A stretch of 64,000 bases of DNA from Candidatus Latescibacterota bacterium (GCA_965208835.1 OZ242358.1:5024001-5088000), one strand, 5' to 3'. Numbered from the stretch's first letter, positions 1 through 64,000 are shown. Numbers and translations: made by a program. Notes: generated by a model from the sequence alone, not told the origin.

Positions 1-427
1 GGTCCGTGTTCAGAAACAGGAATCCCGGCACGCTCCAGGAGGTCCGCACGCCCGGCAGGTATTTCATTACCTTGGCGTCGCCCCCCGCGTTGAAGCCGGC
101 GACCAGGGCGAAGTCCCGAATGGGACCCACGCGCACTTCTTTTCTCGACAGTTTGCCGAAGCTCAATGTCGGATACCACTCGGAATAGAAGTCCCTGTCG
201 TTGAAGCCGTCGCTGCCGCTGTCGTCGATGTAATCCAGAAAAAAGAAACTGTCGCCCAGTTTCCATCTGGACGCGTTCTGCACGGTAAACACGAGCGTCC
301 ATTCGTCGGTCCCTGAGAATGGATTCAGGTGTGAACCGTATTGAAGGTGAAACTCGGTCTGCGCGATCGCGGAGGTCCTCGCGGTAAGCAGCAGAACAAC
401 CAAAATTCCGGTGTATGCCTTTTTCAT
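1..427 (-). CDS. Tsx/DUF5020-like outer-membrane channel, N-terminal part (runs off the window)
   Basis: Manual translation from ATG 427: MKKAYTGILVVLLLTARTSAIAQTEFHLQYGSHLNPFSG...WKLGDSFFFLDY...DFYSEWYPTLSFGKL. Signal peptide followed by aromatic beta-strands typical of Tsx-like porins. Confidence 0.7.
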   Translation of the reverse strand, partial: MKKAYTGILVVLLLTARTSAIAQTEFHLQYGSHLNPFSGTDEWTLVFTVQNASRWKLGDSFFFLDYIDDSGSDGFNDRDFYSEWYPTLSFGKLSRKEVRVGPIRDFALVAGFNAGGDAKVMKYLPGVRTSWSVPGFLFLNTD

Positions 428-616
428 AACGAAATCTCGTTGCGTTATTGGATCTGCAATTTGCCGGGATTGCTGATCGGAGTGGGTTTATTGCGATCGC
501 CAACTTTGTCGGAAGCCTTGCCAGCCACAATTGCTCGATAACGGTTTGGTGAAACAATGCAGCCGGACGAAAGACGTCTAATGGTAGACCCGTAATGACA
601 ACATTGCAGATTCGGA

Positions 617-1720
617 CTATTCCCTTATTGTCCAAAGGTCAAACTCATCCTGAGGTGTTGTTTTGCTACGAGAAAAGCTATCTGCCTGCCGGCGGCCTTC
701 ACGTGCCGATCCCGCTGCGACACGAGTCTGTATTCGCCACCCTGAGTCACGGAGCGAAAGTTGTAATATCTCAAAGGGATCAGCACGGCGGTCGTTAATG
801 CCCCCGAACCGGATTACGAGACGGGCATCCGATACCGCTTTTTTTGCACAATTGCTCCACACTCGGTGAAGGTCTGCGGCGAATATCTCAGGACTGCTAT
901 GTTTTAGCTGACCCGTCTGGCAATAGTCTACTGAATCAGCCCCTCCCAAGAACCATAGTCTTAGCCATTGGTCTGGCATGTAGGTGCGCATTCCGTAGTA
1001 GGGTGGCGACGTAATGAACCAATGCACGTCTTCTGACACACCAATGAAGGCCCTGGATCTTCGGGCGTCGCCAAGCCACACGTTTCCGATGCTTGTCTGC
1101 AACTCCGAACTAAAGAAACGGGTCGCTCGTCTTAAAACGAGCTTCCTAATGTCTACGCAAGGTGGACATAGCCCTCTTGATTCCCAGAATCTCACTGCGT
1201 AAGCCGGCTTTGGCGCATACGTCCGCGGCGATTGGTTCGAAAAATGTGAAGGAACCGTCGGTGTTAATGGGCCATGGAGTGCCCCAAGAATGATGGCCCT
1301 TAATGCATTCTTAGGTGCCGTGTCGCATCTATCAAGGAATGCCTCGCGCAATACGCAAAGTGTCTTCAAGACGGACTCATGGTATGCAAGTTCCCAGAAA
1401 CGGGTATTGGGGACGTTTCGAGGCTTGGTTTCTTTTGACAGACACATATTCAGTTCGTCCATAATCTCGTCCGGAGTCACTGACAGGAGTTTCGCATGTG
1501 AAATTGCAACGGCAAGGGGATGGCTATCGATTCCCTGTGTCGGTAGTCCAAGCAGGCGCGCAGCTAGATTTGTAGTACCACGCCCACAGAAGGGGTCAAG
1601 CACCCATTGTCCAGGAATAGCTCGTCTTTGAAGAACAGACAGGGGAAACCGGATTGGAAACATCGTGAAGTACGGACAGATCCCATTTAACATTCCCTTG
1701 CGGTCCGCAGTCGATGACAT
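617..1720 (-). CDS. Amino-DNA methyltransferase (probable m4C, alpha motif order)
   Basis: Motif I DPFCGRGTT near the N-terminus; motif IV ITSPPY late in the protein. ATG at 1720 overlaps the herA stop (TAATG). Confidence 0.88.
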   Translation of the reverse strand: MSSTADRKGMLNGICPYFTMFPIRFPLSVLQRRAIPGQWVLDPFCGRGTTNLAARLLGLPTQGIDSHPLAVAISHAKLLSVTPDEIMDELNMCLSKETKPRNVPNTRFWELAYHESVLKTLCVLREAFLDRCDTAPKNALRAIILGALHGPLTPTVPSHFSNQSPRTYAPKPAYAVRFWESRGLCPPCVDIRKLVLRRATRFFSSELQTSIGNVWLGDARRSRAFIGVSEDVHWFITSPPYYGMRTYMPDQWLRLWFLGGADSVDYCQTGQLKHSSPEIFAADLHRVWSNCAKKAVSDARLVIRFGGINDRRADPFEILQLSLRDSGWRIQTRVAAGSAREGRRQADSFSRSKTTPQDEFDLWTIRE

Positions 1721-3807
1721 TATGCGGCATCTCCCGCTTTCACCCAAGTTGCGTTCGATGACGAACTCTTGTAGGTATGCCAGCCATCCGGACGTTCGCT
1801 GAATGTTTCGTCAAGAGCCTTGGGTACAAGACGATAGGCGATATCATCACGATTATCCAATTCGTCAGGCAAGATCTCACGAAAAAATGCATTTAACATC
1901 CCCCACGGCGCACCTTTTGTGCTCACACGTTCCTTTAGATCGCTCTGCGAAAATTCCAGAATCGCACGGGCTTCGAGCTGTCTTAACACATCTAAAGGAG
2001 GCGTTTCATCGTCGTCCTTGGTTACGTCTTCTTTGTCGTCAGCGGAATCATTGCCGCGACCCGCTAGTCCAGCGAACTGTCTCCGCAGTGCTTCAGCGTA
2101 CGTTGGTGCTGCCGGCTTATTGTATTCCGGATCACGGAGATTATGAATTGCTTCGAATGACACAACTCGAATCGGAACCGGGTACGGCTTACCCTCCACA
2201 GAACTCCAAAATACGCCCTGTCCAGGAATGGGTTCGTTCAATAGTACGCTTAGCAAGTCATCACTGAAATGAGCGTTAGCCCGGCGTACATTCCCGAGGT
2301 CTCCGCCCGAAAGCAGATGAAAGATGAACCAATTATCACCTTGGCTTAGAATCTCATTCGGGATACTTCCGGGCTGTTGGGTTACCAGAACAGTGCCAAG
2401 GTCGTACTTCCTGCCCTCCTTGACCCACGCGATATAAGGCTCTGCTGCTGTACCGGACTCATTTAGAACTGCTTGGGCCTCTTCAACGACAGCGATTGTC
2501 GGGATAGTCTTGGGATCGGCGGAGGTGAACTCTTCCTGATTCCTATCAAAGATACGACGCAGTATGAGACCCGATAGAATCAGTGCCTGCCCACCTCGAA
2601 GCTGGGACAGGTCGATCACACAAAGTCTCCCGTCTGCAAGAGCTGCCATCAGCATGTCCATCAGCTGGCTGGATGGGTCGTGAAGCATTCGCACAATTGT
2701 AGTCGCGTTGGCCCTAGCTGCCAACGCCTCAACCTCTTGTCTGTCGTCTAACTGTAGAAGCTCCACAATGTCTTGCAAAGGAGCGTCATTACCATCCTTA
2801 TGAATGAGATCCACGAGTCGTTCCCACCGATCAGCATTTAGTGCACGTAACTTTCTAACATTTTGCTGATCTTGACGTTCTGGGGATAATGCGATTCCGA
2901 TGACATCTGCGGGGCGTAAGCGTCGAATATCCAGTTTGATGCCGCCTGCGACGAATGACTGATAAAACGAACTGGGGCTTCTTCTTGGAGTAAATACCAC
3001 AAGTTTGTCTTCAAGTCCTTCAACGTCACAAAGCCCTGGCCGCCCCTTGTCATCAGGCCAGAAATATTCACCATCTGGATCAAAGAGAATGGTTCCCACG
3101 GGAACACGCCGTCCCTGTCGCTTTTCGACTGTTGGAATGCTATCGTACAATCGGCTGAACAGGAGTTTGTTTAGATTGGACTTGCCGAAACCGGCACGAG
3201 CGAATATAAGAGTTCGTCGTGAAACCAGACTTCCAAGTGCGAACCGAACCTCTACTTCTTCGTCCTGTAATTGCATCCATGACTCTGCATCTTCTCGGCA
3301 CGGTCCGTATATGTATTCCCCCATGGCCAGATGCCCTATCAAGGCTCCATTCACATTGTGGCCTGAGATCTCCCTAAGAACGTCGCCGGATGGAAACGCT
3401 ACCGGACTCCCAACGTGGGGAAGCCTACGATGCGAGGGAACAAATGTCAGCCCGTCTTCATTGCGTCGGAGAACGCCAAGCACACGAATGTTGACCCTGT
3501 ATTTTAAATAATCCTCTCGAAGATTCTCCGGTACAGCGCGGTCCTCGCGAACTGCTCTGATGTTGAATTCTTCGCCACTGCCACTCGCCAATTTTCCCTC
3601 GGACGAAAGGGAAGTAATTCTCCCTAGCACCGCTTCCTCAGGCGATTCGAGCTGTACGAGGACGAATTGCCCGTGCATAGGCGTGCTCTGAAAGTCACTT
3701 CGATATGGTAGGGCGAGATCAGCGTGAAATTCTAGCCCGCCTTCTCGGAATCCCCGAAATACTCCAATGACGTGGTGACGAGGAAAAAGCGTTAAATCGG
3801 CGGCCAT
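1720..3807 (-). CDS. herA: HerA/FtsK-family ATPase (HAS barrel + DUF87)
   Basis: Walker A ARAGFGKS, FDPDGEY, Walker B VVEEAQ, arginine-finger EGRKY, VTQQP; AGGAG RBS overlapping the nurA stop. Confidence 0.92.
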   Translation of the reverse strand: MAADLTLFPRHHVIGVFRGFREGGLEFHADLALPYRSDFQSTPMHGQFVLVQLESPEEAVLGRITSLSSEGKLASGSGEEFNIRAVREDRAVPENLREDYLKYRVNIRVLGVLRRNEDGLTFVPSHRRLPHVGSPVAFPSGDVLREISGHNVNGALIGHLAMGEYIYGPCREDAESWMQLQDEEVEVRFALGSLVSRRTLIFARAGFGKSNLNKLLFSRLYDSIPTVEKRQGRRVPVGTILFDPDGEYFWPDDKGRPGLCDVEGLEDKLVVFTPRRSPSSFYQSFVAGGIKLDIRRLRPADVIGIALSPERQDQQNVRKLRALNADRWERLVDLIHKDGNDAPLQDIVELLQLDDRQEVEALAARANATTIVRMLHDPSSQLMDMLMAALADGRLCVIDLSQLRGGQALILSGLILRRIFDRNQEEFTSADPKTIPTIAVVEEAQAVLNESGTAAEPYIAWVKEGRKYDLGTVLVTQQPGSIPNEILSQGDNWFIFHLLSGGDLGNVRRANAHFSDDLLSVLLNEPIPGQGVFWSSVEGKPYPVPIRVVSFEAIHNLRDPEYNKPAAPTYAEALRRQFAGLAGRGNDSADDKEDVTKDDDETPPLDVLRQLEARAILEFSQSDLKERVSTKGAPWGMLNAFFREILPDELDNRDDIAYRLVPKALDETFSERPDGWHTYKSSSSNATWVKAGDAA

Positions 3808-3816
3808 GTTTTCTCC

Positions 3817-4962
3817 TTAGTACCTGCGTCCAGAAGTGTCAACATCCTGAAATTGGAACGCATCCAATGTTGTAGCTTCTCCAGCCAATACATCTCTAAG
3901 CCCAGAAAGGACCTGATCTTGAAGAACATCGAAATCAAAGTCGACGAGGGCAGCGTTTTCGTGAGCCCTTTGAAGGCAGCGCGGATAGAAGGGAATTGGG
4001 AACCCATCGACCGAGTCGGCGAGCAGACAACCAAGGATTACTTGAGCCTGTGCCCGCTGTGGTAGAAAAATGTCCACTGGCCATATTGGATCACTTGGGC
4101 GGCTACCGAATTTTACAAGGTGCATCTTACCACCTACGAATTTGTTGATTTCCCCACCGGGAATCTCCTCGTCGTCGCCCCTTGCATATTCAGACCAAAC
4201 ATAGGCGGCCTCTTCAAGTGGTTGCGGAACTGCGAGGTATGCAGGGTACTCTGTGGTTAGGACCCTCTCCAGTGCCATTGCCAAACGGTATCGGTCAAGC
4301 ACCTTACTGTGTTTCGCTAAACCCACAAGAAAGATGCGGCGCCGATTCTCATTCCACTCTTGAGCTATCGCTTCCTCTAATTGTTTCAAGAACTTTCGAA
4401 ACAAATCTTGGGCAAAGACCTTGCTTCGTAGCAGGCCGTCGCAGACGATCATCGTGTCGGTGCCAAAGTCCTTGTCCCGAATCACGGTCAGCAAAACTGC
4501 CCATTCCATAAGCTCACGATACACTTGTACCCAACTGGGACTAGTAGGGCGATCTTCGTCATTTAGTCGAATCATGTGGCTAAGTTTTGTGAGGTCAGTA
4601 CCTACATCTAATGCGTCCATGAGTTTGCCTACAGGAGTAAATGGCTTGCCTGATTTATCGAATTGCGTTGTTCCAAGGAGTCGGACGCTAGTGGACGGCG
4701 TTATCGCTTCGAGACAATATTCATTGTTGCTGGAATCCACTACACGAACAAGCTGAATTAGAAAAGGATCGAATTGAACACGGTTATTTCCTCCATCCGT
4801 ACCAACGAGTGATATGGAGGTGGTTTCGCGAGCCTGAATTCGACGTACCTGTGTACGGAGTGGTCTAACCTCTGCACGCAACTTCTGAAGAAGCTGGTAG
4901 TCATCTTGTATACGATTATGAATCTCTCTTCGCAGGAGGCTATGGCTGGCTGGATCTATCAT
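3817..4962 (-). CDS. nurA: NurA-family nuclease
   Basis: VGTDGG, VCDGLL, VGLAKHS and C-terminal YPRCLQRAHENA motifs; lies immediately upstream of herA. Confidence 0.85.
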   Translation of the reverse strand: MIDPASHSLLRREIHNRIQDDYQLLQKLRAEVRPLRTQVRRIQARETTSISLVGTDGGNNRVQFDPFLIQLVRVVDSSNNEYCLEAITPSTSVRLLGTTQFDKSGKPFTPVGKLMDALDVGTDLTKLSHMIRLNDEDRPTSPSWVQVYRELMEWAVLLTVIRDKDFGTDTMIVCDGLLRSKVFAQDLFRKFLKQLEEAIAQEWNENRRRIFLVGLAKHSKVLDRYRLAMALERVLTTEYPAYLAVPQPLEEAAYVWSEYARGDDEEIPGGEINKFVGGKMHLVKFGSRPSDPIWPVDIFLPQRAQAQVILGCLLADSVDGFPIPFYPRCLQRAHENAALVDFDFDVLQDQVLSGLRDVLAGEATTLDAFQFQDVDTSGRRY

Positions 4963-5043
4963 GGCGCCTCGTGAGATTTTGGTTGTATATTATGTAAAGT
5001 GCTGCATTGGGCACAAACTCGAACCTACGAAATAGGAGACGAT

Positions 5044-5814
5044 ATGCTTGGTATCGAACCGACGATCTTGATACTCATTGTGTGTATTGCGATGTATGCG
5101 TGTTGTGAATCGGAAGATTCGCTATCCCATTCGGATAAGGCCGCGTGGGGGTACGGCGCCGATAACGGGCCCGACGTGTGGGGTCGGCTCAGCCCGAACT
5201 ATGCGCTCTGCGCCACAGGGTCGCGCCAATCACCCATTGACCTCCGAAACCCCAGCTCGGCAAGCCTGCCGTCCATCACAATCAACTACCTGCCTACGCC
5301 CCTTAATATCCACAATAACGGCCATACCATAGAAGTTGCTTCCACCGACGAAAACTGGATAGAGGTTGGCGGCGAGAGATACAGCCTGCTGCAGTTCCAT
5401 TTCCACGCGCCATCCGAACATACGGTGGAAGGCAGGTCGTTCGACATGGAAATGCATCTCGTTCACCGCAACGGCGAGGGTGCGTTGGCCGTCATCGGCG
5501 TTCTCATCGAGCGCGGAAGCCGACACATCGCATTCGATCCCGTCTGGGCGCATTTGCCGCAAACGCCTGGTGAAATGAAACGCATCGAAGGCGTCACGGT
5601 CAACTCCGGTGACCTGCTGCCGCGTGACACGCGTACCTACAGGTATGACGGCTCGCTGACAACCCCGCCCTGTTCCGAGGACGTGAAATGGCTCGTGATG
5701 GCGACGCCCGTTGAACTCTCAGAGGCGCAGATTGCCGCATTCAAAGCTATCGTCAACAAGAATAACCGGCCGGTACAGGCGTTGAACGGCCGCGAGATTC
5801 TCACGGATATCTGA
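5044..5814 (+). CDS. Alpha-class carbonic anhydrase, secreted
   Basis: QSPID, NNGHT, QFHFH, SEHTVEG, EMHLVH, GSLTTPPCSE, NNRPVQ. AGGAG RBS before ATG 5044; hydrophobic N-terminus. Confidence 0.95.
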   Translation: MLGIEPTILILIVCIAMYACCESEDSLSHSDKAAWGYGADNGPDVWGRLSPNYALCATGSRQSPIDLRNPSSASLPSITINYLPTPLNIHNNGHTIEVASTDENWIEVGGERYSLLQFHFHAPSEHTVEGRSFDMEMHLVHRNGEGALAVIGVLIERGSRHIAFDPVWAHLPQTPGEMKRIEGVTVNSGDLLPRDTRTYRYDGSLTTPPCSEDVKWLVMATPVELSEAQIAAFKAIVNKNNRPVQALNGREILTDI

Positions 5815-5924
5815 AAGGAAGAATAGACCGGGATTGGCAGGCTGAAGAATTGGGGGAAGGAATTCTACAGTTCTAAATTCGTGTCTGCGGTTATTGGACT
5901 TCAATGCTTCCATTCTTGTAGCGT

Positions 5925-7229
5925 TCAGGATTTCCCCGGTACAGGTATCCCGTAACGATGCAAAGTGCTTGAAAGCGTGGGACGCCCCAGGCGAATCCTG
6001 CCGTCGTTCAGCAGGTATGAGAACAGATACCCGACGCCGAGCATGAGAATTCCGATGAGGAAACAATACATGACGGCTCTGTCGGGATAGACGTCCTTGA
6101 GATACCCCACGTACAACGGACCCGATATACCGGCGGCCGCCCAGGCCGTCAGGACGGCGCCGTAAATCGTAGACATCTTCTTTGTGCCGAAGACGTCCAG
6201 AACGAAGGGCGGCATGGTCGCGAATCCGCCGCCGAAGCAAAGCAGGACGTAACATACGAGGGCGGAGAATATCCAGGGATTGGTCTCCGTCATGAGGATG
6301 CCGAAGACGACCATCTGGCTGGCGAGGAGAACCCTGAAAACCGTGACCCGGCCGAAGCGGTCCGAGAGCAGTCCCCAGAACAGACGCCCCAATCCGTTGC
6401 AGATCGAGCTGACGGCGATGAGCGTGGCGCCGTATTCGGCCAGCGTGCTCGGCTCGATCGTACTATCAGCGAGGCCCCAGATCTCCTGGAGGATTTCCGA
6501 CTGGAAGCTGATGACGGAGATTCCGGCGGCGATGTTGAAGAAGAAGACGATCCACATGATGACGAACTGGGTCGTCTTGAGGTACGTTACGGCGGAGTCC
6601 GGCTCCCCGTAGTCAAAAGCATCATCGGCTGTACCGCCGGCGGGAGTCGCGGACGCAGGCGGATCGCTGAGGGCCAGGCTGCACGGGAGCAGAATGATTC
6701 CGAATATGATCCCGAGCCAGATGAAGACGAGCGGGAGTGTGCCATGCGTGGTTACGATTAAAAACGGCGCCAGCCCCTTGCTCAGCAGGAAGGCGCCGAC
6801 GCCGAAGCCCATAACGACGATACCGGTGGCCAGTCCCTTGCGGTCCGGGAACCACTTTGCTACCGTGGCGACGGGTGTGACGTACCCCAATCCGATTCCC
6901 GCGCCGCTTATCACGCCGTAACCCAGATAGAACAGCCAGATAGAATCCAGTTGCAATGCCGCGCCCGAGATCAGGTAACCGCCGGAAAACAGGATGCTGC
7001 CGGTTACCGCCAGGAATCTTGGGCCCAATCGCGAGAGCATATTGCCCGCCCAGGCCGCGGAGACTCCCAGCGTAAAGATCGCGATACTGAAGGCCCACGC
7101 GGTTTCGGTATGGGTCCAGCCGCCCTGACGAACCAGGATCGTCTGGAAGAAACTCCAGGCGTAGACCGTGCCGAAGCATACCTGCAGAACCGTGCAAAAG
7201 AGTGCGATAACGCTTCTTGGAATGCGCAA
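5925..7229 (-). CDS. MFS transporter, OFA (oxalate:formate antiporter) family
   Basis: GTVYAWS, KWFPDRKGLATG, GRLFWGLLSDRFGR, CFGGGF; about 12 hydrophobic segments. Confidence 0.9.
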   Translation of the reverse strand: MRIPRSVIALFCTVLQVCFGTVYAWSFFQTILVRQGGWTHTETAWAFSIAIFTLGVSAAWAGNMLSRLGPRFLAVTGSILFSGGYLISGAALQLDSIWLFYLGYGVISGAGIGLGYVTPVATVAKWFPDRKGLATGIVVMGFGVGAFLLSKGLAPFLIVTTHGTLPLVFIWLGIIFGIILLPCSLALSDPPASATPAGGTADDAFDYGEPDSAVTYLKTTQFVIMWIVFFFNIAAGISVISFQSEILQEIWGLADSTIEPSTLAEYGATLIAVSSICNGLGRLFWGLLSDRFGRVTVFRVLLASQMVVFGILMTETNPWIFSALVCYVLLCFGGGFATMPPFVLDVFGTKKMSTIYGAVLTAWAAAGISGPLYVGYLKDVYPDRAVMYCFLIGILMLGVGYLFSYLLNDGRIRLGRPTLSSTLHRYGIPVPGKS

Positions 7230-7244
7230 CGCCGCGTCCTCCGA

Positions 7245-7988
7245 TTAACCTGGCCTTTCCGCCGACCCTCCCGGTCCCCCAACGCCAGGCGAATTCCCCG
7301 ATATATGCCGGAACAACCGGGCGAGGTCGCCTACTTCATCATCGCGGGCGAGCAGTTCGTCGTCGTCCTGCTTATCCCGCTTTCGATCGTCGGCCAGATC
7401 CACCGCGTAGGAAAGAAGCCCTCCCAGCGGTTTTGCGGCCAGGTTGACCAGCCAGATCGAAGCCAGCACGCCCACAACGAGAAAGATACTGATGAGAATG
7501 ACCTGCTGGCCGATCGCGCGTTGAATCTTAAGTGCCACGATGTCCAGGTCCATACCGACGTGAACCGTGCCGGCCACTCCGGCCAGGATCGGGCTGCCCA
7601 CCTCAAGGAAATCGCCCAGACCCGGTATGTTTCGTTCAACAGGTTCGGTATTGGACGGATCGCTCGCCAGAATCTCTTCGGGGATTCCCGGAACGAAGGT
7701 ATGCGCCAGGTATTCGCCCTTCTCGCTGGTAATATAAATGTAGCGTATGCCCTGAATCTCGACGAATTGATCGATCATCGACTGCAGCGTCGCGAGATTC
7801 CGGTTCAGGAGGATGTCCACACTGGCGTTGGCGATGGTCTTCGCGATGTCCTTGCTGTTGGACGCGTATTCGGCCGACAACTGCGTGTCTACCGTGTAGA
7901 TGCACAGGAAAGACGTCGACAGTACGATCAGCCCGAAGAGCGCAAAGATGCCGAATCGGGTCTTCTGAAACAGCCTTTGTATTTTCAT
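7245..7988 (-). CDS. Two-TM sensor-like membrane protein with HAMP domain and no output domain
   Basis: Two hydrophobic helices flank a periplasmic domain; HAMP-like KPL...RDDEVGDLARLF is followed only by a short Gly/Pro tail and the stop. Confidence 0.75.
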   Translation of the reverse strand: MKIQRLFQKTRFGIFALFGLIVLSTSFLCIYTVDTQLSAEYASNSKDIAKTIANASVDILLNRNLATLQSMIDQFVEIQGIRYIYITSEKGEYLAHTFVPGIPEEILASDPSNTEPVERNIPGLGDFLEVGSPILAGVAGTVHVGMDLDIVALKIQRAIGQQVILISIFLVVGVLASIWLVNLAAKPLGGLLSYAVDLADDRKRDKQDDDELLARDDEVGDLARLFRHISGNSPGVGGPGGSAERPG

Positions 7989-7989
7989 A

Positions 7990-9357
7990 TTACGAAAGCC
8001 AGCTTTCCCAGTCGTTCAGAGTGACGAAGCGGCCGTCCTGAACGACGGTATAGTAAACGGTTTGCAGTCCCTGTCGACGGTCGGGTCCGAATGAAACTTT
8101 CTCCCCGATGCCGAGGTCGAAATTCCGGACCGAGAAGACCGCGTCCTCCAGCCCGGCCCTGTTGGGATTGTCTCCCAGGCGCCTGAGTATCTCGGTCATC
8201 AGCTTTGCGTCGAGAAAACCCTCCAGGCTGACAAAGCTCTGCTCGAACGGACTGTAGGGCTCTTTGACAAGTTCCTCGGGAACGGCCGGGTTGTAGCGCG
8301 CCATCAACTCGCGGTACTCTCTCACGGCAGGAATGGACGTGTCTTCATAGCTGGGCACGACCTGGGAGTTGACGAGGTACTTCGTATAAGTCTCCGCGTC
8401 ATCCCGGCCCTCACTGAGCAGATGCAGCAGATTCTCGCTGCCAACAAACGAGAGATTGGCGATCGGCACCTTCAGGCCCAGGTCGATCGCGTCGCGGGCG
8501 AAGGCTGCGCACGCGGCGTATGATCCGATGCAGATGACGGCGTCCGGAGAGGCCTTCTTCAAGATTTCAACCTGCCGCCTCATGCTTCCGGTGAACCTTT
8601 GACCCCGCCGGTAGGTCGCCTCGCCGGCGATTTGTCCGCCGTGCACCTCGATTGCCGCCCTCACACCCGCCCATCCGCTGCGTCCGTACGCGTCGGCCTG
8701 GTAGAACACGGCGATCCGCTTTCTGCCGGTCCGAACGAAGTTGTTCACAAGGCCGGCGGTCTCCTGGCGATAGGACGCCCGGAGGTTGAACGCGAAATCC
8801 CCATAGGGCGGCTCCCTCTGCGGCTGGGCGCCGGTAAACGGGAAGAACAGGTAGACCCGCTGGTCCTGGAATTTTTTCAGCAGGGGAAGCGCACGAGTAA
8901 CGGTGGGCGTGCCAACGTAGCCGAAAAGCAGGAAGACACGATCCTCGATCATGAGTCTCATGGTGTTCTTTACACACGGATCCGGCTGGTACCCGTCGTC
9001 GTACAGCTTGAAGTCTATCTTACGGCCGCCAACGCCGCCATTGTTATTGACATGGTTGAAGTAGGATTTGGCTCCTCTATAGAGTTCGCTGCCGAGCCCC
9101 CGGGAGGGCCCGGAAAACGCGGCGGACATACCCAGGACGATCTTGCCGTCATAAACGCCTTCAAAACCTTCGCCACTGCCCGAATCATCCGGTAAAACCC
9201 TGCCTGAACCGCCGTCCTGGGCTCCAGCGTCCTGCCAACTTCCCCAGGATAACGCCAGCAGCCCGAGTAAACCTCGACGGAGCATCGACCTTCGCGTAAG
9301 ATCGGACGCCTGGCCGCCCCGCCCGTCGTGTCCCTCGGTGCAATTGGGAATTCTCAT
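7990..9357 (-). CDS. Periplasmic binding protein, type I (LivK/LivJ-like)
   Basis: IVLGMSAAFSGP, GGRKI..YDDGYQP, GYVGTPT, FNLRASY; twin-arginine-like TRRSML; GAGGAG RBS before ATG 9357. Confidence 0.88.
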   Translation of the reverse strand: MRIPNCTEGHDGRGGQASDLTRRSMLRRGLLGLLALSWGSWQDAGAQDGGSGRVLPDDSGSGEGFEGVYDGKIVLGMSAAFSGPSRGLGSELYRGAKSYFNHVNNNGGVGGRKIDFKLYDDGYQPDPCVKNTMRLMIEDRVFLLFGYVGTPTVTRALPLLKKFQDQRVYLFFPFTGAQPQREPPYGDFAFNLRASYRQETAGLVNNFVRTGRKRIAVFYQADAYGRSGWAGVRAAIEVHGGQIAGEATYRRGQRFTGSMRRQVEILKKASPDAVICIGSYAACAAFARDAIDLGLKVPIANLSFVGSENLLHLLSEGRDDAETYTKYLVNSQVVPSYEDTSIPAVREYRELMARYNPAVPEELVKEPYSPFEQSFVSLEGFLDAKLMTEILRRLGDNPNRAGLEDAVFSVRNFDLGIGEKVSFGPDRRQGLQTVYYTVVQDGRFVTLNDWESWLS

Positions 9358-9396
9358 TCCGCTCCTCGTCAACTGAAATGCGGCTTGCCTGAATGC

Positions 9397-9585
9397 GGGT
9401 AGAGGGTAGACCAAAGGCGGTGAGACGTAAGCCGGGAGAGGTTAGAGATGTCCTGCCTCGTGAGGATTCTTTTCGTGCCGAAGGCAACGAGGAATTAAAT
9501 ATCGGGCGAGGATATCATCTACCGTCTACCCTCTCACCTCTACCCACCTTTCTTCTACCGTCTACCGTCTCCCGTCTACCCGCTT
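9397..9585 (+). repeat. Dispersed intergenic repeat family A, copy 1
   Basis: GAGACGT(A/G)AGCCGGGAGAG...TCGTGCCGAAGGCAA...GGCGAGGAT..TCTACCGTCTACCCTCTC; similar copies at 23831, 25548 and 52977. Confidence 0.85.
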
Positions 9586-9588
9586 CTG

Positions 9589-9684
9589 AGGGGCCCGGGG
9601 GAGAGGTCCCGTTCACGTCCAGCAACCTGGTGTATCCTGGTAATCCGCAGTTTAATCGCCTTTATCAACTTGCATATATTCGGT
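9589..9684 (+). repeat. Dispersed repeat family B, copy 1
   Basis: AGGGGCCCGGGGGAGAGGTCCCGTTCACGTCCAGCAACCTGGTGTATCCTGGTAATCCGCAGTTTAATCGCCTTTAT; reverse-complement copies at 25488-25540 and 44636-44712. Confidence 0.8.
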
Positions 9685-9714
9685 GTAACGTCCGCGAATA
9701 CATACGAATCATGG

Positions 9715-10836
9715 TCAAAAATTGTAGGTAAAGTGAATATCCAGCCGGTTGGCGATCCCGTCGTTCGGTCCCTTGTAGGAGGTTTTCCAGTAAAGATATT
9801 CGACGGCTACCTGTAACGGCTTCCACGGCCGATAACGGCCGACTGCAAAGAAGGCCCCATTCCTGGTGCGCCCTCCCGAGGGCACGGCATCCTCATCCGG
9901 CTGCTCCATCGTTGCCCCGGCGTAGAGCTTCCACTGGGCATTGGGCATGATCACAATCTGCGCCCACCCGCCGGTAGAGGCGATCTCCTCGCCCGTCGCT
10001 GTGTTGACCCCCTGTCCGATGCCGCCGCGGATGTCCGTGAGATTTTTCCCGGTCCAGGCTTCGCCCTGTACCATAAACTGGTCGGTAAGTGAGATCGAAG
10101 CGTCAACTCCCACCGCGGTCGAGGTGAAGCTTGTCTCGCCCCTGTCGCCCACGGGGACGGCTGTCTCCTCGGCGCCCCAATGCGCCCAGGCGCCTCCCTT
10201 GAACTTCGGCTGCGCGAATCCCAGCCGGGCCTGCAGGAAAGGCAATGCGGCATCCCAGCCATCCAGAATGCCATTCTTGTCCAGGTCTTTCTTATCCACG
10301 GCCCCGGTCTGTCCCGCCGCAATCGCCAGGGAAAACCCGCCCTCAGGCTTGTACGTGAGCCGCGCCTGGGGATGACGGTCTCCAAGATTGCCCGCGTGCC
10401 ACATCAGACCGTCATTGTTGGCGATCGGGAATATCGGCGAAATGACGTCCCAGCACTGACCGGCGAGAAAGTGCCAGTCTCCCCGCTGAAGATTGAAATA
10501 GGCCTGCCGGAGGCGCAGAATCTGGCGCGATTCGCTGCCCCCGTTCTGAAAGTCGATCTCGACGAGTCCGCTTATGCTTGAGTTTTCGTCCAACTTCACG
10601 GGTTTGAATCTCGCCCCAAGGCGGGTGAGACGCGGGTACATGGTCAAATTGCCATCGGTTTCGGCCCCAGGTTCTTCCGGCTTTACCCAGAAGCCGAATT
10701 GGTGGCTCTGCATCTTCGAATCGTCGAAAACGGCGTCGAAGCGGACAAAGCCGTAAATCGACAATTCTCCGGCAAAAGCCCATTGTCCCCCGCTGAGCAG
10801 ACAACCCAGAATCGCTGCGGCAATTGCCTTTTTCAA
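9715..10836 (-). CDS. Outer-membrane porin, DcaP-like
   Basis: Signal peptide; IYGFVRFD, TRLG, VEIDF, LRLRQAY, HPQARLTY; C-terminal YNF. Confidence 0.8.
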   Translation of the reverse strand: MKKAIAAAILGCLLSGGQWAFAGELSIYGFVRFDAVFDDSKMQSHQFGFWVKPEEPGAETDGNLTMYPRLTRLGARFKPVKLDENSSISGLVEIDFQNGGSESRQILRLRQAYFNLQRGDWHFLAGQCWDVISPIFPIANNDGLMWHAGNLGDRHPQARLTYKPEGGFSLAIAAGQTGAVDKKDLDKNGILDGWDAALPFLQARLGFAQPKFKGGAWAHWGAEETAVPVGDRGETSFTSTAVGVDASISLTDQFMVQGEAWTGKNLTDIRGGIGQGVNTATGEEIASTGGWAQIVIMPNAQWKLYAGATMEQPDEDAVPSGGRTRNGAFFAVGRYRPWKPLQVAVEYLYWKTSYKGPNDGIANRLDIHFTYNF

Positions 10837-10935
10837 GAGTCACTCCTTCGCAGGTGAGTATCCAGATCCAGCGGCGCGCAGGCAGTACAAATCCATGGCC
10901 TGCCTTTCTTGTCGAACGCCACGTGGACGGAAAAT

Positions 10936-11169
10936 CTAGGATTCGGCGGGTTCTTCCGCACCGTCGCCGTTTTGCGCGCGGATGCGTTCCACGAATGACC
11001 TGCCCTTGTTGACGGCTTTGTCCACGTTGCGTCGAACGGTCTGGCGGGTTTCGGTACCGCTCCGGGGCGCCAGCAGAACGCCGGCGATTATCCCCAGAGC
11101 CATCCCGATGATGGCGCCGAGACCGAAAACGCCCAGGCAAAACCCCATGTTATTCATCTCACGATCCAC
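10936..11169 (-). CDS. YtxH-domain protein
   Basis: Hydrophobic N-terminus then LLAPRSGTETR; AGGAGG RBS. Confidence 0.85.
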   Translation of the reverse strand: MDREMNNMGFCLGVFGLGAIIGMALGIIAGVLLAPRSGTETRQTVRRNVDKAVNKGRSFVERIRAQNGDGAEEPAES

Positions 11170-11362
11170 CGAAGCCTCCTGGTCAGTTGGTTGTCCTCAT
11201 TGAGATTCTCGCAGGAATCCCTAATTTATAATGCAAATTATCAGATTAGTCAATGTATTTGGTTGAATCTGCCCCGAAACGGCGCGCATAATCCCCAAGC
11301 ACATATAATCTCTGACGAACTTCCGCACCCGCCCTGCCGAAGGCGTCGCGACACATTCTCCT

Positions 11363-12463
11363 TCAATAATCCCACGGAATCCGATACGGGTGCGTGAATC
11401 CTTCGGGTTCCCGCAGTACGATTTCATAGGCGGTGAGGATTTGCGTCCGTACACCCGGATAGGCGCCCCGGTCCGGCGGGCCCACCCCCATCACCAGCGC
11501 CTCCGGCATCTCGAACGCCGCCCGGAAACCCAGCGTCTTCAACACCTCCGTCTTCGTCGTTTTGCCCGGCGTGTCCAACGTGCGCAGACGGCAGAACCCC
11601 ATGTCCGCGGCCGACTTCAGGATACCGTCGAACAACGCGCGGCACCGGTCCAGGCGCCAGGAACCCCGGTACAGATACATATCCATCAGCCCGATATGGG
11701 CCTCGTGCCGGTTGTCCCATCGCGTAGTCCGCCACGGCGCCAGCGTTGAGAACCCGATCAACTTCGATCCGGAAAACAATCCGAGCATCCGTACGTGCCG
11801 CGCCTCGGAACGCCCCTCCGACAGCTTCGGAATCTCCACCAGAATCTGGCCCTCGTGCAGCTGATCGTCCGCAAACAGCGTCAGCAGATAACTCTTCACC
11901 GGAACGTCAGGGTCCACCGCGGAGTTCAGCAGGACCTGAATCTCGTTCAGATGGCTGAAATCGAGGGGCCGCACCTCCAGCGGGTCGGAATCTTCAATAC
12001 GGAAGTACGCATCCAGGTATTCCTGTATACTCGCGCCGCCGTAGTCCAAACCCAGCCATTCCGGATGGTCTTTCACCACGTCCCGAAACCCGCACTTTTC
12101 ATATACCCGGTGTGCGATGCTCGGGCCGGTGTCGATGAACATCGCCTCGGCGCCCGTCTCTCTCACCGCGTCGATGCACAGCTTCAGCAGCCTCCCGCCC
12201 AGCCCCTTCCGCTTGTGTTCGTCGGCAAACATCCCATAGTGTCCCAGCCGCCCCCAGGGACTGTGCCGGGACGTTAGCGTCCACCCCTCTCCCACGATCT
12301 CGCCGTTGAGATCCGCCACAAACCGCCGGATATTTTCAAAATACCCGTACGGATTGATTCCGCACAGTGTGAACGGCACCTCGGTATCACTCTGGATTTC
12401 TCTGAACCCCTGTTCGCGGATCGCATAGTCATCCACCTGTTCGATGATTCCGGGTTTAGACAT
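11363..12463 (-). CDS. GNAT-family N-acetyltransferase, probably two GNAT domains
   Basis: HKRKGLGGRLL motif A and AHRVYEKCGF; second degenerate repeat ending KTLGF. Confidence 0.75.
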   Translation of the reverse strand: MSKPGIIEQVDDYAIREQGFREIQSDTEVPFTLCGINPYGYFENIRRFVADLNGEIVGEGWTLTSRHSPWGRLGHYGMFADEHKRKGLGGRLLKLCIDAVRETGAEAMFIDTGPSIAHRVYEKCGFRDVVKDHPEWLGLDYGGASIQEYLDAYFRIEDSDPLEVRPLDFSHLNEIQVLLNSAVDPDVPVKSYLLTLFADDQLHEGQILVEIPKLSEGRSEARHVRMLGLFSGSKLIGFSTLAPWRTTRWDNRHEAHIGLMDMYLYRGSWRLDRCRALFDGILKSAADMGFCRLRTLDTPGKTTKTEVLKTLGFRAAFEMPEALVMGVGPPDRGAYPGVRTQILTAYEIVLREPEGFTHPYRIPWDY

Positions 12464-12532
12464 GGGTCCATCCGTCCACGCGAAATCTCCGTTCCCCGAC
12501 GATTGGAACCGGGAACTGCGTTCGGGCGCCGC

Positions 12533-13813
12533 TCATGTTCCTTTGCGATCGTAAAACCACGCGAGCGGATAGACTCGCAGTACCAGTTCGCCGGGCTTTC
12601 TGGCCGTGAGCTTCCGTTCACCGAGCGTCACGGCTTCGCCGGTGTCCTCATCCGCCTCCACCCAGCTTCGATGATATATCAGCAGCACGCGGTCGCCGTG
12701 AAACCAGACGTTCGCGTAATCGAACGTCGCGAAGTCGTTCGGCAGCGTCCCCAGTTCCGGAAGTGCGATCACGGGGCTGACGGGATACTGAGGGGGGACC
12801 CGTTCCACGTCCTCCATCCCACCGCTGAGTTCGATGGTCCTGAAGTGAGACCAACTGGCGCCGCCGTCGCTCGAAATCGCCGAGGACAGTCTCCCCCGAC
12901 GGTACCCCCTCAGGATTTCCTCCCGCGACGTCTGGTTCCAGACGCACATCAAGTCGCCCGTACCCGGAATCCGTCTAAGCCTGGGCGGCGAATAAGAAGC
13001 GGCCAGGTCGCTCGGAACCACGGGCGTCCAGGTCTCGCCGCCGTCCTCGCTGTAACACTGCACCAGCCGTCCCACCGTGGACCTCGCCATCATCATCAGC
13101 CGTCCGTCGGGACACACCGCTACGCCGGGTTCATCCACGGCGGTGATGCCGCCGCGGCCGTTCGGTATGCCCTCGTCATCGAACCAGCCCATCAACTGGC
13201 CCCCGCACATCTGCCACGTGCGGCCGTCGTCGTCCGAATAGCTCACCGCGGCAATATCCACCTCCGGGTAATGATAGTGCCCGCTCACCTGAAGGCGCAG
13301 CCCCTTCCAGGACCCGTAGCTGCTCACCCGCGCGTACTCCAATCCAGAATGGTGGTTGTTGCTGTGGCAGATCCGGCTCGGCATCACCAGCCTGCCGCCG
13401 GGCATCTGAATCATCGTATCGTAATACGGCCCCCCGAGCAGATTCATCGGCCACCCTCCGGACCAGGACCCGCCCTCGTCTTCAGATACCGACAGGTAGA
13501 ACGGATTCCAGTTGAACATCTCGGATCCGCGATGCCGGTTTCCCTTTCCGAGATGCGCGAGGGCAAGCCCGCCCGACTGCAGCCGGACGCACGACAGGCA
13601 GGAGGTTTCTCCCAGGGATTCCCAGTCGGGCGCTTCCGCTTCTTCCCAGGTCAATCCGGCGTCTCCGGACCGGTAACATCTGCGGCCCGCTATCATCAGC
13701 AGTCCGCCCCGCGCCTCCACAACAGCCGTCGCGCTTCCGGCGCCAACCCCGATATGCTCGATAACGCCCTCAGGGGCCGGCTTTCGAAAATTCGGCTTTC
13801 CCGAATCGGCCAT
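12533..13813 (-). CDS. BNR/Asp-box sialidase-like beta-propeller
   Basis: Repeated Asp boxes: SGDAGLTW, SEDEGGSW, SDDDGRTW, SEDGGETW, SSDGGASW. Confidence 0.85.
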   Translation of the reverse strand: MADSGKPNFRKPAPEGVIEHIGVGAGSATAVVEARGGLLMIAGRRCYRSGDAGLTWEEAEAPDWESLGETSCLSCVRLQSGGLALAHLGKGNRHRGSEMFNWNPFYLSVSEDEGGSWSGGWPMNLLGGPYYDTMIQMPGGRLVMPSRICHSNNHHSGLEYARVSSYGSWKGLRLQVSGHYHYPEVDIAAVSYSDDDGRTWQMCGGQLMGWFDDEGIPNGRGGITAVDEPGVAVCPDGRLMMMARSTVGRLVQCYSEDGGETWTPVVPSDLAASYSPPRLRRIPGTGDLMCVWNQTSREEILRGYRRGRLSSAISSDGGASWSHFRTIELSGGMEDVERVPPQYPVSPVIALPELGTLPNDFATFDYANVWFHGDRVLLIYHRSWVEADEDTGEAVTLGERKLTARKPGELVLRVYPLAWFYDRKGT

Positions 13814-13907
13814 GCTTATTTCCTCCAGGTCTCGTTACGCACACATTCGAAGAATCGAGGGCGGGATCCCGGCCATGAAGGGTATTCAGGGTCGAACGCC
13901 CCATCAG

Positions 13908-15290
13908 CTACCGGAAGCGAATGGCGTAGAGATCGGCCTCCTTCATCGCCGCGCGAAGACGCACCGGCCTTCCGGCAAGCCCGGACACGTCTGAGCCGCT
14001 TTCCCAGCTGACCGTCCGCGCAATCTCGTCTCCAAAGATCTCGGCGCTTTCGGAGAGCGTGCGGCCCTCGATGGGGTTGCACCGTTCGTCCTGCAACTCG
14101 AACCGGATTTCGCCGGCCACCGACGTCGAGTAGTTGATGACCAGCTCGGTGCCAGCGAAGGTGAAGGGCCTGGTTATCATCTCGCCACCGCCGAAGGGCG
14201 CGTTGACGGAGACGAAACCGTCGGTCCGAAGAACGCCCCGACGGAGACGGCACGTCGGGTTCCGGTAGTTCTCCACGTAGTAGATCGAAATTTCATCGGC
14301 GCCGGTGGGCACAACGCCCACGCCGGCGGCCATATTCCGCTCATTCCAGTTCCTTGCGTCAAGGCCCGGGCGGATGAACGGCCCCATGAACCGGCGGTCC
14401 CACCGGATGCCGTCACGGCTGGACATGAAGACCCCCTCTGACAGGCCGTCGAACCCCCAGTCCTTGTGGAACTTCCGGCCAACCCGGAGCCGCTTGGGGA
14501 ACATCAGGTAGACGTGGGGAGCGCGGAAGTAGAGGGTCGCAGCGTTGGTGTACAGGTGCTCCTTCTGCGTTCCGCCCATGTCGATCAGCTCCGGCACGGA
14601 CCAGTCCAGGAAGTCGTCCGACTCGGCCCTCCGAATCGACCGGTAGACGCCGCCCCGAGCGGGGCCTCCGCCGCGGTCGCAATCGGGCGTGAAACCCCTC
14701 AAATAGCTGACGTACTTGCGAATGTTGACGTCCCAGAAGGCTACGTTGGGTGAGTCGAAGACGGGGCGGTCGTTGGGTGGCGCATGCAGGATCGGTCCGT
14801 CCCGGATCAGGTCCCAAACGATGCCGTCGGTCGAACCATAGCCGTAAATCGTGGAGCGCCCGTCCAGCTTTTCACCCCTCAGGAAGCCCTTGTACCGCTG
14901 CGAGGCCGACGCGGCAGGATTGGGATCCTTGAAGACGCAGGCGTTCCAGTGTGTGGCCCCCATGACGATGTTGTTCTCCTTCGAGCCCTCGAACTCGTGG
15001 AGCCCGAGGGTTGGACGCTCGAAGTGGATGCCGTCGGGGCTCTCGGCGTAACAGGTCGTCCTGTTCGTTCCGTCAGCGCCGGTGCCGCGGTACCACAGGC
15101 GGTAGCGCCCGTCGTCGAGGATAACGTTGGCGACCCAGGACGTCTCCCCTTCCCAGGGTTGGACGAAGTCGAGGGCAACCTCAGCCGGCGCCGGAGGATG
15201 GAGTTTGAGGCTCGTGTCCGTCATCGTGTCGATCAGCCAGTCGTCGATGAACAGCTCAAGCCTGGAGCCTATGTCTCTGGTACCAGCGAT
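13908..15290 (-). CDS. Beta-propeller glycoside-hydrolase-like protein; true start may be ATC at 15290
   Basis: YRLWYRG, CYAESPDGIHFERP, STDGIVW, SRDGIRW, LRTDGFVS. The frame stays open upstream of ATG 15224 through DIGSRLELFIDDWLID to an ATC 7 nt after AGGAGG. Confidence 0.7.
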   Translation of the reverse strand: MAGTRDIGSRLELFIDDWLIDTMTDTSLKLHPPAPAEVALDFVQPWEGETSWVANVILDDGRYRLWYRGTGADGTNRTTCYAESPDGIHFERPTLGLHEFEGSKENNIVMGATHWNACVFKDPNPAASASQRYKGFLRGEKLDGRSTIYGYGSTDGIVWDLIRDGPILHAPPNDRPVFDSPNVAFWDVNIRKYVSYLRGFTPDCDRGGGPARGGVYRSIRRAESDDFLDWSVPELIDMGGTQKEHLYTNAATLYFRAPHVYLMFPKRLRVGRKFHKDWGFDGLSEGVFMSSRDGIRWDRRFMGPFIRPGLDARNWNERNMAAGVGVVPTGADEISIYYVENYRNPTCRLRRGVLRTDGFVSVNAPFGGGEMITRPFTFAGTELVINYSTSVAGEIRFELQDERCNPIEGRTLSESAEIFGDEIARTVSWESGSDVSGLAGRPVRLRAAMKEADLYAIRFR

Positions 15291-15320
15291 GGTTCATCCT
15301 CCTGTCCCGACGCCTCGGGG

Positions 15321-16544
15321 TTAATTCCAATCGACAGGCGATTCCAGCACACCCAGCACGGCCCTTCTGACGCGGTCCAGGCCCTGAATCACGGTCCACC
15401 GTCGAACCAGGTCGGAGTCTTCGAAGCGCCGCCCCTGCTCGTTCGTCCTCATTTCTCCCGGCCCTCGAACCGCTATCACCGTCGAATTTCCATTAAACGG
15501 GCCGATCATCGCCAGCCCGACGCCGCCGTCGGCCGCGGCCCGCTCCGCCAGCAGTCCGGCCAGCATCCGATCGTCGGATCCTTTCGGCAAGTCCCTGCGC
15601 GCGGCCGTCTGCGCCCGCTCGGCATCGCTCTCATGCAAATCTGAAATGACGACACGCTCGAATCCCGCTTCGTTCAACTCCCGCGTCAGTTGTCCCCCGG
15701 TCAAGGTATCCACCACGCCCAGCTTCATATCCCGCTCTGACAGCAGCCGGCCCACGACTTCGGCTACCGTCTCTTTGTCGACGCCGTAGACCGCCACGCC
15801 CAGCCGTTTTCGGAGTTCGGCCTCCATACCGGCAATGAGCGCGTCGGCATCCGCCTCCGAATCGGCCCTGGCTGTCACGCGAACATCCGTCTGTCCCGCG
15901 TGCGCGGCCAGGCCAACCGTCGGATTCGACGACGCCATCAGGTCCCCGATACCCCGGTCGATATTGCTCTCGCCGACCGCGCACGTCCGGAGTACCCGCA
16001 CCCGGATTACCTTTATCCCTCCCATCCTTTCCACGAGCAGCGGCACGAGGGTATGCTCCAGCAGGTGCGCCAGTTCCCTGGGGACGCCGGGAAGGCAGAC
16101 AATGAACCCGCGTTCTTCCGTATCTTCGCTCAGAAAACACGGCGCGGTCCCGACGGGGTTCTCAAGCGGCAGCGCGCCCTCCGGCAGGTACGCCTGCCGT
16201 TTGTTGTTCGCGGCCATCCTCCGGCCGAAACCGCGAAAACGGGCCGCGATCTGGCGTTCCAGTTCCTCGCTGTAGATCAGCTTCCGGCCCGTCGCGCGCG
16301 CAATCGCCTGCCTGGTCACATCGTCCACGGTCGGTCCGATGCCTCCCGACGTGATCACCACGTCCGACCGATCCAGCGCGAGATTGAGTACCTGCGTTAT
16401 GCGGTCCTCGTTGTCGCCCACGGTGGTCTTGTAATAGAGGTCCAGGCCAATATTCCGGCACGCCACGGCCAGCAGGTTCGCGTTCGTGTCCACGATTTCA
16501 CCCAGCAGAAGCTCGGTCCCGATCATCACAATTTCCGCGCGCAC
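15321..16544 (-). CDS. cinA: CinA-family protein (MocF domain + degenerate PncC domain)
   Basis: IGTELLLGEIVDTN, TVGDN, SGGIGPTVDDVT, NPVGTAP, LPGVPRE. Confidence 0.88.
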   Translation of the reverse strand: MRAEIVMIGTELLLGEIVDTNANLLAVACRNIGLDLYYKTTVGDNEDRITQVLNLALDRSDVVITSGGIGPTVDDVTRQAIARATGRKLIYSEELERQIAARFRGFGRRMAANNKRQAYLPEGALPLENPVGTAPCFLSEDTEERGFIVCLPGVPRELAHLLEHTLVPLLVERMGGIKVIRVRVLRTCAVGESNIDRGIGDLMASSNPTVGLAAHAGQTDVRVTARADSEADADALIAGMEAELRKRLGVAVYGVDKETVAEVVGRLLSERDMKLGVVDTLTGGQLTRELNEAGFERVVISDLHESDAERAQTAARRDLPKGSDDRMLAGLLAERAAADGGVGLAMIGPFNGNSTVIAVRGPGEMRTNEQGRRFEDSDLVRRWTVIQGLDRVRRAVLGVLESPVDWN

Positions 16545-16565
16545 AATCCCCTCTCAAGTGTCCTG

Positions 16566-18155
16566 TCAACGAAATGCCGGCGCGGCGGCGGGCTCTATCG
16601 CCACGTTCACGCACGAGGGAAGGCCGGACGCCACCGCGTCGTGCAGCGCGGCCGGGAGATCCTCCGCGCGGTCTACAAGGGCACCGTATCCGCCCAGCGC
16701 CTCTGCCACCCGATCGTACCTCGTATCCAGCAGATCGCACCCGATGGTTCGATCGGACCCGTAGGTTTCGACCTGGAGAACGTGCTCTGCATTCCACCTT
16801 GCGTCGTTTCCGACGATTGCGACCACCGGCAACCCATAGCGCAGCGCCGTATCCAGTTCCATCGCGTGGTAACCGAACGTCCCGTCCCCCAGGAAGACGA
16901 ATACGGTCCTGTCCGGAAAGGCCAGCTTTGCCGCCAGACCCATCGGCAACGCGCTCCCGATTGCGCCGGACGGTCCGTTGATCAACCTGATCTCCGCCGC
17001 CAGTCCCGCCTGCGCCCACTGCCCGAACTCCCCGCCGTCGCTCACGAGGATCGCACCGTCATCCAGGAACGGCTGTACCGCCTCGCACACGCCCAAAGGA
17101 TGTACGGGGCTGGCGTCCAGGCGCAGCAGGCCGTCCCATTCCGCCGGTGCGGCGACACGCAAACTGTCCGCGTCTGACCGCCACGACCCGGAATTCCAGG
17201 ACCGGGCGCGCGCCATTTCCGCAAGCCGTCGCGTCGTTTCCCACGGATCCGCGCAATGACGCAACGTCACACCGTCGTGGTCCCTCAATTCGCTTTGATC
17301 CGCGTCGATCTGAATAAACCTTTGCTGTACGGAAAAAAACGGGCGCTGCCCGAAGCGCAGCGAAAAATCGAGCTTCTTGCCAAGCAGAAGCAAAACGTCG
17401 GCGCTCGCCAGGCACGCGGCCGCCCGGCGCAGCGCCGGATCGTTCACGCCGCGCGGGCTTTCCATCGGCAGCGCCGGAATTCCCGTTGCCTCCGCCAGCG
17501 CTTCCACGGCCAGCCAGCGCTGCCCCCGCCCCATCGCGGGTCCGGCCAGAATCAGCGGCCGATCCGCCCTGCTCAGCAGAGCCAGCACGCCTTCCAGATC
17601 CCCGTTCACCGCATCATCCGCGCCTTTCGAAGGCGCATTGCGCGAGCGGCCTGCAGATGCCTCCAGGACATCCGACGGTAGACTCAGGTGCACCGGGCCG
17701 GGTCGGCCGGATACCGCCATTTCCAACGCCCTGTAAAGGTCGCTTTCAAGATCATCGCTCCCCTCAACCCGCCAGGACGCCTTACTGACGGGCCGCGCGG
17801 CGGCCGCCTGGTCAATCTCCTGGAACGCGCCCTTTCCGATCTGCGCCTCGGGACAGTGACCGCTCAACATCAACAGCGGCGACTCCGCCATCAGCGCCAC
17901 GTAGAGCGCCGTCAGCCCGTTGCAGTGGCCGGGCCCCGCGGTCAGCAATGCGACGCCGGGCTCCTCCGTCAACCTGCCCCAGCCGTCCGCCATGTGGACG
18001 GCCGCGGCTTCGTGGCGGGTGTGGATCAGTTCGATGTCCTGTCCGATGGTCGCATCGTAGACCGAAAGGATCTGGTTGCCAGAAAGCGAAAACAGGTGCT
18101 TTACCCCGGCGGCCATCAGCCCTTCAACCAGCACCTCCGCACCCGTCATTGGCAT
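16566..18155 (-). CDS. Thiamine-pyrophosphate-dependent enzyme (acetolactate synthase-like family)
   Basis: RHEAAAVHMADG, TAGPG, GRPGPVHL and TPP motif GDGTFG...VGND; ATG 18155 after a purine-rich RBS. Confidence 0.9.
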   Translation of the reverse strand: MPMTGAEVLVEGLMAAGVKHLFSLSGNQILSVYDATIGQDIELIHTRHEAAAVHMADGWGRLTEEPGVALLTAGPGHCNGLTALYVALMAESPLLMLSGHCPEAQIGKGAFQEIDQAAAARPVSKASWRVEGSDDLESDLYRALEMAVSGRPGPVHLSLPSDVLEASAGRSRNAPSKGADDAVNGDLEGVLALLSRADRPLILAGPAMGRGQRWLAVEALAEATGIPALPMESPRGVNDPALRRAAACLASADVLLLLGKKLDFSLRFGQRPFFSVQQRFIQIDADQSELRDHDGVTLRHCADPWETTRRLAEMARARSWNSGSWRSDADSLRVAAPAEWDGLLRLDASPVHPLGVCEAVQPFLDDGAILVSDGGEFGQWAQAGLAAEIRLINGPSGAIGSALPMGLAAKLAFPDRTVFVFLGDGTFGYHAMELDTALRYGLPVVAIVGNDARWNAEHVLQVETYGSDRTIGCDLLDTRYDRVAEALGGYGALVDRAEDLPAALHDAVASGLPSCVNVAIEPAAAPAFR

Positions 18156-18239
18156 GAATTGCTTCCTTCCCGTGTCTTCGGCATCAGCGCCGGGGGCCAT
18201 CGAACTACATTTCTCGACCCGGAAACCGAATGTCGAACC

Positions 18240-18398
18240 TACTGTCCTGTCCCGAAAATTCCTCACCATTCGACCGCCGATTCATCCTGTCTCGCTACGT
18301 TCCCCTCGCTTGCCGACCTTACGCAGGTCGGTGGCGCCTTGCGAGCCAGGGGACTCGACGGTCGAATTTTGGCAACTTATTTCCGGGACAGAACACTA
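18240..18398. mobile_element. MITE-like element with IS630-type ends, copy 1
   Basis: Imperfect inverted ends TACTGTCCTGTCCCGAAAAT ... ATTTCCGGGACAGAACACTA, TA at both ends; closely similar copy at 41880-42046. Confidence 0.75.
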
Positions 18399-19585
18399 CC
18401 CCTTACCAGCGCGTTCATTTCTCTCGCCCTGTGGAATGTTTCCGCGACTTCCTCTTTAAGGTCTTCCGGCCTGTACAGAACTCCCTTTCGAACGGTCAAC
18501 ACGGGCGCTATCATCCGGGAGCCAACTTCCAGGTTGTCGCCCACGTCCCGGAACTCGAACGCGCCCCCCCGCACCTCGAACGCTGCCAGGTCCGCTACGG
18601 TCCCGACCTTCAACGTACCCAGTTCATCGTCCCTTCCGATCGCCGCTGCCGGCGCGGCTGTTGTCTGGTAGACGACCTCCGGCAACTCCATTCCCAGATT
18701 CAGCATCTTGGAGGCCGTTTCGGGCAGACTGTAAACCGGATCGTTCAGACAGTGTACGTGCAGGTCGGTGCTGATCACGTCCGAAGGAAAACCCTGAGCC
18801 AGCGCCTTCTTGGCCACTTCGAACAGGAAACTGCCGCCGCCGTGGCCCAGGTCGAACAGGACGCCCCGTTCCCGTGCCGCCCACACTTCCGGAATAACCC
18901 GTTCCCCGTTGCCCAGGATCGTATCGCCGCCGCCGTGATAGCAGTGGGTGACGATATCCCCGGGGCGAACCACGCCCAGCACGTCCGGCAGAGGAACGCC
19001 GGCTCCGGCGTGTACCATCACTTTCGAGTTCGAAAGCTCGGCGGCCTTTACCGCGAGTTTCAGAGGCGCCACCCCGTTGTCCCCCACCTGGTGTTTACCC
19101 TGGCGCACCTTCACGCCCACGCAGTGTTCCGGCCATCTTCCGATGATGTACGCCGTGCGCTCCGGGTCCGCGTACCTCAAGTCCTGCATCTCGCCCACGG
19201 GCCCGTAGGTCAACCCGATCCCGCTGATATGCACGAATGTCAGGACCTGCGTGCGCGCCGGCGCCGCGACGTAATCCCTGAAGCCCATGAAATTCGCCCA
19301 TCCCGGGCTGCCCGCGTCCACGACCGTTGTCACCCCGGTTGCCAGGCAGAGCGCATCCCCCCGGATGCCCCAGGTGGTCGCTCCCGCGTAGAGGTGGGTA
19401 TGGATATCGATCCAGCCCGGCGTCAGAATCCTTCCTCCCAGGTCCACCGTTTCTCTCGCGGGCTCCGCGATCTCCTTCTCCACGGCGGCGATTTTTTCAC
19501 CATTCACCGCCACGTCGTACTCCCCGTTCAACCCCTGGGCGCCGTCAATCACGGAGGCGCCTTTCAATACCAGGTCATAAGTCAT
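18377..19585 (-). CDS. Amidohydrolase, dihydroorotase-like deacetylase family
   Basis: PGWIDIHTH, GVTTVVDAGS, GVKVR, MVH, THCYH, DLGHGGGSF, STDLH, GTLKVGTVADL. Confidence 0.9.
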   Translation of the reverse strand: MTYDLVLKGASVIDGAQGLNGEYDVAVNGEKIAAVEKEIAEPARETVDLGGRILTPGWIDIHTHLYAGATTWGIRGDALCLATGVTTVVDAGSPGWANFMGFRDYVAAPARTQVLTFVHISGIGLTYGPVGEMQDLRYADPERTAYIIGRWPEHCVGVKVRQGKHQVGDNGVAPLKLAVKAAELSNSKVMVHAGAGVPLPDVLGVVRPGDIVTHCYHGGGDTILGNGERVIPEVWAARERGVLFDLGHGGGSFLFEVAKKALAQGFPSDVISTDLHVHCLNDPVYSLPETASKMLNLGMELPEVVYQTTAAPAAAIGRDDELGTLKVGTVADLAAFEVRGGAFEFRDVGDNLEVGSRMIAPVLTVRKGVLYRPEDLKEEVAETFHRAREMNALVRGSVLSRK

Positions 19586-19612
19586 ACTCCGGATTCTCCG
19601 CTTCCCGGCTAA

Positions 19613-19772
19613 CAGTCCGTTGATAAAGTCGCTCTGCAGGCGAGGCCGAGCCATTGTGGCCGAAGACAAGGCGCGCGACCGAGTCCCATCCTGCGATTCG
19701 GCGAGGGAGCGCAACGCAGTAATTCGACCGCAAGGGCCGGCCGTAGACCGGATGGGCTTTTTCAGCGGGCTG
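19613..19772. mobile_element. Short MITE-like insert with inverted ends
   Basis: CAGTCCGTTGATAAAG ... CTTTTTCAGCGGGCTG imperfect 16-bp inverted ends; abuts the NUDIX stop codon. Confidence 0.5.
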
Positions 19773-20312
19773 TCAAACCTGAACGCGTTCACGTTCGGCG
19801 CCAGCCCGCGTCAAATATTTCTGAAAGAATTCCTGCGGGGACAACCCGGATTCCACAAATATCCGGCGCAGGTCCCTCCGGTTGACATCGGCTTCCCACG
19901 GCCAGATCCGGTCCTGCAGACAGACGGTGCCGCAGACACCGTCCAGGGTATCGGTGATCCACCGGCGGTGCCACCAGACAAAGGGCTCCGGCAGTTGAAT
20001 GGCAGAAAAATAACCGGATTCGATAACCTCCTCCGGTTGCGGCGTAATTTTCCGGCTGAGAGGTCGGGATGCGAAGACAACCGTGTGGTTTCCCCCTGAA
20101 CGCCAACGCGGGCTTGCGTAAATCCCCACAAGCCGCGTCAGCTCGATTTCGATTCCCGTTTCTTCCCTGACCTCCCGGATGGCCGTTTGCGCGACGGTTT
20201 CTCCTGCCTCTGCGTTCCCGCCCGGCAGCGCCCACGCCTCGCAGTCCCGCCTCTTGATCAGCAGCACCTTCCCTTCAGAAATGACAACCGCGCCTGCTCC
20301 GAACGTCGGCAT
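19773..20312 (-). CDS. NUDIX hydrolase
   Basis: Nudix box GGNAEAGETVAQTAIREVREETGI. Confidence 0.92.
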   Translation of the reverse strand: MPTFGAGAVVISEGKVLLIKRRDCEAWALPGGNAEAGETVAQTAIREVREETGIEIELTRLVGIYASPRWRSGGNHTVVFASRPLSRKITPQPEEVIESGYFSAIQLPEPFVWWHRRWITDTLDGVCGTVCLQDRIWPWEADVNRRDLRRIFVESGLSPQEFFQKYLTRAGAERERVQV

Positions 20313-20344
20313 ACAACTCCCTGCTACGCTGTGCTCAGCCGCAA

Positions 20345-21130
20345 CTAACGGTAATGCGGATGTTCCATCACCGCCCGTTCCGCATCCGTCATATCCAGAA
20401 TGTAGTCAGGATAGGTCACCGAATGCGCGCCCACACCGTAGGCCTGGAATCCCGGGCTGAATTTGTACAGCAGCGCCCGCCGCTGATGGTCGGCCGTCCA
20501 CGGCAACGTCCCGTGGGTCAGCGTCTCCGTAAAAATCACCACATCTCCGGCGCGCCCGTTGACCTCCACCACATGTTCCTGGTATTTCTCACCCCGCATC
20601 ATCTCCCTCGGGCACGTCAGATTCGCCTTGTGGCTTCCCGGCACCACCGCCACACCCCCTTCGCCCGGCCCCTCGTCCGCCAGCAGATACTCCACGACCG
20701 TCAACCCGCAGTAGATGCGCCCGCTCTTGAAAAAATACGCCTCCGAAAGATCCGGACGTTCCACACCGCCCCCGTGCAGCGTGCCCCCTTCGCAGCCCTT
20801 GTCCATGGCAATCAGACCGGGCCCGTGGTCCAGCCGATAATTCTTGCCCAGAATCACGTGCAGATAAGGCATCACACGCGGATGCACGAGCATCGCCCGA
20901 AAGGGTTCGCACCACGGCCGCTCCCATGCCAGCATGCCGCCCAGATCCTTCCGGTTCGACGTACCCCCGAGCGCCGGCGCGCCTATCGTGAGCGACCCCT
21001 CCCTCTCCCTGAGCTGATCGTCATGGCGATCGATCGCCTCGTTGCAGCGGCCGACTTCCTCCGGTGTCAGGACGTCTTTGAGTACCAGGTACCCGTTCAG
21101 ATCGAATAGATATTTCTCGTCCTCTGTCAT
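20345..21130 (-). CDS. PhyH-family Fe(II)/2-oxoglutarate dioxygenase
   Basis: YLFDLNGY, TLHGG, VVPGSHK, GDVVIFTETLTHGT, RR. Confidence 0.88.
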   Translation of the reverse strand: MTEDEKYLFDLNGYLVLKDVLTPEEVGRCNEAIDRHDDQLREREGSLTIGAPALGGTSNRKDLGGMLAWERPWCEPFRAMLVHPRVMPYLHVILGKNYRLDHGPGLIAMDKGCEGGTLHGGGVERPDLSEAYFFKSGRIYCGLTVVEYLLADEGPGEGGVAVVPGSHKANLTCPREMMRGEKYQEHVVEVNGRAGDVVIFTETLTHGTLPWTADHQRRALLYKFSPGFQAYGVGAHSVTYPDYILDMTDAERAVMEHPHYR

Positions 21131-21196
21131 GGCGTTCCTCCTTGGAAATCCCTGCGCCTATCAGGTAGATGAAACGTCGTCACATCCCAATCTCGA

Positions 21197-21661
21197 TTAT
21201 TTGTACATCTGTATTGAAAACATCCCATAGCCGTGCCGTTCATAGAATCGATACGTACGCAGCCAATCGACGTTATTTGAGCCGACCATGGAGCGGTTGA
21301 TTCCTTCCGATTCCGATCTGGATAGCAATGCCTCCATGAGTCGGTCTCCGACGCCCTTTTCGCGGTGGTCAACATGGACAAAGACCTCATGAACATCCAG
21401 GAATCGCTCGCCATGGGGTCTGAATACCGCATTTTTCCCGACTTTCAAGACTCCCGCCGCGTACGCGATGACGGCACCTTCATGTTCGCCGACGAAAAAA
21501 TAGCCGCCGTCGAGCCAGGACCGCAGATGTTTGTCTCCTTCCATCAACGCGACATAGCCGATTGTACAACCTTCATCAGCCCAGAGTTTCGACAAACCCA
21601 CCACCGCACGCACATCGTCAGTTTTTGCCTGTCTGATTTGATAGTCCGAAGCGTCTGCCAC
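21197..21661 (-). CDS. GNAT N-acetyltransferase
   Basis: VHVDHREKGVG and RFYERHGY. Confidence 0.85.
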   Translation of the reverse strand: MADASDYQIRQAKTDDVRAVVGLSKLWADEGCTIGYVALMEGDKHLRSWLDGGYFFVGEHEGAVIAYAAGVLKVGKNAVFRPHGERFLDVHEVFVHVDHREKGVGDRLMEALLSRSESEGINRSMVGSNNVDWLRTYRFYERHGYGMFSIQMYK

Positions 21662-21725
21662 CTTCCAGTTACCTCCAGATCAACCCACCTGAACCGGTAC
21701 ATCTCCCGCCAATCTGGCATGCGCT

Positions 21726-22775
21726 TTACCGCGTTACTATGTTCTGGTGATAATCGCCGTGAGCGATAAGCTCGGGCGCGTAGGCGAACAGCGCCGGGTT
21801 GCCTCCAGTGTGCACATACACCACGTTCGATCCGGTCGGAATTTCTCCCGTCCGGATCCGGTCGATGACCCCGGACATGGCCTTTCCCGTGTATACCGGA
21901 TCCAGCAGGATGCCCTCCGTCCTCGCCAGCAGGTGCAATGCGTCCAGCCCCGCTTCGGTTACAATCCCGTATTCTTCGCCGACGTACGCGTCCGTATTCT
22001 CCATTTCGCCGGCCGTCATTTGAATATCCAGTTCCATCAGCGCCGCGGTTTCGTTGGCGATTTCCGCAATTTGCGCGTTCCGCCTCGCGTTGTCTCCCCT
22101 GCTCGGCGAGAATCCCTGCGTGCGAACCGGCAGCCCCAGCGCCTTCATCCCAAGCGCCAGCCCGGCGTGTGTGCCGTGTCCGGATGCCGTACAGATGTAA
22201 TCCGCCTGCGCGTCCATCGCCTCGAGTTGATTCACGATCTCCAGCGCGCAACCGACGTACGCCACCGTTCCCAGCACCACCGCCTGCCGCCCGATGAGAT
22301 AGGGTGTCTCTCCCCGCGCCCGCAGCTCTTCCATAACCCCTTTCTTGACTTCCTCCTGGCTCACGCCGTCGGCGACCAGCCTGACGTCTGCGCCGAAGAT
22401 ATTGTCCAGCAGCTGATTACCCTGGATTCCCATCAGGCTCCGGTGATCGTGACGGTTCACCAGCACGCATTTCATGCCCAGCTTCGCAGCCGCGGCGGCC
22501 GCCTGCCGTGCGTGGTTCGACTGCGATGCCGCGCCCGTCACCACGGCCGTCGCCCCCTGCGCCAACGCGTCTCCCAGGGCCAGATCGAACTTTCGTGTCT
22601 TGTTCCCTCCGAACGCGAGCCCGGTCAGGTCGTCCCGCTTCACCATCACACGCACCTTCCCCCCGAGCGCTTCCGAGAACCGCGGGCAATCGTGCAGCGG
22701 CGTGGGCAGTTCGGCCAGTGCCGTCCTCGGAAATCGTTCGATTACCGCCTGCAACTCCTGTGCGCTCAAAGCCAT
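21726..22775 (-). CDS. PLP enzyme, D-cysteine desulfhydrase / ACC deaminase family
   Basis: PTPL, VKRDDLTGLAFGGNKTRK, QSNHAR, LLDPVYTGKA, HTGG; GGAGG RBS. Confidence 0.9.
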   Translation of the reverse strand: MALSAQELQAVIERFPRTALAELPTPLHDCPRFSEALGGKVRVMVKRDDLTGLAFGGNKTRKFDLALGDALAQGATAVVTGAASQSNHARQAAAAAAKLGMKCVLVNRHDHRSLMGIQGNQLLDNIFGADVRLVADGVSQEEVKKGVMEELRARGETPYLIGRQAVVLGTVAYVGCALEIVNQLEAMDAQADYICTASGHGTHAGLALGMKALGLPVRTQGFSPSRGDNARRNAQIAEIANETAALMELDIQMTAGEMENTDAYVGEEYGIVTEAGLDALHLLARTEGILLDPVYTGKAMSGVIDRIRTGEIPTGSNVVYVHTGGNPALFAYAPELIAHGDYHQNIVTR

Positions 22776-22998
22776 GGATTCCTCCATCCGGAGTGTGGGA
22801 TCCGGGTATCGCGGATTGACCCCGATTCCAGCGAACAATCAATGACGACACCACAACGGGCGGCGCCGATGGCATGATGACACAGTTTCCCGCGGAAGTC
22901 AAAGAGAAATGGCGTTGTGCGCCTCCGTTCAATTCCGTTGTGCCCGCCCCGGCCGATTTCTATATTCGGAAAACCACAGACCAGCCATGGAGGTACGG

Positions 22999-23823
22999 AT
23001 GTCCGCAACCGACAACAGCGTAATCGCGAAAAACGCACAGCCCTTCGACGAAGAAACCACCAGGAGAATTGTGGAGGATTTCAACCGCGACGGCTACTGT
23101 TTCCTGGAGAACGTGCTCACCCTCGAGGAGGTGGACGCACTGAGGGAGGGTATGAAGCGCAAGTGGAACGACCCTCGCATTCAGGCCGATGAAGCCGGCG
23201 ATCACATCCGCGGCATCAGCATGATGCGCATGTACGAGTACGACCGCAATTTCAGAGACCTGATCGAACGGGAGCCCATCGTCAGCCTGGCTGAGGCCAT
23301 CCTGGGCGCGGACTGCCACATGATGTCCCAGAACGCGCTGCGTTACGAACCCGGCCAGGGCGGCGGCTGGCATCTGGACGACAGAATTCACTTCCCGCTG
23401 CCGGATGGTGTCCAGCGTCACAGTCCGGATATCCCCATCCCCTGCTTCGTGATGAACGCAATGATCCCGCTGAGCAGGGCCGATTCCATCGAATACGGCG
23501 TCACCGAAGTCATCCCCGGCAGTCACTTCGCCGGCCGGAATCCGAACGACCGCGAGAATCCCACCTTCGAAGGCCGGCAGGCGGTTTCCCTGACCGCGAA
23601 TCCGGGCGACGTCTACATGTTCCACAACCAGGTCTGGCACCGCGGGTCGCGGAACGACTCCGACGAAGTCCGGTACGTGGGTTCCGTCGTCTACAGCCAG
23701 CGAATGATCGCCCAGCGCCTCTATCCGTTCATCGACTACCGCATGCCGGACCACGTCTGGGAAGACGCAGGCCCCCGCCTCCAGCGGCTCCTGGGACGGC
23801 ACGAAAAAGGGGCTTACGGATAG
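22999..23823 (+). CDS. PhyH-family dioxygenase
   Basis: FNRDGY, WHLD, IPGSH, GDVYMFHNQVWHRG; GGAGG RBS. Confidence 0.88.
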   Translation: MSATDNSVIAKNAQPFDEETTRRIVEDFNRDGYCFLENVLTLEEVDALREGMKRKWNDPRIQADEAGDHIRGISMMRMYEYDRNFRDLIEREPIVSLAEAILGADCHMMSQNALRYEPGQGGGWHLDDRIHFPLPDGVQRHSPDIPIPCFVMNAMIPLSRADSIEYGVTEVIPGSHFAGRNPNDRENPTFEGRQAVSLTANPGDVYMFHNQVWHRGSRNDSDEVRYVGSVVYSQRMIAQRLYPFIDYRMPDHVWEDAGPRLQRLLGRHEKGAYG

Positions 23824-23830
23824 CCGAAAA

Positions 23831-23956
23831 GCGGGGAGACGTGAGCCGGGAGAGACTGTCTGCCTTGTGAGGTTTCTCTTCGTGCCGGAGGCAAAAGGGA
23901 ACAAAATTTCGGGCAAGGGCTTCTTCTACCGTCTTCCCTCTCCCTCTCACCGCCTT
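23831..23956 (+). repeat. Repeat family A, copy 2
   Basis: GAGACGTGAGCCGGGAGAG...TCGTGCCGGAGGCAA...TCTACCGTCTTCCCTCTC. Confidence 0.85.
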
Positions 23957-24018
23957 TTGCAGACACTAAGGACAAGACATCGATGAGCGATCTGCAGATA
24001 GCAGGCCGGGGTAACCCC

Positions 24019-24363
24019 ATGAACACAATGACGTATAGAGGATACGCGGCTCGAATCGACTATAGCGATGAAGATGGCTGCTTCGTTGGTCATATTGCGG
24101 GGATCAACGACGTGGTGGGTATTCACGGCGAATCGGTCGAAGAACTGCGTGATGCTTTTATAGAATCGGTGGATGACTATCTCCTAACCTGTGAAAAGCT
24201 GAACAGACCCCCTCAGAAGCCCTATTCCGGAAATCTGATGTTGCGGATTCCACCACAGGTCCACGCCGCGATTGCCATGGCGGCAGAAGTCAGTGGGAAG
24301 AGCATCAATCAGTGGGCGTCCGATACGCTCGCCGGTGTTCTGGATACGGATGCACCACAATGA
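24019..24363 (+). CDS. hicB: HicB-family antitoxin without an intact hicA
   Basis: MTYRGYAARIDYSDED..FVGHIAGI, ESVDDYL, PQKPYSG.LMLRIPPQVH, SGKSINQW. Confidence 0.9.
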   Translation: MNTMTYRGYAARIDYSDEDGCFVGHIAGINDVVGIHGESVEELRDAFIESVDDYLLTCEKLNRPPQKPYSGNLMLRIPPQVHAAIAMAAEVSGKSINQWASDTLAGVLDTDAPQ

Positions 24364-24416
24364 GGGAAACGAAAAACCCTTAAGCATATCGACGGCTAAA
24401 CAACGAAAGGAATCAC

Positions 24417-25490
24417 ATGACGAAATCCGATCCATTTGAACAGGGCCTGGCAGCGGGTGAGGCGGCGGCTTCCGCCTCAGGAGACGCTTCACAGTCAACG
24501 TCATCGAACGGCGGGCGCATGTACGTGCGCACACAGAGTTTCGGGTCAACCGACGCCGAGTTGCGCTTTCTGCAGCGCTGCGGCGTGCGCCACAAGGCCG
24601 TTATCTTTCCGTTCCATCACGGCCGAGGATGGGACCTCGACGAACTGGTCCAGGTACGTGAACACCACGAGCGTTTCGGGATCACGCTGGATATGAGCTC
24701 GCTGCCCATATACGAGCGTTTTCACAACATCATCTATTATGGCAAGAGCCCGGAACGCGACCGGGAAATCGACATCGTGTGCGAGATGATCCGAACGGCC
24801 TCGCGCGCCGGCGTCGACTCCCTGCGCTATAACACCTGCGTCCTGCCCATCGACCGCACCGAGCCGGAAGAAGGCCGCGGCGGCTTCTTCCACACCGCGT
24901 TCCGCGTGGACAAGATCCCGGCCGAAGAACAGGCCAGGCTGACCGAGGCCGGGCGCGTCACGGCGGACATGTACTGGGAACGCATCGAGTATCTGCTGGA
25001 ACGGATGATTCCGGTGGCGGAAGAATTCAAGGTGCGAATGGGCAATTCGCAGGAGGACCCCGCCACGCCTCCCGGCTACAAGGGCGTTGACAAAGTCCTC
25101 AATGACTTCGAGGGCATGAAGCGTTTCATCGAGATACAGCGCGGACCGTATCACGGCTGGAACTTCTGCGTGGGCTCCGTCGCGGAAGGGCTCGAAGACC
25201 CGGCCACCGAGATCTATCCCATCATTGAGTACTTCAACAGCCGCAATACGATTTTCCTGGTTCACTATCGAAACATCATCGGAGGGCTGTACAGCTTCCG
25301 CGAGTCTCTGCCCGATGAGGGAGACATGGACTTCTACCGCGTTATAAAGGCCCTCAAGGACACCGGCTACTGTTACGGCATCGATCCCGATCACGTCCCG
25401 TGGACCGACGACGATCCGAACCGTTCCTATCAGTCATACGCGTACTGCTTCGGTTACATCAATGCCATGATTCAGGCCGTGTACGGTTAA
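24417..25490 (+). CDS. Mannonate dehydratase (UxuA)-like TIM-barrel protein
   Basis: YLLERMIPVAEEFKVRM, EDP, NFCVG, LVHYRN, PDEGDMDF, PDHVP, GYINAMI. Confidence 0.8.
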   Translation: MTKSDPFEQGLAAGEAAASASGDASQSTSSNGGRMYVRTQSFGSTDAELRFLQRCGVRHKAVIFPFHHGRGWDLDELVQVREHHERFGITLDMSSLPIYERFHNIIYYGKSPERDREIDIVCEMIRTASRAGVDSLRYNTCVLPIDRTEPEEGRGGFFHTAFRVDKIPAEEQARLTEAGRVTADMYWERIEYLLERMIPVAEEFKVRMGNSQEDPATPPGYKGVDKVLNDFEGMKRFIEIQRGPYHGWNFCVGSVAEGLEDPATEIYPIIEYFNSRNTIFLVHYRNIIGGLYSFRESLPDEGDMDFYRVIKALKDTGYCYGIDPDHVPWTDDDPNRSYQSYAYCFGYINAMIQAVYG

Positions 25491-25540
25491 CCAGGATACA
25501 AGTCACTAGGAAGTGAACAGGACCTTTCACCCGGTCCCCT
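25488..25540 (-). repeat. Repeat family B, partial inverted copy
   Basis: Reverse complement AGGGGACCGGGTGAAAGGTCCTGTTCAC...TGTATCCTGGTTA matches 9589-9643. Confidence 0.7.
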
Positions 25541-25547
25541 CAAATTA

Positions 25548-25729
25548 GGGTAGACGGGAGACGGTAGAGGGGAGAGGACCACACCCCGGCCCACCACCTG
25601 GTGAGAGGGGAGACGTTAGACGGGAGAGATTGTCTGCCTTGTGAGAATTCTTTTCGTGCCAAAGGCAAGGAGGGAAAACATACCCGGCAAGGATTTCATC
25701 TACCGTCTACCGGCTCCCGTCTCCCCGCA
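25548..25729 (+). repeat. Repeat family A, copy 3
   Basis: GGTAGACGGGAGACGGTAGA...TCGTGCCAAAGGCAA...TCTACCGTCTACCGGCTCCCGTCTCCC. Confidence 0.85.
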
Positions 25730-25786
25730 TTCATGCTTTTTGTGGTCGATTCAATCGGGTTCTTTTTTTCGAATTGAGGCTGAGAC

Positions 25787-26632
25787 ATGGAACCAGATGA
25801 AATTGCGCGCCGCATCAGGGAAAACGGCTGCTGTATCGTCGATGACGTCATTCCCTCTGGGGAAGTGGGCGGGATCCGCAAACGCGTCCTGCGGGCGCAG
25901 GCCGCCAATGACGCCGTCCACCAGGCCAGGGAGAAGGCGACTCGGGCCAGGGGCCACCGCGTGGGCGCCCGCGGCGTCGGCGTGCTCAAGCAGGCCATCA
26001 ACCACGACCAGTCGTTCGCGCCGTACCTGGCCGACCGGCGGATCGTCGGGGCCCTCGAAATTATCTTCGGTCCCTGGCTGAGAATCTCCTGCACCGACGT
26101 CGTGGTGAACCATCCGGGGAACGAGCGCGGCTACTGGCACGCGGACTGGCCGTTCAACCAGACGAACGCCTCCAATGTCCCCACCCCCTACCCGGACGCG
26201 ATGATGCACGCGTCGTCGCTGTGGATGCTGACCGATTTCACCGCGGCCAACGGAGGGACGCTGCTGTTGCCCGGCACGCACCGGAAGGACCACAATCCGG
26301 CGACGGGAGACATCGCCGGCTTCGACAACGAGGCGCCCCAGCCGACCGAGATCAATGCCCAGGGCAGGGCGGGATCGGTTCTGCTCTACGACAGCCGGCA
26401 GTGGCACGCGGTTGCCCCCAACCGGAGCGGCAACCCCCGGGTGGCCCTGATCGTGCGTTACGCGCCCTGGTGGCTGAACCTGAATCCGACGCACAAAGGC
26501 ACGCCGGAGCACGAAATGATGGTGGTGGAGACCGGCGGGAAGAACTACGAGATGGAGCCCCTGAGCCGAGACGTGTACGAGGGACTTCCGGAGGAAGTGA
26601 AGCCGCTCTTCCGGCACTTCGTGGCCAGTTAG
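25787..26632 (+). CDS. PhyH-family dioxygenase
   Basis: WHADWP, LTDFTAANGGT..LPGTH, GSVLLYDSRQWH, PR. Confidence 0.9.
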   Translation: MEPDEIARRIRENGCCIVDDVIPSGEVGGIRKRVLRAQAANDAVHQAREKATRARGHRVGARGVGVLKQAINHDQSFAPYLADRRIVGALEIIFGPWLRISCTDVVVNHPGNERGYWHADWPFNQTNASNVPTPYPDAMMHASSLWMLTDFTAANGGTLLLPGTHRKDHNPATGDIAGFDNEAPQPTEINAQGRAGSVLLYDSRQWHAVAPNRSGNPRVALIVRYAPWWLNLNPTHKGTPEHEMMVVETGGKNYEMEPLSRDVYEGLPEEVKPLFRHFVAS

Positions 26633-26748
26633 GCGAGGTGTCCGATATGGAGAGGTATTGTCAGTTTTTTAGGTTGGCGGCGAACGCTTCCTGATGGATT
26701 AAACGATGGCGTTCAGCACGCCAATATATGTAGTAGAGGTTTCCAACA

Positions 26749-28490
26749 ATGGCAAAGAGGACTCATCGAAATGAATCCCCGTCAAGAGACGACGTATTTG
26801 CAGATGCAATCGGCATGTGCAACGCTGCGCAAGCCGGAGACTTAAAAAGAGTAGAAATGCTGATGAAGAGGAATCCGGATCTGGCAACTGCCAAAAACCA
26901 TCCGCAATACGGGCGGCGCCCCATTTACTATGCCGCTCGGGAAGGTCATACCGAGGTCGTTGAGATACTGCTTGAGGCGGGCGCCAATCCGGCCGTTGGG
27001 GTCTGGCCTAACCGTGAGGCGTCGCAACCGTTGACATTGGCACGGGACCGAGGGCATACCGAGGTCGTCGCTTTAATTGAAGCGTGGTTGAATGCGCAAC
27101 AAGGGACGACATCTCGCGGGATGGAATTTTGCGATGCGGCCCGGATGCAGATGCACGAAAAAGTACGCTCATTTTTGGACAAGGAACCGGCAATTGTAAA
27201 CGAAAGCGATGCAGCGGGTAATACAGCGCTTCATTACGCGGTGTGGCATATGCAGTTTGACGTTGTGGCCGACTTGCTCGCCGCTGGCGCCGACGTAAAT
27301 ATCAGGAATGCCGAAAATGAACTACCCATCCACCGCGCTCTATTCAAGGGTAATGGCCCCAACCGTGATAAGCCGGCGGACCGAAAGATGGCTGAATTGT
27401 TGCTTGAGCATGGGGCGGATTGCGACATCTGGTAGCCAGTGCTCTTGGTGATCTGGAAGGCGTCAGGAAGATGCTGGAAGCGGACTCCAGCCTGGTGAAT
27501 TATCAGTGCGGGCGTGTGAATAACAAGAATGCATCGACCTATCCCCTGGCGATAGCCGCGCGCGAGGGACACCTGGAAGTCGTGGACCTGCTCCTGGATT
27601 TCGGCGCTGACGTGGATACAAAATGTGAACGCAATGGTAAGGTGGTACATATTTCCGGCGCGTTGATTTATGCACTGGAACGCAAACACTTTGACGTGGC
27701 CGAACGGTTAATGGAACGCGGTGCCCGCACGGATGCACCCTCAAATGACTCGGAATTGGGCGTAGCTGACGAGGCGTTGCTGTCGGGCAACCAGGAATTG
27801 GCAGACCGCGTCTATGTTAACGGCGGGCGCCCGATGATGTGGACGTACGTGAAGGCGAGGCAATATTGCGTTATAGGTGAGTTACTGGATCGCGCCATGG
27901 CTGTTCCGGAAGCAGGCTATCTGCCTCAGGATCGTAGTGAAGGCGTGGTTCGACAGACCATGCGTTGGGGATTGAGTTTTGGAGACGTCAACGTCGTAAA
28001 AATGTGCTTGCGTTGTGAACCCGATCTTGACGCGGATTATTGGTTTGAATGTCTGCGTTGGGGGCTGCAGAGCGGCGCCGGAGAAACCGTGCGGATGATT
28101 CTGGACTATGGAGTTGACGTTAACGTCCGGGGGCCGGAAAACTCAACCTTATTGCATTGGATCGGTGGCAGCTATCTGGAACGTGAGGAAAAATGGAGCA
28201 ATAGCGAAACCGTGATGATTGAGATGGCAGAAGTGTTGCTCGACTATAAGGCTGACGTGAACGTTCAAGATGAGGAACTGTGTTCGACGCCGCTGGGTTG
28301 GCATGTCCGCGCGGGGCACAAAGAGGTGGTTGCTTTTCTGCTCGACCATGGGGCTTACGTGAATATTCCCGACACACCGAAATGGGCAGCGCCACTGAGT
28401 TGGGCTGAAAGACGTGGGCATATGGGAATCGCGGAGATGCTTCGGCAAGCAGGCGCCGGTTCGCAAGAACAGGAACGGCTCAGCGTGTAG
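26749..28490 (+). pseudogene. Ankyrin-repeat protein split by a 1-nt frameshift near 27430
   Basis: Both ORFs (26749-27435 and 27420-28490) carry ankyrin motifs (PIYYAAREGH, GNTALHYA, PLAIAAREGH). Adding one G at TGG|TAGCC restores ...DIWVASALGDLEGV. Confidence 0.8.
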
Positions 28491-28810
28491 GCGCCCGCTG
28501 TGAACCGGTGGCCGACGGACAATTCGCCTCGACCTCAATTTGAAAAGAGACAACAGTCAATTTACCACAAAAAGCACAAAAGGCACAGAAGGTAACAGCG
28601 CGAGACGGCGTATCGAGGTCGTTCAAATGGATGAGACTTTCGAGTGCCTCCAGTAACCTCGAGTATCCTGGAACTCTGACATCAATTCTCCCTTATTCTA
28701 CTGTGTATATTCGACAACCAGGTCCCCGCATAATCGCGAATCAATGCTTGGCCCTTGCGAGCGGGGAGTTAGAGACAAGACATGCGGATTGATGAACGCA
28801 AGGAGGAATT

Positions 28811-29008
28811 ATGAAGTATAAGATCGCGCTGCACAGATCCGATGAAGGCTACAGTTTCTCGGTACCCGGACTGCCAGGTTGCTGGTCGCAAGGAGCCACC
28901 GAAGATGAAGCGATTGCAAACATCCAAGCGGCAATACGCGAGTATCTGGAAGTCGTTGACGATCTCTTGGAAAACGTAGAAATACGAGAGATCGAACTGA
29001 CGGTATAG
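28811..29008 (+). CDS. hicB: Short HicB-family antitoxin
   Basis: EGYSFSVPGLPGCWSQGATEDEAIANIQAAIREYL; AGGAGG RBS. Confidence 0.9.
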   Translation: MKYKIALHRSDEGYSFSVPGLPGCWSQGATEDEAIANIQAAIREYLEVVDDLLENVEIREIELTV

Positions 29009-29009
29009 A

Positions 29010-29223
29010 ATGCCGAGACTACAGGGTGTCAACCATCTCGATGCTGTGCCCGCACTGGAAAAAAGCGGGTTTTCGAACGGCACGCCAGGGCAAGCACATC
29101 ATAATGACTGATGGCGTGCGCATTCTGACCATTCCAAGGAATAATCCTGTAAATGCGTTCACTATGGGAGGAATTGTTAAGGACGCAGGATTGACCATTG
29201 GAGAATTTCGCAGGCTTTTGTGA
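29010..29223 (+). pseudogene. hicA: HicA-family toxin, frameshifted in an A6 run
   Basis: ATG 29010 gives MPRLQGVNHLDAVPALEK; an extra A at 29059-29064 shifts the frame from AGFRTARQGKHIIMTDG..LTIPR.NPV...DAGLT. Confidence 0.82.
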
Positions 29224-29238
29224 CGGCAAGAGCAGGAG

Positions 29239-30003
29239 GTGTCCGTTTTGGAATGGTATGAGGATGAGTCGTTCTGGAAAGCGACTTGTCCGTTTCTGTT
29301 TTCCGAGACAAGGTTTGAGGCTGCCGAGACGCACCTTGAAAGTATCCTGAATCTGGTCGGCATGGACTCGGGCCCGGTCCTCGACCTGTGTTGCGGACCC
29401 GGCCGCGTTTCTATCCCGCTGGCGCAGCGCGGGTTCAGGGTCACGGCGGTCGACAGGAGCCCGTTTCTGCTGGACGAAGGGCGGAAGAGGGCGGCGCAAA
29501 GGGATCTGGATATAGAATGGGTTGAGAGAGACATGCGCGAGTTTGAGCGACCGGAAGCCTTCGACCTTGTCCTCAACCTAAACACTTCCTTCGGATACTT
29601 CGATGCCAAAGACGAAGACGTACGGGTGCTGCGGAAGATCTTCGCCAGCCTGAAGCCCGGCGGACATCTCGTGATGGATCTCATGGGCAAAGAGAAGCTC
29701 GCGCGGATTTTCCAGCCGACGGTCTCCGAGAAGCTCGAAGACGGTACCCTTCTGGTTCAGCGCCATGAGATCTTCGACGAATGGACACGGATCAGGAATG
29801 AATGGACCATCATCAAGGGTACCGAGGTCCGTACCTTCGAATTTCACCACACGGTATATTCCGGCCAGGAGTTGAAGGACAGGTTGCAGTCCGTCGGCTT
29901 TCAAGATGTAAGGCTCTGCGGCAGTTTCGAAGGAGAGGAATACGGCAGGGAATCCGACCGGTTTGTGGCCGTCGCCGGAAAACCGGACGGTGAAACTGTC
30001 TGA
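29239..30003 (+). CDS. Class I SAM-dependent methyltransferase
   Basis: VLDLCCGPGR, TAVD, DMR, TSFGYF, LKPGG. Confidence 0.92.
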   Translation: MSVLEWYEDESFWKATCPFLFSETRFEAAETHLESILNLVGMDSGPVLDLCCGPGRVSIPLAQRGFRVTAVDRSPFLLDEGRKRAAQRDLDIEWVERDMREFERPEAFDLVLNLNTSFGYFDAKDEDVRVLRKIFASLKPGGHLVMDLMGKEKLARIFQPTVSEKLEDGTLLVQRHEIFDEWTRIRNEWTIIKGTEVRTFEFHHTVYSGQELKDRLQSVGFQDVRLCGSFEGEEYGRESDRFVAVAGKPDGETV

Positions 30004-30058
30004 TCATACGACCGGAAGCGCGCCGGTCTCGCGAAGGTGTCAGTCCTTACAGCAAGCA

Positions 30059-30493
30059 ATGGAACTCATGGACACCCACGACGCGAAGTCAATCAGATAC
30101 CAGAGTAGCCTTGAGGGAATCCGTTCCGACAATCTCAAGGGTCACTTCATGGGTTGGCCCAATCCCCCCTCTCCGGATGCGCATCTCAGGATTCTTCAGG
30201 GCAGCGATTACCTCGTTCTGGCTGTTTCGACGCAAGGAACGGTCGCCGGCTGGATTTCCGCCATTTCGGACGGCGTGTCCTGTGCGTATATTCCCCACCT
30301 CAGCGTACTCCCGGAATACCAGGGTATGGGCATTGGCGCCGAGCTTGTCAGGCGAATGCTCGAACAGGTCGGCCATCTCTACATGATCGACCTTGCGTGC
30401 GACCGGGATGTGGCCGATTTCTACGTCAAGCAGGGGTTTTCCGAGTGCGTGGGCATGGTCGTCCGTAATTTCGAGAGACAAAACTGCGAATAG
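30059..30493 (+). CDS. GNAT N-acetyltransferase
   Basis: AISDG..AYIP.L.VLPEYQGMGIG and FYVKQGF. Confidence 0.88.
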   Translation: MELMDTHDAKSIRYQSSLEGIRSDNLKGHFMGWPNPPSPDAHLRILQGSDYLVLAVSTQGTVAGWISAISDGVSCAYIPHLSVLPEYQGMGIGAELVRRMLEQVGHLYMIDLACDRDVADFYVKQGFSECVGMVVRNFERQNCE

Positions 30494-30634
30494 AGCGGCG
30501 AACCGCGACGATTACATGCGTTAATCGGGGCAAATCGCAGCCAATAAATACTATATATAATATGATAGATACTATATTTGATATATAGAACGCACACAAA
30601 ACATCCTGAAACGCTTGTAATAGAAAATGAAAAC

Positions 30635-31459
30635 ATGAAGATCGTCGATCCGGACAAGGCAGCCGCTTTCGTTCTCGACGCGAATGATCCCGTTCTTTCG
30701 AGTCTCGCCCTGTATGCGCGTGGCAATTGCGGTCGCGAAGAGGTGATAAACGCGCTTCGGGTCTATCAACGGAATGACGGGGGCTGGACGCGAACCGACA
30801 AGGACTTTCAGGGAGACCTGTCCATAATCAGCGCGACGTGGGTAGCCGTGCAATGGTTGAACTGGATCGGAGATCGAAACAGTTCGGTACTTACCGACAC
30901 GGTCGATTATCTTCGAAGAACCCAGCGTGAAGACGGGAGCTGGGATGAGCCGGATGAGATTGTCGATTTCAATCCGCCATTCTGGATGCTGCCCGGGCGG
31001 TACGAGAATCAGGTGTGGCTGACCTCCGCGATCTGTTGTAAACTGAAGGAATCGGGCCGGGAACAACAGGTGGATTACACAAAGGCGCTGGAGTTTCTCC
31101 GGCAGGGCTGGAATGGCGAAAGATTCCCGGTCTACCAGCACACGCATTGGATGACAATGCCTCTGTTGAGTCTGATTGGAACCGGCGACGACGCGGATGA
31201 GAAAATCATCGAAGGCTGCAGGGACGTTCTTTACGATGCCGTGTCCACGGACGGGGCGGACCCGGGAGACACGATCTCGATCGCTTATGCCAGCCACCTT
31301 GCCGGTGAAATCGCGAAAGACCTTTTCGATATATCGCTCGAAAAGGCAATCGGCTTTCAGCAGGATGACGGGGGCTGGACCACGAATCACGGAGACGAAC
31401 ATCGAGCCGCCTTCACGGTCGAAGCGCTGTTTCTGTTCAGGAGAATCGGCGCGGTCTGA
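30635..31459 (+). CDS. Prenyltransferase/squalene-cyclase-repeat protein
   Basis: QW-type repeats YQRNDGGW, TQREDGSW, FQQDDGGW. Confidence 0.7.
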   Translation: MKIVDPDKAAAFVLDANDPVLSSLALYARGNCGREEVINALRVYQRNDGGWTRTDKDFQGDLSIISATWVAVQWLNWIGDRNSSVLTDTVDYLRRTQREDGSWDEPDEIVDFNPPFWMLPGRYENQVWLTSAICCKLKESGREQQVDYTKALEFLRQGWNGERFPVYQHTHWMTMPLLSLIGTGDDADEKIIEGCRDVLYDAVSTDGADPGDTISIAYASHLAGEIAKDLFDISLEKAIGFQQDDGGWTTNHGDEHRAAFTVEALFLFRRIGAV

Positions 31460-31570
31460 ATGCCATGGTGCGCTGGGAAGAAAGACACTGGCAGGTGAAG
31501 ACGCTTGATCTGGCAGCGCAATTTGTCAGTTTGCGCTACGGTGAAAAACAGTCCGTCGAAGCGCGTTCAT

Positions 31571-31676
31571 TGAGCTTGTCGAAATGCCCGCGCTTCGCTC
31601 TCGGAACCATGCCATTCGACCTTCGCCGACCCTTCGACCCTTCGACAGGCTCAGGGACCACAAGCTCAGGGAGCGG
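31571..31676. repeat. REP-like element (TTCGACARGCTCAGG family)
   Basis: TGAGCTTGTCGAA (31571-31583) is inverted relative to TTCGACAGGCTCA (31641-31653), followed by ACAAGCTCAGGGAGCGG; related motif near 60241. Confidence 0.6.
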
Positions 31677-31749
31677 CTCAGCACGCACATGCGGAGGAAC
31701 TCCTGGTGATACCGCCACAGCACAGGAAATTCCTCCAGGGACCTTCGAA

Positions 31750-32460
31750 ATGACGCCTCCATCCAACGATGCGACATCCGATGAGACGGCCCGGTACTAT
31801 GCGGCGCGCGCGCCGGAATACGACCTCAGCGCCGGGTATCTGACTCTCGATGCAGACCCTGTCCGCGTCGCGAAAAAGAGAAGGTTTCAGCAGATTTTTC
31901 GGGGACACGACGTCATCGAGATCGCGTGTGGAACCGGATACTGGACGGCGGTCCTCGCGGAAACCGCAAAGTCGGTTGTCGGAATCGACGTCAATCCGGA
32001 AATGATCTCGCGGGCTCAGTCGAGGTGTGAACGTCTCCCCAACGTGAAATTCCGTCTGGCAGACGCCTATAGCCTCGAGCCAGAGGCAGGCGCATTCACG
32101 GCGGCGTTCGCCGTCTGGTGGTGGTCGCACATTCCCAGGTCCCGCGTGGGAGCGTTTCTGCGATCACTTCACCGAAGGCTGATCCCCGGAGCGCCGGTGC
32201 TGTTTTCGGACCAGCTCGAATATGACGTTCCCAGGATTGACGGCATGGCAACGCAACGGCATGAGGATTCCAACGGCGATACCATCGAACGGCGTGTTCT
32301 CTCGGATGGGCGGGAGTACGACATCGTGAAGAATTTCCCGACCGAACAGGAACTCGTTTCCGCGTTGAGCGGCTTCGGATCGGATATTCAGTACCGCGAG
32401 TGGCCGGGAGAGAAGCATTGGGAGCTGACGTACGTTGCCGCGCAGACAGCCCGAGTTTGA
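31750..32460 (+). CDS. Class I SAM-dependent methyltransferase
   Basis: YYAARAPEYD, IEIACGTGYWT, WWWSHIP, IVKNFPT. Confidence 0.88.
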   Translation: MTPPSNDATSDETARYYAARAPEYDLSAGYLTLDADPVRVAKKRRFQQIFRGHDVIEIACGTGYWTAVLAETAKSVVGIDVNPEMISRAQSRCERLPNVKFRLADAYSLEPEAGAFTAAFAVWWWSHIPRSRVGAFLRSLHRRLIPGAPVLFSDQLEYDVPRIDGMATQRHEDSNGDTIERRVLSDGREYDIVKNFPTEQELVSALSGFGSDIQYREWPGEKHWELTYVAAQTARV

Positions 32461-32543
32461 ACTGGCAAGGCAGCACGAATCGATGGCTCCTGTTCCTCAC
32501 TCCAACTGTTCAGGTTACTCGACGATAATGCAGGGTACATCTG

Positions 32544-33227
32544 ATGAGACGATCATTGGCAATACTGGCAGTTGTGATGGTGAGCATTCCTGACTTTGGT
32601 TGGACAGAGGCTGAAGACCATCTCCACGTTCGAGAGCGGACCGGCTACTCTTCCGAGCCTGTGGGTAGTGCACGGATGGACGAACGCATTACAGAGTCCG
32701 CGTTACGTTACCGCAAACACGGTGCTGTGGCTGCACGGGCCGGGTTTCACGACATTGCGTTTCCAAAGGATAGCAAGGAATTTCACCGTTTGAATGGATA
32801 TGGGCTCCTGGTCGTCACAGCCATCTCGCAGGATAGTTCTGAGCTTCCACTCAGTCGCGTCTACGTACAAGGCGAGGATGGACAGGAAGTCCTGCAGCGG
32901 CTATTTTCAATCTCATCGGCGGTAGAACCTCCGGACGGAGCCGTTGCACAGGTTTTCGGTCCGTTCCGGGCTGATGCCATGTATCTCTTTCCGGTACATT
33001 GGAAGTTTAAGGACAGCAAGCTTCTCACTGATTTCGCGCAGAATCGAAGAGGCTTTCAACTGGCAACCTTCCCCGAACGTATTCCGTCAGCCTTGAAGGC
33101 GCTTCCAAAGGAGAAGCCCACGTCGATTCCTCCATTGGAAGAAATACGACAGTTCGCGCACAGAGAGTATCCTGATCTTGGTCATTTTCTGGTAGAAATG
33201 CAACGGGAAAGACGTAAAGAGGATTAA
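32544..33227 (+). CDS. Hypothetical secreted protein
   Basis: 227-aa ORF with a signal-peptide-like N-terminus; no family recognised. Confidence 0.65.
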   Translation: MRRSLAILAVVMVSIPDFGWTEAEDHLHVRERTGYSSEPVGSARMDERITESALRYRKHGAVAARAGFHDIAFPKDSKEFHRLNGYGLLVVTAISQDSSELPLSRVYVQGEDGQEVLQRLFSISSAVEPPDGAVAQVFGPFRADAMYLFPVHWKFKDSKLLTDFAQNRRGFQLATFPERIPSALKALPKEKPTSIPPLEEIRQFAHREYPDLGHFLVEMQRERRKED

Positions 33228-33304
33228 GTTGCGCTGTTTCGCCTGGAGTTCGTGAGGCCCATTGGATGCAAAGACATTGGCTGTGTCGTGCGCTGTTGAA
33301 GGAA

Positions 33305-33465
33305 CTTCCGTCAAGCGGGTGATCTTCCCTCAAGAGTTTTTATTCTTCATTTCTGCGCGCTCCGACTTCGAGTTTCTTGGATGGCGGAATGACTGGGATC
33401 TGTCAACACCACTGAGCGGCGATGGGAAGATCAACCGTCCGATCATGCTGCTCAGAAGAACATAG
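33305..33465 (+). pseudogene. Probable C-terminal remnant of a SAM methyltransferase
   Basis: RVIFPQEFLFFISARSDFEFLGWRNDWDLSTPL...RPIMLLRR* resembles class I MTase C-termini; no SAM-binding N-terminus upstream. Confidence 0.4.
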
Positions 33466-34118
33466 AAACCGCGCCATCGCCAGCTTCTTCCTTTGCAGGC
33501 ATAATTCATGCGCCCACGTTTCTACAAATCTCGAGACCGACGCTCTTTTTCCCAACGAAGGCAACAAACCGATATATATATGCTGCAGGGAAGTTAAACG
33601 CGAAATCAGACTCTGGTTCAATCGTGAAGTCTATAGGATGCATTCCTGAACATGTTCGGCCTACAAGCTTCAATGCAACATGTTCCCGAATGTTCGCAGA
33701 TCTTCGCATTAGGTATGCGTTACCGTAACTGTTCGGTAATACCGTAGTTATGGGCCATGCCGTGCTTGTGGCGATACACTCAGTGGAAGCGGAGCAAACC
33801 AGGGCGGAGGGGAGTTCCGAATTCGCGGCCGCTCTCCTATTTCAGGGTGTAGAAGGCCGCCATCAGATTCGATCTTGGACGCCGATTGGGTCCGTACCAA
33901 GCCGAATCTTCGGCTGCCACACGTAGATCTCATTAGTGTAGGCCGTGCCTTCTGTGGCGGGGTGTTTTATTAGCGGAGGCACCTTGTGGTCACACACAGG
34001 GTCGAAAGCGCCGTGAACCCTAGGCCGCACCAACCCCTTCCCCAAATCGGGAAAACCAAAACCCGAATCCCGCTTGCGCCCCGCGAATTTGTGAGGGTAT
34101 TGCAAGCCCGGCACCAGC

Positions 34119-34204
34119 CCATAACACGTCCGCTTGCGGCTCAGCCCTGTCGGGCTTCGACCTAACCCGCTGACGCGGGTTCGCAAGCGGCGGGAACGTT
34201 AAAT
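34119..34204 (+). other. attC-like site 1
   Basis: CCATAAC-ACGT-CCGCTTGCG ... CGCAAGCGG-CGGGAAC-GTTAAAT, with nested inverted arms. Confidence 0.7.
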
Positions 34205-34383
34205 GCAAGCAGCGCAAAAGCCCAACCACTCCACCCCGAAAAATCGCGCACAAAACCAAAAACAGGTAAACCAACATGGCAAACGGATTCTATATGAAAT
34301 TTTCAGGAGAGCTCCTAGTCGTTCAGCCAGATGTTGAGTTCCCTCCTGCATCTCTTTGAAGAAATAAAAAAGGATACATTCCC

Positions 34384-35232
34384 ATGATCTTCCTGTGCCC
34401 GCCCGTGCGGCTGGGAAAAACCGCCGAAGAACGAGATGCTTTTCTTCGCAAAGTTGGTGTTTTGAACGTCCAGACCGTCTCTATGGCTACCCCGGCCGAC
34501 TGGGCCGATTCAGATGTGGAAAGCGCCCGGGATTTTCTGGAGGCGCATGAGATTCGCATCGGCGAGTTCAGCGCGTTCCACAAGCGCTTTGCTTCAGACG
34601 ATTTTGAAGTGTATCGTGAGGCTCAGGAGCACTACCGCAGGCAGTTGCACCATGCCCACATTTTGAACGCCCGATGCGTGGGCTTTGCCATTATTTGCGA
34701 CCGGGCCACACCGCAGATGTGGTCCGAAGCAACCTGGCATCGCTGCATTGAGGCGGTGAAGGAACTGGTGGAAGCAGCCGAAGCCGCGCAGATGGACGTG
34801 GCTGCGCACCCCCACATCATCAGCCCGCTCTGCTCACTGGAACGCTATCGGGAACTTCTGGACGCTGTAAATTCTCCTCGCCTCAAGGTGCTGATGGACC
34901 CTGTGAATCTCACCTGGCCGCAAATGGTCTACAACACAGACGATTTGATCAACCGGATCTTCGACGAACTGGCGGATCACATCGTTGCCGTTCATGCCAA
35001 AGACCTTGCCCTTTCGGCAGTGCAGCGCAACGGAAAGCATCTTTCTGTGGTCCACGTGGATGAGGCCGTTCCCGGAACCGGCACCCTGGACTATCACACA
35101 CTCCTTCGCCGGTTGGATGCCCTGGACCACAACGTTAGTGTGCACGTCGAACACTTTGACCAACCCGACACCATTGCCGGTCAGGAATATATTCGGTACG
35201 TGGCCAGAGAACTGGGGATTACATTGCATTGA
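34384..35232 (+). CDS. Sugar-phosphate isomerase/epimerase (xylose-isomerase-like TIM barrel)
   Basis: LKVLMDPVN, VHAKD, PGTGTLDY, VEH. Confidence 0.85.
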   Translation: MIFLCPPVRLGKTAEERDAFLRKVGVLNVQTVSMATPADWADSDVESARDFLEAHEIRIGEFSAFHKRFASDDFEVYREAQEHYRRQLHHAHILNARCVGFAIICDRATPQMWSEATWHRCIEAVKELVEAAEAAQMDVAAHPHIISPLCSLERYRELLDAVNSPRLKVLMDPVNLTWPQMVYNTDDLINRIFDELADHIVAVHAKDLALSAVQRNGKHLSVVHVDEAVPGTGTLDYHTLLRRLDALDHNVSVHVEHFDQPDTIAGQEYIRYVARELGITLH

Positions 35233-35382
35233 ACTCCTAGGGTGTGTACGACAATAGGTTTTTGAGCCGAAAATGGGCCAGATCTGTGTAGGGCGAATGA
35301 ATGAATAGAGACAGAAATTGAAGGTGTGCGCTCTATTTTCGCCCCTGTAAGGGCTTCGCCGTGAAGGGGGCGCGCTGCCAGC

Positions 35383-35513
35383 ATTTAACACGTCCATTTG
35401 TGGCTGCGCTTGTCATCCGGTTTGCTAAAGGTAAAGGCGCAAACCGGCTGCCAATGCTCGACCCAACCCGCCCAAAAGGCCGGGCGGGTTCACAAATGGC
35501 GAGACCGTTATAT
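35383..35513 (+). other. attC-like site 2
   Basis: ATTTAAC-ACGT-CCATTTGTG ... CACAAATGG-CGAGACC-GTTATAT. Its GCATTTAAC is the exact reverse complement of GTTAAATGC ending site 1. Confidence 0.75.
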
Positions 35514-35558
35514 GCAACGGTGCCTAAAGATCGAACACCCCCATCGACTGGCGTTACC

Positions 35559-36176
35559 ATGGACGATCTAAGCGATATACGCGAGATGTACAATACTGGC
35601 TGGGATGCCGAGGCAAACAGGTTGGAGCGCCACCAACTCGAAGCTGATATTACTTGGCGCTATTTGAAGCTCTACCTGCCACCTCACGGCAGGCTCGTCG
35701 AAGTCGGTTTCGGCACGGGGTTTTACACCTTTCCCCTAGCGCGGCGAGGTTACCGGATCACGGCCGTCGACCTTTTTGAATTGCGTAGAAAAGAAAATCT
35801 TGAAAAGGGGCGCGGTCCGTTCTGGCAACTGTACGCCGAAGGCTTCGCGCAACGCATTGAGCATCTTGTCGCGAGCAAACCTACCTGGCACATGGCGACT
35901 GGCATCAACGACGAGACCTGGCTGCCGTGGTGCGAGGAAAACCTGTCGTACCTAGCCTCTGAGTTTCTGGAATCGTCGGATTCCGAGGAGAAGACGAGAA
36001 GATTCTTCGGTCACTGGTACGATCTACGAGGCAAGAAGCAGTGCGGTTACTACCTCGGACACGAAGTATTAGCCAGGATGGAAGAAACAGATCCACTCAG
36101 AACAATCGCGCTCTATCCTGAGCCAGAGAAACGGATCTTGGAGGTAGTGCAGATGATGGCCGGAAACTACGCATAA
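35559..36176 (+). pseudogene. Chimeric ORF: SAM-methyltransferase N-terminus fused to an unrelated C-terminus
   Basis: VEVGFGTGFY..LARRGYRITAVDL breaks off into ...LYAEGFAQ...RRFFG...GYYLGHEV, which resembles DUF2268/DUF5700-type tails. Confidence 0.6.
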
Positions 36177-36252
36177 CACCGTGCCCCCGGCTTCGGGCCA
36201 TTCGGCCCTTCGCGCAACCGCTTCGCGGTTCGGGGGCACGAAGACGTTAGCA
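36171..36252 (+). other. attC-like site 3
   Basis: GCATAAC contains the ORF stop; CGTGCCCCCG ... CGGGGGCACG arms; AAGAC-GTTAGCA. Confidence 0.7.
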
Positions 36253-36607
36253 GCCACGCCAGTCGAAACCAATGACTGCGAATGACCTCCGTGCTGCTCT
36301 GGTTGCGGCGTTACCTGCACTCCTGCTTCCCATTCTCATGACAGCGGGGAGGGTCGTTGAGGTCCTCCGGTTAAACGTGGGAGCGGACCTTCCGCCGGCA
36401 ACCAAAGCGTTCTTCGTCCATTCTCGACGTTGCTCCTGTTAACTCGGGTCCTGAGTTGGTGCCGACAGCCGGGCCTGGGCTGCTGGCTGGGTTCAGCCTG
36501 ATATTTTTCGGCTTCTCGATCATGGTGAGCGGCCGTGAGTCATGGAAGGCCGTTCTCTGCTGTCTCTGCTGTGAAAAAAGACGGTACAGATTTTTGAGGT
36601 CATCGCT

Positions 36608-38866
36608 ATGATCAAGCCAGGTCACGAGTGGGTACGGCGGGCGCGCACCTTTCAGATAGAGCAATACCACCCGCCCTTCTGGCCCGACATCGACTTTGAC
36701 GCGAAGCAGCTCGTCGATGTCGTGCGGAAATACCACGCCAACGCTATCTGGTTCGGCAGCGCGGGTAAGTGGGCGGTCTTCCCCAATGAGTTCTTTCCCC
36801 CGCACCCTCAATTAGGTGAGCGCGACCTGCTCGCCGAGACTATCGCCGAGGCCCATGCGCGGGAGGTGCGCGTCATCGGGTACATTCCCGTGGGGCACAT
36901 TATTCCCGAAGATAACATGCTGATCCATCATCCGGAGTGGATGTACCGCCCCAGCCCCGAAGGCAACGCTCCTGTCCTGAGGCACCACGGCGGCGGATTT
37001 CACCGGCACGTCTGCTTTAACACACCGTACCGAGAGGCTATCTGCGCTTTCATCGCACAAGTGGTGGACCACAACGTCGACGCGATCTACACCGATTCTG
37101 CCTGTCCTTACCATTCGCACCACACCCCGCAGTCACCCTTGTGCTACTGCGACTATTGCCTCGAGAAGTTCGACAGGCAATTCGGCTGCCCGATGCCGTA
37201 TGCACCCGATCCGCACAGCCTGCCTCGGGAAGACCAGGAGATGCTGGAAGCGTGGAGCCTGCAGTACGGCAGGATCGTCGGCGATGTCTTTCTCGAATTC
37301 GCCGCCGCGACGCGAAAGAAGAAGGACATCCCGGTGCTGACGCACGGCCTGGGTGTGGGCAACTGGCCCGAACGCAGGATCGTGGAGGTGCACAATGGAT
37401 TTCTCTACGAGGCCGGGGGCGACTTCCTTCATCGGCTCGAAGCGGCCAGTCTGGCCGAGTCGTCGGGTTGGGCTATGTGGCAATACGTCGGCGCCTTGAC
37501 GGGCTGGTCGCGGACGCAGTGCTTCGGCATGGAACTCGTCGAGGAAGCGGCAGCCAGCTTTGCTTCCGGAGGGGGCGTCCTGTTGGCGTGCGGCGTGAAC
37601 CTCTGGCTGTCGCCTCCCCACAAAGCCAATCGTGAGCTGGTGGAGCTCCTTGAGATCCTGGAGACGAATGAATCACTCTTCGAAGATCTCCACCCGTCAC
37701 CGTTTGTTGCAATTCCATTTGTTTTGCCGGTGCGGGTGTACGAGATGCTCGAGCGGTTGCGGTTCCGCGCCGAGCCCCTGGTGTTGCGCGATCGTCCGCG
37801 CGATGTCATCGGCCAGTTCAAGCAGGACCTCGCCGACCGTCAGGGGGAACTCGAGGCCCCGCTCTCCGAGGCGGGCTATCTCGTGCGCACGCCCCCGCAG
37901 CAATCCTGCCGTCGCGGGTCCTTCTCGACCATGCTGGCCAACCATTTGCCGACGTCGGTGATCGCGGAGCGGGTTCTCTCCGATCCGGCGGCGTTGGCAA
38001 AATATCCTGTTCTGTTTCTGCCCAACGTCGGCCATCTCACGCGGGAGGAAGTCGAGGGCATCACGGAATATGTGAAGGTGGGCGGGCGGCTCCTGGCAAC
38101 GTACCGGACGAGCCTGTACGGTGCCGAGCCCGAGGAGATGCGCGATAACTTCGCCCTTGCGGACCTTCTGGGCGTGGACCGCGTGGACCCGAACCCCGAC
38201 CAGTTCGCTGATTACGAACAACACCTCTGGGCCGCGGGAACGTTCGACACGTACGGTCGGTGCGTTCCGGGTCAATGGCTGGCCGAGGGGTGCTCGCATG
38301 AGCTGTGGCCGATCAATCGGTTCGAGTTCGTCCAGGCGCGGCCGGGAACCGACGTGGTGGCGAACATCGTCTTCGGTGGGCGCGCGGACGACGCTCTGTG
38401 TCCCGCCGTCACCTGCCGGACGGTCGGCAAGGGGCGCGTCGTCTATCTGGCCGCGCCGGTGGAGGAGCTTCATTTCGAATATCGCCTGCTGGTCGTCCGC
38501 GATCTTTTAGGCGCCGTGGTGGATTGGCTCTACCCGGAGGGCCGGCCTTTGATGACCGATGGCCCGAACCAACTCGTGATGATTCCGAATGAAAAACCAG
38601 GAAGCCAGGTGTTGTTTCTGATCAATCACACCGGCGAGCGCGTCGAGCATCTGCCGGAGATCTGGCCGCGCTTCAGCCCACAGTTTGACTATGTGCCCAC
38701 GATACCCGAAGTGAACCTGCGCTGGTGGCTCACGGAGCGGGGCACTCCTCGTCGCGTGTGGGACGTTTGCACGGGAGATGACCTGGAGGTCACGTTCGAC
38801 GGAAACTACCTGGAAACCACATTATCGAACATCGGACAGTACGCGATGATTGCCGCTGAGTTCTGA
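36608..38866 (+). CDS. Putative glycoside hydrolase (GHL6-like TIM barrel + beta-galactosidase trimerisation-like domain)
   Basis: HPQLGERDLLAE..AEAH, HPEW, VCFNTPY, CYCDYC..KF, LFLPNV, GGRLLATYRTSLY, GKGRVVYL. Confidence 0.8.
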   Translation: MIKPGHEWVRRARTFQIEQYHPPFWPDIDFDAKQLVDVVRKYHANAIWFGSAGKWAVFPNEFFPPHPQLGERDLLAETIAEAHAREVRVIGYIPVGHIIPEDNMLIHHPEWMYRPSPEGNAPVLRHHGGGFHRHVCFNTPYREAICAFIAQVVDHNVDAIYTDSACPYHSHHTPQSPLCYCDYCLEKFDRQFGCPMPYAPDPHSLPREDQEMLEAWSLQYGRIVGDVFLEFAAATRKKKDIPVLTHGLGVGNWPERRIVEVHNGFLYEAGGDFLHRLEAASLAESSGWAMWQYVGALTGWSRTQCFGMELVEEAAASFASGGGVLLACGVNLWLSPPHKANRELVELLEILETNESLFEDLHPSPFVAIPFVLPVRVYEMLERLRFRAEPLVLRDRPRDVIGQFKQDLADRQGELEAPLSEAGYLVRTPPQQSCRRGSFSTMLANHLPTSVIAERVLSDPAALAKYPVLFLPNVGHLTREEVEGITEYVKVGGRLLATYRTSLYGAEPEEMRDNFALADLLGVDRVDPNPDQFADYEQHLWAAGTFDTYGRCVPGQWLAEGCSHELWPINRFEFVQARPGTDVVANIVFGGRADDALCPAVTCRTVGKGRVVYLAAPVEELHFEYRLLVVRDLLGAVVDWLYPEGRPLMTDGPNQLVMIPNEKPGSQVLFLINHTGERVEHLPEIWPRFSPQFDYVPTIPEVNLRWWLTERGTPRRVWDVCTGDDLEVTFDGNYLETTLSNIGQYAMIAAEF

Positions 38867-38955
38867 TTCAATGACATTTCGTTCCGATGATTGTCACATC
38901 CCACTAACAAACTCAAATCGCAAATGCGACGATCTGTGAGAGAAAGGGTTGCCTC

Positions 38956-40536
38956 ATGGCCGAAAAGGAAAAATACCTCTTCGATGTTCCACGGAGCGGG
39001 TCCATGGCGCTGATGACCGAGGAGCAGAGGTGGGCCTTCGAGCTCGACGGCTATATCCTCCTCCCGAGCCTGCTCGGCGCACCAGCAGCGGCGCACGCCA
39101 CACCCGCCGCTCTGGCTGAGCATCCGGACTTGCTGGCTGCGATCAATCAGCTGGCCGGCGGGGAGTTGCCACTGTGGCACCGCGCTGCGTACGACGGTAC
39201 TGAAGGAAAGGCACAGGAGTTCCACACGATCAAGTTTGAGCTGGACCGGCCGCCGCGCCGCCTGACCAAAGAGGGGCAGTGGGCCAATGATCTGACGGTG
39301 GATGAGCAGCGCCGGCTGGGCTACGACACGACCAGCCGGCCCGACCGGGTGTGCGTCTGGGGGCTGCGCGCGCTGTGGGCCGTGGGCGACAGCTGCGTGG
39401 TGGTGTGCCCCGCGTCGCACAAAGCCAACGTCCAGCCGCCCCCGAGCATGGCGCGCGCCGAGGAGCTCGGGGCGACGGAGCGCGTGCAGCTCCGCGCTGG
39501 CGACTGTCTGCTCGCGGTTGCCACCACGCTGGTCGGCGCCGCCCCAGGCTCCTCGCTGCAGGAGTGCGTCTTTTGCGACGACACCCGCTACCCTGGGGGG
39601 CCCTTCGGCCACGGCGCGACGGGTGCGGACAGCTGGCTGGATGAGCTCACGCCGGCGCGCCGAGCGCTGGTGGCCGGCCCACCACGCGGCCTCGGCCACG
39701 ACGGACGGCCCCTTAGCAACGAGCAGCAGCTGGCGCCGTCGCTGCTGGACGTCAACACGCGACCTGACGCTCCGAACCACGAGGAGGTCTGGTTCTGGGA
39801 CCTGAGAGGCTACCTGGTGCTGCCTGGCGTGATGGACCGCGAGTGGTTAGTGCAGTGCAATGCAGCGCTCGACTCGCCCTTCGCCGAAGCCAACCGTCGG
39901 CCGGTGGGCTTTTCGAGCAGTGTCGTGGGCGAGTACCCGGACTACGAGGGCTGTTCGCAGACTATTGCCCCGGCCCCGGGCACGCGCTGCACCGAAGAAC
40001 GCGTCTCGCAGACCTGGACCCATCCCCCACCCTTCAGCGATGGCTTTCGACGCATGATCGACAATCCGCTCGTGAACGCGCGCCTGAAGTGGATGATCGA
40101 CCCGGGCTTCGTCATGACGACGTGCTACACCATCGTCAGCCGCGACGGGGCGGCCGGCCAGCCCCTGCATGGCGGCTGGTTTTACGGCGCCGGCCCTAAC
40201 TATCAATTCCGGGACGGACAGCCTCGTACGGAGCAGGTGAACATCGGCTGGCTGCTCCAGGACGTCGAGACGGCGACGGGCGACGGCGGACTGATGTTAG
40301 TCCCCGGAAGCCACAAAGCGCGGCTGCCGCTGCCGCGCCCGAAGCAAACCAGCTGCGACCTGCCGCAGGTCAAGCATATGCAGGGGGTTGCCGGGACGGT
40401 GATCATGTACCCGGGCACGACGACGCACGGCGTGCGCAGCTGGCGCAACCCCAATCGCGAGCGGCGCTTCGTCAACACCAAAGCGGGACCCAATATACGG
40501 CGGCCTGAGCGCGAGGGCGCGCAACCGGGCCCCTGA
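38956..40536 (+). CDS. Tandem PhyH-family dioxygenase (degenerate N-domain, intact C-domain)
   Basis: AFELDGY...CPASHK, then FWDLRGY...PLHGG...VPGSHK...THGV..W...RR. Confidence 0.8.
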   Translation: MAEKEKYLFDVPRSGSMALMTEEQRWAFELDGYILLPSLLGAPAAAHATPAALAEHPDLLAAINQLAGGELPLWHRAAYDGTEGKAQEFHTIKFELDRPPRRLTKEGQWANDLTVDEQRRLGYDTTSRPDRVCVWGLRALWAVGDSCVVVCPASHKANVQPPPSMARAEELGATERVQLRAGDCLLAVATTLVGAAPGSSLQECVFCDDTRYPGGPFGHGATGADSWLDELTPARRALVAGPPRGLGHDGRPLSNEQQLAPSLLDVNTRPDAPNHEEVWFWDLRGYLVLPGVMDREWLVQCNAALDSPFAEANRRPVGFSSSVVGEYPDYEGCSQTIAPAPGTRCTEERVSQTWTHPPPFSDGFRRMIDNPLVNARLKWMIDPGFVMTTCYTIVSRDGAAGQPLHGGWFYGAGPNYQFRDGQPRTEQVNIGWLLQDVETATGDGGLMLVPGSHKARLPLPRPKQTSCDLPQVKHMQGVAGTVIMYPGTTTHGVRSWRNPNRERRFVNTKAGPNIRRPEREGAQPGP

Positions 40537-40712
40537 TGACCTTTGGCGATCTATATCGCGAGAAAAGTACAGGAAATTCGGAAGCATCGGGCTGCCCACC
40601 ACCACCACGACCCCCGCCACCCACACGCAGCTTCGCCGCGCGTCGCAAAGCCTGAGACGTTAGTGACCATGCGGTCGCAACCCGAAGTCATGAAAGGATA
40701 GGAGTCAAATCG

Positions 40713-41831
40713 GTGAACCGTCTGTTCTTGTCAATGTTCCTCACTCTGTGCAGCACAGGTCATGCTGATGCATCCGATGATTGGAGGATTGGTACTCTGG
40801 CTGAGCAAGGTCTGGATGCGGATACGATAGCGGAGGGTCTGGCCGGGATCCGGGATGGGGAGTACAAGAACCTCCACAGCTTTCTGATTGCTCGGCGAGG
40901 AATTCTCGTACTGGAGGAGTACTTTGCGGGTACCGATGGGTGGCGGGGGCATGTCGTATTCGACAAGGAACATCTGCATGACACACGCTCAGTTTCAAAG
41001 AGTGTAACGTCCGCGCTCGTTGGAATCGCCATTGACAAGGGCTTTATCGATTCTGTTGACGTGCCAATGCATCAATTCTTCCCGGATCACTCCGCGCACA
41101 TAACCGAAACAAAAAAAAAGATCACTCTGAGGCATCTGCTGACGATGACTTCCGGGTTCAGGTGGGACCAATCGGGAGCGCATAAATCCGAGCCCGGTTC
41201 TCCAAACTCGGAAGCTCAGATGGAGAACAGTGACGACTTCATCGGATATGTACTGTCATCTGACATGTCTGACGAACCCGGCAGACGGTTCAACTACAAT
41301 AGCGGTTGTGCAATTCTTCTTGCAGGGGTTATCAAAAAGGCTTCCGGCCTGCACGCAGATGCTTTCGCCAACAAATTTCTCTTTGGACCTCTGGGCATCC
41401 GTCGGAGTGATTGGTGGCGGACAAAGACAGGATTGCCGCAAACACATGCAGGTCTTCGTCTCAGACCCCGTGATCTGGCCAGGATCGGTCAGCTGTACCT
41501 GGACCGGGGGGTGTGGAACGGAGTCGAGGTACTGTCTGCGGAATGGATCGAAGAATCTGTCAGCCCTCAGTTTGGAAACGAACGATACGGGTTTGGCTGG
41601 TGGCTGGATCGCTTCAGTGTTGCCGGATGTCCTGTCAAAACCTTCGTTGCCGAAGGAAATGGCGGTCAGTTCCTGTTCGTGATTCCCGATGTTGAGATGG
41701 TGATTGTCTTCACAGGTGGAAATTACGGGTACACAGTCGCCAACCAGGTCTTTCGCATCGTAACCAGGCATGTCCTGCCTGCGGTGACAGATCACCCCTC
41801 AGAAAGCAGAGGAGAGGCCGATGGGGAGTGA
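40713..41831 (+). CDS. Serine hydrolase, beta-lactamase-related (NylB/AmpC-like fold)
   Basis: RSVSKS (SxxK), TLRHLLTMTSG, PGRRFNYNSG, YGFGWW, AEGNGGQ; signal peptide. Confidence 0.9.
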   Translation: MNRLFLSMFLTLCSTGHADASDDWRIGTLAEQGLDADTIAEGLAGIRDGEYKNLHSFLIARRGILVLEEYFAGTDGWRGHVVFDKEHLHDTRSVSKSVTSALVGIAIDKGFIDSVDVPMHQFFPDHSAHITETKKKITLRHLLTMTSGFRWDQSGAHKSEPGSPNSEAQMENSDDFIGYVLSSDMSDEPGRRFNYNSGCAILLAGVIKKASGLHADAFANKFLFGPLGIRRSDWWRTKTGLPQTHAGLRLRPRDLARIGQLYLDRGVWNGVEVLSAEWIEESVSPQFGNERYGFGWWLDRFSVAGCPVKTFVAEGNGGQFLFVIPDVEMVIVFTGGNYGYTVANQVFRIVTRHVLPAVTDHPSESRGEADGE

Positions 41832-41879
41832 CTGTTCGTTCTCGATGGAGAAGCCGGACAGTAATTCGACAACCACACA

Positions 41880-42046
41880 TGGTGTTCTGTCCCGAAGATT
41901 CCTCACCATTCGACCGCGGATTCATCCCGTCTCGCTACGTTCCCCTCGCTCGCCGACCTTACGCAGGTCACCTGCGCTCAGGCGCCTTGCGAGACGGGCG
42001 ACTCGGCGGTCGAATTCAGGTAACTTATTTCCGGGACAGAACACGA
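41880..42046. mobile_element. MITE-like element with IS630-type ends, copy 2
   Basis: GTGTTCTGTCCCG ... CGGGACAGAACAC perfect 13-bp inverted repeat; interior shared with 18240-18398. Confidence 0.75.
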
Positions 42047-42060
42047 GGAGAACTGTTAGC

Positions 42061-42567
42061 GTGGCAAGGCAACCCCTGCAAGTGATCGTGATACCGTTCA
42101 GGGAGCGTGAGCGTGTTGGACGCGAATTTGCCGTGTTCCATCGGTCGGATGACTCAATGTGGCAGTTCATTGCAGGCGGTGCCGAAGACGATGAGACGGC
42201 AGAGCAAACCGCGCGGCGTGAGGCGGAAGAGGAGGGAGGCATTCCACAGGGGGCACGTTTCTTCAGGCTGGATTCTCGTGCATCCGTTCCCAAGACGGCA
42301 TTCTCACCAACAGAACACTGGCCCAGGGACATCCTTGTCGTGCCGGAATACTCGTTTGCGGTTGATGTAAGCGGTCAGGAACTTGATTTGTCCCATGAAC
42401 ATGACAAGGTGAGCTGGTTGTCTTTTGAGGAAGCCACAAGGCTGCTCACGTGGGAAAGCAACCGAGTCGCACTCTGGGAACTTAACGAACGTCTGAATAC
42501 CGGCCGGATTGACGAGCTTCCGGTTATCGACGACGTGTCGCGTCAACCTGGCCACGGCAACGAGTAA
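42061..42567 (+). CDS. NUDIX pyrophosphatase (NudB-like)
   Basis: WQFIAGGAEDDETAEQTARREAEEEGGI, LSHEH, WESNR. Confidence 0.88.
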   Translation: MARQPLQVIVIPFRERERVGREFAVFHRSDDSMWQFIAGGAEDDETAEQTARREAEEEGGIPQGARFFRLDSRASVPKTAFSPTEHWPRDILVVPEYSFAVDVSGQELDLSHEHDKVSWLSFEEATRLLTWESNRVALWELNERLNTGRIDELPVIDDVSRQPGHGNE

Positions 42568-42646
42568 CACGACCGTGTTTGGCTCAGACCATTCGGCCCT
42601 TCGCGCTATTGGCTTAGGTAGTTCGCGCACGGCGGGAACGTCTGCA
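42562..42646 (+). other. Degenerate attC-like site
   Basis: GAGTAAC (gene stop)-ACGA-CCGTG ... CACGG-CGGGAAC-GTC (GTT altered); shares CCATTCGGCCCTTCGCGC with site 3. Confidence 0.55.
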
Positions 42647-42685
42647 GCACGGCAGCCGAGGGATGATGAGGGAATCGGAGAGCTG

Positions 42686-43594
42686 ATGCACTCCGGAGTG
42701 AGCGGAGATCTGCGGCATCATGTCTTGGTTCCTGCCGAAGGAAAAAGAAAAGTGATACGAATACAGCCCACCAAAACGCGATTCGTCGATATTCATCACC
42801 TGGACTGGGACCTGAAGTGGTCCATCCAGTTTCCGGAAGTCATCACGTCCATGAATGGCGTGACGATGATGTGGCAGAAGATCTGTCCTCAATGGACCAG
42901 GACCGGAGATAACGCGTGGGTCTACGAATGGCAAACAACTCCCGAGTACATCGAGGAGCAGTTGGCATACCATCAAACGGATCCCTCAGGGAAGGTGATT
43001 CGACACAACTTCATAACAGGCCTTGCTCTCAGAGCAGCGTTGTCCGGGCTCGAGGACAGCGTCGAATTGACGTTGACCCTCACGAATCAGTCATCCGCGA
43101 AATTCTATGACGTCGCTTCCGATGGTGGATGTCTCCAGGCAAAGTCATCCGATTTCATCGATCAGGATGAAGTCAGACGATCGTACATCGTGGTCAACGG
43201 CAAGCCGGAGAACATGGGCGATCTTCACAGAACGGTGGATATTCGGACCGCATATCATGCGGATCTCAAGGACTATGAAAAAGAGTGGGTAAACAGGACC
43301 GCGTGGTTCTGGGGAAGAAGCAACACGGCCATAGATCAACCGGCCATCCTGGGCGCCGTTTCTCACGACAGGTCCAGGGCAGTGGCGTTGGGATATGAGT
43401 GCGCAACTTCGGCGCTTCAGAACGCTGACGGCCATCATTGCATGCATAGCAGACCCCATTTTGGCGATGTCGAACCGGGGCAGTCCGTAACTCGCAAGGG
43501 CTGCATCCTGTTCGGCGGCGACTTTCCCGCGCTGGCAAAGCGACTTGGCGGGCTACTCAACAGACCGGAGACCTCCGCCTCGGTTCAGCGTTAG
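42686..43594 (+). CDS. Hypothetical protein
   Basis: Long ORF with protein-like composition; no family recognised; start uncertain. Confidence 0.65.
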   Translation: MHSGVSGDLRHHVLVPAEGKRKVIRIQPTKTRFVDIHHLDWDLKWSIQFPEVITSMNGVTMMWQKICPQWTRTGDNAWVYEWQTTPEYIEEQLAYHQTDPSGKVIRHNFITGLALRAALSGLEDSVELTLTLTNQSSAKFYDVASDGGCLQAKSSDFIDQDEVRRSYIVVNGKPENMGDLHRTVDIRTAYHADLKDYEKEWVNRTAWFWGRSNTAIDQPAILGAVSHDRSRAVALGYECATSALQNADGHHCMHSRPHFGDVEPGQSVTRKGCILFGGDFPALAKRLGGLLNRPETSASVQR

Positions 43595-43876
43595 GGCGCG
43601 TCCAGGTCTGAACACATTTTCGGCCCTGAATTCGCCAACGCTCTTGCCAGCGTGTTTGTCTATAGGTATAATTCCGTATATACCAAGAACCTGCAATCCG
43701 CTCGATTTAAAGCCCTTTTGGGATGGTCGTGTGATTACCATCAAGCCGCTTACTTCCGAATTTACAGATCTGGATGCTGAAGTTCTCGACGGTTGGACTC
43801 TGAATACTTCCATCGAATCTCTTTGTGCTCATTGTTGAGCAGTACGCGATGATTCAGGATTCCCGGAGGGTTGGAG

Positions 43877-44092
43877 ATGAGAAATGAATTCACGGCGGTG
43901 ATCGAACAAGACGACGAATGGATCATTGCCTATTGCCCCGAGATCCCGGGCGCCAATGGACAGGGCAAGACCAGGGATGAAGCCCTTGCGAGCCTGCGGG
44001 ACGCGATATCGCTCATCCTGGAAGATCGTCGGGAGGATGGACTTCGCGCTGTTCCTGCGGAAGCGGAACGTGAAATTGTCGTTATCGAATGA
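43877..44092 (+). CDS. hicB: HicB-family antitoxin
   Basis: FTAVIEQDDEWIIAYCPEIPGANGQGKT.DEA..SLRDAI. Confidence 0.9.
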   Translation: MRNEFTAVIEQDDEWIIAYCPEIPGANGQGKTRDEALASLRDAISLILEDRREDGLRAVPAEAEREIVVIE

Positions 44093-44271
44093 AACGCCAG
44101 GCCTTGCTAAGGCACTTGCGTCGTCACGGTTGCCGTCTCAAGCGCGAAGGGCGTTCGCACTCTCTTTGGATAAATCCTGTCACCGGGGCGATTGAGGCGG
44201 TACCGCGGCACAATGAGATTCCAAATGTTCTTGCTCGTAAGATCTGCAGAGAACTTGGAGTAGCCCGTTAA
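44089..44271 (+). CDS. hicA: HicA-family toxin
   Basis: LLRHLRRHGC.LKREGRSHSLW.NP...VPRHNEI...LARKICREL; ATGA overlap with hicB. Confidence 0.92.
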   Translation: MKRQALLRHLRRHGCRLKREGRSHSLWINPVTGAIEAVPRHNEIPNVLARKICRELGVAR

Positions 44272-44380
44272 GGTCAATAAACGTGCGGTGGTTTTGCGGT
44301 GTCCGCTTCTCGATTGAGGACAATGGTTGGTTTTTGCATGTCTGGCACGAGTGGGGTAAGTTCGAACGGAGGCGTCAAAG

Positions 44381-44617
44381 GTGAGGGGGCATCACGACGT
44401 AAGCGATCTTCATTTTGATGGCGACGAAATGGTCTTGACGATCGACGGCCACGTCAGGAGGTTTAAGATTCGCGATGTATCGTCCATACTCTTGAATGCC
44501 ACATCCAGAGAGAGAAATACATACGAGGTATCACCGTCCGGATACGGCGTTCACTGGCTGATGATCGATGAAGACCTGTCTATCGACGGATTGCCTGGAG
44601 TTAACCTTGATTCGTAA
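44381..44617 (+). CDS. DUF2442-domain protein (putative antitoxin)
   Basis: LLNAT..ERNTYEVSPSGYGVHWLMIDEDLSIDGL. Confidence 0.85.
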   Translation: MRGHHDVSDLHFDGDEMVLTIDGHVRRFKIRDVSSILLNATSRERNTYEVSPSGYGVHWLMIDEDLSIDGLPGVNLDS

Positions 44618-44635
44618 GTCTTCGGGGACGTTAAT

Positions 44636-44712
44636 TCAGATATGTGCTTGTAAATAAAGGCGATTAAACGGCGGATTACCAGGATACACCAGGTCACTGG
44701 ACGTGAAGGGAA
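44636..44712 (-). repeat. Repeat family B, inverted copy
   Basis: TAAAGGCGATTAAACGGCGGATTACCAGGATACACCAGGTCACTGGACGTGAA is a near reverse complement of ~9612-9665. Confidence 0.85.
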
Positions 44713-44953
44713 AAAACGTCATTCCATACGTCGATATTGCCCCGTTTCGGAGGGTCTTATCGCGTCGCCGCGTTGCTGTTTTTTTCGGATTGAGGTTAAT
44801 CACGGCAAGAGGGCGGCCAAAATAGCGTAAATTATGCGACACACACCTGGTGATGGGTTATTTTCGATCGCAATTATAAGATTTAGGCTTGACAAATGAC
44901 CCGTTGTTTGTTATCTTTAGAGTAGACAAGGACAACAAGCAACGGAGGGTAAA

Positions 44954-45208
44954 ATGAGCAAGACCGACAAACTCACCAGAGAGGCTTTATCTGCTTTTCT
45001 TGTAGCAATCGCCGCAACCGTTCGCGAGCTCGATCAAGTTCAACCTGAAGTCCGGACCACGAAAAATTTCGTCGACCGCCTTGATTATCTTCTGCAGTTG
45101 CATCTGGAAAATGAAGACCTTCTCTCTGAGAGTGACAAAGCAGCTGCTCGAAAGCTGCATGCAATGTTTCTGCGGGCATTGGCCGCTGGATATACGCTCG
45201 ATCAATAG
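44954..45208 (+). CDS. Small hypothetical protein upstream of the IS1595 transposase
   Basis: GGAGG RBS, ATG, 84-aa helical ORF; TTGACA at 44889 suggests a promoter. Confidence 0.6.
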   Translation: MSKTDKLTREALSAFLVAIAATVRELDQVQPEVRTTKNFVDRLDYLLQLHLENEDLLSESDKAAARKLHAMFLRALAAGYTLDQ

Positions 45209-45253
45209 ACCGATCGTTTTTGCTGTCCATAAACCTCTCCTTTGGGGGATAAG

Positions 45254-46138
45254 ATGAGCGTTATCAGTATCATAAACCGGTTTCCAACACAGGAAAGTTG
45301 CATTGAACACCTGGAAAAAGTCCGGTTCGGAGATGAGCCGTATTGCCCGCTGTGCGGTGTTGTCGGGAAATGCAAGCGCAAACAGGAAAAGAACCTGGTT
45401 GGACGCTGGAACTGTCATTCCTGCAAATCATCATTCAACGTCCTTTCGGGCACCGTTTTTCAGGGCACACACGTTCCCCTGCAGAAATGGTTTGTGGCTA
45501 TCGAATTGATGCTCAACGCCAAGAAATCGCTGTCAAGCCCGCAACTGGCGCGCGATGCCGGACTCACGCAACCCACGGCGTTGTTTGTACAGAAGCGCAT
45601 ACGCGCGGAAATGGCCTCCAAGCAGGGCAAGATGCTGTTGCAGGGCATCGTAGAGGCAGACGAAACCTATGTCGGCGGCAAGCCTCGCAAGCGCAACAAA
45701 CGCGATGGCGACAAGCCTTCGAAGCGAGGCCGTGGAACGGACAAGACGCCGGTTATCGGAGCGGTCGAAAGGGACGGTAACGTTGTCGCTCGTGTCGCCG
45801 ACGATCTGACCGGCAAGGGCGTTTTGGCCTTCGTGCAGGATCACGTCACGCCTGAAGGATCGGTCTTGATCACGGACGAATACGGCGGATACAACGCCGT
45901 TCAGGGCTCGTACGAGCATCACGTCATCAATCACGCCCGTGAATATGCCCGTGAGGGCGGAATCCATACCAACACGATTGAAGGCGTCTGGAGTCTGTTG
46001 AAACGCGCCTGGTACGGATCCCATCATCACTACTCCAAGAACTACACGCCGCTGTACGTCGCTGAAGCGGTCTACAAGTACAATGCCCGCAAGGATGAGC
46101 TCCCGTTCTACACTTTCCTAGACGGATGCTTCGCCTAA
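45254..46138 (+). mobile_element. IS1595-family transposase
   Basis: Zn ribbon CPLCG...CHSC; VEADETYVGG, KTPVIGAVER, LITDE, HHVINH, HTNTIEGVWS.LKR. Confidence 0.93.
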
Positions 46139-47457
46139 GCGGCAAGCGGTATCTCGACGCGCCTGCCTGCGAAATAGTCCTCCACCGTGTATATCTGCAC
46201 GCACGGCGCGCCCTTGTATTTCCCCGCACTCGCGGCCGTGTCCCGCATCCCCTGAGTTACCCGATCCTCAAAACACGTGAACACGCCTAGGTCGGCGTTG
46301 ACCTGTTGACGTGCGGTATTGAACGCCTGCACGTCTCGCGGCTGCGTATGCCCGCCCTTCACCTGCGAGACAACGTCCAGGAACACGCCCTTGCGGATCG
46401 GGAACCGGCCACGCCCATCGATCCCGCCGTCCCCAGTCTGCTTAACATTCGGCGATACGCCATCCACCAGCGAGGCCGCCCACCGCTCGAACTTGAACGG
46501 CTCGCGCTCGGCAAGGACACGCGCGTCCGGTCCGGTCTTTGGCATCCCGTTGAAATCCACCTGGAAGATGAAGTCCTCAAACCGGTCGCACAACCGCTTT
46601 TCGATGATCTTGCAAGCGTTCACACACACGTCTATCCCGATCCAGTTGCGATTCAAGCGCATCGCAGCTTCAATCGTCGTTCCGCATCCGGCGAAAGGAT
46701 CAAGCACAATATCGCCTGGGTTACTGCTCGCCTTTAGAATCCGCTCAAGCAAGGCAACGGGCTTCTGCGTGGGATAGCCCAGGCGTTCCTTTGCGCTATT
46801 TGTCAAAATTGGGAGTTGCCACCAATCAAAAGGAATCCGCCCCAAGGGGTTCATCTTTGTGTAAATTCTATCGCCAACTACTTTCGGGGTTCGTGACTTA
46901 TGCGGAGACGAATAAGGCTCTCTTACCGCATCGACATTGAATTTCCAACGTCCAGACGCGGAAAAAAAGAGGATAGTGTCATGCTTGCGGGAATAGTGCC
47001 GCTTGCTCGCCCCGCCGGAACCATAGCACCAAATGATTTCGTTCACAAAGTTTCGAGAAAACACCCCATCCATGACAACCTTCAAGTAATGACTCATCGT
47101 CGGATCGCAGTGCAGGTAAATTGACCCCGTGTCCTTCAGGACGCGCCTGCACTCCCGCAGCCTGTTGGCCATGTAGGACAGATACGCCAGGTTCGACCCT
47201 TCGCCCAGGATGAGGCGCAGGCCTTCCATTGTCGGCGCGAGCTCTGAATCCTGGGCAACATCATGGAAATCGTCTACCGCCTCACTCCACCGCCAGGTGT
47301 CGTCAAAGGCTACCCACTGCGCGCCGCCGATGTAGGCGTTGTAGAGGCGTTTTGAGTTGAAGGGCGGATCCAGATAGATCAGGTCAACGCTCTGATCGTC
47401 TATATCTTCCCGCATCACGTCCAGACAATCGCCGAAATACAGCATGTTGTTGCCCAT
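46135..47457 (-). CDS. Beta-class N6/N4 DNA methyltransferase with C-terminal Mrr-like domain
   Basis: LIYLDPPFNS, GYPTQKP..LLERI, VLDPFAGCGTT; then FERWA...GDGGIDG...VSQVKGG (D-x(n)-QxK). Confidence 0.88.
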   Translation of the reverse strand: MGNNMLYFGDCLDVMREDIDDQSVDLIYLDPPFNSKRLYNAYIGGAQWVAFDDTWRWSEAVDDFHDVAQDSELAPTMEGLRLILGEGSNLAYLSYMANRLRECRRVLKDTGSIYLHCDPTMSHYLKVVMDGVFSRNFVNEIIWCYGSGGASKRHYSRKHDTILFFSASGRWKFNVDAVREPYSSPHKSRTPKVVGDRIYTKMNPLGRIPFDWWQLPILTNSAKERLGYPTQKPVALLERILKASSNPGDIVLDPFAGCGTTIEAAMRLNRNWIGIDVCVNACKIIEKRLCDRFEDFIFQVDFNGMPKTGPDARVLAEREPFKFERWAASLVDGVSPNVKQTGDGGIDGRGRFPIRKGVFLDVVSQVKGGHTQPRDVQAFNTARQQVNADLGVFTCFEDRVTQGMRDTAASAGKYKGAPCVQIYTVEDYFAGRRVEIPLAA

Positions 47458-47811
47458 GTCATCCCCCGTAAATCGAGCAGATTTGCAGTTGTACCGCCGG
47501 ATTCCGTATATAGTTAAGGCGATGACTTCCGCAAATCAAGCACTATTTGCTCTTTTCCCGGGAGACAACTTCCCCGTTGATGATACCCTATTCCGCCTGA
47601 TCCGTCAAGCCTGAATCTTATATTTGCGTTTTCGATTAGAGTGGAGAGGAGCAATTCGAAATAAATCCTTGATGTTATGAAATCGGCGTCGTATATTTCA
47701 TATTCACAGGCTGCACGTCGCCAACGTTGAGAGGGTCGACAATTCGTCACGGCGGTCGTTCCTCAGGAGGACCTTTCAGATTTAAATAACGCAGCAATTA
47801 CATAGATATTT

Positions 47812-47960
47812 CGGATTCAGGTTACAAAACAGGGAAAACGGTGAAAATCCGTTGCGGTCCCGCCGCTGTAACTGGGGATGTTTCCGGCAAAGATGCCACT
47901 GGTCAAGAACCGGGAAGGCGCTGGAAACAGATGATCCAGGAGCCAGAAGACCTGCCTGAA
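47812..47960 (+). ncRNA. Cobalamin riboswitch
   Basis: AGGGAAAACGGTGAAAATCCGTTGCGGTCCCGCCGCTGTAA ... GCCACTG ... GGGAAGGC ... AGCCAGAAGACCTGCC, upstream of corrinoid genes. Confidence 0.95.
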
Positions 47961-48039
47961 TCTTAGGCCTAATCGATTTCCTCGTGGATGTGGGAAAAGG
48001 TGACATAAACGCGTGCTTCGGTCGCGTGGTTGGCAATTG

Positions 48040-48074
48040 CCCTGATTTCCGCATGGAAATCGGGGATTTTTTTT
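48040..48074 (+). terminator. Intrinsic terminator, likely the riboswitch expression platform
   Basis: CCCTGATTTCC-GCAT-GGAAATCGGGG hairpin followed by T8. Confidence 0.85.
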
Positions 48075-48277
48075 GAAGCAGTTAGCTATCAGCCGTCAGC
48101 AGTCAGCTTGAAACGAAAGGCGCAATGTCCGCGCCGTGTCAGCATCTGTAAGGGAAACCCTTGTGGGTTGCCCCCGTCGTGGCGCACACATCGCTGATAG
48201 ACGCCGCGGGACCGTATCACGAACCGGTACATGATGTATGCTGATAGCTGTTTTTTCCGATGACCGGAGGATTCCAC

Positions 48278-49402
48278 GTGTTGAATATCAGATCCTGGAC
48301 CCGTCTGTTTTGTTGCATCGGTATCTGCGTGGCGGCGATACCGGTCCATGCGAAGGTGTCACTGAAATATGCCGAGGGTTTTCGCGTTGACTACTTCGAC
48401 GGATTCAAGGTCGTGGCCGTCGTCGTGCCGGGGTCCGAAGCGGGGGAAACGCTTCAATACGTCCTGGTACAACGCGGCAGGAAACCGCCCGATGGCTACG
48501 AAGGCGTCCCCAGGATTCGGATTCCCGTGCGCAAGATGATCACGACATCCACGACGCACCTGCCCCACATCGAAAAGCTGGATGAGATCAACAGCCTCGT
48601 TGCGGTCGACAACATCAAATTTGTCAATTCGAGAGCCGTAAGGAAGCGTTTCGCGGACGGCAAGATATCGGAAGTCGGCAGAGGAAGGTCCATCGACATG
48701 GAGCGGGTCCTCGTGCTCCGGCCCGATATCGTCGTCATCGACGCCCCTTCACAGGACAATGCATACCATTCGCTCCTGCAGGCCGGGGTGGCCGCCGTGG
48801 TGAATGCCGCCTACACCGAACCGACACTGCTCGGGCGCGTGGAGTGGCTCAAATTCGCCGGCGTCTTCTTCAACAAGGAGAGTCTGGCCGCCGCACAGTT
48901 CGACAGTATTGCAGCCAGGTACGACGCGCGCAAATCGTTGACCGCGAACTTACAGCCTGCCAGGAAACCCACCGTGTTCGTCGGATCCCTGTGGCGGGGA
49001 ACCTGGTTTATGTCGGGCGGAAGATCATATCCGGCGCAACTGCTCGAGGACGCGGGCGCGAATTACCTGTGGGGGGACAATGAATCGCGGCGGAGCCTGT
49101 CGCTGGATTTCGAAGCGGTCTACGAAAAGGCGCAAGATGCCGAAATCTGGATCACCATGAGAAACGAATGGCGAGCCATAGGCGACGTTGTGGCGGAAGA
49201 TGAACGATACGGGAAATTCAATGCGGTGGGGACGGGCAGGGTATTCAACGCCAATGCGCGCCTCAATAAACACGGCGGCAACGACTATTGGGAAACCGGA
49301 CTGATCGAACCGGACGTGCTGCTGGCCGATATCATAAAGATCCTTCACCCGGACCTGGCCCCGGATCACCAACTCAAGTACTATCGGAAGCTCGATCCAT
49401 AA
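48278..49402 (+). CDS. Corrinoid/iron ABC transporter substrate-binding protein (BtuF-like)
   Basis: IPVRKMIT.STTH, DMERVL.LRPD, EPTLLGRVEWLKF, GGNDYWE.G...PD; first gene under the B12 riboswitch. Confidence 0.88.
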   Translation: MLNIRSWTRLFCCIGICVAAIPVHAKVSLKYAEGFRVDYFDGFKVVAVVVPGSEAGETLQYVLVQRGRKPPDGYEGVPRIRIPVRKMITTSTTHLPHIEKLDEINSLVAVDNIKFVNSRAVRKRFADGKISEVGRGRSIDMERVLVLRPDIVVIDAPSQDNAYHSLLQAGVAAVVNAAYTEPTLLGRVEWLKFAGVFFNKESLAAAQFDSIAARYDARKSLTANLQPARKPTVFVGSLWRGTWFMSGGRSYPAQLLEDAGANYLWGDNESRRSLSLDFEAVYEKAQDAEIWITMRNEWRAIGDVVAEDERYGKFNAVGTGRVFNANARLNKHGGNDYWETGLIEPDVLLADIIKILHPDLAPDHQLKYYRKLDP

Positions 49403-49405
49403 CCT

Positions 49406-51601
49406 ATGCGAACCCTGCAACTATCAATCCTGTCGTGTCTCCTCGCGACCGCGCCGCTCGAGGCGGCGGAGATCGCCGGCCGCGTCACCGACGCGGAGAC
49501 GCAGGCGCCGGTCGGCAACGCGCGAGTCCGCGTTCTCAACGCCGACCTTGCGACAAAGACGGACCACCGCGGCTATTTCGGACTATCCGGTCTGAATGCC
49601 GGCACATATACGCTTGCGATATCGCATATCGCCTACCTGCCCGCGCAGCGCACGGTCAGCGTGACAGGAACGACAGACGTTCTCATCGAGCTGTCGACCC
49701 GGACGTATCCTCTCGAGGACTTCCCTGTGATCGCCGAACCCTTCGGCGCGGGCGACATTCACAGGAGTCCGGCCTATGCGACCGTGATTACGCGCGAGAG
49801 CTTCGAGGGCAGAGAGACGACCCTGCCGGACGTCCTGGCCGAGGCCACGGGCGTACACGTTAAGCGCCTGGGCGGACTGGGGGCATTCAGCACGATTTCC
49901 CTTCGGGGTTCGTCGGCCGACCAGGTCGAAGTGTACCTCGACGGCGTTCTGTTGAATGCCGCCTTCGGCGGCGGCGTGGACCTCGGCAATCTCCCGTTGG
50001 CGCACGTCGGGCAGATCGAAGTGTATCGCGGCGCGGGCGCGGGTGGCAACGGCCTGGGCGGCGCCGTACACGTGCGCACCCGCCGGCTGCAGAGACGATG
50101 GCGGCATGGTATTCGAGGCTCGTGGGGGGCTTTCGATACACGGCTGATGAGCGGTGTACTCGCGGGCGCGCGGGGGCATTCGGACTTTCTCGTTGTGGCC
50201 GACTACGCGCAAAGCGATAACGACTTCGGGTTTCTGGACGACAACGGGACCGAATACAATGCGGATGACGACGTATGGAGCAGACGCCGGAATAACCACC
50301 ACCGGTCCGTCAACCTGCTGGGCAAATGGCGACGCCCTTTAGGGGAAAACAGCGGCCTGTCCGTTCACGAGACCATGTACTGGAAGGTCCAGGGCATGCC
50401 AGGTATCAGCAACAACCAGTCCCGGAACGCGCAGCTGGATGCCTTCCGCACGATGACGGAAGTCACATACGAGAATCGGGCGCTGTCGAACGGCATGAAC
50501 ACGCAGCAATCGGTGTACGTCACGCACACCCGGGAGCGGTTCCGCGACCCCGACGGCGAAGTTGGAATCGGCCGCCAGGATAACGAATATCGCACGCGCA
50601 CGTATGGATGGCGGGGCCGTTTGCAGACGGTGCTGCTTTCACGCTGCAATGCAACGGCCGTCGTTGGCCTGCGCCGGGAGGCCTATGCGCCCACAGCGCG
50701 GATCCGGGGCGTCGCGAATTTCTTCGACAGCCGGCGATGGGTCTTTTCGGCGCGGGCCGGTGCCGATGTTTCCTTGCCGGGGAAATCCGGCGTGTGGTCG
50801 CTGGGTGCCGAACACCGACTCGTACACAGCTCATTCACAGGCGCCAATCCGTTCAATTTTTCTCCACTTGCGCCCGATTCCGCGAATACCCGCAATCTCA
50901 CGAGCGTTCGTACCGGGGTGCGGCTGGACCTTGCACCGCACCTGACGTTCAAGGCCAATGCGGGGCGCGTCTTCCGGATTCCGTCTTTCTTCGAGCTCTT
51001 CGGCGACCGCGGCGGGGTGGTGGGCAACGTCAATCTCCGGCCTGAATACGGTTTTGCGTGGGATGGCGGCCTGCGCTGGTCGGACGGGGCGACGACGCTG
51101 GAATTGGCGTTTTTCGATCACCGCTATGAAGACTTGATCCAGTTTGTCCACACGTCGCAGGCCACTTCGCGGCCCGTCAATATCGGTAGCGCGCGGGTGT
51201 ACGGGATCGAAGTCACGGCGCGGAAGCGCTTCGGGCCTCGCTTCGAACTGACCGGAAACTACACGTTTCAGAATGCCAGAGACCGATCGGCAGTTCCATA
51301 TCTGACCGGGAATGTCCTGCCCAACCGTCCTCCTCACGCGCTTTTCGTCCGCGCGACGGCGCGGATGGGACGTTGTACCCTGGCCTATGATTACAGCCTC
51401 GAGGACGGCAGCTTTCTGGACCAGGCCAACCGACGTCCCCTGTCGGTGCGCCAGATTCACAATGCCGGCGTGAAGGTGGATACCGGGCTGCGGTTGCAAA
51501 TCGGACTGGAGGCGAAAAATTTCTCCGGGGCGCAGATCGCCGATACCTGGGGATATCCGCTGCCGGGGCGCGCGTTTTTCGTGAGTATAAAAACGGAATA
51601 G
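49406..51601 (+). CDS. TonB-dependent receptor (BtuB-like)
   Basis: N-terminal carboxypeptidase-regulatory-like domain; plug ISLRGSSADQVEVYLDGV, IEVYRG; FRIPSFFELFG, GNVNLRPE, YPLPGR. Confidence 0.92.
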   Translation: MRTLQLSILSCLLATAPLEAAEIAGRVTDAETQAPVGNARVRVLNADLATKTDHRGYFGLSGLNAGTYTLAISHIAYLPAQRTVSVTGTTDVLIELSTRTYPLEDFPVIAEPFGAGDIHRSPAYATVITRESFEGRETTLPDVLAEATGVHVKRLGGLGAFSTISLRGSSADQVEVYLDGVLLNAAFGGGVDLGNLPLAHVGQIEVYRGAGAGGNGLGGAVHVRTRRLQRRWRHGIRGSWGAFDTRLMSGVLAGARGHSDFLVVADYAQSDNDFGFLDDNGTEYNADDDVWSRRRNNHHRSVNLLGKWRRPLGENSGLSVHETMYWKVQGMPGISNNQSRNAQLDAFRTMTEVTYENRALSNGMNTQQSVYVTHTRERFRDPDGEVGIGRQDNEYRTRTYGWRGRLQTVLLSRCNATAVVGLRREAYAPTARIRGVANFFDSRRWVFSARAGADVSLPGKSGVWSLGAEHRLVHSSFTGANPFNFSPLAPDSANTRNLTSVRTGVRLDLAPHLTFKANAGRVFRIPSFFELFGDRGGVVGNVNLRPEYGFAWDGGLRWSDGATTLELAFFDHRYEDLIQFVHTSQATSRPVNIGSARVYGIEVTARKRFGPRFELTGNYTFQNARDRSAVPYLTGNVLPNRPPHALFVRATARMGRCTLAYDYSLEDGSFLDQANRRPLSVRQIHNAGVKVDTGLRLQIGLEAKNFSGAQIADTWGYPLPGRAFFVSIKTE

Positions 51602-51726
51602 GCAACGGCGGGACGGCACGGGAAGGCCCCGTTGCGCACCCGCCTCCTTCAACCGAAGTCTTCCTGTCCGGCGAAGACTGAACTACAGATCGCGGACATT
51701 TTACATTTTAACCGAGGAGGGATTCA

Positions 51727-52968
51727 ATGAGGTGGATTCTGCTGGCTCTGTTTCTTGCAACCGATGCATTCGCGAACCAGGCGGTGATGACCACGACGGA
51801 TTACACAAGCGGAGCATTGTCAAGCCTGGATCTCGGCACGAATACGGCTGCGAACGACCACCTGGTCATTCATTCCGACGCCGTCGTGCGCGTCTATCGC
51901 GACAAGGTGTACGTTCTCAATCGCCTGGGTCAGGACAACGTGATCGTCCTCAATCGCGGCGATCTTGCGACGCCCTTGACGCAATATTCCACGGGGAACG
52001 GCTCGAACCCCCACGATATCGCCTTTGTCAGCGAGGAGAAAGCGTATATCTCTCTTTACGAACGAACGCAATTGCTCATCGTCAATCCCGTCACGGGCGA
52101 TTCGCTGGGTTCGGTGGACCTTTCCACGTTCGCGGATGCAGACGGCCTGCCGGAAACGTCTCAACTCGCACTATACGGCGGCCATCTGTTCGCGGCGTGT
52201 CATCGGCTGGACAGGGAGAATGGGTGGGTGCCGACCGAATTCTCAGCGATTGCAGTTATCGACGTGACGACCGACCAACTCGTGGACGCGGATCCGGCAG
52301 CAGAGGGCATGCAGGGGATTGAAATGACCAGCAAAAATCCCGCGGGTGCAGCCCGCCGAGGCAGCAAGTGGATCGTAAGTGCGGTGAATACCTACTCCGA
52401 CCTGACCGACGGCGGTATCGAGGTGATTGATCTCGCGGCCATGAGGAGCGAAGGCATTGTGCTGGACGAGGCGGCCGTGGGCGGCAATCTGAGTTCTCTG
52501 GTGATGACTTCCGAGAGTGACGGGTATGCCGTCATTACCGACGAGAATTTCGTCAATACCGTCAAACGGCTGGATCTGACGGCAGGTTCCGTTTCTCAGG
52601 GGCTCGACGGTCTTTCCGGCGGATTCGTACCTGGCCTTGGCGTGTTCGGGGAGCGGTTATATATTCTGGACCAGGGGAGTTTCGGCGATCCGGCGTCCGC
52701 CGGCGTCAAGGTCTACGACGTGAGCACGGATGAGCTGGTGGCCGGACCGATCGGCACGGGCTTGCCGCCGTCCAGCATTGCATTCGTCGGCAGTGTGGCT
52801 GACTTCGATGGGGATTGCGTTGTGGACTTCAGCGATTTCCTGGCATTTGCCTCCGCGTTCGGAAGGACAGCCGGTGACGATGATTTCGACGGCAAATTCG
52901 ACCTGAACGGCGATGGTGAGGTCGATTTTCAGGACTTTCTGATCTTTGCTTCGGAATATGGAGGCTGA
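51727..52968 (+). CDS. Secreted beta-propeller protein with C-terminal dockerin/EF-hand-like pair
   Basis: GSNPHDIAFVSEEKAYISLY-type blades; tail ADFDGDCVVDFSDFLAFASAFG...FDLNGDGEVDFQDFLIFASEYG; GAGGAGG RBS. Confidence 0.8.
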   Translation: MRWILLALFLATDAFANQAVMTTTDYTSGALSSLDLGTNTAANDHLVIHSDAVVRVYRDKVYVLNRLGQDNVIVLNRGDLATPLTQYSTGNGSNPHDIAFVSEEKAYISLYERTQLLIVNPVTGDSLGSVDLSTFADADGLPETSQLALYGGHLFAACHRLDRENGWVPTEFSAIAVIDVTTDQLVDADPAAEGMQGIEMTSKNPAGAARRGSKWIVSAVNTYSDLTDGGIEVIDLAAMRSEGIVLDEAAVGGNLSSLVMTSESDGYAVITDENFVNTVKRLDLTAGSVSQGLDGLSGGFVPGLGVFGERLYILDQGSFGDPASAGVKVYDVSTDELVAGPIGTGLPPSSIAFVGSVADFDGDCVVDFSDFLAFASAFGRTAGDDDFDGKFDLNGDGEVDFQDFLIFASEYGG

Positions 52969-52976
52969 TGAAGAAA

Positions 52977-53118
52977 CGGGTAGAAATGGGAAGACGTGAG
53001 ACGGGAGAGGGTAGAGATAACCTTCCTCCTGACGTTTCTTCTCGTGCCGGAGGCAAGGAGGGACAAAAATAACGGGCAAGGATTTCTTCTACCGTCTTCC
53101 CTCTCACCTCTACCCGCT
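52977..53118 (+). repeat. Repeat family A, copy 4
   Basis: GACGTGAGACGGGAGAGGGTAGA...TCGTGCCGGAGGCAA...TCTACCGTCTTCCCTCTCACCTCTACCC. Confidence 0.85.
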
Positions 53119-53160
53119 TTTGGCTGATCGCTTTTTTCCTGATAGCTGCTCTTACTGCAT

Positions 53161-54285
53161 ATGGACGAATACCTCGATCGCCACGAACACTACGATCTGC
53201 ATCGCGATGGCCGTTATTTGATCGTTGAATTGCGGACGCCCCACCAGGTCCTGAGTACGTCGGCGCATCGCGGCGGGCTGTGCATGGACCTCCGATTTCT
53301 GGTGAATCACCAGAGTTGCGAAGGGACGGGGCACGAAGCCCGCTTTGCGTTGATCAGGCAACTCGGCCAGGCGGGCTATCACCGCCACGTCTGCGCGGAA
53401 CGCGGTCTGCCCGCGGATGACGTCGCCGTGATGGGTACGGCCGCGAACATGAACTGCGCGGCTCACGTCGTGGAAACCCACGCGGAATTGCGCGTATGCG
53501 CGGTCGTAACGGCGGGCGTGGAGGGCAATGCGGGATGCGCCGGTGATCCGGCAACCTGGCACGAAGAGGATGCAGACTGGATCCGGACGAATCCGCACGC
53601 CGGCACCATCAACACCATGCTGCTCATCAACTGGCCGCTCACGCCGGGCGCGATGGCGCGGGCGGCGGTCACGATGACCGAGGGCAAATCGGCCGCACTC
53701 CGTGATCTCGCCATATCCAGCCGCTATTCTCACGACCTCGCAACGGGCACCGGGACCGACCAGTACTGTATCGCGGCGCCGCTGGACGAAGCGAGAGTAC
53801 CAAAAACCAACGCGGGCCATCACGCGAAACTGGGGGAGCTGATCGGGCGGGCGGTACGCAAGGCCACACTGGAATCCCTGCGATGGCAGAACGGCCTGGA
53901 GCCGTCACATACGAGAAGCGTCTTCCACGCGCTGAAGCGACTCGGGTTCAGGCGCGACCGGTTTCTGCGGGCCATGGACATACGCCTGAAGGAACAGGAG
54001 CGCGAATTGATGGAAAAAAACCTCGAGTCAGTCGTTTATGAACCGCGTGTGTCGGCTGCGGCTTACGCGTACGCGGCGGTCTGGGACCGCGTGCGGTACG
54101 GAACGCTCTCGCAAGCATTGGCCGATCCGGTGTTGCGGCAGCAGGCAGCCACGTTGGCTGCCTCACTGGCGGCGAAACCCGAAGCGTGGCCGTCCTGTTA
54201 CGCCAGGCTTCACGCAAAGGAAAACGCCCCGCTGGATCTCGTCTACGATGCGCTCGCCCTCGGATGGCGTCTGAAATGGACCTGA
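53161..54285 (+). CDS. cbiZ: Adenosylcobinamide amidohydrolase
   Basis: VLSTS...GG, NHQSCE, MGTAANM, VTAGVEGNA, GTIN, TEGKSAAL, ATGTGTD, GHHAKLGELIG. Confidence 0.9.
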   Translation: MDEYLDRHEHYDLHRDGRYLIVELRTPHQVLSTSAHRGGLCMDLRFLVNHQSCEGTGHEARFALIRQLGQAGYHRHVCAERGLPADDVAVMGTAANMNCAAHVVETHAELRVCAVVTAGVEGNAGCAGDPATWHEEDADWIRTNPHAGTINTMLLINWPLTPGAMARAAVTMTEGKSAALRDLAISSRYSHDLATGTGTDQYCIAAPLDEARVPKTNAGHHAKLGELIGRAVRKATLESLRWQNGLEPSHTRSVFHALKRLGFRRDRFLRAMDIRLKEQERELMEKNLESVVYEPRVSAAAYAYAAVWDRVRYGTLSQALADPVLRQQAATLAASLAAKPEAWPSCYARLHAKENAPLDLVYDALALGWRLKWT

Positions 54286-55256
54286 CCCTGCTTGCGCCCG
54301 ATCCGATTCTTCTCCTCTTCGCGGTGTTTCTGGACGGGCTGTTCGGTGACCCGGTTTTTGCGTGGCACCCCATTCGCCTGATGGGTGGTACGCTCTCCAT
54401 TTTCGAGCGGATGCTGCGCCGCCTGGGTCTGGACGGATACGCGGGCGGTTGTATGCTGATGTTACTCCTCTCCGCGTTCTGGATTGGTCTGATCTGTGGA
54501 TTGGCGATGGTTTTGAGTCATTTCCAATACGATATCGGATGGATCTTCCAGGCCTATATTATATTTAGTATGATTGCGCTAAAGGACCTGTGCAGACACG
54601 GGATGGCCATCGATCGCGCCGCCGACCCTGATGGCGCGCGAAGGGCGGTTTCGATGCTCGTCGGCCGGGATACCGAGAGAATGGATGCCGCGGCCTGCCG
54701 ACGAGCGGGTATGGAGAGCTTGAGCGAGAACGCGGTGGACGGGTTTGTTTCGCCCATCTTCTGGTACGCGGTTCTGGGACTTCCGGGGATCGTCTTCTTC
54801 AAGGTGGTGAGCACCATGGACTCCATGGTGGGATTCAGGACACCGCAATACCGTTACTTCGGCTGGTGCGGCGCCCGGATGGACGACGTACTCAACTATG
54901 TCCCGGCAAGATTGACCTATCTCGGGATGGTAGTCGTCGCCTTCCTCCTGCCCGGATGTTCCGCCCGCAAGGCGCTGCTTGCCGGTTGGCGACAGCACGC
55001 GCTCGTTCCCGGCCCGAATTCCGGCTGGAGCGAGGCAACGGCATCGGGCGCGCTGCAGCGACGCCTCGCGGGGCCCATCTGGCAGGATGGAAAGCAGATA
55101 ACTGACCTCTGGCTGGGCGACGGATCCGACCCGGAAGGCGGACAGCCCGGGGACATGCGGCGTATGTGCGCGTTTGTGATTGTCACCTGTCTGTTCGCGA
55201 CAGGCACGGCGGCGGCCTGTTTGTTCGTTTTGCGGCCGCACGGGTTGACTTTCTGA
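54276..55256 (+). CDS. cbiB: Adenosylcobinamide-phosphate synthase
   Basis: GDP...HPIRLMG, LVGRDT, ESLSENAVDG, STMDSMVG, ARMDDVLNYVPARL, PNSGWSEA. Confidence 0.93.
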   Translation: MDLTLLAPDPILLLFAVFLDGLFGDPVFAWHPIRLMGGTLSIFERMLRRLGLDGYAGGCMLMLLLSAFWIGLICGLAMVLSHFQYDIGWIFQAYIIFSMIALKDLCRHGMAIDRAADPDGARRAVSMLVGRDTERMDAAACRRAGMESLSENAVDGFVSPIFWYAVLGLPGIVFFKVVSTMDSMVGFRTPQYRYFGWCGARMDDVLNYVPARLTYLGMVVVAFLLPGCSARKALLAGWRQHALVPGPNSGWSEATASGALQRRLAGPIWQDGKQITDLWLGDGSDPEGGQPGDMRRMCAFVIVTCLFATGTAAACLFVLRPHGLTF

Positions 55257-55321
55257 GGTCCCGCCGCTATCTTGGTCTGCCATGCTCATCCTGATCCACG
55301 GACTCCTTCAGAAAGGCGACC

Positions 55322-56911
55322 ATGATGAAATCTTCAATCGCTGCGCTGGGGCTGGCAGGTCTCTTTTTCTTCTCAACACCTGGTTTCGCTCATGACGACG
55401 GAGTGCGAGCGAACGAAGTTGTAGACAGAGAGACCCTGATGGCATTTGCAGAAGCGGCCAGGGATTCCCTCGAGAGCGCCGCGGACTTTGCCGAGGTCGG
55501 GCGACTGGTGGAGGCATTCAGGTCCGAAGGCGACTGGAAAGACGGCCCGGTCTATCTCGTCATTCTGACCCCGGAAGGCGTAGTGCAGGTTCACGCGGCC
55601 GATGTGACGTTCGAAGACAAGAATGTACTCGATCTCGAGGATGACAGAGGTACGAAGATTGTCCGGGACATGCTCGCCGCGGCAGATGAGGACGGCGGGT
55701 TTGTCGAGTACTACTGGGACGATCCAGCCGTGGATGACGACGATTCACACAGACTCGCCTACGCGGTTCCCGTTGCCATTCGCGGGGACGATTTCATCCT
55801 TGTCGGCGGCTTCCATATGGATTTGTCCCACGTCGACTCCGAGCCGAACATCTTTGAACTGCTGGAGGTGACTGCGCAGGATGTAAAGGACAGGGCGTCG
55901 CTGAAGGCCTTTGTGGAAGGTCTGAGGGTCCTCGTTCCCATCATCGAAGAAAAGGGCTATGCGTACCTGGCAACCGTGCAGGCCGCAATCAGGACCGAGG
56001 GCGAGGACTTCAAACATGGTTCGATATACATCTTCGTCATAGACTCCTCGGGCCACCTGATCTTTCACGGGACCGCAGACCTTAGTCTGATAGGCGAGAA
56101 CATGATCGACGTCGAGGACGTCAACGGCCTCAAGATTGTACAGGATATCATTGCGAAGGCGGAAGCGGGCGGCGGCTTCGTGAAATACTATTGGGACAAT
56201 CCCGCGGTCATCGGAGATGAGGACACCAGGTCGCCCAAGCTGAGCTACGTGATCCCGGTCAACGTTTTCGGTCAGACCTTTATCGTGGGAGCAGGCATCT
56301 ATCTGGAGAGCGATATCGCATTCGAAGACGTCGCCCAGGTGGATGTGCAAATTGTGGGCGATGGCGATCCGGGGGGCCTGACCGTCGAGGTTTCGCGTTC
56401 GATTTCCGGACGTCTGCCTGTCTTTGCGTGGCGTAAGACGACCGATGAGACGGGGCGCGCCGTGGTTAGAGTCACACCGGACGAACACCGCCGCGTAAAC
56501 GGCATGTACCGGGCGCGCGTGCGTAATGCACAAGGAGAGACCATCGCCAGCTGGAGCAGCATTCCGCTGATGCCCGGCAGGCGCGTTACGTATGAGGTCA
56601 ATTTGAATGGCGACGTAAACGCCGTCAGCCAGCTTGCTTCATCGTTGGACCCCAACCGTCCGAATCCGTTCAACCCCGCGACAACCATACGCTATTCCCT
56701 GGAAAGAGCGGTCGACGTGAAACTGGCGATCTACAACCTGTTGGGCCAGGAGGTCCGGCTGCTGGTTCGACGGTTCCAGCCCGCGGGAAGCTATACGGTC
56801 ACGTGGGATGGCCGCGACGCTGCCGGACGGCAGGTGAGTACGGGCGTGTACCTTTATCGGCTTCAGGCGGGGACGGACGTGGTGTCGCGCAAGATGGTGC
56901 TGGCAAAGTAG
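55322..56911 (+). CDS. Secreted double-Cache-domain protein with C-terminal FlgD/T9SS-like domain
   Basis: Two repeats of GxxYxxxxxxxG..H...D.ED..G.KIV....GGFV.YYWD.P; tail PNRPNPFNPATTIRYSL...IYNLLGQEVR...WDGRD..G..VSTGVYLYRL. Confidence 0.85.
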   Translation: MMKSSIAALGLAGLFFFSTPGFAHDDGVRANEVVDRETLMAFAEAARDSLESAADFAEVGRLVEAFRSEGDWKDGPVYLVILTPEGVVQVHAADVTFEDKNVLDLEDDRGTKIVRDMLAAADEDGGFVEYYWDDPAVDDDDSHRLAYAVPVAIRGDDFILVGGFHMDLSHVDSEPNIFELLEVTAQDVKDRASLKAFVEGLRVLVPIIEEKGYAYLATVQAAIRTEGEDFKHGSIYIFVIDSSGHLIFHGTADLSLIGENMIDVEDVNGLKIVQDIIAKAEAGGGFVKYYWDNPAVIGDEDTRSPKLSYVIPVNVFGQTFIVGAGIYLESDIAFEDVAQVDVQIVGDGDPGGLTVEVSRSISGRLPVFAWRKTTDETGRAVVRVTPDEHRRVNGMYRARVRNAQGETIASWSSIPLMPGRRVTYEVNLNGDVNAVSQLASSLDPNRPNPFNPATTIRYSLERAVDVKLAIYNLLGQEVRLLVRRFQPAGSYTVTWDGRDAAGRQVSTGVYLYRLQAGTDVVSRKMVLAK

Positions 56912-57036
56912 CTATCGGGTAAGCATACCTGGACAATTTCAGGTAACAGAGAGAGACGGGTTTCGTGTATGGAGTCAGAAAAGGCGCGGCCCGTCTTTTC
57001 ATTGACATGGACGTGTCACGCGATTCCGGAGACGCG

Positions 57037-58083
57037 GTGACTGAGGCGATTCTGACTGCGCAGGACCTTTCCATCGGATACAAGAGCGGTCGCCGGCCGC
57101 CACGCATTGTGGTAAGCGACATCAATATGACGCTCGATCACGGTGAATTCGTCTGTCTGCTGGGACCCAACGGCGCCGGGAAGTCCACGCTCATGCGCAC
57201 GCTCGCCGGGATGCAGCCGCCGCTGAACGGCGACGTCCACATCGCGGGGAAAGATATTGCGGAGATGTCCGCGACGGAAGTCGCCCAACTCCTCAGCGTT
57301 GTGCTCACCGACCGCGTCAGCGCGGGGACCATGACCGTGCGCGATCTGGTCGGCCTGGGACGATATCCCCATACCGATTGGATCGGACGCTTCACCTCCG
57401 AAGACAGCCATGCCGTTTCATGGGCGATTCGCGCGGCGGGGGCCGGGGACCTGGAACACCGCAACGTGGCCGAACTCAGCGATGGCGAGCGCCAGAGGGT
57501 GATGATCGCGCGCGCGCTGGCGCAGCAGCCGGATCTGATGATCCTGGATGAACCTACCGCCTTTCTCGACCTGCCCCGCCGCGTGGAAATCATGGCTCTA
57601 TTGCGGAATCTCGCACACACGACCCGGAAGGCCATCTTCCTCTCCACCCACGACCTGGATCTGGCGCTTCGCTGCGCGGACCGCATCTATCTCTTACCGT
57701 CTGAAGGCGCATTGCACACCGGCGCGCCGGAGGACCTGGTCCTCAATGGCGCTTTTGAAGCGGCGTTCGGGAGCGATGGCGTACGTTTTGACGCCGATTC
57801 GGGCGCGTTCAGGCTCACCACGGAGCGCGGGGGGGCCGCGGTCGAAGTTACGGGAACGGGGCGGCACGCGTATTGGACGAGGCGGGCGCTTGAGAGAGCG
57901 GGATTTCAAGTGCGTGACGCGGCATCCGGGTGCCGCATCGACATCCTGGACGGCGAAAATGGAGCCTGGCGCTTCGAACGCGACGGGAACACGATGGAAT
58001 TCTATTCCATATACGACTTAATCACGACGATCAAATGCGAATATGGAATAGATGCGCTGCAGGAGCCGGGAAAAACGGGATGA
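57037..58083 (+). CDS. ABC transporter ATP-binding protein (BtuD/FecE-like)
   Basis: GPNGAGKST, LSDGERQR, ILDEPT, STHD. Confidence 0.93.
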   Translation: MTEAILTAQDLSIGYKSGRRPPRIVVSDINMTLDHGEFVCLLGPNGAGKSTLMRTLAGMQPPLNGDVHIAGKDIAEMSATEVAQLLSVVLTDRVSAGTMTVRDLVGLGRYPHTDWIGRFTSEDSHAVSWAIRAAGAGDLEHRNVAELSDGERQRVMIARALAQQPDLMILDEPTAFLDLPRRVEIMALLRNLAHTTRKAIFLSTHDLDLALRCADRIYLLPSEGALHTGAPEDLVLNGAFEAAFGSDGVRFDADSGAFRLTTERGGAAVEVTGTGRHAYWTRRALERAGFQVRDAASGCRIDILDGENGAWRFERDGNTMEFYSIYDLITTIKCEYGIDALQEPGKTG

Positions 58084-59147
58084 GATCGGAACCGAAAGAT
58101 GAAGCGCGGGAAGGACCGCGGCGCACGATCATGGTGCCGGGGTTGTTCCTTCTGCTGTTGATCGCGTTCGGGCTTAGCCTGTCGCTCGGATCGGTCCGCA
58201 TTCCCCTGGCCGGACTGTTCGACGTTCTCCTGGGGAGGGAGACGGGATCTCCCGCATGGCCCATCATCATTCACACGATCCGCCTGCCGCGGGCAATCAC
58301 GGGTGTGCTGGCCGGCGCCGCGCTGGCTGTCAGCGGCCTGCAGATGCAGACGCTGTTCCGCAATCCGCTCGCTGATCCGTTCGTGCTCGGCATCAGCGCC
58401 GGCGCCAGCCTGGGCGTGGCCATCGTGGTGTTGTCGGCTGGCGCGGCAGGCGGCGTGCTGATCGCCGGGATGGGCTTCGTGGGCGACCTCGGCCTGGCTG
58501 CCGCGGCAATCCTGGGCGCCGCTGTCGTGCTGGGGTGCGTGCTGCTGGTCTCCCGCAGCGTGAGCAGCGTGATGACGCTGCTTATCCTCGGCCTGATGTT
58601 CGGATACGCGACGGCGGCATTCGTCAGCATTCTGATCTACTTCAGCGTTCCCGAGCAGATCCAGTCGTATATCCTGTGGACGTTTGGCAGCTTCGGCAGC
58701 GTGACGTGGCGCCAGATACCTGTGCTGGTCTGCACGACGCTGTTCGGTCTCCTGCTGGCGCTGCTGTGCATCAAGCCGCTCAATGCGCTCCTGCTGGGAG
58801 AGAATTACGCCAGAAGCATGGGGCTCAACGTAAAACGTGCACGCCTGTGGATCCTGGTCAGCGCGTCCGTTCTCGCCGGCGCCACCACCGCCTTCTGCGG
58901 GCCCATCGCGTTTCTGGGGCTGGCCGTGCCGCACCTGTGCCGCAGCCTCCTGCACACGTCGGACCACCGTATGCTCATGCCCGCCGTCATCTGCCTTGGG
59001 GCGACGCTGGCGCTGCTGTCCGATCTGTTCGCCCACCTGCCGGGGAGCCACTACGTGCTTCCGCTGAATGCGGTGACCTCCCTCATCGGCGCGCCCGTGG
59101 TCATCTGGTTCATCCTGCATCGGAAGAACCTGAGCCAGACGGTTTAG
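58080..59147 (+). CDS. ABC transporter permease (BtuC/FecCD-like)
   Basis: IRLPRA, QTLFRNPLADPFVLGISAGA, LLLGENYARSMG, CGPIAFLGLAVPH. Confidence 0.93.
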   Translation: MRSEPKDEAREGPRRTIMVPGLFLLLLIAFGLSLSLGSVRIPLAGLFDVLLGRETGSPAWPIIIHTIRLPRAITGVLAGAALAVSGLQMQTLFRNPLADPFVLGISAGASLGVAIVVLSAGAAGGVLIAGMGFVGDLGLAAAAILGAAVVLGCVLLVSRSVSSVMTLLILGLMFGYATAAFVSILIYFSVPEQIQSYILWTFGSFGSVTWRQIPVLVCTTLFGLLLALLCIKPLNALLLGENYARSMGLNVKRARLWILVSASVLAGATTAFCGPIAFLGLAVPHLCRSLLHTSDHRMLMPAVICLGATLALLSDLFAHLPGSHYVLPLNAVTSLIGAPVVIWFILHRKNLSQTV

Positions 59148-59184
59148 CGATTTGAAATCAACAGGCGGGAAGTTGCATGGGTGG

Positions 59185-59770
59185 ACAGGATAGGCAGGAT
59201 TAGAATCCAAGAGCAAGATCAAAAACGACCAGGATTAAGCAGGATTAGAACCCAAGGCAAGATAAAAAACGAACAGGATTAAGCAGGATTAGAACCTCAA
59301 GGCAGGATCAAAAGCGATCAGGTTTAACTGGATTAGAACCCAAGGCAGGATAAAAACCAATCAGGATTAACAGCATCACAAGCCCAAGTGCATAAACAAA
59401 AACGAACAGGATTAAGCAGGATTAGAACCTCAAGGCAGGATCAAAAGCGATCAGGTTTGACTGGATTGGAAGCCACGGCAGGATAAAAACCAATCAGGAT
59501 TAACAGCATCACAAGCCCAAGTGCATAAACAAAAACGAACAGGATTAAGCAGGATTAGAACCTCAAGGCAGGATCAAAAGCGATCAGGTTTGACTGGATT
59601 GGAAGCCACGGCAGGATAAAAACCAATCAGGACTAACAGCATCACAAGCCCACGTGCATAAACAAAAACGAACAGGATTAAGCAGGATTAGAACCTCAAG
59701 GCAGGATCAAAAGCGATCGGGATTAACTGGATTAGAAGCCACGGCAGGATAAAAACCAATCAGGATTGAG
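59185..59770 (+). repeat. Higher-order tandem repeat array (133-bp period made of three ~44-bp related subunits)
   Basis: AAAAACGAACAGGATTAAGCAGGATTAGAACC starts at 59265, 59398, 59531 and 59664; degenerate subunits from ~59185. Confidence 0.92.
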
Positions 59771-59953
59771 AAACAAAAGCAGGTTCAGGCCTGTCCAAAA
59801 TCGTCGTTTCCGGATTATTTCATATCGGATCTGGAATCCTCTCCTTACGGGTCGCCGAAGAACCGGGTAAAACCTCAAGTCCCTGCTCCGGACGCGAGCG
59901 TCGTGCGACCGAAGGCAATCTGCATTCTTTCACGGCATGATCCACCCATATCC

Positions 59954-60102
59954 GGAGCGAGGGCATCCTGCCCTCGAACTTCACGTCACCTGCCATTTTC
60001 CACATCAAGGGCCAATTGCTTCCTTTCCATTGCAAATCACATCTGGAATGACGGCGCAAAGACCCCTCCGATTCGCCGTCGAGAGCAGGATGCCCTCGCT
60101 CC
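59954..60102. repeat. Inverted pair of REP-like palindromes
   Basis: GGAGCGAGGGCATCCTGCCCTCG (59954-59976) and its near reverse complement at 60080-60102. Confidence 0.75.
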
Positions 60103-60276
60103 CGGGAACGCCAACCGCATCGGCCACAGGTCGTTGTCTGTGCTGGACAGCAGTGACGCAATTTGCATATATAATGGATCATGCACCTTGCGTTCGGTTC
60201 AGCGTTGAATTCCCCCCCACCGCATCAGCCGTCGCCGGAACCTTCAACTAGCTCAGGGGACGGCTCGGCTTCTGCG

Positions 60277-60297
60277 ACTCCCCCTCAAGGGGGGAGT
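60277..60297. repeat. REP-like hairpin
   Basis: ACTCCCCCTCAAGGGGGGAGT. Confidence 0.55.
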
Positions 60298-60450
60298 GAT
60301 CGGATCGCATATCGATCTGGCTATGCTTGATTGCAGCGATGTCGCGTGAGGATACGATGCCGAATATACCCTATCCACCGGCCAGCCGTTGCCTTTAAAG
60401 AATACCTTCGAAGCCGACCGTAAAGTGCCTACTGCTCACCTGCTGATCGC

Positions 60451-61071
60451 CTATATCAACCCCTTCTCCGTCGCGATTGCGACGGCTTCGGTGCGGTTTC
60501 CCGCGCCGAGTTTGGCGAGGACTTCGCTCACGTGGAACTTGACGGTACGTTCGGAGATGTAGAGCCGGTCGGCGATTTCCTTGTTCAGCAGGCCTGTTGC
60601 GATCAGATTCAGCACTTCCTTCTGCCGCGCTGTCAACGCATCCGGATCGTTGATGCTGTCCAGAAACCTGGATGCAACCGCCGGTTCCAGCAATGACCCG
60701 CCTTCATTGACGACACGCACCGCACGAAACACGTCTTCTCTCGGCGCGCCCTTGAGCAAATACCCCATCGCCCCTGCACGCATGGCGGAAACAATGCGGT
60801 CGTCCGTGTCAAAGACGGTGAACACAATCGTCCGCGCCCGGACGTTCATTTTCTTCAACCGCTGAAGGGTCTCGATACCATCCACCCCGGGCATCTCCAG
60901 ATCCAGCAGCAGCACATCAGGGTCGTCATCTACCACCTTCCGCACTGCCTCGTCACCGTCGCCGGCTTCTCCCACCACCTCGAAATCGGACTGCGTATTC
61001 AACATCGCGGCCAGACCGTCGCGCACAACGGGGTGGTCGTCTACGATCAGAATGCGAATCGGCGCGCTCAT
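60451..61071 (-). CDS. NarL/LuxR-family response regulator
   Basis: ILIVDDHPVVR, LLLDLEMP, GYLLK, LTARQKEVL..G..NKEIA..L.ISERTVKFH. Confidence 0.95.
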   Translation of the reverse strand: MSAPIRILIVDDHPVVRDGLAAMLNTQSDFEVVGEAGDGDEAVRKVVDDDPDVLLLDLEMPGVDGIETLQRLKKMNVRARTIVFTVFDTDDRIVSAMRAGAMGYLLKGAPREDVFRAVRVVNEGGSLLEPAVASRFLDSINDPDALTARQKEVLNLIATGLLNKEIADRLYISERTVKFHVSEVLAKLGAGNRTEAVAIATEKGLI

Positions 61072-62264
61072 TTCGGCTCCTGCGCAGGAATGCGGATTTC
61101 CAGTCGGGTACCGCGCCCGGGCGCACTGTCAATTACCAGCGATCCCCCCATTAAGTGCGCCCGTTCTCTCATTCCGATCAGACCGTGCCGACCCTCCAGA
61201 TCGCCTTCAACTTCGAATCCAGTGCCGTTGTCTTCGACGACAAGCGCCACATGATCGGGCGTCGACGTCAGTATGAGGCGCGCTCCGGTTGCGCCCGCAT
61301 GTTCCGCGACGTTGTTCATCGCCTCCTGCGCCATGCGATACAAGCCGGATTCGACCCTGGCGTTCAGAGGGTGTCCGCCAACACACTCCACGCGGACGTC
61401 CACGCCTGCCCTGGATCCGATTTCCTTCCCCAAATCTTCCAATGCTCCTTGCAGCGAGCGATTCTCGAGCGGCGCCGCCCGGAGGTCCAGTACCGCACGG
61501 CGCGCATCCTCGAGATTGTTGCGGGCCAGTGTCATTGCGCCGCGCAAGACCCCGGACAGCTCTTCGCGATCCGTATCGTTGTCAAGCAGCGCGTCCAGCG
61601 TTTCCAGTCGCATGAGAATAGCTGCCAGATTCTGACCGAGGGTATCGTGGACTTCCCGAGCGAGTCGGAGTCGCTCGTTCGCGACGCCGGTTTCGACGCT
61701 CTGCTCATACAACCGCGCCCGTTCGATTGCGATGCTTGTCAGATCGCCCACCGTATTGAGCAGGCGCAAGTCCTCGGACGAAAGTTCGCGCCACTCGACG
61801 CTCGCCACGTTCAACACACCCACTCTTTTCGCCTTCGCGTACAGTGGAATGCTCGCGTGATACCGCAAACCTCCCGTCCCTTCAACAAGCCCCTTCAGCC
61901 TGCTGCAGGTTACGACGTTCACGTTTGCGGCCCCCTTCAGATCACCCTTCCGATATGTATCCAGGCAGTAGCACCATCCGCCCATTTCTTCCGGATTGTC
62001 CTGCAACGCGGGCGGCAGGTTTAGTGCGGCAGCCAGGTACGGTTCGCCGGTCTCCTCGTTCATGAGCCAGATCCAGCTTGTACTCAGGTCGAGCAACGCG
62101 GCAACCTTGCGAAGTGTTGCTTCCAGGGCCTGATCCAGATCAACAGACTGGTTCAGTGCGTGGGCAATATCGTTCAGCACGGAAAGTTCGCGATTGCGCT
62201 GTCCGAGTTGGTCGATCGAAGTCGGCATGATGTCTTTCGATAGCATTAGTTTTTTTACCGTCAA
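61068..62264 (-). CDS. GAF-domain sensor histidine kinase (HisKA_3), cytoplasmic
   Basis: GAF domain; ERLRLAREVHDTLGQ, QEAMNNVAEHA, VEDNGTGF, GLIGMRERA; start uncertain. Confidence 0.92.
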   Translation of the reverse strand: MTVKKLMLSKDIMPTSIDQLGQRNRELSVLNDIAHALNQSVDLDQALEATLRKVAALLDLSTSWIWLMNEETGEPYLAAALNLPPALQDNPEEMGGWCYCLDTYRKGDLKGAANVNVVTCSRLKGLVEGTGGLRYHASIPLYAKAKRVGVLNVASVEWRELSSEDLRLLNTVGDLTSIAIERARLYEQSVETGVANERLRLAREVHDTLGQNLAAILMRLETLDALLDNDTDREELSGVLRGAMTLARNNLEDARRAVLDLRAAPLENRSLQGALEDLGKEIGSRAGVDVRVECVGGHPLNARVESGLYRMAQEAMNNVAEHAGATGARLILTSTPDHVALVVEDNGTGFEVEGDLEGRHGLIGMRERAHLMGGSLVIDSAPGRGTRLEIRIPAQEPK

Positions 62265-62289
62265 CAGGCCTTGCCAATATATCTCCTGG

Positions 62290-63396
62290 TCAGGGCAAAA
62301 TCAAATGCAGATCGCCGAATTCGTGCCACAGGTACCCTTCGGCAAGCGCCGCCTCATAAGTCAGTTTCAGATGATCCAGCCCCGCCAATGCCTGCAGCAT
62401 GGACAGATGGGTGGCGCTCGGTTCGTGCATTCCGGTCAGCAAGCCGTTTACGACTCGCATGGGTCGTTCCGGTGAAATCACCAGTGTTGTCCATCCCTCA
62501 CCTTGAGAGACGCGTCCGGTCCTGTCGGCAACGGTTTCGATCGCCCGGACGACCGTGGTGCCTACGGCGACAATCCGCCCGCCGCTCTTTCGGGCGTTGT
62601 CAATCACCTGCGCGGTTTCGGCCGGAACGCGGTAGAACTCCTCATAGGGCGGCTCATCGGACTCCAGACTCGCGACCCCGGTATGCAGGACGAGTGGCGC
62701 AATTTGAACGCCCTTCGCCACCAGGTCGGTGATGACCCGGGGCGTGAACGCGCGGCCGGCAGACGGCATTTCCGCGCTGCCCGTCTCCGTCGCGTAGACG
62801 TTCTGGTAAAGCTCAATGGGCCAATTGTCCCGCGCATAACCGTACCGAACCGGCATCCCGTAAACTTCCAGATAAGAATCGACGTCAAAGGGTAATTTCA
62901 ACGTCGCGATCCATAAACGCACGTCGGCTTCGGGATCGTCCCTAAGTTCGGGCCTGTAGGGCGCGTGCAGGTGCACTTCCCCGCCACCGGGCAACGCGTA
63001 CACCTCGCCCGCACGGGCGATAAAAAAGGGCCGTGTGCCGTCGGATGCGCGCACTTCAACCGCCCACATCTCGGCCGGCAATTGCGTTGACAAGTGCAGT
63101 CTGAGTCCGGAATCATCAGACTGCAAGATCGGCAGGGACGCCTTGCGGGTGCCGCTCGTATTGATCACCATCACGTCGCCCGGGCGCAACACATCGGGAA
63201 GTTCGCGAAACGCAATGTGTTCGATTGAGTCATCGCTTCGCCGCGACACCATCAGGCGAACGGCATCCCGGCCAAGGCCGCGCGCTTCAGGTGGTTCGCC
63301 TGCCTCCAGGTGTGCGGGAAGCTCAAAGGCCAGAGAGTCGAGCTTTGAATTCACCATGGTAACGGGTAGTACCGAATTCGGCATTGAATCAGACAT
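62290..63396 (-). CDS. QueA-like protein (divergent paralogue)
   Basis: RLMV, GDVMVINTS, YQNVYA..TGSAEMPSAGRAFT, LHTG, VAVGTTVVRAIE, YLWHEFGDLHLILP. Confidence 0.85.
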   Translation of the reverse strand: MSDSMPNSVLPVTMVNSKLDSLAFELPAHLEAGEPPEARGLGRDAVRLMVSRRSDDSIEHIAFRELPDVLRPGDVMVINTSGTRKASLPILQSDDSGLRLHLSTQLPAEMWAVEVRASDGTRPFFIARAGEVYALPGGGEVHLHAPYRPELRDDPEADVRLWIATLKLPFDVDSYLEVYGMPVRYGYARDNWPIELYQNVYATETGSAEMPSAGRAFTPRVITDLVAKGVQIAPLVLHTGVASLESDEPPYEEFYRVPAETAQVIDNARKSGGRIVAVGTTVVRAIETVADRTGRVSQGEGWTTLVISPERPMRVVNGLLTGMHEPSATHLSMLQALAGLDHLKLTYEAALAEGYLWHEFGDLHLILP

Positions 63397-63415
63397 GAGA
63401 AACCCCTTTCACCCA

Positions 63416-64000
63416 TTAGCTCGTGGCTGCGGTGAATGACTCACGCGCTTCGTAACGCCCGCTTTCGTACGGACCGTCCAGCAGTTCGATGAATCCGGCT
63501 ACGCTCGATTCAGGCAAGGGACGATCGCTGATATCCTCTCCGGGAAATGCCTCCTGATGCATCCGTGTCCGCATATCGCCCGGATCCACCCGGTAGACGC
63601 GCAAGTCCGGGCGTTCAGCGGCAAGTACGTTCGAAATCTGTTCAAGTGCCGCCTTTGAGGAACCGTATCCGCCCCACCCCTCGTACGCCTCGCGCGCGGC
63701 GTCGCTCGTCACGTTGACTATACGTGCGCCAGGCTTCAACGCATGTCGAACCGCCTGCAGCACGCCCAGAGGCGCAATTGCATTGGCGCGATACACATCT
63801 TCCAGGATATCGAGTGGATAATCGAGCAATTCAGGCTGTGGACTCGGCCCGAGCATGCCGGCATTGTTGATCACGGCGTCCAGTCCGCCGGCTTCACGCG
63901 CGGCCCGGGAAAGCTTCAGGCGATGTTCGGACCCGGTCACGTCTCCGGGAATGGCAATGACGTCTGTCCACTTCGCCAGTTCCTTGCGCACGCCCTCAAG
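63416..64000 (-). CDS. Short-chain dehydrogenase/reductase (N-terminus outside the window)
   Basis: INNAG, VNVTS, YGSSK, VDPGDMRT. Confidence 0.92.
   Translation of the reverse strand, partial: LEGVRKELAKWTDVIAIPGDVTGSEHRLKLSRAAREAGGLDAVINNAGMLGPSPQPELLDYPLDILEDVYRANAIAPLGVLQAVRHALKPGARIVNVTSDAAREAYEGWGGYGSSKAALEQISNVLAAERPDLRVYRVDPGDMRTRMHQEAFPGEDISDRPLPESSVAGFIELLDGPYESGRYEARESFTAATS

Follow-up and report, generated by a model that had tools for sequence, protein, structure and literature searches.

Near one end of a 64,000-nucleotide stretch of DNA from a Candidatus Latescibacterota bacterium (the whole stretch is called the window below), three adjoining genes encode relatives of the NurA nuclease and of the HerA ATPase, together with a DNA methyltransferase. 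Do these genes form a restriction-like defence system in which the methyltransferase marks the DNA of the host, or does it merely accompany a nuclease–motor pair devoted to DNA ends? The features concerned are the following, with positions counted from the first letter of the window.

430..5025, no strand: horizontally acquired insert (boundaries within about 30 b on either side)
617..1720, minus strand: circularly permuted N4/N6 amino DNA methyltransferase, 367 aa from ATG (PF01555, PADLOC)
1718..1722, minus strand: TAATG overlap of the herA stop and the methylase start, translational coupling (sequence)
1720..3807, minus strand: HerA/TdpA-like hexameric-type DNA translocase ATPase, 695 aa (PF01935, PDB match, Foldseek)
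1723..2004, minus strand: C-terminal domain of HerA, residues 602–695 (AF2 model)
3808..3819, minus strand: nurA stop TAA, then GGAG and the 5-nt spacer AAAAC, then the herA ATG (sequence)
3817..4962, minus strand: NurA/TdpB-like nuclease, 381 aa (profile, AF2 model, Foldseek)

The nuclease, the motor and the methyltransferase

As the sequence-only reading had described, the three genes of this 4.6-kb, low-GC insert are co-directional and coupled (4962..3817, 3807..1720 and 1720..617, all on the minus strand), and the junctions TAAGGAG (nurA/herA) and TAATG (herA/methylase) can be read in the sequence, as can the motifs it had named: GTDGG (residues 54–58 of the nuclease), Walker A GFGKS, FCGRG and SPPY. 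An alternative start of the methylase frame, TTG at 1747, is given by the ORF lister.

The nuclease has no match in Pfam (including its NurA model), PADLOC or NCBIfam. A profile made from 48 of its relatives has TdpB (8wet_G, E 2e-12) as its sole significant PDB match, and TdpB is also the best Foldseek hit of the AF2 model (pLDDT 88.6; E 4.7e-11, TM 0.60/0.63), followed by NurA of S. solfataricus, T. kodakarensis, P. furiosus and D. radiodurans. NurA motifs are defined as I (DG), II (DG) and III (LxxAHxxxA) in the available text of PMC13748450, and correspond here to GTD56G, CD175G and L330QRAH334ENA. The predicted catalytic residues (D56, E153, D175 and H334) are, like D76, identical in 81/81 close relatives. 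The genes of the cassette are real, since this product has 3324 homologues at E<=1e-3 among 7999 candidates scored.

The motor consists of an N-terminal barrel (about residues 1–170) and an ATPase core (about 190–560), with K209 of Walker A (GFGKS, 206–210), E442/E443 of Walker B and R466 as key residues, and its catalytic residues are invariant across 71–72 relatives. It matches PF01935 (DUF87) at 2.7e-21, and is the sole strong DUF87 match genome-wide, the other being a 22-bit match in an 815-aa frame. Its best PDB sequence match is TdpA (8wet_A, 4.5e-21), and its AF2 model (pLDDT 82) retrieves TdpA first in Foldseek (8wfd_A, 2.8e-29), then archaeal HerA and Sir2- or DUF4297-linked HerA. Beyond the core, an acidic disordered linker (residues 585–601) tethers a C-terminal domain modelled as winged-helix-like, with four helices and a beta-hairpin (pLDDT >90). 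TdpA has no such domain, and its alignment stops at HerA residue 553 (TdpA chain 579/586). Nowhere else does the pair vary as much (mean pairwise distance 0.58 in this domain vs 0.22 in the core); a Pfam family was found in none of 17 HerA tails, and the domain has no atlas match.

In the methylase, motif I, DPFCGRGTT (residues 42–50; FCGRG at 44–48), lies about 190 residues ahead of motif IV, SPPY (238–241), an order that fits the permuted alpha class (motif I, then target-recognition region, then motif IV). Across 40 sequences, S238, P239, P240 and D42..T50 never vary, and there are no large indels. PADLOC MTase_II matches the protein at 2.8e-17; the PF01555 match covers only residues 16–72, aligned to profile positions 161–217 of 221, that is, the motif-I segment. 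SPPY favours m4C, but the profile of the methylase matches beta-class enzymes in the motif-I region only, and these include makers of m4C (8s9n) and of m6A (DpnA, CcrM, MboIIA) alike, so that the alpha-class pattern proposed from the sequence is confirmed in its motif order, and its product may be either m4C or m6A.

The insert and its genomic site

The cassette is a recent acquisition in the Latescibacterota host genome. An outer-membrane-type gene on the minus strand (start 427) flanks it on one side and an alpha-carbonic anhydrase gene (ATG 5044) on the other; these flanks were compared with same-genus genomes by blastn and in two alignments (A1, A2). In the closest same-genus relative (G011), the flanks are 93–95% identical, with homology ending at position 393 of the window and restarting at 5032; the corresponding gap between the flanks measures only 200 b in that relative, and two further genomes have gaps of 231 b (G002) and 166 b (G004). 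The cassette in its present form occurs in 0/14 other same-genus genomes and in 8/132 genomes of the host's class, and together with the empty site this places the pair outside a repair locus and outside vertical inheritance. The block had been described as richer in AT than its surroundings, and so it is: the GC content of the insert is 0.505 vs 0.595 for the genome, and when the genome is cut into 1127 tiles of 4.6 kb, only 1.2% are as low; GC3 is 0.46–0.50 in the cassette genes vs 0.69–0.77 in the two genes beside it. The insert shows neither an integrase nor terminal repeats nor a clear target duplication, and contains no gene beyond nurA, herA and the methylase gene; searches for a Sir2 or DUF4297 gene in it were negative. 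In this genome the cassette is surrounded by housekeeping genes, outside any defence island.

Does the pair then simply resect double-strand-break ends as a housekeeping function, like canonical NurA-HerA, with the methylase as an accidental neighbour? The NurA fold and motifs and the HerA fold would suit such a role, which we nevertheless find scarcely credible, given the recent insertion and foreign composition, a conserved linkage to the methylase and a nearer relationship to TdpAB than to repair enzymes (both detailed below). This candidate was rejected as contradicted by the distribution, the form being absent from same-genus genomes. Linkage to mre11/rad50 is lacking too, as judged from sbcD: the earlier statement that neither gene lies in the window holds for sbcD, the only component searched (TIGR00619), and the two TIGR00619 matches in the genome (C1:2.14 Mb and 1.17 Mb) are weak and below cut-off.

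Linkage and distribution of the cassette

Among the species-representative genomes scanned, 191 relatives were confirmed, and 438 relatives of the methylase were found in metagenomes. Identities of 61–70% are seen across Chloroflexota, Bacteroidota, Cyanobacteria, Pseudomonadota, Verrucomicrobiota, Planctomycetota, Bacillota and others. The three-gene synteny is conserved in both directions. At genome loci, herA follows nurA in 79/80 (the remaining locus stops 30 b past nurA), and the methylase gene accompanies the pair at 63 of the 71 assessable loci, directly downstream at 59 and elsewhere in the locus at 4. Conversely, when metagenome loci are seeded with the methylase, herA lies upstream in 69/72 of those with at least 300 b of upstream sequence, and both nurA and herA in 48/50 of those with at least 3.4 kb.

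The 8/71 loci devoid of the methylase all belong to one shallow clade, in which 6 of 8 genomes carry a 45–47% identical methylase elsewhere, in four of them on the same contig and strand, 9.0–15.6 kb upstream of nurA; the two genomes without a match are MAGs whose contig begins 2–3.7 kb upstream of nurA, and no complete genome with the pair and without the methylase was found. In this clade, other defence genes, over as much as 15.6 kb, separate the pair from the methylase, and the relocated methylase adjoins the gene of a 1415-aa SF1 helicase. Homologues of this helicase are linked directly to the methylase, without herA, at two loci (L181 and L183). In sister cassettes, whose NurA is 37% and whose HerA is 47% identical, the partner is DruA and there is no methylase. 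The methylase itself exists as two subtypes (A and B, about 44% identical) that are exchanged between closely related nuclease pairs, and its distances correlate with those of the pair at r 0.71, vs r 0.96 between NurA and HerA.

Such variants lend some weight to a rather unlikely explanation, according to which HerA-NurA would be an autonomous nuclease that, in a RecBCD-like manner, attacks linear phage or plasmid DNA at its free ends on entry, self and non-self not being told apart by methylation. The methylase would then be an accessory that guards the host from co-resident systems or serves another effector, for example the SF1 helicase. Archaeal and Deinococcus NurA-HerA indeed act on DNA ends, and the DruA-linked cassettes imply that the motor–nuclease pair would need no methyl mark intrinsically. 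The position of the methylase beside the helicase in the derived clade, 9–16 kb from the pair, likewise implies that it may serve the helicase rather than the pair, and the helicase–methylase loci lacking herA and the exchange of subtypes point the same way. Against this explanation stand the TAATG overlap, the direct adjacency and upstream herA seen at most loci, and the lack of a complete genome in which the pair is found alone.

In other genomes, the neighbours of the cassette are enriched in defence genes, an enrichment that the sequence-only reading had proposed to look for. At 34 loci, 30/98 of the nearest flanking ORFs match PADLOC models at 1e-10 vs 4/79 control ORFs (odds ratio 8.3), a contrast whose significance is overstated because the loci are related to each other and the control ORFs come from one genome. 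The neighbouring systems include BREX, Type I and III R-M, Tiamat-like, Mza and Menshen. This frequent residence among bona fide defence systems counts against a further explanation, that of a post-segregational addiction module whose main effect would be its own maintenance and spread, phage defence being incidental. Such a module would account for the extreme mobility and very high conservation, for the lone three-gene insert in a housekeeping site seen here, and for the sole decayed copy (G016), where residue 275 of NurA is fused to residue 196 of the methylase by a single deletion that has taken away herA as well as the catalytic portions of nuclease and methylase. Such a joint loss of three functions suggests the kind of event that would be tolerated if the nuclease were harmful without the methylase. 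The cassette was, moreover, not found on 72,556 plasmids or in 50,697 phage records, and in IMG/VR on only 5 contigs, and we hold addiction as its main effect to be very improbable; the idea is in any case compatible with defence.

Known systems and proposed function

The cassette had been read as built on the end-resection pair. The folds agree with this, as do NurA motifs I–III (compared with 2ygk, 3tal, 4d2i, 9x1l-n and 7f6d), and a ring-plus-dimer assembly is presumably shared with archaeal and Deinococcus-Thermus NurA-HerA; by sequence and modelled fold, however, the pair is closest to TdpAB (cryo-EM structures 8wet, 8wfd and 8y1k). It also differs from the end-resection enzymes in being linked to a methylase and not to mre11/rad50 (sbcD searched), in not being vertically inherited, in having no NurA Pfam match and in scoring 53–57 bits against NCBIfam HerA equivalogs with cut-offs of 800–970.

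TdpABC is reportedly a phosphorothioate-based restriction–modification system of extreme thermophiles, in which modified self DNA is said to inhibit translocation and nuclease activity. The resemblance of the pair to TdpAB thus gives the cassette a close mechanistic precedent: both use a HerA-like ATPase and a NurA-like nuclease as a restriction module with a single DNA-modifying enzyme, TdpABC being likewise a compact system of three genes (PMC12914056). The motor and the nuclease find their best matches, in sequence as in fold, in TdpA and TdpB, yet identity is only about 16–24% (22–24% for TdpA). The cassette further differs by its modification gene, an SPPY amino-methyltransferase (PF01555) instead of the phosphorothioate enzyme TdpC, by the added C-terminal domain of HerA, and by its mesophilic hosts of many phyla, and it would sense a base mark in the groove where TdpABC senses backbone sulfur.

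Sir2-HerA (Nezha) and DUF4297-HerA also have a HerA ATPase driving a defence effector, but similarity to the cassette motor is weak (PADLOC 63 bits; Foldseek E 1e-18 to 1e-22; anti-phage HerA equivalogs NF042943 at 56.8 bits vs a cut-off of 800 and NF042944 at 20.6 vs 850), their effector is not of the NurA type and they have no self-marking, whereas the cassette has a modification gene. With Type I/III R-M systems the cassette shares mobility, occurrence in defence islands and the combination of a self-marking methylase with an ATP-driven translocating restriction machine; its methyltransferase, with invariant catalytic motifs, is genetically coupled to the nuclease both ways, as expected of this class. 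Its motor is an FtsK/HerA-type ring and not an SF2 helicase, its nuclease has the RNase H-like NurA fold and not PD-(D/E)XK, and it has no specificity subunit. Anti-invader systems recruit HerA/FtsK ATPases together with nucleases and with DNA-binding domains that evolve fast, and the variable winged-helix-like tail of the cassette HerA fits the theme of these 'capture' systems and DndFGH (PMC10853773); the main text of that paper does not contain "NurA", nor do its available passages describe a NurA-like nuclease with an active methylase. The sequence-only reading had not recognised the trio as a named system, and none was found: PADLOC-DB v2.0.0 holds no model for it or for its nuclease and gives weak matches only for HerA, and no published description of the trio was found.

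What could these genes do together? The cassette is probably a self-contained and horizontally mobile restriction–modification-like defence system, in which the methyltransferase would mark host DNA with methyl groups (N4-C or N6-A). The NurA-like nuclease would dock on the HerA-like ring, as in TdpAB and archaeal HerA-NurA, and the ring would load on DNA, translocate using ATP and deliver the duplex to the nuclease, leaving marked DNA intact and degrading incoming unmarked DNA. The target of the methylase and the protective role of the methyl mark are inferences; the mark may be read because the moving ring stalls on it, as TdpAB would suggest, or by the C-terminal domain of HerA. The homology to TdpAB, a proven restriction module, supports a defence role of the trio, as do the intact and invariant catalytic residues, the two-way linkage of the genes across phyla, the mobility of the cassette, its defence-gene neighbours elsewhere and the single deletion in G016. 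The earlier interpretation (self-marking by the methylase, restriction by HerA-NurA) is likewise supported, the computational checks proposed with it having all turned out in its favour, both parts being inferred. The position among housekeeping genes in this genome, the DruA-linked sister cassettes and the methylase set apart beside an SF1 helicase speak against such a system. Subtype swapping and loose distance tracking are hard to square with a pair reading one methylated sequence; moreover, the TdpA ring tracks the phosphate backbone, and by analogy a ring of this kind would have no obvious way to feel a methyl group in the major groove.

A physical role of the methylase, as the target-reading subunit of a Type I/III-like holoenzyme, would offer another solution. 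At unmethylated sites, it would recruit or license HerA-NurA, possibly via the C-terminal domain of HerA. Mod-Res complexes are a precedent for this arrangement, and it agrees both with the translational coupling of herA to the methylase gene and with the conserved, flexibly tethered domain that HerA has and TdpA lacks. That domain is, however, also retained in DruA-linked and methylase-distant variants, its divergence shows no added covariation with that of the methylase (partial r 0.08), and methylase subtypes are swapped, which together make a holoenzyme improbable.

A broader possibility, which we advance tentatively, is that TdpAB-type HerA-NurA is a universal, processive and sequence-independent DNA-shredding chassis, repeatedly coupled to chemically unrelated modules for self-identity or sensing, namely TdpC with its backbone sulfur, the methylase with its base methylation (in two subtypes that can replace each other) and DruA. 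Where the methylase is the partner, the ring or C-terminal domain would read methyl marks as stop signals, and such a chassis, if real, would constitute a distinct and widespread ATP-dependent restriction–modification class without a sequence-specific nuclease.

Because its proteins are of small size, strongly conserved and mesophilic in origin, the system should lend itself to study in E. coli. If the restriction–modification reading holds, it would add a widespread class whose restriction arm is a ring translocase feeding a NurA nuclease instead of a sequence-specific endonuclease, and the structural question would become how a HerA ring or its extra domain senses a base methyl group. The TdpAB machine would then be no thermophile curiosity bound to phosphorothioation, but a modular effector able to read marks of different kinds on DNA.

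The insertion and its site

Three co-directional and tightly coupled genes, lying in a block that is more AT-rich than the genes that follow and has no cognate restriction endonuclease, had been described in the sequence-only reading of this region, and all of these features are borne out. The genes are encoded on the minus strand and occupy the following window positions:

Genes of the cassette
4962..3817, minus strand, gene 1 (nurA), 381 aa
3807..1720, minus strand, gene 2 (herA), 695 aa
1720..617, minus strand, gene 3 (methylase), 367 aa counted from ATG

As read from the sequence, GGAG comes straight after the nurA stop, and a 5-base spacer separates it from the herA ATG, while the herA stop overlaps the methylase start within TAATG. 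The block has a GC content of 0.505, the 5.18-Mb genome one of 0.595 (of 1127 equally sized genome tiles, only 1.2% fall as low), and third-position GC amounts to 0.46–0.50 in the cassette genes, below both flanking genes (0.69 and 0.77). A promoter and terminator scan of positions 300–5200 returned sites not above those of shuffled sequences, with the operon ends devoid of any.

Insertion of the cassette was recent and precise. Across the genus, both of its flanks keep 84–95% identity; they carry housekeeping genes (alpha-carbonic anhydrase and an MFS transporter). In the closest relative (G011), homology extends to window position 393 and resumes from 5032, with 200 b between, and the same site measures 231 b in G002 and 166 b in G004, two other genomes of the genus, and 4638 b in the window genome. 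Because the site is near-empty in these relatives (166–231 b), the insert holds exactly three genes, and a hidden classical endonuclease was rejected on this ground. No integrase, convincing terminal repeats or clear target duplication were found in the insert, and the non-coding cassette ends are not conserved across loci, except for a 73% match to a remnant in genome G016. At the nurA-proximal boundary, the carbonic anhydrase ORF (4999–5814, plus strand) has a listed start at GTG 4999; conservation with relatives begins at AGGAGACGAT-ATG, so that the true start is probably ATG 5044, and 4963–5043 is part of the insert or of a rearranged intergenic region.

The distribution of the cassette is patchy at several scales. 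Among the 14 other genomes of the genus, none was found to carry the NurA form of the window; G002 has a 38%-identical one, and NurA-like genes occur in 8 of the 132 genomes of the class (5 of 31 genera). Searches by tblastn of plasmids (72,556) and phage records (50,697) gave no match to the cassette family, and a scan of IMG/VR detected it on only 5 contigs. Unlike repair NurA-HerA, the cassette has no link to mre11/rad50, with no sbcD in the window, and is not vertically inherited, and the canonical repair role was rejected from this distribution. Decay was also observed, in a copy 83% identical to the window cassette:

Decayed cassette
G016:C1:1470000-1484000, 7875..6563, minus strand, locus L103

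There, a single deletion fuses NurA residue 275 to methylase residue 196, removing herA and the catalytic parts of nurA and methylase at once.

Elsewhere in the window, a patch of lower GC (0.52–0.54) at 44–48 kb holds a gene for a 440-aa methyltransferase (PF01555; 46135–47457, minus strand) whose C-terminal domain is Mrr_cat/NA-iREase1-like, beside an IS1595-family transposase (45242–46138, plus strand); this patch may represent a second, unrelated restriction-type element.

A TdpAB-like pair and its methylase

Gene 1 has no match in Pfam, PADLOC or NCBIfam models, nor among PDB chains in a single-sequence search. A profile of 48 relatives (alignment A3) retrieved a sole significant solved match (E 2e-12), TdpB, the NurA-like nuclease of the phosphorothioate system TdpABC. 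The structure model of gene 1 is confident (pLDDT 88.6), and TdpB is again its top Foldseek match (E 4.7e-11, TM 0.60/0.63), followed by the NurA proteins of S. solfataricus, T. kodakarensis, P. furiosus and D. radiodurans. Three motifs define NurA, according to a 2026 review (PMC13748450), and gene 1 has all of them (GTD56G, CD175G and L330QRAH334ENA). All 81 close relatives share residues D56, D76, E153, D175 and H334, which are mostly retained in the wider set (n=48).

Gene 2 encodes a DUF87/HerA ATPase (Pfam, 2.7e-21), whose top match is TdpA, the HerA-like ATPase of the same system, both by sequence (4.5e-21) and by fold (2.8e-29), with archaeal HerA and the Sir2- and DUF4297-linked HerAs ranking behind. 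The Walker A lysine (K209), the Walker B glutamates (E442/E443) and R466 are invariant among aligned relatives. NCBIfam HerA equivalogs score 53–57 bits against cut-offs of 800–970, which places gene 2 outside the named HerA families, and membership of Sir2-HerA or DUF4297-HerA was rejected given scores so far under the cut-offs.

In contrast to TdpA, which has no such tail, the gene 2 product continues in the structure model with a disordered acidic linker (585–601) and a confidently folded domain (602–695) that comprises a hairpin and four helices. No region of the pair varies more than this tail, which is present in all aligned relatives, including those linked to DruA; none of 17 tails matched Pfam at meaningful E-values, and a protein atlas search returned no usable match. 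Its covariation with the methylase shows no special signal (partial r 0.08), so that an interface between the two gains no support.

Gene 3 encodes an amino-methyltransferase in which motif I (DPFCGRGTT) lies about 190 residues ahead of motif IV (SPPY), in agreement with the order previously noted (FxGxG ahead of SPPY). Owing to this order, the beta-order model of Pfam covers only the motif-I segment; a profile search matched both m4C and m6A enzymes, and by motif I only, so that the product may be either of the two. The invariance of both motifs in 40 relatives, together with the absence of large indels, speaks for an enzyme that is active and whose way of recognizing its target is conserved.

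Taken as a set of genes, the cassette may work in the manner of TdpABC, with a HerA-like and NurA-like pair accompanied by a modification gene; the third defining feature of that system, phosphorothioation by TdpC, is absent from it. How might a base methyl be read by such a machine? TdpA reportedly senses backbone sulfur while translocating, and reading of a base methyl would need groove contacts in the pore. Alternatively, the mark could be read by the extra C-terminal domain of HerA, or by the methylase in the role of a reader subunit.

The trio, which had not been recognized as a named system, has no gene 1 model in PADLOC-DB v2.0.0, and no system combining NurA, HerA and a methyltransferase is described in the literature searched, a prior mention in the Tdp paper or in the supplements of PMC10853773 being possible. 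The general idea of a "HerA/FtsK capture system" has already been published (PMC10853773), and NurA does not occur in the main text of that article; neither HerA nor NurA occurs in the ARMADA preprint.

Linkage of the methylase to the pair, and apparent exceptions

Among 7999 candidates scored, 3324 homologues of gene 1 were obtained at E<=1e-3, forming 414 clusters at 50% identity. Scanning species-representative genomes gave 191 confirmed relatives; the 80 best of these show 61–70% identity and represent at least eight phyla. In these best 80, herA follows nurA in 79 loci, the other locus stopping 30 b past nurA. Nine loci end too early to be assessed for the methylase; in the remaining 71, it is found directly downstream on the same strand in 59, elsewhere in the locus in 4, and is missing from 8. 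The reverse search, a metagenome scan seeded with the methylase (438 relatives, 80 loci), yielded 72 loci whose upstream sequence spans 300 b or more, where herA is directly upstream in 66, upstream by a shorter match in 3 more, and lacking in 3; of the 50 loci in which it spans 3.4 kb or more, 48 contain both nurA and herA. The three-gene synteny, whose conservation was one of the checks proposed for a defence operon, is therefore conserved in both directions (methylase in 63 of 71 forward loci, herA upstream in 69 of 72 reverse loci).

The 8 loci without methylase form one shallow clade inside methylase-bearing lineages, with the catalytic residues of the pair intact. A full-length family methylase (45–47% identical) is encoded elsewhere in 6 of these 8 genomes; four of them have it on the contig and strand of nurA, at a distance of 9.0, 14.8, 15.5 and 15.6 kb upstream. 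The two genomes in which it was missed are MAGs whose contigs start 2–3.7 kb upstream of nurA, and among the exception genomes searched, none that is complete was found to have the pair but lack the methylase. The interval between methylase and nurA contains genes of Type I R-M, of GmrSD and of a Tiamat-like system; in L209 they are a Tiamat-like TmtA and a remnant of UvrD type. The separated parts of the cassette seem to bracket a site where other defence systems insert.

Loci with cargo or alternative partners
G032:C2:100700-117200, L210, cargo between relocated methylase and nurA: WYL regulator, HsdM, HsdS, HsdR, GmrSD
L209 4847-9091, plus strand, SF1 helicase
L210 10591-14844, plus strand, SF1 helicase
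L057 2294-6757, plus strand, SF1 helicase
L181 757-4980, plus strand, SF1 helicase
G002:C1:1688500-1695500, 5613..1214, minus strand, L102, PF14236 + NurA-like + HerA-like
G024, 5052..9454, plus strand, L104, PF14236 + NurA-like + HerA-like

In the exception islands, the relocated methylase adjoins a gene for a 1415-aa SF1 helicase. Homologues of the helicase immediately precede nurA in L057 and, where herA is lacking, the methylase in L181 and L183, two of the three metagenome loci without an upstream herA. This helicase (1415–1488 aa) recurs beside family methylases with or without nurA-herA; it carries AAA_11/AAA_12 in its last third, its first ~900 residues have no Pfam match at E<=1e-5, and it may serve the same methylase as another partner in restriction.

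The methylase family comprises two subtypes, and subtype B forms a single clade in the methylase tree (L057, L062, L065, L074 and the relocated methylases L203–L207, ~44–47% identical to the window methylase). Since these enzymes sit on pairs scattered across the NurA+HerA tree, the phylogenies indicate that the methylase module has been exchanged repeatedly relative to the pair; pairwise distances agree, with a correlation of r 0.96 between NurA and HerA core, versus only 0.71 between the methylase and the pair. Sibling pairs without any methylase exist in G002 and in a further genome, G024, in which DruA (PF14236, 1.7e-77) precedes NurA and HerA proteins of 37% and 47% identity, respectively; the G002 copy lies ~6 kb from the insertion site of the window cassette, at the place that corresponds to window 11299–11363. 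The DruA-linked siblings, the swapping of methylase subtypes and the helicase-linked methylases would each fit a pair acting as an autonomous end-directed nuclease with the methylase as an accessory, an explanation we consider unlikely.

Defence neighbourhoods and a candidate mechanism

The nearest ORFs (two on the left and one on the right) were gathered for 34 loci; the scan covered 99 proteins, out of 129 candidates that the 44 full-flank loci supplied. PADLOC models matched 31 of the 99 neighbours at 1e-10, that is 30 of 98 once a relocated methylase of the family itself is set aside, and the positive neighbours, which include BrxC/BrxF, Type I and III R-M, TmtA, MzaB and NsnA, are spread over 19 of the 34 loci. 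The control, taken from six arbitrary 20-kb regions of the window genome, gave 4 positive ORFs out of 79. The enrichment in defence islands that was to be looked for is thus found (odds ratio 8.3), with a p-value that is overstated, as the loci are partly kin and the control is a single genome.

The cassette combines an active-looking motor, nuclease and methylase, in tight genetic linkage, and is mobile and found in defence neighbourhoods. These parts probably form a restriction-modification-like system, in which the methylase would mark self DNA, and the TdpAB-like machine would degrade DNA left unmarked.
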